IMG/VR virus record: IMGVR_UViG_3300023174_000105
Reading direction: 5' to 3' (one strand)
Source of the DNA: an uncultured virus (IMG/VR IMGVR_UViG_3300023174_000105)
Lineage: Duplodnaviria > Heunggongvirae > Uroviricota > Caudoviricetes
DNA length: 34,052 nucleotides
The position numbers were made by a program, and so were the translations under genes. The notes beneath the pieces were generated by a model. That model did not search any database. It was not told the origin of the DNA and saw nothing but the letters and a program-made list of their open reading frames with translations. Shown piece after piece: positions 1-34,052 of the stretch (positions within the stretch are counted from its first letter, which is position 1; each line of letters begins with the position of its first letter).

Positions 1-679
1 CGGTTTGCTTAATAAGTTGTGGTAATTCAAAAGGCAACCACATATGCGTTAAACTATCACAATCTAGTAAAACAGCGCCCGTATCAACCCTGCTACGATG
101 AAAGCTAGTAGTATAAGGGCTGCCTGGATATATAATATTTCTTTGTGAGTTCTCATAGCTGTGCAAATCTCCTGCTAATACCTTTTGCCAACGATCAAAT
201 AATGTTAAGTCAATTTCCGGTTTAACGTGTGGTGGAATTTCCCCGCGAACATGAGTACAAAGAATCTTTTCTTGAAAAGTGTACTTTGTAGTTTCTAGTT
301 CTTTTAGTTTATTGTAGGGCACAAAATCAATGCCATGTCTGGTATAAAAGTCATCTACAATAGTTACTAATGGATTGATTCTAGTAGTAGCACGTTTTAA
401 ATAGCTTAAGAATGTAGTATCTTTTTTAAGCATTTCATGATTGCCAGGGTAGAGTATGCACTCTACATCAATACTAGCAATTAAGTCAAAGTATAACTCA
501 ACCTCGTCCATAGTAGGTAAGCGGTCAAATATATCACCGCCTAAAACTACTAGGTCAGCATGCTGCTGCATCTTTTTAAATTGTTCTGTAAATAACTGAA
601 ATCTATTTTTAGCCCAATCAATAGGCACATTTTTCTGACCCAGTTTTATATGTATATCTGCTGTGAATAATATTTGCAT
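1..679 (-). CDS. D12: Mre11/SbcD-like metallophosphoesterase recombination nuclease (T5 D12-like), truncated at window edge; not in ORF track
   Basis: Manual translation from ATG at 679: MQILFTADIHIKLGQKNVP, LGGDIFD, YPGNHE, AGDLH, YPGSP motifs; follows D11 as in T5. Confidence 0.9.
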   Translation of the reverse strand, partial: MQILFTADIHIKLGQKNVPIDWAKNRFQLFTEQFKKMQQHADLVVLGGDIFDRLPTMDEVELYFDLIASIDVECILYPGNHEMLKKDTTFLSYLKRATTRINPLVTIVDDFYTRHGIDFVPYNKLKELETTKYTFQEKILCTHVRGEIPPHVKPEIDLTLFDRWQKVLAGDLHSYENSQRNIIYPGSPYTTSFHRSRVDTGAVLLDCDSLTHMWLPFELPQLIKQT

Positions 680-691
680 TTTGCACCAGAC

Positions 692-728
692 AAAATAGCC
701 CGCTAAAGTATTAGCTTTAGCGGGCTTT
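692..728 (-). terminator. Intrinsic terminator after D11
   Basis: AGCCCGCTAAAG / CTTTAGCGGGCT inverted repeat followed by ATTTT on minus strand. Confidence 0.8.
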
Positions 729-732
729 GTGT

Positions 733-1368
733 TTAACCTAGCTCTTTTACAGCTTCTTGATCGTTTTGAGACTGCTCTTCTTCTACGCCAGCTTGTAGTT
801 TTTCAAGTAGTGCTTTAATTTCATCAGGATTTGCACGAGGATATTTTTCGTCAATAGGCAGTGCTTTTTCTGCTAGTTCAAGTTCTTGAGCATTAAGAGC
901 ACGCTGTTTGCAACGTAGTACTTGTAGTGTGTATTCTACGTTATATGCTAGTGGACCAGTTTTTACTCTGCGAAATACTACGTCCCAACCAGTTTCTGGA
1001 TCAGTAGGATCACCCAAGTCTTCTGCTGCTGTAAGAATCTGTTCAAATAGTTTCTTTTTAAGATTAAGTACCTTTACTTTACCTTCTTTAGGGTCAATGC
1101 AGTTAACTGCATAACTCCAGCTGCAACGAAGATCTTGATGAAATTCAGGAACCCAATCTTTTTCTAGATTGTCAAATTTCTCTTTGTCACGACTAAAAGC
1201 AAGACACTCAATAGGAATGTCCTTATTATTAGTACCTTTGACCCAGTAGACATAGCGTGGTAATACCCCGCCAATTAAGCGAACAGTATTTTCACCGTCT
1301 TTGTACTCGTAGCTTTCAACTGAGCTTTTTTGTGCGCGACCTTTGGTTTGCTTAAAGGTTAGTGCCAT
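733..1368 (-). CDS. D11: Single-stranded DNA-binding protein (T5 D11-like)
   Basis: YKDGENTVRLIGGVLPRYVYW, DLGDPTDPETGWD motifs; acidic tail; position between D10 and D12. Confidence 0.8.
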   Translation of the reverse strand: MALTFKQTKGRAQKSSVESYEYKDGENTVRLIGGVLPRYVYWVKGTNNKDIPIECLAFSRDKEKFDNLEKDWVPEFHQDLRCSWSYAVNCIDPKEGKVKVLNLKKKLFEQILTAAEDLGDPTDPETGWDVVFRRVKTGPLAYNVEYTLQVLRCKQRALNAQELELAEKALPIDEKYPRANPDEIKALLEKLQAGVEEEQSQNDQEAVKELG

Positions 1369-1370
1369 TT

Positions 1371-1757
1371 TTAAGTTTCCTCGTGTATAAATTTAATTTG
1401 TTTGTTTGCAATAATTAAAAGCGGGTTTGATTTTATGTTGTTTAAATCAACGTCAGGATATAGTGTTAAGTCTACAGATTTAATCTGATAGGTTTTATAT
1501 AAACCGTAATTTCTTAATGCAGCTAATCTAATGTACTGTGCTCTATATGCTGAGTCTATGCCCGTGTGTTTAAAAAACGGTTCAGGGTTTAGTAAAAAAC
1601 TACTGCCTGCCCGCAGTCTCCGCAGTGGCTTGTATTTTTCGTGTTTGTTTTTTGGTATAGTTACGCCTCGGTAAAATTTGTATAAGGCTTCAACCATGTA
1701 TTCAGAGTTACCTAGTGTATCCTGAAGCAAAACATCAAAGTTAAAAAATAAAGTCAT
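1371..1757 (-). CDS. Conserved T5-like hypothetical protein
   Basis: Intact ORF with own promoter; syntenic position between D10 and D11. Confidence 0.7.
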   Translation of the reverse strand: MTLFFNFDVLLQDTLGNSEYMVEALYKFYRGVTIPKNKHEKYKPLRRLRAGSSFLLNPEPFFKHTGIDSAYRAQYIRLAALRNYGLYKTYQIKSVDLTLYPDVDLNNIKSNPLLIIANKQIKFIHEET

Positions 1758-1776
1758 TATTAGGATTTAAGAATAT

Positions 1777-1805
1777 ATTATATCATAGTATGTATGGATT
1801 TACAA
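1777..1805 (-). promoter_or_regulatory. Sigma70-type promoter
   Basis: TTGTAA-N17-TATAAT. Confidence 0.75.
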
Positions 1806-1815
1806 GTGTAAATTT

Positions 1816-3111
1816 TTATACCAGTTCAATGTCCCAGCCTTTACGCATATAAAATCCAAGCCTATCCCTGTTTTGTTTTTTATCCATAAAACCTGAAAAT
1901 TGCATATCTAAGACTACTGGTTGTAGTTTATCCTCATGTTGACGCTGAATTCTGCCAACAATCTGTTCTAGTAAGCTATCATTTGCAATAGGTACGGCTA
2001 AGATAACACAACTAAGTGAATTTATAGAGATGCCCTCGCTAAAGATCTGGCGGCTGCCAGCAATGCACATTTTTTCTTTTGTGAGTAATTGTTGTTTGAT
2101 TTGTTGGCGTTGTTCAAAATTGGTTTCGCCAGTAACCAACACACAGGTTTCTCCAACATATTCTTTTACCTTTTGTAAAAATCCAACTCTGTCTGCAATA
2201 ACTAAGACTTGATGTCCAAGTGCAACTTGAATTTTTGCTAATCCAGAAATAAATGCTTGATAGTCCACATCCTCTGTAAGATTGTTAATTTTTTCTACCC
2301 AAGTAGCGCCAGGTTTTAGTGTAATACCAGTTTGTATTAGTTTAACTTCTGGATTTAAAGTATGCGATTGTGGTGGTTTATATATCTTGCTGCCAAAAAA
2401 ATCAGCAAACATTATGTGCTTGCCGTCTTTCCGGATCATAGTACCGCTAAGTGCTATTCTATAACGTGCATGAAAATCATCTATTAATTGTGAAAAAGTA
2501 CTAGCAGGGCAGTGATGTGCTTCATCTAGGATGATAGTACCAAATTCTTTAGCCAGTTTTGCACTGTGTTTTACTAGTGTTTGTACATTAGCTACTGTAA
2601 TAGCATGATCTTCCCAATCCATGCTACCACCACCAATAGTACCTGCTTGCATACCAAATAACACCTCTACTTCTTCACGCCACTGATCTCGCAATGCAGT
2701 AGTGTGTGTAACTACTAGTGTTTTTTGACCTAATTTTTTTGCTACGTGAAGTGCAGTAAAAGTTTTGCCCCAACCTACTAGTGCGTTAATAAAGCAAGTA
2801 TCCTGAATTTCATCATAAACTACCTGCTGTGTGTCACGTAGTGCAAATTTAGGGTCAGGAAAAGGTACTGGTACTTGTGTGCGTTTATCTACAATTTCAT
2901 AGCCACTGGGTATTAAGTCCAGTCTACCTTGCGGCAAGCTAAGAATGTTTTTAGGCAGGATTTTATAGTTACGAATAGTTTCTACTGTACTAAATTGCTT
3001 GCTGCCTGTATCTTTGTGGATTTTATAAGTAAGAGTTTTAATAATCTGCTTGGTTTCTTCCACACCAGGATTATCCAAGTAAATTCTGTTAGAGATAATT
3101 GCTTTAGCCAC
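1816..3111 (-). CDS. D10: SF2 DEAH-box helicase (T5 D10-like)
   Basis: Walker A-like GWGKT, DEAHH, SGT, QIVGRIQR motif VI. Confidence 0.9.
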   Translation of the reverse strand: MAKAIISNRIYLDNPGVEETKQIIKTLTYKIHKDTGSKQFSTVETIRNYKILPKNILSLPQGRLDLIPSGYEIVDKRTQVPVPFPDPKFALRDTQQVVYDEIQDTCFINALVGWGKTFTALHVAKKLGQKTLVVTHTTALRDQWREEVEVLFGMQAGTIGGGSMDWEDHAITVANVQTLVKHSAKLAKEFGTIILDEAHHCPASTFSQLIDDFHARYRIALSGTMIRKDGKHIMFADFFGSKIYKPPQSHTLNPEVKLIQTGITLKPGATWVEKINNLTEDVDYQAFISGLAKIQVALGHQVLVIADRVGFLQKVKEYVGETCVLVTGETNFEQRQQIKQQLLTKEKMCIAGSRQIFSEGISINSLSCVILAVPIANDSLLEQIVGRIQRQHEDKLQPVVLDMQFSGFMDKKQNRDRLGFYMRKGWDIELV

Positions 3112-3638
3112 TATACTAACCTATGCGTTGTTTTAAATGCTTCATTGTAAAATCCATATAATACATAACCTAAACCCCAACGCAACACACCAGCATAGTA
3201 TTGATCTGGTTTAGGTGCATACATACATTTAAATCTATGTGGTAGATCTTGCACTTCTACGATCGCACCCATACCCTCAAGTGGCAAAACTTTTGTGATC
3301 TTGTGCGCAGCCAGCTTGGCGCGGCTGGTTTTTCTGTACTGAAATATTTTTCCGGTGTTGTCAATAAACCACGTAGTTTGTTTGGCTATTTTTATTAAAT
3401 CGCCCAAAAAGTACAGTGCTTGACGTATAGGAAAAAGCCTAGCACCTACTATGGCCAATCTACGCAAGCCTAATGTAGCTCCTTGCACAGATTTGTCGTC
3501 TACAATACGCAAGCCTATTTTAGTTTCTAGCGACTCCTTGTCTACATACTCTTTTGAGTAGTAGACAAGGTTATTTTCTACAATAGGTTTATGTTCACCC
3601 AATCTAAACACGGGCCAGCTTATCTCCAGTAAGTTCAT
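3111..3638 (-). CDS. Conserved T5-like hypothetical protein between pol and D10
   Basis: ORF coupled to D10; likely start at ATG 3638 (MNLLEISWPVF). Confidence 0.7.
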   Translation of the reverse strand: MNLLEISWPVFRLGEHKPIVENNLVYYSKEYVDKESLETKIGLRIVDDKSVQGATLGLRRLAIVGARLFPIRQALYFLGDLIKIAKQTTWFIDNTGKIFQYRKTSRAKLAAHKITKVLPLEGMGAIVEVQDLPHRFKCMYAPKPDQYYAGVLRWGLGYVLYGFYNEAFKTTHRLV

Positions 3639-5886
3639 ACTGCACCTCAAAATCTCCAAAACTGTAGTCGTCGCCTACGTCTTGGTCAACACCAATAGGC
3701 GTACCCAAAATACTGCAACCGTGATCATGCTGAGTATTTAGTTTTAATATTTGGCAGTAGTCTTTAACGTGTTCGGTTTTTACTACAGCCACAATAGAGT
3801 CGTGTACAAGCATAAAGATCTTTGCGTCTAAACCTTCTTGTACAATATGTCTAGCAGTTCGCATAGCGCCTAATAGGTTAACATCACTGGCTAGTGACTG
3901 TACTTCAGCGTTAATACCACTGCGTACTTCGTGTGCTGCAATACCCTTATCGCTGCTGAATACATTAGGCAGTCTACGTTTACGGCCAAAAAAGCTGTAA
4001 GTAAATCCATTTTGTTCAATAAAGCTCTTACGCTCGTCTAGCCAGTGTTTTAGTCTGCTAAATTTAGTAAAGTACGCCTTAATATCTTCACGGGCTTGCT
4101 CTACGGGGTATACTTCGCCAGTTGCTTTGCTAACGGTTTGTGAAACTTTATTAGCACCACTACCGTAAAGAATACCAAATGAAATTGCTTTAGCACTTTG
4201 ACGCATACTACCATATTCTTTTTTAACAGCTTCCACAGGACATGGTAGGTTAAAAACCATTTTAGCAATTGTGCTGTGAAAGTCTCCGCCGCTGGAAAAT
4301 ACCTGTTGTAGGTTTTTGTCGCCGCTGAGTACAGCAGCATAGTACATTTCAGCTGTAGCCAAGTCTTGTGAGACTATTTTGTATCCAGCGGGTGCGCGGA
4401 TACATCCTTTGATGATTGAGTTGTCGCGTGGAATCTGCTGAGCGTTGAATTTGCCACTACTAGACAACCGGCCACTAGTGGTAAAAATAAGATTAAAATT
4501 TGTACGAATTCGCCCATCTTTGTCTAATTCCGGTAAGATTTTTTGAATATAGGTATTTTGAATTTTACTCAACTGTCGAACCTTAAGAATAGCACCTGGC
4601 AACTCGTGTTCTTCAGCAAGTTGTGCTAGGACCTCAGCATCAGTTGAAATTGCACCAGTACCAGTTTTCTTGCCAGTGGGCTCTAGGCCCAAGTAGTCAA
4701 ACAACACTTCACGCAATTGCATTACACTATTAGGATTAAAAATTTTACCGCTAGCTTGCTCAAATTGTTTGACTGCATCAAAACCAAATACTACTTCTTT
4801 GGCTTCTTGAATCTGTTCGTCTAGATATAAGTTGGCTCTGGCCATACGGTCTTTACAAATAGGAATACCTACTTCTTCCATATCCATTAAGAATAGTGTG
4901 CCGTCTACTAACAAGTTTTTATAAACCCAGCTAATTTTATGGTTAGCCTGAACAAGTGGCCAGAACTTGTGAAACAGTTCATAAGTTACTGCTGTGTCAA
5001 TTGAGGCATATTCGCTAATAATATCAAATGGAATTAAATCATAGCTAAATTGCTCTTGTAGCAGGCCATGTTGTGTGCAATAATCCCGCTTAAATTCGTC
5101 TAGTGCACTATCATAATCGCCGTAGTCCGTGTACTTTAACGCCAATTGCTTTAAGCCGTGACTATCAGTTTCGTCTAGTGCATAGTGCATGACCATAGTG
5201 TCATGTACCCTGTCCCTAGGAAAATCAATGTCAAGATGATACCGGATCATTTTATAGTCAAATTTCATGTTATGAAAAATGGTATAAAATTCGTTGGCAA
5301 TCTTTTGCAACAATTCAATACACTCCTCATCCATGCAGTCTGTGGTAATGTATCGGCCCTGTTTAGCTTTGTAGGTTAACGAGACTCCAAGTACGTATCC
5401 ATCTCGTGGGTAAAGTGCAGTTGTTTCCGTGTCCCAAGCCACATAACCTTGGGCATTGTCCAAGATTTCTTGTAAATAGGCTTTGGCTTGGTTTGTGTCA
5501 TCAATACCAGCAAAATCGCCAGTAGTAGGTGCAGCAACACTATCATTGTAATACTTAAGAATCTTATCTACGGCTCGTTGAAAATCAGGCTTGCCTTCTG
5601 GCTTAAACGCTAGCATAGCTGGATTTGTAATCGGCACAAATTTTTCATTGACCAGCTGACCGGCATAGTTTGTTACACTAGTAACTTTAGCATACTCTTT
5701 AGCAGCCTCAGCGCCTACTAGGATGACAAGATCATACGGTTTAGGGTCGAACTCTAGTGTAACGTCTTTTTTCAATAATTTTGTAATTGGCACCTGACTC
5801 ATGTGAAAATGTTCAAACTCAAAAGGAAAATATTCCCGGTAGTTTGTACGATTTGGTGCTTTATCAATTAGGGCAACTCGTTTCAT
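3604..5886 (-). CDS. pol: Family A DNA polymerase with 3'-5' exonuclease
   Basis: Exo motifs DTET, HNMKFD, YASID; pol motifs SGRLSS, DLATAEM, RQSAKAISFGILYG, VHDS. Confidence 0.97.
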   Translation of the reverse strand: MKRVALIDKAPNRTNYREYFPFEFEHFHMSQVPITKLLKKDVTLEFDPKPYDLVILVGAEAAKEYAKVTSVTNYAGQLVNEKFVPITNPAMLAFKPEGKPDFQRAVDKILKYYNDSVAAPTTGDFAGIDDTNQAKAYLQEILDNAQGYVAWDTETTALYPRDGYVLGVSLTYKAKQGRYITTDCMDEECIELLQKIANEFYTIFHNMKFDYKMIRYHLDIDFPRDRVHDTMVMHYALDETDSHGLKQLALKYTDYGDYDSALDEFKRDYCTQHGLLQEQFSYDLIPFDIISEYASIDTAVTYELFHKFWPLVQANHKISWVYKNLLVDGTLFLMDMEEVGIPICKDRMARANLYLDEQIQEAKEVVFGFDAVKQFEQASGKIFNPNSVMQLREVLFDYLGLEPTGKKTGTGAISTDAEVLAQLAEEHELPGAILKVRQLSKIQNTYIQKILPELDKDGRIRTNFNLIFTTSGRLSSSGKFNAQQIPRDNSIIKGCIRAPAGYKIVSQDLATAEMYYAAVLSGDKNLQQVFSSGGDFHSTIAKMVFNLPCPVEAVKKEYGSMRQSAKAISFGILYGSGANKVSQTVSKATGEVYPVEQAREDIKAYFTKFSRLKHWLDERKSFIEQNGFTYSFFGRKRRLPNVFSSDKGIAAHEVRSGINAEVQSLASDVNLLGAMRTARHIVQEGLDAKIFMLVHDSIVAVVKTEHVKDYCQILKLNTQHDHGCSILGTPIGVDQDVGDDYSFGDFEVQYELTGDKLARV

Positions 5887-5906
5887 TGATTCTCCAGTAA
5901 TACTTT

Positions 5907-5935
5907 ATTATAGCGTATCAGACTAGTAAAGTCAA
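5907..5935 (-). promoter_or_regulatory. Sigma70-type promoter for pol
   Basis: TTGACT-N17-TATAAT. Confidence 0.85.
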
Positions 5936-5936
5936 G

Positions 5937-6788
5937 TTATTTTTTAATATATTCGGCAATGCTTTGCACATCAATCTGATCTAAATCACCAGGATCTGTT
6001 CCGTCCGGCAATTTAATAACTTCTACTATAAATTCTAGTTGTTCAAGCGTTGTTTTTAAACTTTCTGCTGCTTTTTCTCCGGCATTGTCTCCGTCAAACA
6101 AGATGTATATATGTGTAACACCTTGTACTCTATAAGGAAATAGTTTTAGCTTTGTATCAGCTTGCAGGGTATTTGTACCAAATGTACAGGCAACATTTTT
6201 TAAACCCTTATCGTATAAGTTTAACATATCAAATATTCCCTCCACTAGTACCAAACTTTTATGTCCGCTGGGTATTTGTGGAGGAAATAGTGGAATTTGA
6301 ACTTTGCTAGGGTAGTTGATGTATCTAGGATTGCCGTTGCTTAGGGTATGTCTGGCTACATATACTACAGTTTTACCAGTTATATCTTTTATAGGAAATA
6401 TTATGCGATCTTGTAGTTTTTCTACTTGATGTGTATAAAATGCTTCAAAGTACTTAAGTGTTTGCTGACTAATTCCACGAAAAGTTTTAGTATAGGCAGT
6501 AGCACCTGCTGGAATATCTAAACCCACTGCCTGAGTTTTTAAGTCTTGTAGTTTTTCTTTTAGTTTCGCAATTTTTATAGGTATAGGATTAGTAAAAACC
6601 CCATAATATTTAAATATATTGGTTTTAAATCCACAACTAAAGCAGTGCGCTATTCCACTAATACGATCCACACGAAAGCTTGGATTCGTGTCCGGATGCT
6701 CTGGATTTAAACATTTGATTAAGTAGTCGCGACCGGACACCTGGAATTGCAATCCGTTTTTTTGAATCAAGTCTAAAACGGGATCCAT
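5937..6788 (-). CDS. DNA primase (CHC2 zinc finger + TOPRIM)
   Basis: CLNPEH...CFSC zinc finger; EGIFD; FDGDNAG; DPGD; start re-assigned to ATG 6788. Confidence 0.93.
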   Translation of the reverse strand: MDPVLDLIQKNGLQFQVSGRDYLIKCLNPEHPDTNPSFRVDRISGIAHCFSCGFKTNIFKYYGVFTNPIPIKIAKLKEKLQDLKTQAVGLDIPAGATAYTKTFRGISQQTLKYFEAFYTHQVEKLQDRIIFPIKDITGKTVVYVARHTLSNGNPRYINYPSKVQIPLFPPQIPSGHKSLVLVEGIFDMLNLYDKGLKNVACTFGTNTLQADTKLKLFPYRVQGVTHIYILFDGDNAGEKAAESLKTTLEQLEFIVEVIKLPDGTDPGDLDQIDVQSIAEYIKK

Positions 6789-6790
6789 TT

Positions 6791-8173
6791 CTATGCGTTC
6801 CAAGGTAAATCAGTTGCGAGTTCTTGTGTCTGATTATCTTTCTTGCCCCCTGCTTTTTTAACAGGTTCTTTTTTAGATGGTTGGTCAATACTTTGGGGGG
6901 ATATTCTGAGTGTGTCCCAATCAATAGGGCAAGTAAATGCCATCTCCTTTCCCCCACGAATCTTTGTTGTTTCAAAACTAATTGCTTGTGCGTCTTTTTC
7001 ATGTGCCTCCATTACTAGTGCTATATCTGCTGCGTCTAGGATGCCTTTGGCAAATCTTGCCTCGCCACTAGCATCAATTTGATATGGACTTACTATTACT
7101 ACTTCGTATTTTCTAGCCAAGTTTTTTAGTTTCTTTGAAACTTCAATTTGAGGTTGCCAATCATACTGACTATTGCCTTCTATAATAATCTGATTAACAT
7201 AGTCTACTACTACAACTGCTAGTTTATCACCAAACTTTGCTTTAGTTTTACCAATATGCAGATCAATAGCCCCCAGTGTTAAATCTCTGTCATCTACAAT
7301 AATCATCTGATTATCTGGTTTTAGTTTAAAGTTTCTAATTAGTGTTTCTTCAAATTTAAATCTGTCACGGTGTCGTAAAAACTCATCAACTAAGCACTCT
7401 GCGCCATCAAACATTTGTGATCTAACTTTAACTACTTTTAACAATTCTTGATCTGTTAGTCTATTTTGCTTTAGGTTCTGCAAATTTACATTGGCTAAGA
7501 TTGCCAGGTTTCGTTGCATAGTTTCGTATGCAGTCATCTCAATAGAAAAGTAAAGACTACTATTTCCAGCCTGATACTGATTAACAAAAATATTGCTACT
7601 AGTAATACTTTTACCACTGCCTCGTTTACCGCCGATAAGAATGAGTTCTTGCCTAGCAACACCACCAAGCACAGCATCAAAAGTATTGTTAAGTCCAAGA
7701 TAAACACGTTCTTTTTCCAAATCTTCTGGGTGTTGGAACATTAACATATCAGCCATTGTAAAGACTTTTTCGCTGGTATGTGTTTTTTCCTCAATTGTAA
7801 GTGCAATTGTGGCTAAATTTTCTTTTATTTCATTGGAGTCGTAAAGCGGCAGTTTGTCCACAAACTTATCCAGTAATTTTACTGTTTCGTTTTGTGTGTA
7901 GCTATCTATAAGTGCGTCAAGAGCTATTTCTGCACTTACATCTGGTATTTCAGTTAGCTTTAGCGTTGCTAGAGTTTTTGCTGCCGGACCTTCTCGCAGT
8001 GTAAGTTCTAAGTCATCAAAATTTGGTATAGCATTGTATTTTTCATAATGCTTATTGATAACACTGTACAAGGACGAGTAAGCCGGATCTAAAAACACTA
8101 GCTTCAGCTTTGCCCAAATATCTAGGCTTTGCTCTTGAAGCAATTTGTTTAAGACTACGGCTGAAACATCCAT
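6791..8173 (-). CDS. D6: DnaB-like replicative helicase (T5 D6-like)
   Basis: GKRGSGKS, FSIEM, VVVDY motifs. Confidence 0.92.
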   Translation of the reverse strand: MDVSAVVLNKLLQEQSLDIWAKLKLVFLDPAYSSLYSVINKHYEKYNAIPNFDDLELTLREGPAAKTLATLKLTEIPDVSAEIALDALIDSYTQNETVKLLDKFVDKLPLYDSNEIKENLATIALTIEEKTHTSEKVFTMADMLMFQHPEDLEKERVYLGLNNTFDAVLGGVARQELILIGGKRGSGKSITSSNIFVNQYQAGNSSLYFSIEMTAYETMQRNLAILANVNLQNLKQNRLTDQELLKVVKVRSQMFDGAECLVDEFLRHRDRFKFEETLIRNFKLKPDNQMIIVDDRDLTLGAIDLHIGKTKAKFGDKLAVVVVDYVNQIIIEGNSQYDWQPQIEVSKKLKNLARKYEVVIVSPYQIDASGEARFAKGILDAADIALVMEAHEKDAQAISFETTKIRGGKEMAFTCPIDWDTLRISPQSIDQPSKKEPVKKAGGKKDNQTQELATDLPWNA

Positions 8174-8174
8174 G

Positions 8175-8474
8175 TTAACCTACCTTAGATTCATTATCTA
8201 TAAATACCTGGTCTACAATTTCCGTTACCTTGTAAATAATTTGATCGCGCAAGCGTTTAATGTCTTGCTGATACCTGCTGCCTTTATCAAACAATAAACT
8301 TAATTGCTCATGAGTAATAAGTTGTTGTAAACCAAAATAGATATGATCATAGGCCATTGTAGAATCAGGCATTACTTCAACCTGAGCTAAACGGCCATAG
8401 TTATGAACTGCTTGCTTTACTACTTCTTCCACAGTAAACGACTCAGAGTCGTGATAGGTAATTGTAACTTTCAT
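8175..8474 (-). CDS. Hypothetical protein
   Basis: Intact ORF packed in operon. Confidence 0.7.
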   Translation of the reverse strand: MKVTITYHDSESFTVEEVVKQAVHNYGRLAQVEVMPDSTMAYDHIYFGLQQLITHEQLSLLFDKGSRYQQDIKRLRDQIIYKVTEIVDQVFIDNESKVG

Positions 8475-8491
8475 TTACTGGTTTCCAAAGT

Positions 8492-8528
8492 AAAAAAGGC
8501 TGGGAGCCTGTAAAAAACTCCCAGCCTT
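8492..8528 (-). terminator. Intrinsic terminator after D5
   Basis: AAGGCTGGGAG / CTCCCAGCCTT stem followed by T tract on minus strand. Confidence 0.85.
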
Positions 8529-8543
8529 ATTGCTTAGTGACTA

Positions 8544-9290
8544 TTAAGCAGCAGCTTTTGCTTCTGCTTTGGCCTTTTTATCAGCGCCTTTATAATCAGC
8601 AACGTTGATGCCGCGACGGGTAAGCAGGGTACGAAGACCGCGCTCTGTTTTGTCAACTGCAGCAGCAATTTCTGCAACAGTCATGCTGGCAATACGCTCG
8701 CCAAGAGCTACGATTGGATCAACCTGATCTTTAGCGTGTGATTCACGTTGTGCAGGGATCTTTGCAATTTGACCTTTACGAGTAAGGCTAAGTGCCTTGC
8801 CACGAACTGAGGCAACCGTCTTGCCTAGTGCTGTAGCAATATCTTCGATGTATTGACCACGCTCAGCCATTTGCACAAACTTGGACTCTTCGGCTTCTGT
8901 GTAAGTGCGAGCAACCTCTACTTTTTCAGCAGGCTTTACTGAACCAGTTAGCTCAAGAGCAAGAAGTTTGCCTTGAATTTGTTTGGCAGTAAATTTGCCA
9001 CCAGCAAATACCTCAGCAATTTGCTTGTATGTAAATGCGCCAGGACTATTAGTAACGTAGTTGAATAGCTGATGGCTTTCTTCTTCACTAAATGCGCTGA
9101 CCTTTTCTTTGGCCATGCTAGCAACTTCACGATCAAGTTGGCGAAGTTTAGCGGCTACGCTACGAGTAGAAACTTCCAGCGCTTCAGCGGCAGCTTCAAC
9201 CCGCTGAACCGACACAGGGGATTCGTTTCCAACGATTTGTAGTAGTTGTGCAACTGCTTCGTCAGACCATTTTTTAAGTTTTTCAGTCAT
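8544..9290 (-). CDS. D5: D5-like DNA-binding protein with repeated HTH units
   Basis: Start at ATG 9290 (MTEKLKKWSDEA); repeated RSVAAKL / KQIQGKL / ASVRGKAL HTH units; position after ligB. Confidence 0.85.
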   Translation of the reverse strand: MTEKLKKWSDEAVAQLLQIVGNESPVSVQRVEAAAEALEVSTRSVAAKLRQLDREVASMAKEKVSAFSEEESHQLFNYVTNSPGAFTYKQIAEVFAGGKFTAKQIQGKLLALELTGSVKPAEKVEVARTYTEAEESKFVQMAERGQYIEDIATALGKTVASVRGKALSLTRKGQIAKIPAQRESHAKDQVDPIVALGERIASMTVAEIAAAVDKTERGLRTLLTRRGINVADYKGADKKAKAEAKAAA

Positions 9291-10044
9291 ATGTTTTCTC
9301 TTGTAAAAATTGTGATAAGTTTTCGATGATTGTAATACCAAGCTGATTGGCTTTAGTACGTTTTGAGCTGCCCTTATTATCTTCATCAACTAGATAATTG
9401 GTTTGTTTAGTTACCGATTCAGTAACCTTAAATCCCATATCTTCCAGTGCTTTAGTGGCTTCCGCCTTAGTTTTAAATGAAGCTAGTTTACCAGTTATAC
9501 AAACAGTTTTGCCGGTTGTATTGGCTACTGGTTTATTGTCTACTGTAAAGGAGAATGGCAAGAACTCCCTTATTTCCTGAAAATCTGTCCCTAGCCAAAA
9601 GAGTAGATTATTAGTAACTTTTTCTCCTAGACCTGCTTGTTTGCACCGCTCTGAGGTAATTTCATCAACGTTGTTGACTACTTTTGCAATTTTTTGTGCG
9701 GCTGTGTTGCCTACTAGCGGAATACTAAAAGCAGGTAGGATGGTTGCTAAGTCACTATGTCGAGACCGATTAATTTCATCTAACAATTTTACTGCAATTT
9801 TTTCACTACCCAAAGACTCAATAATTTGATCTAGTTCGAGATAGTAAATCTCAGTAATATCAGTTAACTGAAGTTTCTCTAGTGTCTTAGCACCCATGCC
9901 CTTGATACCTAAGGTTTTACAAAAATGTTCCAACTTTTTACCCAGCTGTGCACTACAGGCTTGATTACGACAAAAAAGTTGGTCGTTAACAAGCTCTAGG
10001 GTATAGTTGCAACACGGACAATTGGTGGGAATTTTTATCTTCAT
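9283..10044 (-). CDS. ligB: NAD-dependent DNA ligase subunit B (Zn finger, HhH, BRCT)
   Basis: CPCC...FCRNQAC; IKGMG HhH; TVCITGKL BRCT. Confidence 0.93.
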   Translation of the reverse strand: MKIKIPTNCPCCNYTLELVNDQLFCRNQACSAQLGKKLEHFCKTLGIKGMGAKTLEKLQLTDITEIYYLELDQIIESLGSEKIAVKLLDEINRSRHSDLATILPAFSIPLVGNTAAQKIAKVVNNVDEITSERCKQAGLGEKVTNNLLFWLGTDFQEIREFLPFSFTVDNKPVANTTGKTVCITGKLASFKTKAEATKALEDMGFKVTESVTKQTNYLVDEDNKGSSKRTKANQLGITIIENLSQFLQEKTYD

Positions 10045-10070
10045 TAGGCGTTTTTCAAATTTAATAATGT

Positions 10071-10099
10071 ATTATACAGTATTAGCTGCTACTTTGCAA
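10071..10099 (-). promoter_or_regulatory. Sigma70-type promoter between ligA and ligB
   Basis: TTGCAA-N17-TATAAT. Confidence 0.75.
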
Positions 10100-10110
10100 G
10101 TCAAAATTTT

Positions 10111-11064
10111 CTATGCCTCTACCTTGTGCAATACGCAGGGTATAATTTCTCCTGCCCTAATAATAGCTACAGTATCACCTAGCTCCAGGCCTAGGGCTTC
10201 AATAAAGCCTGGATTGTTTAAAGTGGCTCGGCTTACTAAAGCATCGCCTACTAATACTGGCTCAAGGATTGCCACTGGTGTTACTTTGCCACTCTTACCA
10301 ACCTGCCACTCAACATCCAGCAATTTAGTTTCTACGTGTTCAGCGCGCTCTTTGCGAGCATAAGCACCGCGAGGATGTTTGCTGGTATAACCTAACTCTT
10401 CAAACTGATGATTATTGTTGAGTCGGAACACTACGCCGTCTGTGGGATAGATTTTTTCTAAGTCAGTTTCTTGTACAGTGTTAAAACCAAAGTGTTTAAG
10501 CATATGCATATCTGCATCATAGGTTTGACCTATAAATGGTTGAACACCATATGCAAAAAAAGTAATTGCACGCGTGGCAAATTCAGTGACATCTTTAAGA
10601 TTTAATGCACCTGCGGCATAATTACGAGCATTTGGTATGTGACTTGGAGCCACAATCTCGCCAGTAACTTGTAGCACACCGGAGTGTGCTATAGTATGTG
10701 GAACTAGACTAGTGCTGCTAAACAACTTGTCAGTAATTACTTGACCCTCCACTCCATCGCCACGAGTCAGCGCCTGCACCAGTTCACCGTCTACATAGAG
10801 CAGGCTGATAGCCGCGCCGTCAAGTTTAACACTCATACTAACGTCACCCATGCCAGCAATGGGATTAGGCTTGCCCTCATCCTCATAGTGCTTTTGCAGT
10901 GAGTACATAGGATAGTAGTGCTTAGACTTAGTGCCCATAACTTGTGCACCTACGGCTGAATACCTTGCGGCTTCAGCTAGGCGATCAAACTGCTGGTCAC
11001 TGATAATAGGAAAACCAGCATAATAAGCCTGACTTGCTGCATCTAAGTACTGTTTAATGCTCAT
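10111..11064 (-). CDS. ligA: NAD-dependent DNA ligase subunit A (adenylation + OB domains)
   Basis: KLDG, LTRGDG, GEIV, RNYAAG, DGVV, RAGEIIP motifs. Confidence 0.95.
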   Translation of the reverse strand: MSIKQYLDAASQAYYAGFPIISDQQFDRLAEAARYSAVGAQVMGTKSKHYYPMYSLQKHYEDEGKPNPIAGMGDVSMSVKLDGAAISLLYVDGELVQALTRGDGVEGQVITDKLFSSTSLVPHTIAHSGVLQVTGEIVAPSHIPNARNYAAGALNLKDVTEFATRAITFFAYGVQPFIGQTYDADMHMLKHFGFNTVQETDLEKIYPTDGVVFRLNNNHQFEELGYTSKHPRGAYARKERAEHVETKLLDVEWQVGKSGKVTPVAILEPVLVGDALVSRATLNNPGFIEALGLELGDTVAIIRAGEIIPCVLHKVEA

Positions 11065-11693
11065 AGACCTTCCACAAATTCACACAAAAGTTCATTATGA
11101 CGGCCTTCATGCCAGCCGTCCATTTCTTCAAGCTCATACCACCACTCTTCACTTTCTGGATGGCAACCAATCAAACCTACACGGTTTTGATAGACTGCCA
11201 TTGCATCACCATTGCCATAGGTAGCAACTATGTCAGTAAAAGCTAAGTTACCAACAAAAGCACAGCCGTCATAGAAGTACATATCTTCTTCCTGACCATT
11301 CCAGTCTACACGGGCAAGGGTAGGTTCTTCAGTAAGAACATCTGCATCTAGCTGTGAAATATACTGTACTGGCTCAATGCCGTGAAGAATATCAAAGTAA
11401 TAGCTGCCTGCCCAGTATGCGCCCATGCAAATGCCTAAGTATTTGCCGCCATCGCTAACAAAGTTTCTAACTGCGTCTACATGATCAGCATCAAAGATTT
11501 CGTCAAATTGATCGCTGTCGCCAAGACCACCAGGAAACGCTAGTACGTCTACAGTTGACAAAAATTTAGGGTCAAGATCTTCAATGCCAAACAGCTTTAC
11601 CTCAAACTTGTGTTCTAGTGCGGCTTCCATAGCCAGTGCACACTCAACTTCACACGCAGGATCATGAACAAAAATAGCAACGGTTTCTTTCAT
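11061..11693 (-). CDS. Class I glutamine amidotransferase-like protein (BPL_N-like)
   Basis: FPGG, YLGICMGAY nucleophile elbow, HPE (Cys-His-Glu triad). Confidence 0.8.
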   Translation of the reverse strand: MKETVAIFVHDPACEVECALAMEAALEHKFEVKLFGIEDLDPKFLSTVDVLAFPGGLGDSDQFDEIFDADHVDAVRNFVSDGGKYLGICMGAYWAGSYYFDILHGIEPVQYISQLDADVLTEEPTLARVDWNGQEEDMYFYDGCAFVGNLAFTDIVATYGNGDAMAVYQNRVGLIGCHPESEEWWYELEEMDGWHEGRHNELLCEFVEGL

Positions 11694-11718
11694 AGTATTT
11701 CCTCAGTAAATATAATAT

Positions 11719-11747
11719 ATTATACCAGTTTAAACTGACAAAATCAA
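11719..11747 (-). promoter_or_regulatory. Sigma70-type promoter
   Basis: TTGATT-N17-TATAAT. Confidence 0.8.
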
Positions 11748-12031
11748 GTGGATTTTTCTAGTAACTGACGAGCATAAGTTTCAATAATCTCATGACCTTC
11801 GGCTGTGCTACAAATATCAAATAACCCGTCTAGCAAGCTATAAATATTTTGTAGTGATGCAGGAATACTTACGCCTTCACGACTAGGAATCCAGTCACCT
11901 TCATAGCTAAGAAAGTACTTTCTTAGTTGTAGGTAAGTAACTTCCTTAAAATCATTCACTACTAGTCTAACTTGAAAACCTTTGTCCAAGTTTTCCTCAA
12001 TTAATTTTTCATATAGTATATTTGAGTCCAT
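11744..12031 (-). CDS. PC4/p15-like ssDNA-binding protein
   Basis: VNDFKEVTYLQLRKYF...WIPSREGVSI matches the PC4-fold pattern seen in T5-like phages. Confidence 0.8.
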   Translation of the reverse strand: MDSNILYEKLIEENLDKGFQVRLVVNDFKEVTYLQLRKYFLSYEGDWIPSREGVSIPASLQNIYSLLDGLFDICSTAEGHEIIETYARQLLEKST

Positions 12032-12654
12032 TATACTTTAACCCCTAATTCGCGTAAGTGATTAAGACTGGCTAATTCACAGGCAGGTTGATATGCACTT
12101 TGCAACCAACGCTCACTAAGAAGCCATACACGATAAATCCAACCATAATCTGGGTGTGTTTGTTCTGCTTGTATTTTACACATAGAATCGTAGCGGGCAC
12201 TATACACCACTTCGCCTACAGCAAACTTATCTTGCATTGCGCCTTCAGGAATTAACTCAGGCCGAAAATAGTCTGGACTACTTTTACGAACAGGAACATT
12301 GTACCGCTCTAAAACTTGTTTAATAAGCTGCGTACCGCGGTAAGTATTCTGGCTAATTTCACTGATAGTTTCTCCACTAAGATAGCTTTGAATTATAAAT
12401 TGCACTTCGTCTAGCGTAACGGGCTTGCCGCGCTTTTCAGCTCTGCGTTTAGCAGTTTTTTCTTTGCGGTCTTTGTGTGTTTGAATGATCTGATCAAGCC
12501 TGGTAGTATTATAGCTCATGCCCAGGATTTGACAAGCATCCTTTTTTGTAATAGGTTTAACGCCCTGCTCTTTGGGTTCAAGCAGATCAATGACTCGCTC
12601 AATATTAGCGTCAGTCATGCGTTCTTGTTCAAGTTCTGTGCGTTTACGAGCCAT
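12031..12654 (-). CDS. Hypothetical HTH-containing protein
   Basis: ATG 12654 with GGAG SD; TKKDACQILGMSY and ETISEISQ HTH-like segments. Confidence 0.7.
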   Translation of the reverse strand: MARKRTELEQERMTDANIERVIDLLEPKEQGVKPITKKDACQILGMSYNTTRLDQIIQTHKDRKEKTAKRRAEKRGKPVTLDEVQFIIQSYLSGETISEISQNTYRGTQLIKQVLERYNVPVRKSSPDYFRPELIPEGAMQDKFAVGEVVYSARYDSMCKIQAEQTHPDYGWIYRVWLLSERWLQSAYQPACELASLNHLRELGVKV

Positions 12655-12671
12655 AATTACTCCACAAATAA

Positions 12672-12694
12672 GAAAAGGCAGCACTAGGCTGCCT
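12672..12694 (-). terminator. Intrinsic terminator after D3
   Basis: AGGCAGC / GCTGCCT stem followed by TTTT. Confidence 0.75.
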
Positions 12695-12698
12695 GTTT

Positions 12699-13058
12699 TT
12701 ATGCTTTAAGTACACTCAAAAAGTAGACTGCTGCTTTACCAGTCAGTTTACTAAGAATGTCATCGTCTACTGGGCCACCTTTAGCCTCGATTGCGGATTT
12801 AAGATCAGCAATTGAGGACTCTTTTGAGACGCGTTTAGGTGCCTCGCCAGCAGCTTTTTTCTCGCCACTGGGTTTAGCGGCAGCGTCTTTTTTAACATAA
12901 ACACCAGCTTGAACCAAAACCATACGAACACCGTTAGGTGAGGCTTCGATTTCTTCGGCAATGTCTTTGATAATTTCAGTACTAGACTCAGGCGTTGGCT
13001 CTGCGTCCTGATACATTTTAATTACGTTAGCTTTGAGTTCGTCATTCCATTGTGTCAT
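12699..13058 (-). CDS. D3: D3-like DNA-binding protein
   Basis: W..ELK..VI..Y, IAEEIEASPNGVRMVL..AGVYVKK, KLTGKAAVYF resemble T5 D3. Confidence 0.75.
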   Translation of the reverse strand: MTQWNDELKANVIKMYQDAEPTPESSTEIIKDIAEEIEASPNGVRMVLVQAGVYVKKDAAAKPSGEKKAAGEAPKRVSKESSIADLKSAIEAKGGPVDDDILSKLTGKAAVYFLSVLKA

Positions 13059-13067
13059 TATATTTCC

Positions 13068-13340
13068 TTAAATAAGTTCGGCGATTACGTTAGTCATTTT
13101 ACTGGGAGTAAACTGACGATAGTTATGTTTTAAGTCATGTTTTGCAACAAGCTGCATCATCTCCTCGTGTTGGCGATTTTTTAATTCACGCATTTCACGA
13201 GTAAATTGTTCAAATTCCACTTCAGGCAACTCACTAACATCAATACCAGCTACAAGCTGTGTTGGTTCCTGTGTAACCACTAGTGCACGTTCGCTAGTAT
13301 CACCATTGGATTTTGTGTACATAAATTGCATAAGTTTCAT
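13068..13340 (-). CDS. Hypothetical protein (F-x-Y-T-K-x-x-G-x-x-S-x-R, WYL/Sm-like start)
   Basis: Intact ORF with AAGGA SD and promoter. Confidence 0.7.
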   Translation of the reverse strand: MKLMQFMYTKSNGDTSERALVVTQEPTQLVAGIDVSELPEVEFEQFTREMRELKNRQHEEMMQLVAKHDLKHNYRQFTPSKMTNVIAELI

Positions 13341-13369
13341 CGTTGATTCCTTTTGTAAATAGAAATAAT

Positions 13370-13398
13370 ATTATAACAACAATCAACGCAAAGTTCAA
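13370..13398 (-). promoter_or_regulatory. Sigma70-type promoter
   Basis: TTGAAC-N17-TATAAT. Confidence 0.75.
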
Positions 13399-13400
13399 GT

Positions 13401-13658
13401 TTATTTTTCTCTGACTGCTTTTGAAATTCCTAAAAATGCGCCACTAAAAAGTGGTGGAATTATTAATAACCAGACTACTAGTGGAGCTAGCACAGTATTT
13501 ACTATAAAAAATATAAACAAGCTTAATAATGGTGATCTTGTAAAGTCATTGTCTATGCCATCACGTCTAGCCAGTGCAATAATAGGCCAGAAAAGTTCGT
13601 AAATAAGTGTTAGGGAAGTTGCTAAACAAAATATTATGTATAACTCAAATGCCCCCAT
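13401..13658 (-). CDS. Small membrane protein
   Basis: Two to three hydrophobic segments. Confidence 0.7.
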   Translation of the reverse strand: MGAFELYIIFCLATSLTLIYELFWPIIALARRDGIDNDFTRSPLLSLFIFFIVNTVLAPLVVWLLIIPPLFSGAFLGISKAVREK

Positions 13659-14025
13659 GTAGTCTGTCTCCTAACTTAAAGCTGACTTTTAGATCGCCTA
13701 AAGTTTTAGGGTCAAAGGTTGAGCGTAAACTTGCTAGGGTTTGATCAGCCAATTTTTGATTTGAACTAAAAATATCATGCGGGCAACTTCCGCATACTTG
13801 CTTAATTAGCTGAGCGGTTTTAATCTTAGTTTTATTCCAAGGAGCGGTTTTAGGAGTTTTGCGACGATAGGTAATATTTTTTATTGCCGCCTCAATTTGC
13901 TTTGCATTGCCAGGATTTTTTTGTAGTGCACGCAATAATCTACGTTCACGATTAGCTTTCCAAGTTTGTTTGCTCTTGTAAAGATCGTATTGCGTTTGCT
14001 TGCCTTTACTAGACGTCTTTGCCAT
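13645..14025 (-). CDS. Basic hypothetical protein
   Basis: Intact K/R-rich ORF overlapping its neighbours. Confidence 0.7.
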   Translation of the reverse strand: MAKTSSKGKQTQYDLYKSKQTWKANRERRLLRALQKNPGNAKQIEAAIKNITYRRKTPKTAPWNKTKIKTAQLIKQVCGSCPHDIFSSNQKLADQTLASLRSTFDPKTLGDLKVSFKLGDRLHGGI

Positions 14026-14284
14026 AGTTGTATAGTCCAGTTATTGTGTAATATTTACCAGTGCTGTGTTTTACAATTTTAACACAGCCTTTTTCTTCTA
14101 AGAACTCTAAAAAGTTAAATATGTGGCCATATGTGTCTAAACTAATATCATATTTTAGCAACAACCCGCTAACTTTGTGCAAGTAGTCAAGAGTAATAGC
14201 TTGACTACCTGTACCTAGTTCAAATAATAATTCTTTGATAGGATTATCAATCTTCAAAGACAATGGATTCTTCGTGGTTGTCAT
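14009..14284 (-). CDS. Hypothetical protein, possible winged helix
   Basis: LEFLEEKGCV...GKYYTIT wing-like pattern. Confidence 0.6.
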   Translation of the reverse strand: MTTTKNPLSLKIDNPIKELLFELGTGSQAITLDYLHKVSGLLLKYDISLDTYGHIFNFLEFLEEKGCVKIVKHSTGKYYTITGLYNYGKDV

Positions 14285-14558
14285 CTTCTAAGCTAACTTT
14301 TAGTTCTTCAGCTTCTTCAAGCTGTTCGTGCATATCAACACAACGCTGAAGTGCTTCAATTAATGCAGGAACAGATTCAATGTCAATGGGAACGGTACGA
14401 TCACAACCATCAAAAATAAGTACTTCATTAATGCCGCCTGCATTGCTACCAAACTCTACGCCATAGTAGAAACAAAAGTCTGGTTCACTATCGGTGTTAA
14501 ACATACCGTCATCATCAAGTACTGAGTCTCGTTCTTGTGATCCAAAATAAATTTTCAT
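14247..14558 (-). CDS. Acidic hypothetical protein
   Basis: Intact ORF with AAGGA SD and promoter. Confidence 0.7.
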   Translation of the reverse strand: MKIYFGSQERDSVLDDDGMFNTDSEPDFCFYYGVEFGSNAGGINEVLIFDGCDRTVPIDIESVPALIEALQRCVDMHEQLEEAEELKVSLEDDNHEESIVFED

Positions 14559-14597
14559 GTGTTTAGTCCTTTTTAAAAATAATTTCCGAGAACAAAT

Positions 14598-14626
14598 ATT
14601 ATAGCAAATTCAACAATAATTTTCAA
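14598..14626 (-). promoter_or_regulatory. Sigma70-type promoter
   Basis: TTGAAA-N17-TATAAT. Confidence 0.75.
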
Positions 14627-14643
14627 GAAAATAATTTTTCTGG

Positions 14644-14717
14644 TGGCAGGGATACTAGGATTCGAACCTAGAATAACGGAATCAAAATCCGTGGTGTTAC
14701 CATTACACTATATCCCA
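14644..14717 (-). tRNA. tRNA-Gln(UUG)
   Basis: Cloverleaf; ACGGA-TTTTGAT-TCCGT anticodon arm; GGTTCGAATCC; CCA. Confidence 0.93.
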
Positions 14718-14722
14718 ACTAT

Positions 14723-14797
14723 TGGCTCCCCAGCGTGGGATTGAACCACGGACCAACAGATTAACAGTCTGCTGCTCTACCGCTGAGCTACTAGGGA
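14723..14797 (-). tRNA. tRNA-Asn(GUU)
   Basis: Cloverleaf; CTGTTAA loop; GGTTCAATCC; CCA. Confidence 0.95.
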
Positions 14798-14804
14798 ATT
14801 TTGA

Positions 14805-14878
<74 letters not shown>

Positions 14879-14883
14879 AGAAT

Positions 14884-14924
14884 AAAAAGTCCCCGGCAGT
14901 GCTGTTGAGCACATATCCGAGGAC
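14884..14924 (-). terminator. Terminator-like hairpin before the tRNA cluster
   Basis: GTCCTCGG..GTGCT-CAAC-AGCAC..CCGGGGAC followed by TTTTT. Confidence 0.65.
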
Positions 14925-14930
14925 ACAAAT

Positions 14931-15524
14931 TTAATCGTTGTAGTCGCTGTCTAGTTCTATAAATACATTTACTAGAATATCACGATATGGCTGTTCAACC
15001 ATGTGTAAGTCTAGTAAGTAAACATCTAGGTGACAATTTCTAAGTAATTCAGCATGGTACATAAATTGACCATATGCTTCTAGACTTTCACTAATATTTT
15101 GGTTTGCATAGTCTTCTAAATATTGCGCTACCACATCTAACATATACTGTGGCATAGTAGATTTTGTACTAATGTTAACTAGCTTTAGGGCCTTGCCTTC
15201 ACGATCTCGCATAATTTGATTGCGCTTAGCTTCTGCCCAAGTTTGGCCGCCGTCGCCGCCCCACATATCCCAGGCTACTCTGCCCTTACTAGGAAAACCT
15301 TCTTCACCACTGTTAAAGCCAGTTGCCTGCTTATCTACTTCATGTCTGCTAAAAAAGCTGTGCATTCGTAACACAACGCTAGCGCTTAGTGGTTCACGGT
15401 TTTTAAGTTGATTAGCACGGGCTAGGCCTACTAGTGTGCCTCCTGGCTTGCCTTCTTCATGCCAAGCAAGTGCACGTTTAGCAGCACTAGCCATGCCGCT
15501 GGTAGGTGTATAAGTTTCTGCCAT
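14931..15524 (-). CDS. Hypothetical protein with a domain often seen in phage head-associated proteins
   Basis: GGTLVGLARANQL...RMHSFFSRH...AWDMWGGD pattern; recognition from memory. Confidence 0.65.
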   Translation of the reverse strand: MAETYTPTSGMASAAKRALAWHEEGKPGGTLVGLARANQLKNREPLSASVVLRMHSFFSRHEVDKQATGFNSGEEGFPSKGRVAWDMWGGDGGQTWAEAKRNQIMRDREGKALKLVNISTKSTMPQYMLDVVAQYLEDYANQNISESLEAYGQFMYHAELLRNCHLDVYLLDLHMVEQPYRDILVNVFIELDSDYND

Positions 15525-15532
15525 TGTAACCT

Positions 15533-16105
15533 CTATGGATTAGCTAGGAAAAATGCAAAAGCAAATCCCAGCGGTGTCATTGATCGTAATTCTTTAGTCC
15601 GTTCCGATTTACCGCCCAGTTTCATTATCCACGAATTAGGGTCAGGCTCAACCGGAGTTTTAGGCAAGTCACGGTTAAACTTGCCCCATAATCCAGTTTT
15701 CTTAGTATACGGATCGCCAAACCAGTGTGGCTGAAAATACCAAGGATCGCCTAATTCAGGACGCAGTTTTTGCAGTCTGCCAACTGGATTTTCTAATGCC
15801 CAAAATTCTGGATTGTAGTAGTCTACCATTCGCAAAACTTTGTCTACTAGCTTTAGGCTTTGATCAGTTCTGCCGTCTTGATCTTTTTGTTTCCAGTATT
15901 GTGCGCCACTACCAGCAAAGTCTGTACAAGGCGGAGCAGCTAAAATACCATGTATTTCTTTAGGCAAATCTTTAGGTTGTAGTGTTAATATGTCAATATC
16001 ATGTTTAATATCTACTTGCAATACATTATAACCTGATTCACGATAATATTTAGGCCAATTACCGCTATAATCAAACAATGATAGTATCGTCTTCTTTGTT
16101 GACAC
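15533..16105 (-). CDS. Short phage-type DNA cytosine-C5 methyltransferase
   Basis: LAAPPCTDF (catalytic PC), ENP motif VI, variant motif I LSLFDYSG; GTG start at 16105 with AAGGAAG SD. Confidence 0.8.
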   Translation of the reverse strand: MSTKKTILSLFDYSGNWPKYYRESGYNVLQVDIKHDIDILTLQPKDLPKEIHGILAAPPCTDFAGSGAQYWKQKDQDGRTDQSLKLVDKVLRMVDYYNPEFWALENPVGRLQKLRPELGDPWYFQPHWFGDPYTKKTGLWGKFNRDLPKTPVEPDPNSWIMKLGGKSERTKELRSMTPLGFAFAFFLANP

Positions 16106-16682
16106 TTTTTGCTTCCTTAGCTTTAGCTTCACAAAGTGCTTCTACACGATTACTAACTTCTTCACTATGTAGCCACAAATCTTTGTTTTCCAGCAAACTA
16201 TCAATCTCCTTACTAGTAAGAAAATCTTTGTATATATACTGTAAAAATTGTTTAGACCATTCACGCTCAAACACAGCTTGGTCGTAAATTTCTCCGCCTT
16301 TGCCAAAGATTCCACCACTGTAGTTGTGAAACATAAATAAACTATGTGGTGTTACCTCAAATACATCAGCACATAAGAAGATCATAGTAGCCGCACTCAT
16401 GCAACTGCCTTCAACACTACATACAATAGTAGCTGGTGATTCACTTAGCACACGCATAAATTGTAGCGCAGTGTTTAAATCACCGCCACTGCTATTAATG
16501 TAAATTTTTACTACATCTTGATCACTAGCGCTGCGAATAGTATTAAACCATTCAATATAATCTTCAGGTCCAGTAATTAAACCACTTAGGTAAAATTCGT
16601 AAAGTGCACTAGTACATTTACGAAACCCACGACTAATACCTGTGTCGAGGACAAAATCATCATCTGTTGCGTTTTTAGTCAT
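16071..16682 (-). CDS. clpP: ClpP-family serine protease
   Basis: IYINSSGG, SAATMIF (catalytic Ser), FMFH (His), DLWL. Confidence 0.9.
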   Translation of the reverse strand: MTKNATDDDFVLDTGISRGFRKCTSALYEFYLSGLITGPEDYIEWFNTIRSASDQDVVKIYINSSGGDLNTALQFMRVLSESPATIVCSVEGSCMSAATMIFLCADVFEVTPHSLFMFHNYSGGIFGKGGEIYDQAVFEREWSKQFLQYIYKDFLTSKEIDSLLENKDLWLHSEEVSNRVEALCEAKAKEAKSVNKEDDTIIV

Positions 16683-16695
16683 AGGTGTATAATGT

Positions 16696-16994
16696 AAAAA
16701 AGCCCCCCTTGGTTACAAGGCGGGGGCATACCTCGGCACTAGCTTAAGCGGCTAGGGCAAATACCTCATCGTTGGCATTTATATAGTTTGCTTCTTTTGC
16801 GGAGATCGCCTACCGAGTTGTCCACTTACATACTTATCACACTGTCGAAACCATGACTGGCCCATCAAAAGTACACTACACTTACAGAGGTAACGCGTAC
16901 CACGGCTATGCATCGCCTTAGTGTACTTTTGGTGGACCAGGTGGGAGTCGAACCCACGTCCAGCGCGCCTTTCGGCTTGTTTCATACAACCATA
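16696..16994 (-). ncRNA. ssrA: Circularly permuted (two-piece) tmRNA
   Basis: T-arm GTGGGTTCGACTCCCAC and acceptor 3' strand CTGGTCC-ACCA (16957-16930) lie upstream of the 5' strand GGGCCAG (16863-16857); G3-U70 pair; tag ANDEVFALAA* at 16776-16744; terminator hairpin 16727-16696. Confidence 0.92.
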
Positions 16995-17078
16995 TAAAAA
17001 TACTCTAGTTTGGATTCAAACCTTGTCCTAGTATTGTCTACTTGTGTGTCTCACCACACCGACCAGAGTATTTTTATA

Positions 17079-17152
17079 TGGTGCCCCTTGACAGAATCGA
17101 ACTGCCAATTGATGATTACAAATCAACTGTTATACCATTTAACTAAAAGGGC
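17079..17152 (-). tRNA. tRNA-Thr(UGU)
   Basis: Cloverleaf; TTTGTAA loop; GTTCGATTC; CCA. Confidence 0.92.
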
Positions 17153-17159
17153 TACCCAT

Positions 17160-17375
17160 TTACAACTGTTTGCTGTGAACCAAATCCTCAAACATTTTTT
17201 GCAAGATTTCAAACTTGACTTGATACATAGTAAACAAACCTAGTAGTAAATTCTGCATTTCATCTTCGGTTGTATCACGCAAGTCCTGAAGATAGTAGAT
17301 GGTTTTAATGTCATCTACTACACCCCAGCAATCCATCATTTGTTGCTCAAAATCAAAGCGGTTTGGTTTTTGCAT
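17160..17375 (-). CDS. Hypothetical protein
   Basis: Intact ORF downstream of promoter. Confidence 0.7.
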   Translation of the reverse strand: MQKPNRFDFEQQMMDCWGVVDDIKTIYYLQDLRDTTEDEMQNLLLGLFTMYQVKFEILQKMFEDLVHSKQL

Positions 17376-17411
17376 AATTTTTGCTGTGTTGAAATTTCCT
17401 AATGAATAAGT

Positions 17412-17440
17412 ATTATACCCTAATCATTACCAAATTTCAA
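17412..17440 (-). promoter_or_regulatory. Sigma70-type promoter for the ORF, tRNA-Thr and tmRNA unit
   Basis: TTGAAA-N17-TATAAT. Confidence 0.8.
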
Positions 17441-17455
17441 GTTGAAAATTTTTGG

Positions 17456-17674
17456 CTATTTAGAGTTTGGTAATTCAAGAATTTTTGTGATTAATTGTGC
17501 ACGATCATTTTGAAAGCTTCTATAGCTTTGACCGCCATTTTTAATAAAACTAGTAGTAGACTCAATTAAGTCGTCTATTGATATAATAGTAGCTTCAATA
17601 GCAATTAATTGACTGCTGGTTAAGTCTTTAGCAAAATTTGAGGTAAACATTTTTTTAAAGATTAAAGTTGACAA
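17456..17674 (-). CDS. Hypothetical protein, last gene of the fibre-like operon
   Basis: Overlaps the stop of the upstream gene. Confidence 0.6.
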   Translation of the reverse strand: MSTLIFKKMFTSNFAKDLTSSQLIAIEATIISIDDLIESTTSFIKNGGQSYRSFQNDRAQLITKILELPNSK

Positions 17675-18267
17675 ACATAATTAATTGTGCCCACTAAACG
17701 GGCAGTGACTTTAATATTTTCCTGCATCAATCTATCTAAACTTTTAGACTGTTCAGTATTACACCACAATAGGGCAGTTTTAGTAGTGCTGACTACTGTG
17801 CCTCCTAAGTAATCAACATTTTTATTCATATTTTGAAAATATGAAACGTATAGACTACCAACATAACCAGTATCTGTAGTACTAGTATAGGGCAGTCCTG
17901 CAAGAGTAAGTGTTGAATTATTATTACCACCAGTTATACTGGCTATAGTAATATCAAAAGTGCACATAATACCTTGTCCAGTTTTTACATATTTGGCATT
18001 TTGTGTATTAAGTACAATATTTCCAGCAACACTACCCACTAATTGTGGCACCCAAGTGCCACACTCATAATTTCCGCCGCCACTGGTGCTAATAGTACCG
18101 TCTACGGCTACGGCAATTCCACTGCCCACTTTAACTACACCCAACTGTGTAGCAGTGGCAATTTCAGCATCTAAGACTACGGGCACTAAGGCCTGAGTAC
18201 TGGGGGCAGGCGTCTGCTTTAAGGCAACGCCTGCAATAGTAGATGCTGGGGGTCTGGTATAACTCAT
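17662..18267 (-). CDS. Fibre-like protein with beta-rich C-terminal tip domain
   Basis: ATATQLGVVKVGSGIAVAVDGTIS fibre motif; GTWVPQL..YVKTG..LAGLPY tip pattern. Confidence 0.7.
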   Translation of the reverse strand: MSYTRPPASTIAGVALKQTPAPSTQALVPVVLDAEIATATQLGVVKVGSGIAVAVDGTISTSGGGNYECGTWVPQLVGSVAGNIVLNTQNAKYVKTGQGIMCTFDITIASITGGNNNSTLTLAGLPYTSTTDTGYVGSLYVSYFQNMNKNVDYLGGTVVSTTKTALLWCNTEQSKSLDRLMQENIKVTARLVGTINYVCQL

Positions 18268-18283
18268 ACTAACCCCCTGTTAA

Positions 18284-18688
18284 TTAAACTACGTTCCAGT
18301 TTGTTCCGCGGAAAATTAGCGTTACACTACCATCGGTAACAGCTAAAATTGGATATGTAGCAGCATTTTCAATTGTTTCTGCACCGTTAGGCACAATTAT
18401 AATATCGCTAGTATTAGTAGCTTCAGATTTAATTACAACTTCACGGCCATCTACTCCAGCCGTAAGATTAATAGTAATAGTTGCACCAGTTCCTACTACA
18501 CCAAGATAATAGTTGGGCGTTGTGCCAGCACTGTCTAGGGTATATGGACTAGCTGCGTTGTTTACTAAATGAGTATTTACTTGACCATTAGGTGCAACAC
18601 TAATTACACCGTTGGTTACCGAAATACCTGTACCAATTTCAACCACACCATAACTGGTGGGTGAAGCTAAGGGAGAATTAAAAGCCAT
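18284..18688 (-). CDS. Small fibre-like beta protein
   Basis: ASPTSYGVVEIGTGISVTNGVIS motif plus a C-terminal domain ending SVTLIFRGTNWNVV. Confidence 0.7.
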   Translation of the reverse strand: MAFNSPLASPTSYGVVEIGTGISVTNGVISVAPNGQVNTHLVNNAASPYTLDSAGTTPNYYLGVVGTGATITINLTAGVDGREVVIKSEATNTSDIIIVPNGAETIENAATYPILAVTDGSVTLIFRGTNWNVV

Positions 18689-18713
18689 TTTATTATTCCT
18701 TTTTATCAGGCTA

Positions 18714-19232
18714 TTAAGTTACGTTCCATTCAATTCCATTGTATATAAGGCCAATGGAGCCCCAAGGCGAATCAATTATGTAGTTTGCCTGACCATCAAT
18801 GGTACTAGCGAGCGCAACCACCGTAATCGGGTTGGCCAGTGCATCGCCCTGGCTATCCTTGATAATAAATATTTTACCAGTAGTACCAACGGGTAAGGTA
18901 ATTGTAGTGTTACCATCAAAAATTACTCCAATAAAGTAGTCAGTATTACTAGCACTATAAGTCGCACTATCTACTAGTGTAACCGGCAAGTTCGCCAGCG
19001 AACCAGGGGGACCCTGTGGTCCGGGCGGGCCTGGCGGGCCTTCGGGCCCTGCTGGGCCTTGAGGTCCAGGTGGGCCGGGAGGTCCAGGAAGTCCACCTGG
19101 AGCATAGTTAATAAATACATCATCGTCTGGAAATGGTGGCGGACACCAGGGGCCAATTACTGGAGGCGGCGGAGCTATGTAGGGAACCATAGGAAAACCA
19201 AAAGGCATTCCTTGTCGTTGTCTTTGATCCAT
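18714..19232 (-). CDS. Collagen-like protein with Pro-rich N-terminus and beta C-terminal domain
   Basis: About 10 Gly-X-Y triplets; C-terminal domain ending [14 protein letters not shown]. Confidence 0.85.
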
Positions 19233-19246
19233 TTTGTAATCCCTAT

Positions 19247-19280
19247 AAAAAAGCCCCCACAGCTTTTGGCTGAAGGGGCT
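19247..19280 (-). terminator. Intrinsic terminator inside the fibre-like operon
   Basis: AGCCCCTTCAGC-CAAAA-GCTGTGGGGGCT followed by T tract. Confidence 0.8.
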
Positions 19281-19297
19281 GTATACCTAGTTCAGGA

Positions 19298-20059
19298 TTA
19301 CCGAATGTTTGTATTGGTATTTGCTGGGTTAGCGGTAAGTGTGCCGCTGCCAACATTAATAGCTTCGTTAGTACTGCGAATTTGTTGTCCAAGGCCCCAG
19401 ATTGCATTGTACAACTGACCGTACTGAGCCTGTTGTTGAGCTTGTTGTTGCATCTGATTGATGTTGTTGGTAGTTGTAACCTCAACACCGCGTGTTGCAT
19501 TACCAACGTGCTCACGGCTACGCAACTCAATAATAGCGTTGTTAGCTTCGTTAAGTTGACGATTGAGTGTGGCTTCGTACTGTGCAGTAATAAGTGCACG
19601 AGTCTTGTCGCCGTCATTTTGAACAACTTGTTGAGTCTGATTAAAACCAGCTAACATATTTGTGTTAACTGTATTAAGTTGCTGCATTAAGGCAACGCTA
19701 TTGCTATTAACAACATCTTTAACACCCTCAACACGAGTGGCTAAGGAACCTGTTGTAGCGTTAAACTGATTAGTAAGACCAATTGTTTGTTGTGCTTGGC
19801 TGGCTTCCATAGCAGCTGTACCAACTGCAACGGCTTTGTCAACTTGACCGATTGACTGCATTAATTGCATATTGGCTGTAGCTTGTGCGCTTTGTGGGGC
19901 AACGGCAACATCTCCGCCATCACCAAAAAGACCACCACGGCCTTGACGCAATAAACTGCCTAAAATAAGGCCGCCGATCAATCCGCCACCACTACCAAAA
20001 CCAAGACCACCATCACCACCAGCCATCATCATGCCACCTGGGCTTAAAACTTCTGCCAT
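19298..20059 (-). CDS. Gly-rich N-terminal / Gln-Asn-rich coiled-coil protein of unknown function
   Basis: GGGLIGGLILGSLL glycine-zipper segment; long amphipathic helices; AAGGGG SD. Confidence 0.85.
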   Translation of the reverse strand: MAEVLSPGGMMMAGGDGGLGFGSGGGLIGGLILGSLLRQGRGGLFGDGGDVAVAPQSAQATANMQLMQSIGQVDKAVAVGTAAMEASQAQQTIGLTNQFNATTGSLATRVEGVKDVVNSNSVALMQQLNTVNTNMLAGFNQTQQVVQNDGDKTRALITAQYEATLNRQLNEANNAIIELRSREHVGNATRGVEVTTTNNINQMQQQAQQQAQYGQLYNAIWGLGQQIRSTNEAINVGSGTLTANPANTNTNIR

Positions 20060-20199
20060 AATATTCCCCTTGTTATTATTATTTTAGGGTTTAAAATAGC
20101 AGGTAGTACCGGCAAGTACTACCTGCCGGTAAACTTACTGTAATAGTAAGTCTAATTGAATTCTGTGTTTCATCATCCACCAATTATTTTTATTTTGGA

Positions 20200-20284
20200 T
20201 GGTACCCAAGGCCGGATTCGAACCGGCACGACTACTAATCGGGAGATTTTAAGTCTCCTGTGTCTACCGTTTCACCACTTGGGC
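20200..20284 (-). tRNA. tRNA-Leu(UAA)
   Basis: Type II cloverleaf; CTTAAAA loop; GGTTCGAATCC; CCA. Confidence 0.95.
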
Positions 20285-20294
20285 AACTTTTAAT

Positions 20295-20323
20295 ATTATA
20301 CACTGCCAGGCAACAAAAGTCAA
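20295..20323 (-). promoter_or_regulatory. Sigma70-type promoter for tRNA-Leu and the downstream operon
   Basis: TTGACT-N17-TATAAT. Confidence 0.85.
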
Positions 20324-20409
20324 TACTATAATTTTTATTGCTAAAATACTCTTACTTTAGTACGAGTATTTTCTTGTCACAATAGGGGCAACTTTTGACG
20401 CATGACTCT

Positions 20410-20448
20410 AAAACAAACGGGCGGTAAGCCTACTAAACTTACCGCCCG
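20410..20448 (-). terminator. Intrinsic terminator after rubredoxin
   Basis: CGGGCGGTAAG / CTTACCGCCCG followed by TTTGTTTT. Confidence 0.85.
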
Positions 20449-20452
20449 CACT

Positions 20453-20590
20453 TTAACTTTCAATCAAAAAATATTCGTCTTTGTGGCAACCGCACTCAGG
20501 ACACAAGTAGAACTGTGGAAGTTCATCCCACAAACCGTCTACTTCCTCGTCATGCACATTGCCGCAAACTTCGCATTCATATTTATTCAT
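20453..20590 (-). CDS. Rubredoxin (45 aa; not in ORF track)
   Basis: MNKYECEVCGNVHDEEVDGLWDELPQFYLCPECGCHKDEYFLIES: CxxCG...W..LP....CPxCG..K. Confidence 0.88.
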   Translation of the reverse strand: MNKYECEVCGNVHDEEVDGLWDELPQFYLCPECGCHKDEYFLIES

Positions 20591-20599
20591 TGTAGTATC

Positions 20600-20761
20600 T
20601 CAATAGCTGTTGCCAAAATCCATGCCGCGCTGAAAACGTTCCCAGTTACGCATACGAGATTCTAACTCCATAACGTCCTTGGGATCGCAATCACGGATAT
20701 AATCTTCTAGGCTATATGGCCTAAACATTTTTTGAAGGTTTTGCCATAGATTACTTAGCAC
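20600..20761 (-). CDS. Small DUF3563-like protein (not in ORF track)
   Basis: GTG start; LWQNLQKMFRPYSLEDYIRDCDPKDVMELESRMRNWER pattern; family call from memory. Confidence 0.6.
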   Translation of the reverse strand: MLSNLWQNLQKMFRPYSLEDYIRDCDPKDVMELESRMRNWERFQRGMDFGNSY

Positions 20762-20978
20762 TGTTGACAAATCCATAAAGTTTTTGTGCCTGCTGAATCA
20801 CATCGTCAAATGTGTACATTTTAGGCATATGTTTTTGATAGTCTTGCTGAAGTGCTTGGCCAGTTTTAATCAGTTCCGAAAATGTTTGTTTGGCAAACTC
20901 ACAGTTAAGATCGTGTTGTCGTTGAAGATGGTCTGTGGCCATCTCCAGCAATTTTGTTCGTAATTCAAATGGATTCAT
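20751..20978 (-). CDS. Conserved phage hypothetical protein
   Basis: NPFELR..LLEMA...AQKLYGFV; AAGGA SD. Confidence 0.75.
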   Translation of the reverse strand: MNPFELRTKLLEMATDHLQRQHDLNCEFAKQTFSELIKTGQALQQDYQKHMPKMYTFDDVIQQAQKLYGFVNSAK

Positions 20979-21018
20979 AATAGTCCTTGTGTGTTGTGTG
21001 TTGCAAATAATTTAAGGC

Positions 21019-21204
21019 TTATTCGCTTTTGCCTAATCTGCCCATGTCGCCTTCGTGTGTAACACCACCACGATCAACGATATTGATAGTCATTGTTTCT
21101 GCACCGCCCTTAGGCACGTCGTCCTCATCCCGCCCTGTTTTAGGGTTAGGCGGCATTTCTGGAATATCTTCTGCGTACGTTTGTACTTGTTCGTATCTGA
21201 TCAT
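21019..21204 (-). CDS. Small hypothetical protein
   Basis: AAGGAA SD; intact ORF. Confidence 0.65.
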   Translation of the reverse strand: MIRYEQVQTYAEDIPEMPPNPKTGRDEDDVPKGGAETMTINIVDRGGVTHEGDMGRLGKSE

Positions 21205-21214
21205 ATTGGTTCCT

Positions 21215-21529
21215 TTAATCCAAGTTAGATATTTTAGTTAGGGTTTTTACTTTGTGTCCTACAATAGTATCACTAGGTTTATAGCCATCACCGTCTTTGG
21301 CATAAACTCTAATAAGTGCACCAGGATCTTCGGGTGTACCAGTAATCTTAAAACTACTGTTAGGTATTTGTTCACTGCCACTAGTAATAATTTTAGTAAT
21401 TTTGCCGCGTGCAGTGCCGCCACTGCTGTTCCAACTTACACTGTCACCGCGCTTTAGGTTCTGGGCTTTTTCAAGGATCTTATCTAGTGCAGTATTATAC
21501 TCACTAATTTTTTGTGTGTAGGCATCCAT
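21215..21529 (-). CDS. HVA1/DUF2945-like Tudor-fold protein
   Basis: GDSVSWNSSGGTARGKITK...VGHKVKTL pattern. Confidence 0.65.
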   Translation of the reverse strand: MDAYTQKISEYNTALDKILEKAQNLKRGDSVSWNSSGGTARGKITKIITSGSEQIPNSSFKITGTPEDPGALIRVYAKDGDGYKPSDTIVGHKVKTLTKISNLD

Positions 21530-21531
21530 GA

Positions 21532-21792
21532 TTATTTCATGGGATACTTAGGATACATACCTTTGCAACCAGCACATTGACACATTGCGTCATGATGTGG
21601 GTTTGTGGGTTGTACAGGTTGAACTGGTGATACTGGTATCATGTTTTTTCCTTCTGGAATTGGACCGTGTGGGCCTGGTTCATGAATATGAATAGCGGCC
21701 GCAGCCGCCTGACATTTAGCTAGTGTATCAAACATACAATCGCCATGTTCGCCGTATTTATATTTACCATTGCTGCATCGCATACATGGCAT
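21532..21792 (-). CDS. Cys/His/Pro-rich hypothetical protein
   Basis: GGAGAG SD; MPCMRCSNGKYKYG. Confidence 0.65.
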   Translation of the reverse strand: MPCMRCSNGKYKYGEHGDCMFDTLAKCQAAAAAIHIHEPGPHGPIPEGKNMIPVSPVQPVQPTNPHHDAMCQCAGCKGMYPKYPMK

Positions 21793-21801
21793 AGTGCTCT
21801 C

Positions 21802-22113
21802 CTAGGTATGATCTATAATTTTAATTGGTGTAGCACTAATAGCACTGCAACATATTTCACAGGGCTTAGCTAGGGTAGGGTTGCCACTAGCGTCATACCT
21901 AGTAACAAATATACGGTGTGCACGAGATAAATCTTGACAACGAGTTATAGCTGCAATTTCTGCGTGCAAATAGATATGGTGTTCTTTACCAACGCGTTTA
22001 GCGTGCTTAGCTTGAACAGGATGCGACTTTATGTAGCTATTCTGTCCCATACTAAGCACGCGTCCACGTTTGTCGTATATAATTGCTGTTACTTGCTGTC
22101 GTTTACTGCTCAT
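21802..22113 (-). CDS. Zinc-dependent cytidine/dCMP deaminase-like protein
   Basis: HAE and PCEIC motifs; true start at ATG 22113 because the longer ORF overlaps tRNA-Ser. Confidence 0.85.
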   Translation of the reverse strand: MSSKRQQVTAIIYDKRGRVLSMGQNSYIKSHPVQAKHAKRVGKEHHIYLHAEIAAITRCQDLSRAHRIFVTRYDASGNPTLAKPCEICCSAISATPIKIIDHT

Positions 22114-22122
22114 AATTTTTAG

Positions 22123-22214
22123 TGGCAGAGAGTGTGGGATTCGAACCCACGGTACACATCTCTGCATACGACGGTTTAGCAAACCGCTGCCTTCGGCCAC
22201 TCAGCCAACTCTCT
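22123..22214 (-). tRNA. tRNA-Ser(GCU)
   Basis: Type II cloverleaf; TTGCTAA loop; GGTTCGAATCC; G73; CCA. Confidence 0.95.
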
Positions 22215-22216
22215 AA

Positions 22217-22540
22217 TTAATAATAATATACGTGTGGCTTATAGCTTACGCTGGGTGGATCAGTATCTTCTAAGTCAGTTTCTAATAAAACTTTTTGTTC
22301 CCACACATGGCCTGCACGACGTTGTGGGCGATTCATAGTTAGGCGTGTCCACCAGCTGGGAGATCCTCTTAGATAGTGCCAATCAGTATCTAATTCTTTA
22401 CGCTTTTTAGTTTTTACACCAGGAAGTTTAATATATTTTATAGTATATCCACTATCACTAGTAATTTTAATAGTACCATAATCCCAGCGTATTTCAGGAA
22501 ACTTAAGTTCCCAGTTTCTGTCTTTTAAAGTACGGCTCAT
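22217..22540 (-). CDS. Basic/aromatic hypothetical protein
   Basis: AGGGG SD; intact ORF with structured leader. Confidence 0.75.
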   Translation of the reverse strand: MSRTLKDRNWELKFPEIRWDYGTIKITSDSGYTIKYIKLPGVKTKKRKELDTDWHYLRGSPSWWTRLTMNRPQRRAGHVWEQKVLLETDLEDTDPPSVSYKPHVYYY

Positions 22541-22659
22541 AGTAGCCCCTAAAATTATTCTTAGTTGGGTGCTGGTCTAAGGGTTTAACCAGCCTGTCTG
22601 GATGTGCCGCGAACTAATAGTTCGACCAGATTTTCCCTTGATCAAGGGGCCTTATTTTA

Positions 22660-22688
22660 ATTATAGCAAAATTAGCTAGCAAAGTCAA
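22660..22688 (-). promoter_or_regulatory. Sigma70-type promoter
   Basis: TTGACT-N17-TATAAT. Confidence 0.85.
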
Positions 22689-23676
22689 GTGCAAATTCAT
22701 GGCTGGCTAAGTTTTTTTCCTTAGATTCGCACATAATGTCGAAATCGTCCAGAAAACTGCTGGCCCAAGAGTTAACAGCTTTATTCCAATAATAGTCGCT
22801 ATGAGCTCTAAGCTTGGCACTAGTAAACCCTTGTTGTTTTAGTTGAGTTAAGCAAGGCATGGTAGTGGGGTCATGATCTATTAATACATCTTCACGACTA
22901 ACGCTGTAGTGCAGGGTTGGCCTAACACCGCGCCAACTTTCTAGGACTTGCTGTACCTTAGGATCGGTAGGCTCAATATACTTACCAGTATTGATCCAGT
23001 GATGATGTATGTCAAGCACTAGTGCACAGTCTTTGACTAATTCAAGACTAGCATCAAGACCCCAAGTATATTCAGCATTTTCTATAGTCAAGGTATTGCG
23101 GGCTTCGCGGCTGAGTTTAGGCAGCACAGCTTTGATACCTGCCGGACCTAGTTTACCGCCAATATGCACATTGCATTTAAAGTCTTGAAACTGTTGACCG
23201 TACCCCATATAACGAATAATATCACAGTGATACTCAAACTCTTGAATTGAATTTTCCACTACATTAGGATTTTCACTAGCTAGCACACAAAATTGACCTG
23301 GGTGAAATGAAATCTTAATATCATGCTTACGTGCCAATTCACCTACCTTAGCAAAACCAGTGCTAAGTAGGTTAACCATGTCTTGGTCAAAGTAGGCCCA
23401 AGTCCAGTCTTCGTGAGTATACGCTGGCAACAGATCACTGCTCATACGAAACATACGCAAATGTGGTGGACTAGCAGCAAGCCAAGTCATTTGACGTTGC
23501 AGAATTTGAATATTGTGTTTAGCAATATCATGCAATCGCTCGATTGCTACACTTTTAGTTTGCTTGTTAAGCCAAGTAAGAGTAGTTGTTTTAGTATTTA
23601 AGCTAGGATTAGCCTTGCCCGGCGATTCTTGAATCTTGCAGGCAAAACCTATGCGGCGTACAGTTTGATCAAACAT
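22672..23676 (-). CDS. uvdE: UV damage endonuclease
   Basis: RIGFAC, FRMSSDLLP, SFHPGQFCVLAS, IEN, LDIHHH, HYS, AHSD, IMCESK motifs. Confidence 0.95.
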   Translation of the reverse strand: MFDQTVRRIGFACKIQESPGKANPSLNTKTTTLTWLNKQTKSVAIERLHDIAKHNIQILQRQMTWLAASPPHLRMFRMSSDLLPAYTHEDWTWAYFDQDMVNLLSTGFAKVGELARKHDIKISFHPGQFCVLASENPNVVENSIQEFEYHCDIIRYMGYGQQFQDFKCNVHIGGKLGPAGIKAVLPKLSREARNTLTIENAEYTWGLDASLELVKDCALVLDIHHHWINTGKYIEPTDPKVQQVLESWRGVRPTLHYSVSREDVLIDHDPTTMPCLTQLKQQGFTSAKLRAHSDYYWNKAVNSWASSFLDDFDIMCESKEKNLASHEFALDFAS

Positions 23677-23878
23677 TTTTTAGTTTAGTTTTATATTGAC
23701 GAATTGCATCAGCATCTAGGCTTGCATAGGCACGAAATTTATCTTTACCGTGTTCATCATAGCATTTAGCAGCTAGTTTATATAATGACTCTACTGCCTC
23801 TAAGCCCAGTGGTTCATAGCGGTTTGTATATGCTGCCAACAAAAAATCGCGGGTATAACCTGCCATAAAATCCTCCAA
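23669..23878 (-). CDS. Hypothetical protein
   Basis: Intact ORF; probable start MAGYTR with GGAGG SD. Confidence 0.65.
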   Translation of the reverse strand: MEDFMAGYTRDFLLAAYTNRYEPLGLEAVESLYKLAAKCYDEHGKDKFRAYASLDADAIRQYKTKLKNV

Positions 23879-23888
23879 ATGAAGTAAT

Positions 23889-23917
23889 ATTATAGCAAAT
23901 TATACCCGCCGTGTCAA
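23889..23917 (-). promoter_or_regulatory. Consensus sigma70 promoter
   Basis: TTGACA-N17-TATAAT. Confidence 0.9.
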
Positions 23918-23926
23918 GACTAAGTT

Positions 23927-24343
23927 TTAGTTAATCTTGATTTGCTTTGGTTTTTTGTTTTCTGGAATTACGTGTAGGACTAGTATTTTAAGAATGCCGT
24001 CTTCTAGGTTGGCATCTTTTATTACTAAATCGCTGTGCAGTGTAAACTGTCTGTGAAATCCACGAGCACCTAGACCATGATAGATATACTGTGTAGTATC
24101 CACTTTCTGGTCCTGTTTAACACCGCGAATACTAAGTACACTATTTTCTAGTTCAATAGCAATTTCTTCACGTTTAAAACCAGCTACAGCCATTTCAATA
24201 ATGTAATCGTTTTCACCAAATTTGATTACGTTATATGGTGGATAATTAGTGTTAAGCTGATTGGCATGACGCCGCTCAAAAGCATCAAAAAATTCTTCAA
24301 AACCAAGTAATCCACGATTTAATAGTTTAGCATCAAAAGTCAT
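23927..24343 (-). CDS. Small heat-shock protein Hsp20 (IbpA-like)
   Basis: NYPPYNV, MAVAGF, YHGLGARGF, ANLEDGIL, KPKQIKI. Confidence 0.95.
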   Translation of the reverse strand: MTFDAKLLNRGLLGFEEFFDAFERRHANQLNTNYPPYNVIKFGENDYIIEMAVAGFKREEIAIELENSVLSIRGVKQDQKVDTTQYIYHGLGARGFHRQFTLHSDLVIKDANLEDGILKILVLHVIPENKKPKQIKIN

Positions 24344-24346
24344 TTG

Positions 24347-24417
24347 AATCTCCTAAAAGCAAGATTATATTGTGGGCAACTAGCCCGAGTTGTGCAGCCC
24401 CTAAACAGGCAGCCGCA
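24347..24417 (-). promoter_or_regulatory. ROSE-like RNA thermometer in hsp20 5' UTR
   Basis: AATCTTGCT-TTT-AGGAGATT hairpin with UUGCU opposite SD and a bulged G; two upstream hairpins. Confidence 0.75.
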
Positions 24418-24423
24418 AAAACT

Positions 24424-24834
24424 TTATGTTAGTAGCTTATTTTCAATTATGGCTACTAGATCTGGATTCATGTATTCGTATTTGTCTGGAATCGACCACA
24501 CACTCGACTTATCACGAATCATGTTTTCATAATAGGGACTATTGTTTTCAGCGTCTAGCCGACTAAAAGTTGCAATAGCCTCGTCAAAGTTATCCTGGCC
24601 CATAAATATGATCTTATGTGCCCACTCCAACAAGTTAACGCTAAGGGGTATTAGTGCATATTCGCTAGTACCGCAACTGCGAGTATTATAGCGGTATTTA
24701 CTTGCTATTTGAGCAGCTGTGGGACTACGCAACAACCCGGCACTGCACACAAATAGCCAGCGTCGATTGCGTCCCTGATAGGTGTTGTTATATGGAGCAG
24801 TAAGTTGAAATATTTCATCTGTTAAATTGTGCAT
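24424..24834 (-). CDS. Low-molecular-weight protein tyrosine phosphatase-like protein
   Basis: LFVCSAGLLRS (CX5RS) P-loop, IPD; start ATG 24834 coupled to upstream TAA. Confidence 0.8.
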   Translation of the reverse strand: MHNLTDEIFQLTAPYNNTYQGRNRRWLFVCSAGLLRSPTAAQIASKYRYNTRSCGTSEYALIPLSVNLLEWAHKIIFMGQDNFDEAIATFSRLDAENNSPYYENMIRDKSSVWSIPDKYEYMNPDLVAIIENKLLT

Positions 24835-25064
24835 TACATGCCTTCTATGTCTCGACAATAGTTACATATAGGATTGTTGTCTAAATCTGGAATTAGTTTA
24901 AACTCCCAGCGACCGCAATGTGTGCACTGATCTATGCCTAAGTTGCCACTAGCTAGGAGTTCGTCGTAATTAACGCCTAGATCTTCACACACATCGCTTA
25001 GTTTTTTACGCGTACCACGCAGTTCTTTAATTATTCGCTGTTTCAGCGGGTTTCCATCGATCAT
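24834..25064 (-). CDS. Small HTH plus zinc-ribbon protein
   Basis: LSDVCEDLGV; CTHC...CNYC. Confidence 0.65.
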   Translation of the reverse strand: MIDGNPLKQRIIKELRGTRKKLSDVCEDLGVNYDELLASGNLGIDQCTHCGRWEFKLIPDLDNNPICNYCRDIEGM

Positions 25065-25452
25065 CTAGGTCTTTATGAGTTTTCTCAAATTCTAAAAGGA
25101 ACATAATACAACAAGCAGCATGGGCTAAGTGCGATAGACCTGACTCAGGATCTTTGTCTTCGCCATCATTAAATGCCATAATATGCCGCATTGCTGCGCT
25201 TAAGGGTCGGCTCCACTGAAAGCCTTTACGCCAGTTATGTGCGTCGTATTTTTGTTTGCCAAAATCCATTACTAGTGCAATCTGCTCCAAAGCCTCGCGG
25301 CTTAACAAATTCATGCCTGGCTTACCACTATCAAATTTTAGTGCTCCAGTATTTGTAATTAATTGATCGCGTGTAATGGGAGCAATATCTGGTGCAGCCA
25401 TAGTGTAGCCGCTGAATTGTTGTAGTGCTCGAATGTTTTCAATAGTGTTCAT
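25027..25452 (-). CDS. dATP/dGTP diphosphohydrolase domain protein (DUF5664-like)
   Basis: KFDSGK, GKQKYDAHNWRKG, AAMRH, DPESGLSHLAHA. Confidence 0.88.
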   Translation of the reverse strand: MNTIENIRALQQFSGYTMAAPDIAPITRDQLITNTGALKFDSGKPGMNLLSREALEQIALVMDFGKQKYDAHNWRKGFQWSRPLSAAMRHIMAFNDGEDKDPESGLSHLAHAACCIMFLLEFEKTHKDLDDRWKPAETANN

Positions 25453-25480
25453 AGTTTATATATTAAAGTGTTATTTTTAT

Positions 25481-25509
25481 ATTATACCTAAACTTTGGTA
25501 AAAAGTCAA
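25481..25509 (-). promoter_or_regulatory. Sigma70-type promoter
   Basis: TTGACT-N17-TATAAT. Confidence 0.85.
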
Positions 25510-25691
25510 GATTGAATTTCTTTTGGTTTTAGCAATGCTGGCACTTGTTGGTTTCTGCGAATAGTGTCTAGAAGTGGTTGTGGCATTTCAATTTGTGGAA
25601 GATTATGTTCCCGCGTATATCGTTCATAAACGGGTAACAGCTCTCGGGCAATTAGTCGCTCCAATTGTTGAACGTATTTGTCGTTGTTCAT
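25506..25691 (-). CDS. Hypothetical protein
   Basis: GGAGA SD; first gene of the leftward block. Confidence 0.65.
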   Translation of the reverse strand: MNNDKYVQQLERLIARELLPVYERYTREHNLPQIEMPQPLLDTIRRNQQVPALLKPKEIQS

Positions 25692-25712
25692 TGAATTCTC
25701 CAGAATTTAATA

Positions 25713-25806
25713 ATTATAGCATAAACACCAGTGCAACACAATATAAAAATTTTTTAACCCGCTTATGCAAAATTAACTTGACATACGGCATTGCCTATGC
25801 TATAAT
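25713..25806. promoter_or_regulatory. Divergent promoters at the strand switch
   Basis: Minus TTGTGT-N17-TATAAT (25741-25713); plus TTGACA-N17-TATAAT (25778-25806). Confidence 0.85.
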
Positions 25807-25843
25807 TAATAGTGTTAGATTTGGCAAAATTTAGGGTAAAACA

Positions 25844-26281
25844 ATGATAAAATTCCTAATATTATGCCTGTTAGTAGTACCACAGGCAATTAATTCAGCC
25901 GACATTCCCAGAAGTTGGATTTACACCAACGAAACTGTTTGTTTGGCTAAAAATATATATCACGAGGCTAGAGGCGAAAGTATTTTGGGCAAATTAGCAG
26001 TAGCTAAAGTTACACTTAATAGAGTGGCTAGCGGTAAGTTTCGCGAAACAATTTGTAAAGTAGTATATCAGCGAGGACAATTTAGTTGGACTCAAAGCAA
26101 GTACAAACCTATCTTAGACAAAAATGCTTGGGCAGAAAGCCTACACATTGCTAAACTGTTAATGCTAAACCCAGAACTTTCAAAAACCCAGGCTATGTAT
26201 TATCACAACTTAAAAGTAAAACCCAACTGGCGTCAGCTTGATCGGGTAGACAAAATTGGCAATCACGTATTTTATATTTAA
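25844..26281 (+). CDS. SleB-like cell wall hydrolase (Hydrolase_2) with N-terminal signal peptide
   Basis: CLAKNIYHEARGE, VTLNRV, QFSW, IGNHVFY. Confidence 0.92.
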   Translation: MIKFLILCLLVVPQAINSADIPRSWIYTNETVCLAKNIYHEARGESILGKLAVAKVTLNRVASGKFRETICKVVYQRGQFSWTQSKYKPILDKNAWAESLHIAKLLMLNPELSKTQAMYYHNLKVKPNWRQLDRVDKIGNHVFYI

Positions 26282-26289
26282 GGTAAAAA

Positions 26290-26970
26290 ATGCAACAAGT
26301 AAAAGTTATGTGGGCAACACCAGATGCAGACGAACAAATCGCCTATATTGCTCGTGTAAGTAATCCTAAAAATCAAGATAATCAAAATATTACTGGACTC
26401 CTGCAGTACATGATCAAACACGGGCACGTTTCACCGTTTGAAATGGTTAATGTGTGCTTGGAGATTACCACTACACGTGATATTGCCCGACAGATTTTAC
26501 GGCATCGCAGCTTTAGTTTCCAAGAATTTTCACAGCGTTATGCAGCGGTGAATAGCTTGGGCCAGTTAGAGCGTAGAGACTGTAGATTTCAGGACACAAA
26601 GAATCGGCAAAACTCTATAGAGCCTGATTTTGGGGTAGACAAGCAACGACAAGTTGCCTATCAGTGGGAAGTTTTACAAGATGCGCTAATTAGAAAAACT
26701 ACTGAAGCCTATGAGTGGGCACTAGAGCAAGGTATAGCTAAAGAGCAGGCTAGGGCTATTCTGCCTGAGGGTCTAACCCCCAGCAAAATGTACATGAATG
26801 GTACACTACGTAGTTGGATTTTTTACCTACAACAACGTTTAGATATAAGCACGCAAAAAGAACACCGTGAAATTGCACAACTAGTCTTAAAACAACTTAG
26901 AGGGGTTGCACCAGTTACTATCTATGCGTTTTTTCCAGAAACCAAAGCTGAAGAACAATTCAGCGTTTAA
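26290..26970 (+). CDS. thyX: Flavin-dependent thymidylate synthase
   Basis: HVSPFE, RHRSFSFQEFSQRY, EQARAILP, TQKEHR. Confidence 0.96.
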   Translation: MQQVKVMWATPDADEQIAYIARVSNPKNQDNQNITGLLQYMIKHGHVSPFEMVNVCLEITTTRDIARQILRHRSFSFQEFSQRYAAVNSLGQLERRDCRFQDTKNRQNSIEPDFGVDKQRQVAYQWEVLQDALIRKTTEAYEWALEQGIAKEQARAILPEGLTPSKMYMNGTLRSWIFYLQQRLDISTQKEHREIAQLVLKQLRGVAPVTIYAFFPETKAEEQFSV

Positions 26971-26972
26971 TC

Positions 26973-27001
26973 TTGATTTTTATAGCCAACAGTGCTATAA
27001 T
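26973..27001 (+). promoter_or_regulatory. Sigma70-type promoter
   Basis: TTGATT-N17-TATAAT. Confidence 0.75.
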
Positions 27002-27025
27002 GTTATTTCTGAATGAGGCTTTACC

Positions 27026-27358
27026 GTGAATGTTATCATATACACTACGGATTTTGAACCAATTACGGTGATTGACTTACCAAGATCGGTACTAGATAAA
27101 ATAGAACAACAAGGCGGCATTAAATTATCACTAGACCTTCCAGAAAATGATGCGCCTATATGTACACTAGTAATGCTTACAGTACGTTGGTTCAATGGTG
27201 AGGAAAAGCCTATCTTAGTTACCCGAGACGAAGAAACTGCACTACTCCTAAAACCTGACTGGCTGCCTGGTCAACGCGGCGTATATAATATGTTATACAA
27301 TCACATTAAGCGACTTACTAAACGACTAACAAACTTTACTAAGGATGACGATGCGTAA
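27026..27358 (+). CDS. Hypothetical protein
   Basis: GTG start with GAGG SD. Confidence 0.7.
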   Translation: MNVIIYTTDFEPITVIDLPRSVLDKIEQQGGIKLSLDLPENDAPICTLVMLTVRWFNGEEKPILVTRDEETALLLKPDWLPGQRGVYNMLYNHIKRLTKRLTNFTKDDDA

Positions 27359-27536
27359 ACGACAAATGTTGCAACAAATGCTGCAAATTATTACACAACG
27401 AGCTAGTCGTAACAGAGTATATCACATGATGCAAACTCAAGAGCCACAACCGCCAGATTACCCTCAAGACGACGGCCCACTTACTAGTGAACAGTTTGAA
27501 CAAATTAAAAATAGCGCGAGAACTAAATATGCATAA
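27351..27536 (+). CDS. Hypothetical protein
   Basis: Overlaps neighbours; AAGGA SD. Confidence 0.6.
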   Translation: MRKRQMLQQMLQIITQRASRNRVYHMMQTQEPQPPDYPQDDGPLTSEQFEQIKNSARTKYA

Positions 27537-27735
27537 TTGTTGTCGTTGCGATGAACCAGTTGATCCACGTCGTTGGGCACTTAAACACACTAAAAAACTG
27601 TGTATGCCGTGTGGTGAAGCGGCTAGTAAACAAGTAACCCGTACTATTGTACCAATGCATAAAGGCCACTATTTTCCTGTATTTAACCTCAATGACCTTA
27701 AGGGCATTAACAACAAAGGCGGCTTAGTCCGATGA
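27529..27735 (+). CDS. DksA/TraR-type C4 zinc-finger protein
   Basis: C..CDEPVDPRRWAL....LCMPC; start at ATG 27529. Confidence 0.65.
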   Translation: MHNCCRCDEPVDPRRWALKHTKKLCMPCGEAASKQVTRTIVPMHKGHYFPVFNLNDLKGINNKGGLVR

Positions 27736-28001
27736 TTGACCAAATACTAAAACAAGTACTACCACAACAAGCACCACAGATTCCCGCAATGCCTAAGCCT
27801 ATGCAGGAGGCTGCCTACAGTGCACATATGCAGCTAAACAATCCACAGTTAGCAAGGTTTAGTGAAGAACAAAAAATTGAATTACTACTAATGCTGTTTG
27901 GCGAAAACATTGTTAGGCAGTGTGCACTACAGGCCAGGTTAGCGCTCTTAGACGAAGAAAAAGTAGACCAAGCTATCCTAAAGCACTATAGTTTGCAATA
28001 G
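27732..28001 (+). CDS. Hypothetical protein
   Basis: ATGA-coupled ORF. Confidence 0.65.
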   Translation: MIDQILKQVLPQQAPQIPAMPKPMQEAAYSAHMQLNNPQLARFSEEQKIELLLMLFGENIVRQCALQARLALLDEEKVDQAILKHYSLQ

Positions 28002-28044
28002 CATACAGAACACCACAGGGGCATTCAGCGGCAATATTTTGCAG

Positions 28045-28073
28045 TTGAATGCCCTTTGTGTTTGTGCTATAAT
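28045..28073 (+). promoter_or_regulatory. Sigma70-type promoter with -35 inside an inverted repeat
   Basis: TTGAAT-N17-TATAAT. Confidence 0.75.
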
Positions 28074-28100
28074 ATATTATACTTTGAGAAGGGCACAACA

Positions 28101-28259
28101 ATGAACAAACATTGCAAGGACTGTAAGCATCATCATAATGCAGGGCATCCACCAGGGTCTAACTTGGCTAAAACATACAACGACTGGTGTATAAAGTTCA
28201 GTCGTTGTGCTAGTAAAGCTGTTGGTGAATGTAAACTTAAAGGTGGTAAAACTACATGA
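28101..28259 (+). CDS. Small Cys/His-rich protein
   Basis: Start ATG 28101; CKDCKHH...C...C. Confidence 0.6.
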   Translation: MNKHCKDCKHHHNAGHPPGSNLAKTYNDWCIKFSRCASKAVGECKLKGGKTT

Positions 28260-28453
28260 CTAAAAAACTATGGGTTGACCCGCCGGGCGGCTGGCGGTAT
28301 GGATTTCCGCAGATCTGGGATAGTACTAAAGATCCCGACGTAGACAATTGGTTGTACTGGGCAGGTTATCCTGACGAAGTACGCGAAACTTACGGCAAAC
28401 ACTTTTATATGCGTATGTGGGAAGTTGTAGAGGAAGACAATGAAAAGGTTTAA
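28256..28453 (+). CDS. Hypothetical protein
   Basis: VDPPGGWRYGFP pattern; coupled. Confidence 0.7.
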   Translation: MTKKLWVDPPGGWRYGFPQIWDSTKDPDVDNWLYWAGYPDEVRETYGKHFYMRMWEVVEEDNEKV

Positions 28454-28628
28454 TGATTGGTTGTGGGAGCAGGAGGGCTTTAGCCTTCGTGCTGACAGAC
28501 TGTTTGCTGACTTGGGCAGTGATTACGAGCGGTATGAGGTAGTTGTAAACTGGCTTAAAGCTGCCTACGAGATTGGCAAACAAAAGGACGATCAAGTACT
28601 AGAACTCGTAAAGGATATACAGCAATGA
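28440..28628 (+). CDS. Hypothetical protein
   Basis: Coupled ORF; GAGG SD. Confidence 0.65.
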   Translation: MKRFNDWLWEQEGFSLRADRLFADLGSDYERYEVVVNWLKAAYEIGKQKDDQVLELVKDIQQ

Positions 28629-28897
28629 AGAAATTTGATGATATTACTGAACCTGAAGACTTTGACCCCGATCAGCTAGAGCTGGAGTTTGCACCCGGTT
28701 GTTTTGATGACTTTGAAGGTTCGCAAGAAGACTTGGATGCCCTAGTTGAACATATCAAAGAAATGTTTGCTGCTGGCAAGTTTGTTACAGAAGGCCGTGA
28801 ATTAACTGATGAAGAGTTTGACACATTAAGCGAGTCTACTAAGCAAAAAATTATTGGTTTAAATGATCCCGATCAACCTAAACGGAGCCTAAACTAA
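28625..28897 (+). CDS. Acidic hypothetical protein
   Basis: Coupled ORF; very D/E rich. Confidence 0.7.
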   Translation: MKKFDDITEPEDFDPDQLELEFAPGCFDDFEGSQEDLDALVEHIKEMFAAGKFVTEGRELTDEEFDTLSESTKQKIIGLNDPDQPKRSLN

Positions 28898-29232
28898 TGC
28901 AAAAGTATGTATTCAATAAGCAGGTAGCCTTAATCCACAGCGACGACTGGGGAACCCCCTGGGCTACTTGGTATCCTGAAACTATGTTTGATGCCGAGTT
29001 GATTAAACTGTACTTGTGGTGGCAGGATACTGAGCCCAACAGTCAATTGCAGCTGGAGGTTGAAGATGCTGCCTACCTTTATCTTAAAGAGCAACACCCC
29101 GACGTTAGCTTTCGCGGGTTTGATGGGTTAAGGCTGACTTGGTTGCCTGAGGGTCAGGAGTTTATTATCCGCGAGTATGACGGCATTGAAACCATTGTGC
29201 TTAAGCAAGACATTAAGTGGATGGTGGCATGA
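28897..29232 (+). CDS. Hypothetical protein
   Basis: Coupled ORF; FIIREYDGIE pattern. Confidence 0.7.
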   Translation: MQKYVFNKQVALIHSDDWGTPWATWYPETMFDAELIKLYLWWQDTEPNSQLQLEVEDAAYLYLKEQHPDVSFRGFDGLRLTWLPEGQEFIIREYDGIETIVLKQDIKWMVA

Positions 29233-29591
29233 AAGTTAGATACAGCAGTAACTGGATGGGGCCCATAAGCCTAGACTGGTATCGCAAGCGTGGTTTGACC
29301 ACACTGGAACATCATGTACAAGAACAGGACAATCCATATACTGGACGCAAAGCTGGTGAGCCCTACACGCTTGAACTAATTACTAATAACTATAGTTCTG
29401 GCCGCATTGATGTGCGGGGCACTGATGATCCACATGGTTGGGAGATTGGTGTGCCGCCAATGCTTAGCCTAGACTGGGCTAGGTTTGGTCGTTGGTTGGA
29501 TACTATGGAGACTGATGACGTTTGGACGCTGGACCAGCTAGTAGAACTATACGAGCGTAACAACCCTAAGATTACTTGGGATATACGATGA
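29229..29591 (+). CDS. Hypothetical protein
   Basis: ATGA-coupled start at 29229. Confidence 0.7.
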   Translation: MKVRYSSNWMGPISLDWYRKRGLTTLEHHVQEQDNPYTGRKAGEPYTLELITNNYSSGRIDVRGTDDPHGWEIGVPPMLSLDWARFGRWLDTMETDDVWTLDQLVELYERNNPKITWDIR

Positions 29592-29821
29592 ACCCGCAAA
29601 TTAAACTACTTGCCCAACAAGCCGGCGACGATTGGGATCACACGCTTAAACAAGATCGTGATTTTCTTGAACGCTTTGCCGCACTTGTTCGCGCTGATGA
29701 GCGGGAGGAGTGCTTAAAGCTGGTTGATGAACAAATTCACAACATGACTGTTCTTGATAGTTACCCCGAACAATCAGGAGCAATTTACCGAGCCACGATA
29801 AATATCCGCGCAAGGGGATAG
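29588..29821 (+). CDS. Hypothetical protein
   Basis: ATGA-coupled start at 29588. Confidence 0.65.
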   Translation: MNPQIKLLAQQAGDDWDHTLKQDRDFLERFAALVRADEREECLKLVDEQIHNMTVLDSYPEQSGAIYRATINIRARG

Positions 29822-29823
29822 AA

Positions 29824-29973
29824 ATGAATTCACGAATTCAAGAACTTGCTGCTGAGGCAAAAATGTCAACCTACCTATTGGCATATGGGCTAGAATTTTA
29901 TAACGTGCAATTAATTGGCTGCGATCAATACTACTGGTCTGGTTGTGGTGGCTTACTTAGTTGGGGATACTAA
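29824..29973 (+). CDS. Small hypothetical protein (49 aa; not in ORF track)
   Basis: MNSRIQELAAEAK...SWGY*; AGGGGA SD; TAATG overlap with next gene. Confidence 0.55.
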   Translation: MNSRIQELAAEAKMSTYLLAYGLEFYNVQLIGCDQYYWSGCGGLLSWGY

Positions 29974-30161
29974 TGCAAGAAATCTTAAAACAACGCTGTG
30001 ACTTAATGCTGACCAAGCTTTTAGGTCCAGAATTTGCTAAAACCTGGTGGCAGTCACCAAACAAAGCTTTTGGGGGACTAACGCCTGAGGGTCAATGGAT
30101 CTTAGACCACACACCAGTATACAATTACTTAATCCAACATTGTATGGGAGATTATCACTAA
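29973..30161 (+). CDS. Small protein resembling Xre/MbcA/ParS antitoxin C-terminal domain
   Basis: AKTWWQSPNKAFGGLTP motif. Confidence 0.55.
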   Translation: MQEILKQRCDLMLTKLLGPEFAKTWWQSPNKAFGGLTPEGQWILDHTPVYNYLIQHCMGDYH

Positions 30162-30325
30162 TGGAAACTATCGAACTCGACCTAAACGATCAAGAATTTT
30201 TAGAGTTAGCAAAACAAGCACACCAACTAGACATTACCATAAATCAGCACATCAACAACATTCTTAAGCAAGTAGTAGAACTCAATGAATCTTGTTATCA
30301 AACAGCAGGATTTATCAATGACTAA
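30161..30325 (+). CDS. Small ribbon-helix-helix-like protein
   Basis: METIELDLNDQEFLELAKQAHQLDITINQ; start at ATG 30161. Confidence 0.55.
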   Translation: METIELDLNDQEFLELAKQAHQLDITINQHINNILKQVVELNESCYQTAGFIND

Positions 30326-30500
30326 TTTTGAACAGGCAGAAGAAGTCCGGCAAACGGCCACTAAACTGCCACACAGCATGCCCAACAGCCGTTGGTGGCT
30401 CTTAAACATTAGTCGACTAATGCTCTACTACAATCTCACATTTCAACAAGCAGCAGCCTATACTACCCAAGACCCACTAGAGGATTTACTATGGCATTAA
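30318..30500 (+). CDS. Hypothetical protein
   Basis: ATG 30318 with AGGA SD. Confidence 0.55.
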   Translation: MTNFEQAEEVRQTATKLPHSMPNSRWWLLNISRLMLYYNLTFQQAAAYTTQDPLEDLLWH

Positions 30501-30790
30501 CTAAATTCCAAGTTGCCGAGCAATACGCTAACACAGTAAAACAAGCACAACTAGTAGACCAAGAACTTACCAAGGCATTTAAATTGCTGGACCAAGACAA
30601 CGAGGTCAACTACTACGGCCCAGTACATCGAGCATACGATGACCTAGTAGAACAACTCTTAGGCCCAGAACTGTTTGAGCATACCTTAAACTGGATTTAC
30701 GAACACAATCACGGCAACCATATTGACCTTACTTGGCCAGAATATTTCGACAGCCACCAAGACTCGTATGAAAAACTAGGGCACGACTAA
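30491..30790 (+). CDS. Hypothetical protein
   Basis: GAGGA SD; intact ORF. Confidence 0.7.
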   Translation: MALTKFQVAEQYANTVKQAQLVDQELTKAFKLLDQDNEVNYYGPVHRAYDDLVEQLLGPELFEHTLNWIYEHNHGNHIDLTWPEYFDSHQDSYEKLGHD

Positions 30791-30799
30791 AAATGCACC

Positions 30800-30828
30800 T
30801 TTACTATTCACAAAATCCATGCTATAAT
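30800..30828 (+). promoter_or_regulatory. Sigma70-type promoter with extended -10
   Basis: TTTACT-N17-TATAAT, TG at the extended position. Confidence 0.7.
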
Positions 30829-31028
30829 ATTGTTAAATCTAGTGAGATGTAAACAAAGAAATTTTTTACAAAGAAACTAGAAAACATAAAAAAGCAAATT
30901 TTATAGCTCTCGCCTGAGCCCCACGGGGAGAGCGTTAATAAAATTCAGCTTTTGTAATGTGCAAGTTTTCGCAGTTTATGCAGTTAAAAGAATTTCCAAC
31001 AACTAAGGCAAATTGTTTCAAAAAATAT

Positions 31029-31820
31029 ATGCTAAAACTAAAATCAAATGACCTTAAACTTGTGCCTTTTGAAGCTTACTACAACTTAAATCAAGAAGAT
31101 TTGCTAAAGCAAGCTGAGGAGCATCAACTACAATTGTACGGGCTGTGGATGCTGCCCCAAATCTCCGCATACTATGGAACTTGGCAGGCGGTCCCACTTC
31201 CAAACCACAGACTAGACCCTAAAGCTACAGCACGCCGTAACATTAAAACCAGCTGGGATATTGGACTATGGCGGGTGTGCACTCAGCTAAAACGTGGAGC
31301 ACTAGTTAAAACACAGAGTTCAGAGTGGGGTAGAAATTATAGCCAGTTGGTTCCGCTGGTTTTAGCTGGCATGAAACGACACCAGGGGATCCCCTACAGC
31401 CGTTGGGAGTTGGAGGGACTGGACAGCTTAGTACACCGAGAACTGCTGGAGGTTATGCAGTACAGGGGAGATTGCTTAAATTTAGGGTCAGAGGAACTAA
31501 TCCAGATTAGAAACTTTGGGTTAACTGCTAGAACCGGAGCTAAGGCGGGCGAGCAAAATAAGCCTACATCGCAGTGGAAACTACATGGCCTAGCGGCAAC
31601 ACAATTTGCTGGTACTCCTACACTGTTAAGCACCATTATGTGCCAAATCTGGGTTGCACATCCTAGCCTCCGTACCGAGTTAATGATCCTAGACCCTGAA
31701 AAATGGGATCAAATGCCCCAACCACTAGTAACTGGTGAAGTCTTTGCAGCTTTAGGGTCGAAAAAACAGGAAATTGTAACAATGCCCCAGGGTGAAGTTA
31801 AACTTCCGTGGGAAGATTAA
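31029..31820 (+). CDS. Hypothetical protein
   Basis: Long ORF; probable start MLKLKS at 31029. Confidence 0.75.
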   Translation: MLKLKSNDLKLVPFEAYYNLNQEDLLKQAEEHQLQLYGLWMLPQISAYYGTWQAVPLPNHRLDPKATARRNIKTSWDIGLWRVCTQLKRGALVKTQSSEWGRNYSQLVPLVLAGMKRHQGIPYSRWELEGLDSLVHRELLEVMQYRGDCLNLGSEELIQIRNFGLTARTGAKAGEQNKPTSQWKLHGLAATQFAGTPTLLSTIMCQIWVAHPSLRTELMILDPEKWDQMPQPLVTGEVFAALGSKKQEIVTMPQGEVKLPWED

Positions 31821-31826
31821 TAGGAG

Positions 31827-32153
31827 ATGTACTTGAAATATACTAAAGAAATTACTGACCGTTTAGTTGAACAGTACAAAACTGGCCAGAACGTCCAAAA
31901 AATCGCCCAGGAGCTCGAGGTGCCGGAGCGCAGCATTATTGCCAAACTGTCAAGCCTAGGTGTATACCAAAAAAAGCAGTACTTAAACAAACGCGGTGAA
32001 GTGCCTATCAAAAAGTCAGAGCACATAGAAAACATCGCAAAATTGCTAAAAATGGACCCGGAATTATTGGAAAGTCTAGAAAAAGTCAATAAAGGCATCT
32101 TACAGGTCCTAGAAACCCGATTAAGTGAAAATAACTGCCAAAATCCCGCATAA
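31827..32153 (+). CDS. A2/D3-like HTH DNA-binding protein
   Basis: YT.E....L...Y, IAQELEVPERSIIAKLSSLGVY, ESLEK. Confidence 0.7.
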   Translation: MYLKYTKEITDRLVEQYKTGQNVQKIAQELEVPERSIIAKLSSLGVYQKKQYLNKRGEVPIKKSEHIENIAKLLKMDPELLESLEKVNKGILQVLETRLSENNCQNPA

Positions 32154-32174
32154 AGTCCTATCTGACCCTAAACC

Positions 32175-32208
32175 GCCCCTAACAGCGCAAGTTGTTAGGG
32201 GCTTTTTT
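32175..32208 (+). terminator. Intrinsic terminator ending the rightward block
   Basis: GCCCCTAACAGC-GCAA-GTTGTTAGGGGC followed by TTTTTT. Confidence 0.9.
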
Positions 32209-32256
32209 GTGGGTGACAACTTGCCACGGTTTAGGGTCAGAAATAAAAAAATTCTC

Positions 32257-32295
32257 TTGACACAGATTGCTTTTGCACTGTATAATATTGGCGCC
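32257..32295 (+). promoter_or_regulatory. Promoter with no downstream ORF
   Basis: TTGACA-N18-TATAAT then GGCGCC. Confidence 0.7.
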
Positions 32296-32338
32296 GGACC
32301 AGACTACACCTAAATTTGGTTAACTGACTAAAATAGGC

Positions 32339-32379
32339 AAAACAAAACCCCGCTAAAGCCGGGGCCTTGCGGGGTTTTG
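32339..32379. terminator. Bidirectional terminator hairpin
   Basis: CAAAACCCCGC / GCGGGGTTTTG. Confidence 0.8.
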
Positions 32380-32908
32380 AACTCGTGAGGAGTTTTTGGT
32401 GAGTTTGCCCAGTAGGTTCTAGAAATCTACGGATAGCCAACTCTACACAGCCTATATTTAACCAGCGGGCCTAACCGCTGGACAGCACTGCTCTAGTTGC
32501 ACACCTCTCGTATGGTCCCGGAGGAGCACCGTCTAAGTTATTTACAAGTTCTAGACAACTTGGTAAGTTTAGGTACTTACAACCACCTGGTAGCCATCTG
32601 GGTTGCGAACCTTAGGGTCCAGGATTTAGACTAGCCGCAAAAACAGACTAGCCGCTAAAATAGACTTTGTACTTAAATCCAAAGTTGACTAATTAGCTAA
32701 GGGCTGTGGCTCGGCTCTAACATAGATTCCCCACAATTAAGACGCTGCACCAAATGCGCGCCGCTGTCACCCAAATAGTTCGACAGTCGTCAGCCGTGGA
32801 CTTGGCACTACAGGTTGCTAGCTATACATTGGCTTGCGGGCGGGGTAGTGGTCCGTGATGCTGGTATCTGCGCCTTAGTCGTTGACCGACGCTTTCCTAA
32901 CTGTCTAT
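32339..32908 (-). ncRNA. Candidate ~570-nt structured non-coding RNA
   Basis: Promoter and terminator bracket an ORF-free, hairpin-dense segment. Confidence 0.6.
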
Positions 32909-32914
32909 AATAAT

Positions 32915-32943
32915 ATTATACAGGGTTTGGGGAGAAGAATCAA
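32915..32943 (-). promoter_or_regulatory. Sigma70-type promoter for the candidate ncRNA
   Basis: TTGATT-N17-TATAAT. Confidence 0.8.
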
Positions 32944-32968
32944 GTCAGAATTTCTTCTCCCTAACACA

Positions 32969-33280
32969 TCATGCCTCGGCTTTCTGCACCAGGAGTTCCA
33001 GTGCACCCATACCCGCCTTTTCAAGGCTAGCGATTTCGGTAGCGTCAATCGCAAACTTGTTGGCAAGGCGACCGATCAGGTCGGCCTTGGTAACCCGGCC
33101 CTGACCCTTAGCCGCGGTCTTAGGGATGTACACTCCCTCACGGCTGAGTTTTGCCACAATCGACCGTACCGATTTGCCCACTTGCTCGGCAATCATCTCC
33201 ACAGAGTTACCCGTGGTGTACAGACCGATAATGGTAGCAGTCTGCTCGGGGGTGTAGTTTACAGTTTTGTCAGTCATCAT
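32969..33280 (-). CDS. T5 A2-like DNA-binding protein
   Basis: YT.EQT......Y, IAEQVGKSVRSIVAKLSREGVY, RVTKADL, ASLEKA; AAGGA SD. Confidence 0.72.
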   Translation of the reverse strand: MMTDKTVNYTPEQTATIIGLYTTGNSVEMIAEQVGKSVRSIVAKLSREGVYIPKTAAKGQGRVTKADLIGRLANKFAIDATEIASLEKAGMGALELLVQKAEA

Positions 33281-33320
33281 ATGTCCTTTGTGTTTCGGTT
33301 TCTGCGCTGTTGAAGATTCT

Positions 33321-33349
33321 ATTATACGCTATTCAGAACGGGATATCAA
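33321..33349 (-). promoter_or_regulatory. Promoter for A2-like gene
   Basis: TTGATA-N17-TATAAT-AGAATCTT. Confidence 0.8.
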
Positions 33350-33458
33350 GATCAAAATTACTGGGGTCTACGGGGTAATCTGGATAATAGGGATAATCGT
33401 ATTCCTCGTCTTTCCAATCCTGCCACCACTCCTGCTGATCATCTCTGAAGTCTTTCAT
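33333..33458 (-). CDS. 41-aa acidic/aromatic peptide ending FDLDIPF (not in ORF track)
   Basis: ATG 33458 with GAGGA SD and own promoter; MKDFRDDQQEWWQDWKDEEYDYPYYPDYPVDPSNFDLDIPF. Confidence 0.75.
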   Translation of the reverse strand: MKDFRDDQQEWWQDWKDEEYDYPYYPDYPVDPSNFDLDIPF

Positions 33459-33482
33459 CGGTTCCTCACTGTCTAAGATTCT

Positions 33483-33511
33483 ATTATACAGACATTGACC
33501 AGGCACTGCAA
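33483..33511 (-). promoter_or_regulatory. Promoter for the 41-aa peptide gene
   Basis: TTGCAG-N17-TATAAT-AGAATCTT, same leader as the 33321 promoter. Confidence 0.75.
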
Positions 33512-33512
33512 A

Positions 33513-33975
33513 TGCAAATTTTTAGACGCGGCACTTACAAGAATTTGCACTTGATTTCGCACTGGCGCAGGGGGTACCTACCCCCTTGCTGCGGTGCAAC
33601 ATCGTGCCAGAATTTATAAGGAAAATTTTGCCTGTGGTGAAAAAACAACGGCAAAAAGTGCAGTGTGGTGAAAAAACAACGGCAAATTTTGCCCTACGGG
33701 TTTACCCTATTAGGGTTTGTCCCTATGTTGTATTTTTGCACCAGGCTTGACACGCTCCGCAAAATTATGGTATAATTTTGGCGCCATATGGTTCCAGAAT
33801 TTATAACGAATTTTTTGACCAGACCCTAGGGTTTCCCCTAGTGTTGTATTTTTGCACAACCCCTTGACACGTTCCCCATTATACTAGTATAATGGGCGCC
33901 GTTTTAAAAAATATAATGATTATATTTTTTAAAACGATTTACATAAAATAAAACCGGCAATTGCCGGTTTTATTA
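33513..33975. repeat. Non-coding block of direct repeats, palindromes and two promoters
   Basis: 23-bp direct repeat at 33633 and 33664; TGTTGTATTTTTGCAC at 33726 and 33842; CCCTA/TAGGG palindromes; long palindromes at about 33900-33937 and 33947-33974. Confidence 0.85.
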
Positions 33976-34052
33976 AACGCCCAATTAAATGGGTTTTGAA
34001 TTAGCCAATGCGTCGAAAATTGCTTTCAATGCCGATTTATTGGCTTTGGTCA

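Follow-up and report, generated by a model that had tools for sequence, protein, structure and literature searches.

Genomic setting of the locus

The window, by which we mean the whole 34,052-nucleotide stretch of DNA analysed here (IMG/VR IMGVR_UViG_3300023174_000105), comes from an uncultured, T5-like lake phage. It encodes a split NAD-dependent ligase, a D5-like regulator, a primase, helicases and a family A polymerase that is 49% identical to the polymerases of Vibrio Demerecviridae. Six tRNAs and a permuted tmRNA were located with Rfam and ARAGORN, all of them at 14644–22214. The locus of interest is flanked by two convergent paralogous HTH genes, one at 32969–33280 on the minus strand and the other at 31827–32153 on the plus strand, whose products share 37% identity. 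Directly upstream of the RNA unit lie a T5-A2-family HTH gene and a small acidic ORF. The two flanking HTH proteins match phrog_1725 at 2e-7 and 4e-6, and T5 A2 falls in the same family at 4e-52, but neither protein matches T5 A2 by BLASTP. The term 'A2-like', applied to the neighboring gene in a preliminary description of this DNA, is therefore retained as a profile-level statement only; it holds for phrog_1725 and fails by BLASTP.

Searches of 50,697 phage records, by BLASTN with the RNA region and by TBLASTN with the A2-like protein, gave no match. The A2-like protein has more than 700 relatives in IMG/VR, and 80 loci were used for comparison. Two complete relatives carry the direct-terminal-repeat label in IMG/VR, and the RNA locus is internal in both records. 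An exact-match scan of genome contigs returned one match, a 2.9-kb contig binned to a Saccharibacteria MAG; this contig is most likely a phage fragment and is uninformative with respect to the host.

A non-coding transcription unit bounded by a promoter and a terminator

The following features make up the unit and its convergent neighbor:

32943–32915, minus strand: promoter P1, with a −35 element TTGATT (32943–32938), a 17-nt spacer and a −10 element TATAAT (32920–32915); 10/12 matches
32781–32907, minus strand: module A, ∼127 nt, with a closing helix GACAGU/ACUGUC and two internal arms
32701–32772, minus strand: core B, a 72-nt three-way junction with a pseudoknot
32627–32693, minus strand: ∼65-nt insertion separating core B from the 3′ domain, containing the hairpin ACUUUG/CAAAGU and two GCGGCUAGUCU repeats
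32450–32627, minus strand: clade-specific 3′ domain, with hairpins divided by long invariant single-stranded blocks
32395–32449, minus strand: variable tail, in which the window has deleted ∼110 nt relative to most clade members (alignment columns about 490–612)
32339–32394, minus strand: 3′ end, comprising a small hairpin AACUC/GAGUU (32394–32380), the terminator hairpin (32379–32345) and then UUUUGUUUU
32257–32286, plus strand: convergent promoter, TTGACA-18-TATAAT; 12/12 matches

The near-consensus promoter noted in the preliminary description was recovered by our promoter scan and is kept in all five of the close relatives first aligned. Transcription from P1 is predicted to start at about 32908–32907, with UAGACAG. 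The layout TATAAT-N7-T(A/C)(G/A)ACAG is common to P1 and to the upstream minus-strand promoters at 33488 and 33326; it occurs four times in the window versus 0.22 expected, and none of 100 shuffled sequences reaches four. We predict that the unit is transcribed by the host sigma-70 RNA polymerase from the promoter class of the two upstream protein genes. Judged solely from its promoter class, which is also that of the A2-like gene, the RNA would be expressed very early.

At the other end, the strong terminator that had been proposed is supported too. The terminator hairpin and UUUUGUUUU are present in the minimum free energy (MFE) fold, and in the 10 relatives whose sequence extends this far the hairpin persists as a helix of 16 pairs (94% paired). 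A simple terminator scan leaves it unlisted because its loop is branched. On the plus strand, too, the hairpin has the form of a terminator, and the convergent promoter is predicted to yield a product of ∼90 nt, starting GGCGCC, that is antisense to it; promoters of this class recur at 33747 and 33864. A further plus-strand promoter at 32882–32911 (11/12 matches) was treated as chance: it is not conserved, because its −35 element falls in a hairpin that differs among relatives. The GC-richness ascribed to the segment is only partly borne out, since values of 0.44–0.56 in the unit overlap the 0.34–0.48 of non-coding DNA at 33300–34000. We conclude that the unit is a genuine non-coding RNA gene of ∼568 nt, running on the minus strand between predicted ends at 32907 and ∼32340.

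The unit lacks a credible ORF, as first described. Its longest reading frames measure 25 and 23 aa (minus strand) and 45, 34 and 31 aa (plus strand), none is conserved in frame or length across 13 relatives, and reassigning any single stop codon opens at most 91 of the unit's roughly 201 codons. That the locus serves to make one or more small peptides, from the 25-aa frame over core B (32697–32774, minus strand) or the 45-aa frame (32497–32634, plus strand), is extremely improbable. The 25-aa frame does coincide with the most conserved block, and the antisense frame begins at a conserved TTG in most clade members. However, core B ranges from 53 to 90 nt across relatives, with hairpin indels that are not multiples of three, and of the 13 clade members just 6 keep the 25-aa frame open. 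The antisense frame is missing from 2 of the 13 and measures 34–55 aa in the others, and substitutions track base-pairing rather than codon positions.

Covariation supports a folded RNA on the minus strand

The transcript has an MFE of −195.4 kcal/mol, compared with −173.0 ± 6.3 for shuffled sequences (z = −3.55; 0/100 shuffles as low). To evaluate the fold by comparison, the 13 full-length sequences of the window clade were scored on a curated structure of 109 pairs. Pairing is retained in 98.0% of 1342 cells, and 17 of the 109 pairs are changed on both sides versus 8.7 ± 1.7 in shuffles; slid controls are 30–42% paired, with 0–3 pairs changed on both sides. G-U outnumbers A-C by 77:3 in this set, and the minus strand is therefore the folded strand. 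The curated helices replace the RNAalifold structure of the full-length alignment. That model was rejected: it broke the validated core B fold, and its 3′-domain pairs AACUU/AAGUU and GUCUAG/UUAGAC are contradicted by relatives L185 and L176.

Nine stems had been read from the sequence at the outset, and seven of these lie in the curated structure. GTCG/CGAC, TGTGG/CCACA, CCTGG/CCAGG, CAAGTT/AACTTG, CCAGCGG/CCGCTGG and AACTC/GAGTT are kept, and 4 bp of GTAAGT/ACTTAC are retained. The two that fall outside are ACTTTG/CAAAGT, which sits in an insertion of 4/13 sequences and is replaced, as judged by eye, by other complementary arms, and CTGTCG/TGACAG, which competes with two better-supported helices. 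A suggested long-range GTCTAA/TTAGAC pairing has to be dropped: it is not conserved, GUCUAA occurring in a single sequence of the 13.

Core B is a pseudoknotted three-way junction

The covariance model of core B (R1) matches the window once, with E = 7.8e-14. It detects no second copy there, the next-best hit having E = 0.29 and lying inside a coding region, and an R1 search of T5 and Vibrio phage Thalassa found no core B in either. A pattern scan recovered core B at 73 IMG/VR loci and in at least 120 metagenome stretches, 80 of the latter being taken with flanks, which provided at least 106 distinct sequences from lake and viral metagenomes. Across 106 distinct sequences, 96.1% of 2085 cells are paired and 9 of 20 pairs are changed on both sides; none of 500 shuffles is as good, and slid controls are 33–44% paired.

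Helix P1 of the junction (GGG/CCC) is 96.9% paired and shows little variation. P2a, GAC(A)G/CGUC, surrounds a variable hairpin and has changed from AU to UA in 12 sequences and from CG to AU in 6, and all four of the counted pairs in the variable hairpin change on both sides. No variation is seen in P3, UUGUGG/CCACAG, which contains a small inner hairpin. Part of the constancy of P3 and P1 among the 106 sequences is imposed by the search pattern; in a sample gathered by synteny, CTTAATTGTGG is present in 38 of 38 sequences. The pseudoknot, in which CGG pairs with CCG of the P3 loop, is paired in every sequence and covaries, with GC to AU changes at two of its three pairs (in 4 and 5 sequences). 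In the MAFFT alignment of core B, leaving aside one invariant U-G pair, the G-U:A-C ratio is just 38:31. As read, a 5′ GGG pairing with a 3′ CCC and a pseudoknot partner inside the P3 loop do not give the HDV topology.

RNA libraries and the case against a DNA-level signal

Four RNA-library runs were compared with the window, and three studies contain contigs of close relatives (88–95% identical). These contigs cover 32457–32944 at depths of 182 (X8), 180 (X17) and 242 or 73 (X18), against 5–45 on the A2-like gene and 0–3 on the convergent genes; assembled contigs carry no strand or ends and may mix related phages, and RNA libraries can hold DNA. The highest depths fall in the 3′ domain. The X8 contig extends ∼55 nt upstream of the predicted start, which could reflect either DNA or transcription running on from the A2-like gene. 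The absence of contig cover at 32274–32445 is uninformative, because the window and its relatives diverge in this variable tail. We also considered whether the end of the X17 contig inside core B marks a cleavage and rejected this; strain variation in the variable hairpin is the probable cause. The contrast in depth is hard to explain by DNA carry-over and, while contigs are not proof, suggests a discrete transcript.

These data bear on the alternative that the locus is a DNA-level signal, a set of repeats and protein-binding sites in double-stranded DNA whose transcription is incidental. Passages of one T5 study describe a comparable case, a 1662-bp non-coding stretch within the left terminal repeat that is rich in repeats and palindromes (Davison, bioRxiv 10.1101/866236). 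The position of our locus among A2-family genes and its short motifs (GCGGCTAGTCT twice, GACCCTAA and a palindrome over the −35 element) are compatible with such a role. We nevertheless consider it very unlikely, because the helices are kept by compensatory changes with G-U tolerated on one strand only (77:3), the pseudoknot covaries, the unit is framed by a promoter and a terminator, its RNA-library depth is 4–30 times that of the flanking gene, and T5 and Thalassa are without core B. Covariation, strand-specific G-U pairs and the RNA-library contigs together identify an RNA rather than a protein gene or a DNA repeat. The unit acts as a folded RNA rather than as DNA or through a peptide, and we are highly confident that the region is a real, functional structured RNA.

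The transcript is a clade-specific fusion of separable modules

Five loci align over the whole RNA at 75–86% identity. Among more distant loci, with an A2-like protein of ∼50% identity, 44–63 of 79 match the P1-to-core B stretch, which is thus about as widespread as the A2-like protein gene itself (64–79 of 79). In 102 of 133 distinct loci core B has its own promoter 3–30 nt upstream, and module A is fused to core B in only 11 of the 133, which constitute the window clade.

Within this clade, module A helices 1–7 are 92–100% paired, and helices 2, 3 and 4 are changed on both sides; the broad MAFFT alignment gives a weaker result, with 83.7% paired. Module A terminates in a U-run of its own in distant relatives, where a second promoter then follows. 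Module A is a separate, terminated small RNA in most relatives. The hammerhead-like CUGACGA that closes module A was rejected as a ribozyme, being without a stem II.

Elsewhere in the family, core B heads ORF-free arrays of 0.6–1.3 kb. Of 104 loci, 38 carry a same-strand tRNA-Glu(UUC) downstream of core B; there is also one tRNA-Tyr, the gaps are 10–504 nt, and none of the 104 has a tRNA on the other strand. A hammerhead core with a covarying stem II follows core B in 73 of 104 loci versus 0 of 104 in antisense. This ribozyme is a type I hammerhead, its stems I and III having been read by eye in L069 only. It follows tRNA-Glu within about 7 nt, and its cleavage site lies ∼100 nt beyond the tRNA, not at the tRNA 3′ end; Rfam models at E ≤ 5 leave the L048 copy unreported. 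The arrays also contain a second copy of the junction, the core B paralogue that we call module C. R1 matches it in 3 of 25 loci, and in 14 of 17 cases its pseudoknot triplet has a complement within the P3 loop, versus 3.6 expected. Module C directly precedes a tRNA or a hammerhead in relatives.

No tRNA, hammerhead or module C is found in the RNA unit of the window clade. Because core B has its own promoter, module A has its own U-run and the 3′ domain is clade-limited, the 568-nt transcript is a clade-specific fusion of module A, core B and the 3′ domain. The preliminary description had inferred an undescribed large structured RNA. It was right about the RNA, which has no counterpart in Rfam, and the modular fusion means that this is not a single ancient RNA.

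The 3′ half of the RNA

The ∼65-nt insertion is present in 4 of 13 clade members, and one relative's RNA-library contig bridges precisely 32627..32693. The tandem GCGGCTAGTCT repeat pointed out earlier is real, with copies at 32628–32638 and 32645–32655, and the UAGUCU motif is strand-biased across the RNA family. The 3′ domain contains the hairpins CCUGG/CCAGG (around GGU-UCGCA-ACC), GUAA/UUAC, CAAGUU/AACUUG, a variable one and CCAGCGG/CCGCUGG. Its helices 14–20 are 95–100% paired, with both-side changes in helices 15, 18, 19 and 20. The domain is confined to about a dozen close relatives: nhmmer found none outside the clade, and an exact 21-mer scan of IMG/VR gave five loci.

Given the arrays of its relatives, the window RNA might be a decaying remnant that has lost its tRNA-Glu and hammerhead cargo and in which only module A and core B are functional, the 3′ half being a relic whose transcription continues solely because the promoter and terminator persist. 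The lack of a tRNA and a hammerhead core in the window clade would fit such decay, as would the 65-nt insertion, the ∼110-nt indel and the swapped hairpins among 13 close relatives. We regard decay as unlikely, since the 3′ domain has invariant blocks of 20–30 nt within sequences that are ∼75% identical, hairpins 15, 18, 19 and 20 have been kept through changes on both sides, and it is in this domain that RNA-library contig depth is greatest.

The RNA family is new to Rfam

No known family was matched by Rfam covariance models in the window and 12 relatives. At the gathering score, no relevant family is reported in the RNA region of the window or in 8 relatives; none is found at E ≤ 10 over 32100–33100 of the window, or at E ≤ 1 in 4 clade members. 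The GOLLD, ROOL, OLE, HEARO and raiA models have no match in the window or the tested relatives, and the twister, twister-sister, pistol, hatchet and HDV-like models have none at E ≤ 10. The hammerhead core (CUGANGA, stem II, GAAA) is absent from the window and from all window-clade loci, also when C3 is relaxed and a stem II of up to 140 nt is accepted. The tRNA model (RF00005) has no match at E ≤ 10 in 32100–33100. By eye only, GGUUCGCAACC and GCGGUUAGGC resemble T- and D-loops. With regard to a riboswitch, core B does have a conserved junction and a loop-loop pseudoknot, but it is not followed by a coding gene: a tRNA or another RNA comes next in relatives, and the terminator in the window. 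We found no description of this RNA family in the literature on the T5 pre-early region, on phage hammerheads and tRNAs (among the matches listed) or on Demerecviridae hammerheads. The RNA family is new to Rfam.

Possible mechanisms

Our best overall explanation, to which we would give about an even chance, is a modular RNA gene of ∼568 nt that may act in trans; the trans-acting mechanism taken by itself we put forward tentatively. It is favored by the promoter class, the abundance of the RNA and the invariance of the junction and loops. According to this proposal, the RNA would accumulate as a stable species in the first phase of infection and, as a trans-acting molecule, engage a conserved factor of the host or the phage. 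Recognition surfaces may be provided by the junction and loops, both invariant, and a swappable 3′ cargo, consisting of tRNA-Glu and hammerheads in relatives and of the 3′ domain in the window, might set the target.

The main alternative is that core B and module C form a promoter-proximal, cis-acting platform for a long untranslated transcript, the window RNA being this platform with another cargo. We think this possible, though on balance doubtful. HK022 put RNA provides a precedent, in which the RNA binds RNA polymerase to cause antitermination. The platform could possibly work by put-like antitermination, as a processing or stability handle near RNase P and hammerhead sites, or as a new self-cleaving motif. 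Such an arrangement would account for the 102 of 133 loci in which core B follows its own promoter by 3–30 nt, for its heading arrays of 0.6–1.3 kb without an ORF, for its presence as near as 10 nt before tRNA-Glu and for the placement of module C directly before a tRNA or hammerhead. A near-invariant sequence, helices included, also fits recognition by a conserved host machine. However, no internal intrinsic terminators occur in the two arrays scanned or in the window unit, which removes one reason for antitermination (for intrinsic termination only, Rho aside). Core B is internal rather than 5′-terminal in the window clade, no cleavage-site signature was identified, and no known ribozyme family is matched at E ≤ 10. 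More speculatively still, and with lower confidence, core B and module C may constitute a new class of RNA element, either a cis element directed at polymerase or an RNase or a self-cleaving motif, that organizes the production and cleavage of an RNA-only 'operon'. If so, this operon would consist of a small RNA, tRNA-Glu, a hammerhead and ornate domains, fired from host promoters at DNA entry by an entire clade of T5-like phages.

Should the favored, trans-acting RNA hit a factor of the host during the opening minutes of infection, it would represent a new RNA-based tool for takeover or counter-defence. If core B is instead a cis platform, it would show how phages make long untranslated RNAs in bacteria. 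The non-coding DNA of T5 near A2-family genes has been unexplained for decades, and the more speculative RNA-only operon, if real, would mean that the T5-like 'large untranslated region' near A1/A2-type genes works via RNA, and not solely as a stop signal in DNA, at least in this clade. To our knowledge, large structured RNAs without a known function are rare, and each new class so far has given new biology or architecture. The family is good material for further study: the 72-nt pseudoknotted junction is available in more than 100 versions and covaries cleanly, module swaps in nature reveal which parts are separable, and there are direct ties to tRNA-Glu and hammerhead ribozymes.

Comparison with known systems

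GOLLD (RF01998) and ROOL (RF03087) are large, ornate, ORF-free RNAs carried by phages, often near tRNA genes, and their function is unknown. The window transcript, at ∼568 nt, falls in the ROOL/GOLLD size class, as had been suggested, and relatives of the phage RNA likewise have tRNA-Glu in the same transcript. In contrast to GOLLD and ROOL, the phage RNA has no Rfam match and is a chain of separable modules that have their own promoters in most relatives. T4 species 1 and 2 RNAs are stable small RNAs of unknown function that are co-transcribed with early tRNA clusters. Compared by description, they resemble our family as structured phage RNAs from tRNA-bearing transcripts, whereas the window RNA is located beside A2-family genes, away from the tRNA/tmRNA cluster at 14.6–22.2 kb.

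Phage tRNAs flanked by ribozymes include those with HDV-like theta ribozymes (PMC10879173), and clustered phage hammerheads are also known (PMC3088659). The relatives' arrays resemble such ribozyme-flanked tRNAs in placing a type I hammerhead after tRNA-Glu; they differ in that the partner is a junction of no known ribozyme, and both the tRNA and the hammerhead are absent from the window RNA. The T5 injection stop region is presented as a DNA site whose paired DnaA boxes lie within the inverted repeats IRC and IRD (Davison, bioRxiv 10.1101/866236). The T5 region resembles our locus in being a conserved non-coding stretch, 0.6–1.7 kb in the two cases, with repeats, set among pre-early-type genes with A2-family genes near. 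The T5 region is, on the same account, a DNA site, and it is without core B, whereas the window locus is constrained on RNA pairing.

RNA-only arrays in relatives

Loci related to the window that carry core B, the pseudoknotted three-way junction of the ncRNA, include RNA-only arrays, that is, long ORF-free RNA units, in L069 (4553-4890), L237, L017, L030, L048 and ∼70 further loci. In these arrays, a promoter is followed by core B, a hairpin, module C (a second copy of the junction), tRNA-Glu(UUC), a type I hammerhead and, after it, a further 500-700 nt of RNA. The hammerhead has a very long stem III and starts ∼7 nt past the encoded CCA of the tRNA; the L048 copy is not reported by the Rfam hammerhead models at E ≤ 5.

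Short repeats in the arrays and the window

The array RNA strand is rich in UAGUCU, with 134 sense vs 21 antisense occurrences across 104 loci, where 38.6 would be expected per strand. The motif is found in 73 of these loci, frequently in the form UAGUCUGUUUU, and the window copies lie at 32628-32655. In some relatives, the UAGUCU repeats are located past the terminator rather than within the RNA.

A second repeat is the 8-mer GACCCTAA, which occurs 12 times in the window against an expectation of ∼1, a count that none of 100 shuffled sequences reached. Ten of the 12 copies are on the minus strand, and both intragenic and intergenic copies are present. A related repeat, GACCCTAAGCTGTGGCAAGTCGT, has three copies in the L048 RNA array. 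The 8-mer is a candidate site that could serve for protein binding or nicking.

Three of the 12 GACCCTAA copies, from the 8-mer count
32612-32619, minus strand, GACCCTAA copy
32231-32238, minus strand, GACCCTAA copy
32164-32171, plus strand, GACCCTAA copy

Plus-strand promoters that face minus-strand genes

Three plus-strand promoters in the window match TTGACA-18-TATAAT at all 12 positions.

Promoters opposing minus-strand genes
32257-32286, plus strand, 12/12 matches, faces minus-strand genes
33747-33776, plus strand, 12/12 matches, faces minus-strand genes
33864-33893, plus strand, 12/12 matches, faces minus-strand genes

None of the three drives an ORF in the window, and downstream of each lies GGCGCC with a short hairpin or terminator. 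The predicted product of the 32257-32286 promoter would be an RNA of ∼90 nt, antisense to the ncRNA terminator. L048 has one promoter of this type at the equivalent relative position. As read from the sequence, two tandem copies of GCCGTTGTTTTTTCACCACA occupy non-coding DNA adjoining the backward promoters (33620-33700, minus strand).

Genes and palindrome beside the ncRNA

Immediately past the stop codon of the A2-like HTH gene, a 10-bp inverted repeat, GGGAGAAGAA...UUCUUCUCCC (32928-32961, minus strand), overlaps the −35 element of P1, the ncRNA promoter. An analogous palindrome, TCAAG-N9-CTTGA, is kept at the matching position in distant loci. The inverted repeat could be an operator for an HTH protein or, alternatively, a hairpin at the mRNA end. 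Nearby, a minus-strand ORF (33333-33461), preceded by a promoter that belongs to the P1 class, would encode a very acidic 42-residue product rich in Trp and Tyr (MKDFRDDQQEWWQDWKDEEYDYPYYPDYPVDPSNFDLDIPF), for which there is no match in PHROG or Pfam.

Core B in a genome contig, and a tmRNA as a possible host hint

Among 185,579 species genomes, the sole match to core B is L282 (CAZDRR010000094.1, 2859 bp), a small contig in a Saccharibacteria MAG bin that is probably a mis-binned phage fragment. The window itself carries a permuted tmRNA of the two-piece type (16653-17032, minus strand; tag ANDEVFALAA), directly downstream of which is a gene for a ClpP-like protease (phrog_1827; 16071-16682, minus strand). 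The best-scoring model for this phage-borne tmRNA is betaproteobacterial, which may hint at the host group.

Follow-up and report, generated by a model that had tools for sequence, protein, structure and literature searches.

The C-terminal tip of the bacterial single-strand-binding protein SSB docks more than 12 replication, repair and restart enzymes and is a drug target, and it is the last two residues that matter most for docking of this type. The tail of the T7 protein gp4 also has a role in docking, and T7 gp5.9 and Ocr are said to be small acidic phage proteins that are made early and inhibit by mimicking nucleic acid. For the E. coli SSB octapeptide DFDDDIPF, passages of one study state that the DFDD and the DIPF halves both contribute to binding (PMC10143822). 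DDDIPF tails on mobile-element analogues of SSB are already in print: excerpts of another article describe prophage DUF669 single-strand-binding proteins that carry this ending, and its authors suggest contacts with host proteins (PMC13687109). A full-text literature search found no paper describing a free-standing SSB-tip peptide. The original prediction for the locus studied here, made from the letters of an uncultured virus DNA (IMG/VR record IMGVR_UViG_3300023174_000105), was that an unannotated early peptide ends in a mimic of the SSB tail and could act as a decoy. We followed up this prediction in the window, by which we mean the whole stretch of 34,052 nucleotides that was analysed.

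The peptide gene, its phage and its relatives

By its sequence, the source of the window is a distant T5-like freshwater phage and not T5 itself. The polymerase is 49% identical to those of Vibrio T5-like phages, and the window holds a T5-type replication module composed of a split NAD ligase, a D5-like regulator, a DnaB-like helicase, a primase, the polymerase, a D10-like helicase and a gp32-like SSB; the DNA of the window had no match in the phage collection. The gp32-like SSB (733..1368, minus strand; phrog_1607) ends in QEAVKELG and carries no IPF, in agreement with the earlier claim that the phage's own SSB lacks such a tail, and no ORF with an SSB-tip-like tail was found in the first 72 kb of T5. 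A permuted tmRNA of betaproteobacterial type lies on the minus strand at 16695-17032 (RF01850, 135 bits, E 2e-41; also RF04321), and its type gives a hint to the host group. ARAGORN reads the tag of this tmRNA as ANDEVFALAA, and an ORF for a ClpP-like protease (16071..16682) adjoins it.

The peptide gene is a 41-codon ORF on the minus strand that runs from an ATG at 33458-33456 to a TGA at 33335-33333 (Table 1), and its product contains 13 D/E, 3 K/R, 11 F/W/Y and 5 P residues. The ORF, a promoter of its own, the GAGGA Shine-Dalgarno (SD) sequence and the NFDLDIPF-stop ending are all present as originally described. In all 14 aligned loci a purine-rich SD-like stretch and a start codon (13 ATG, 1 GTG) occupy corresponding positions, and CTGTATAAT in the promoter-like site of the gene is free of variation. 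AGAATCTT directly follows the -10 box both here and in the promoter-like site of the next gene, and it is similar to TATAATAGATTCAT of the T5 promoter P-N25, as taken from the T5 record. Near-consensus hexamers and the succession of TATAAT and AGA(A/T)TC as in P-N25 mark early T5-type promoters for host sigma-70, and to judge by these signals the peptide gene is equipped for early-type expression. Contigs from RNA libraries offer a weak hint of transcription, as they cover the locus in part and may stem from DNA carry-over: a single contig of a PN-type relative takes in the 5' end of the HTH gene and the promoter and reaches part of the way into the peptide ORF, and its loose end reads EYPHYPDSTP once reverse-complemented. 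Two other reading frames were rejected, namely a 57-aa extension from a GTG at 33506, given that relatives have in-frame stops or unrelated sequence 5' of the ATG, and an antisense 69-aa ORF (33267..33476, plus strand), whose frame holds a stop in 5 of 14 relatives.

Table 1. Positions in the window of the peptide gene, its predicted parts and the adjoining signals and gene
Feature	Position	Strand	Observation
Acidic, aromatic-rich early peptide ORF	33333..33458	-	41 codons, end ...DPSNFDLDIPF
Shine-Dalgarno GAGGA	33463..33467	-	4 nt 5' of ATG
Promoter-like site of the peptide gene, TTTGCA-18-TATAAT, TGTATAAT extended -10	33483..33512	-	10/12 matches
Predicted amphipathic acidic/Trp helix, residues 4-19	33402..33449	-	AlphaFold2, pLDDT ~76
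Pro/Tyr-rich linker, residues 20-32, predicted disordered	33363..33401	-	pLDDT 56-63, no secondary structure
SSB-tip-like ending NFDLDIPF, residues 34-41	33336..33359	-	likeness to SSB tails
20-nt block AGTAATTTTGATCTTGATAT, upstream element and -35	33343..33362	-	identical at DNA level in 14/14 distinct loci
Promoter-like site of the next gene, TTGATA-17-TATAAT	33321..33349	-	11/12 matches
103-aa HTH DNA-binding protein, next gene downstream	32969..33280	-	phrog_1725 at E 2e-7; D5-like phrog_323

The HTH gene adjoins the peptide gene in every locus long enough to show it, and also in a distant lineage. Its product is one of three paralogous small HTH proteins, the others being encoded at 31827-32153 (plus strand) and 33985-34050 (minus strand, cut by the window end); the three share GKSVRSIVAKLSREGVY-like cores (phrog_1725, D5-like phrog_323), and each has its own strong promoter. 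The intergenic region 5' of the peptide gene (33500-33975) contains two tandem units of ~117 nt, each made up of a hairpin and a perfect 12/12 sigma-70 promoter on the plus strand. The same region has an exact 23-nt direct repeat at 33633 and 33664, a bidirectional terminator at 33947-33974 and, at 33900-33936, a perfect palindrome of 18 nt. From the second of the two promoters an RNA of ~75 nt with two hairpins would be expected (-31.4 kcal/mol, z -8.4), and a comparison of this intergenic region with Rfam returned no family at threshold. Elsewhere in the window, a 45-aa acidic ORF at 20453-20590 (minus strand) bears two CxxC pairs (CEVCG ... CPECG) and looks rubredoxin-like by eye only.

Word and profile searches along with contig scans yielded 26 distinct homologous peptides, all of them from uncultured relatives. 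The peptide had no match in Pfam, PHROGs, PADLOC, PDB sequences or the ESM Atlas, and tblastn against 50,697 phage records gave nothing even at E 10, a search in which the low-complexity filter may hide matches. A profile search of 1.84 billion representatives found the peptide family itself and one further protein (P0012), which is a repetitive coiled-coil protein of 1454 aa and was judged spurious. Two apparent peptide-HTH fusions (P0010 and P0011) were also discarded, as they are artefacts of the genetic code chosen by the gene caller, in which two TGA stops are read as Trp; the same peptides were called alone at 45 aa.

AlphaFold2, run on an 11-row alignment, predicts a layout of helix, disordered Pro/Tyr linker and acidic tip. 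Five residues that are invariant in this alignment (F4, D7, W11, D14 and E18) all fall within the helix, and their 3-4-3-4 spacing would place them on one face of it. Variation in the alignment is highest in the linker. An OB-fold ssDNA-binding domain is absent from the peptide, which has 41 residues, no match to PF00436 or any other Pfam family and a single-helix model. Across codons 2-30, pS is 0.67, pN 0.25 and dN/dS 0.18, with synonymous sites near saturation, and the homologues show conservative exchanges of D with E and among F, W and Y. The low dN/dS, the conservative exchanges and the invariant helix residues argue for selection on the amino-acid sequence, and we conclude from these comparisons that the peptide gene is real, conserved, under purifying selection and representative of a previously unannotated family. 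The same three observations contradict a further idea, that of a leader or upstream ORF with a functionless product, whose translation would do no more than tune the expression of the HTH gene. The end of the ORF does overlap the HTH promoter, and the RNA-library contig that spans both would be compatible with a read-through transcript into the HTH gene, but the HTH gene has a promoter and an SD of its own, and we consider this idea highly improbable.

Likeness of the tip to SSB tails

Of the 8 positions of the tip NFDLDIPF, 6 are identical to DFDDDIPF of E. coli SSB, a match that covers both binding segments (FD.. and DIPF), and 7 to the natural SSB tail NFDDDIPF (L052). A stop directly follows Phe-41 and leaves the C terminus free, and the copy in the window has the [IVL]PF type of ending in the form IPF. 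Compared with the xFDDD pattern, the tip reads N-F-D-L-D, with Leu for one Asp; FDLD, and with it F-35, D-36 and D-38, is invariant in 26 of 26 peptides. As a reference for natural SSB endings, 81 genomes were sampled from the class to which Paraburkholderia belongs; of the 31 loci fetched, 30 had a readable SSB ORF. These ORFs end in IPF (26), VPF (3) or VGF (1), with a terminal Phe in every case, and variation between I and V before PF is common to the peptide family and the natural SSB tails.

Endings of this type are rare by chance at the scale of the window: [DE]x[DE][ILVM]PF closes 1 of 514 stop-to-stop frames of at least 30 aa, namely this peptide, and in 200 mononucleotide shuffles of the window the mean count was 0.0 for this pattern and 0.06 for [DE][ILVM]P[FYW]. 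Across 185,579 species genomes, FD[LF]DIPF followed by a stop occurs at 22 places, as compared with ~13 expected by our own arithmetic; 20 of these are short frames of at most 84 aa, none is an SSB, and no SSB in the genomes of this species collection ends exactly in FDLDIPF. In two Pseudomonas species (L033 and L039), FDLDIPF ends a non-SSB protein of at least 211 aa, behind divergent Pro/Ser linkers. The ORF end in these two loci lies at locus position 701-724, the L039 protein has a weak match to Mrr_cat (E 0.009, below the cut-off), and the likeness of this ending to the SSB tip is our own comparison.

The last six residues also resemble a motif for binding the beta sliding clamp, with which the peptide could block the clamp of the host. 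The clamp-binding consensus is QLxLxL or QL[SD]LF, and the motif of Hda has Pro at position 5; DLDIPF has L at position 2, I at position 4 and F at position 6 of this hexapeptide and lies at the C terminus, as would fit. Against this stand the Asp found in 26 of 26 peptides in place of the defining Gln at position 1, and the endings in Asn, which break the pattern, so that a clamp-binding role seems very unlikely.

Variation of the ending and the overlapping promoter

Conservation of the terminal IPF, on which the original prediction had turned, fails across the family. The 26 peptides end in PF (12), PY (4), PW (3), PN (2) or DN (5); 7 thus end in Asn and another 7 in Tyr or Trp, as against the terminal Phe of all 30 sampled SSBs. 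No codons of the gene vary more than the last two (pN 0.45), and a 14-tip tree built on the N-terminal codons requires at least six changes of state in the ending and at least two between aromatic and Asn; the trees were built from 90 and 420 columns and are weakly supported. Near-identical peptides can have different endings (for example L003 and L007). In five full-length Asn-ending copies dN/dS is 0.26 for the N-terminal part, and this purifying selection indicates that the core function of the family does without an aromatic end or a terminal Phe.

Tolerance of F, Y and W would fit aromatic stacking better than a tight Phe pocket, and it raises the possibility that the peptide binds replication proteins of the phage itself (the polymerase or the gp32-like SSB) or, as an ssDNA mimic, an SSB OB fold. 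Precedents exist in the passages of two studies on which we draw: the C-peptide of E. coli SSB binds the ssDNA groove of its own OB domain (PMC3936761), and the acidic tail of gp2.5, with its essential C-terminal Phe, sits on a basic patch of the T7 polymerase (PMC12339929). The 11 aromatic and 13 acidic residues among 41 likewise resemble a pattern of bases and phosphates. This T7-like arrangement nevertheless appears unlikely, for nothing ties the peptide to the replication module, which is 24-33 kb away in the window, the phage SSB has an acidic tail of its own, and the Asn endings are a misfit.

The caveat attached to the original prediction, that the last codons lie on the promoter of the next gene, was borne out and proved to have consequences for the tip. 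The block AGTAATTTTGATCTTGATAT occurs once in the window and consists of the -35 hexamer and the 13 bases 5' of it. Within it, synonymous change was seen in 0 of the 6 codons for S-N-F-D-L-D (codons 33-38), where all six wobble sites are invariant, whereas 7 of 8 invariant-residue codons outside the block do vary synonymously (Fisher p 0.005; 13 of 14 loci, L004 being left out for a deletion). Because the DNA of these codons is constrained by the promoter, the conservation of SNFDLD is no evidence for a peptide motif, and the overlapping promoter would explain the frozen residues at least as well. The spacer of the same promoter contains the last two codons and the stop; its sequence is variable, yet all 14 loci agree in its length and in the position of the stop. 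Further downstream, the -10 box, the entire 5' UTR and the first ~10 HTH codons (about 33240-33326, minus strand) are identical in 14 loci. The genes flanking this invariant stretch differ by 20-30%, and the trees of the two flanks disagree; this pattern points to either a regulatory element or a recombination junction.

The overlap makes room for a reading in which the tail is a by-product. Only the acidic/Trp helix would then work, as a small acidic inhibitor or nucleic-acid mimic directed at a DNA- or RNA-binding protein, FDLDI would be the in-frame reading of TTTGATCTTGATAT in the promoter, and the last two residues would drift. We regard this as nearly as likely as a tip that plugs SSB-tip pockets. 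It accounts for wobble sites that are frozen throughout SNFDLD when synonymous sites elsewhere approach saturation, for the high variability and repeated state changes of the last two codons, for the purifying selection that persists in Asn-ending copies, and for the location of all five invariant residues in the helix. It has more difficulty with the stop, which in all 26 peptides comes exactly two residues behind DLD[IV] even though the next in-frame stop in the window is 20 codons further on, and with the final residue, which is only ever F, Y, W or N. The codon for Pro-40 may be CCC, CCG or CCT, three synonyms that preserve the residue, and a distant lineage (~49% identical, 45 aa) retains [ED]FDLD[IV]PF-stop; both are unexpected of a drifting tail, and the 7/8 match to real SSB tails would have to be a large coincidence. 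The four residues before the ending are different in this distant lineage, and so is the read-through of the 5' UTR. At one locus TGG-TAA replaces the TAC-TGA of others, three changes that leave the peptide with an aromatic end and retain the stop. Since 13 of 14 loci agree in the third base of the last codon and in the TGA, the stop may be held in part by the DNA. The fixed stop, the synonymous Pro codons and the [IV]PF of the distant lineage favour a functional tip, and the frozen codons 33-38 speak for constraint on the DNA. The locus is a clear case of one stretch of DNA that serves as protein motif and as promoter, and it shows that perfect conservation of a motif alone cannot be read as selection on the protein.

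Proposed role and comparison with known systems

Our leading reading, to which we assign a probability of about 0.4, is that of a two-part peptide whose IPF and VPF alleles plug SSB-tip pockets, as a decoy or as an adaptor, while the helix sits on a second partner; that the peptide binds at all, and what either partner is, we infer. An early gene of a T5-like phage would give rise to a strongly acidic peptide of 41 residues. Its first part, the conserved amphipathic helix of residues 4-19, would hold a partner, and its second part, past the disordered Pro/Tyr linker, would present a free C-terminal tip of the form FDLD[IV]P-aromatic, of the SSB docking type. In copies that end in IPF or VPF, including that of the window, the tip would most likely occupy SSB-tip pockets. 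As a decoy it would compete with host SSB, and as an adaptor it would bring an SSB-tip-binding enzyme to the partner of the helix. The DNA of the tip doubles as the upstream and -35 part of the next gene's promoter. The decoy put forward in the original prediction thus stands in part: the gene is real and conserved, it has early-type signals, and the tip matches SSB tails at 6/8 and 7/8 positions, but the terminal IPF varies and the invariance of SNFDLD fits the promoter.

A bolder version of this reading, which we offer as rather doubtful, is that of an SSB tip on a short stalk without the SSB. In this micro-protein the helix would sit on one partner and FDLDIPF in the SSB hub of the host, so as either to block the hub or to lend a host-type tail in trans, for example to the tail-less gp32-like SSB; the same 20 bases would serve as motif and promoter, and the ending would switch among F, Y, W and N as if hosts or defences pushed back. 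If true, a natural free-standing SSB tip made early by a phage would represent a new viral way to rewire or disable the SSB hub, and it would supply a ready-made scaffold for peptide inhibitors.

Like the small acidic early proteins gp5.9 and Ocr of T7, the proposed peptide is tiny, very acidic and early, and those proteins occupy a DNA-binding site on a host protein; they are folded dimers that mimic duplex DNA, whereas the prediction for the peptide is one helix in an otherwise largely disordered chain, and no sequence similarity to gp5.9 or Ocr was found. The gp2.5 and gp4 tails of T7 resemble it as phage-encoded acidic tails with an essential C-terminal aromatic residue that dock on basic patches and compete with ssDNA for an OB fold, but they belong to large replication proteins, have the polymerase of the phage itself as their target and lack IPF. 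The prophage DUF669 proteins offer a parallel in that a protein of a mobile element, and not the host SSB, carries the host SSB docking motif; they are full ssDNA-binding proteins, whereas the peptide here has no DNA-binding domain (PMC13687109). Synthetic mimetics of the SSB C terminus are, in the passages describing them, free DIPF-ending peptides that compete for the ExoI and RecO pockets, and they differ in being man-made octapeptides with neither a natural gene nor a second binding module (PMC10143822). The bacterial SSB C terminus itself differs from the peptide in its setting, as the peptide has no OB fold or tetramer, measures 41 residues with an unrelated helix, has Leu for the central Asp and has relatives that end in Y, W or N, as none of the 30 sampled SSBs do. 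What the two have in common is an acidic end with Phe at -7, Asp at -6 and -4, I-P-F and a free carboxylate, preceded by a disordered Pro-rich linker.
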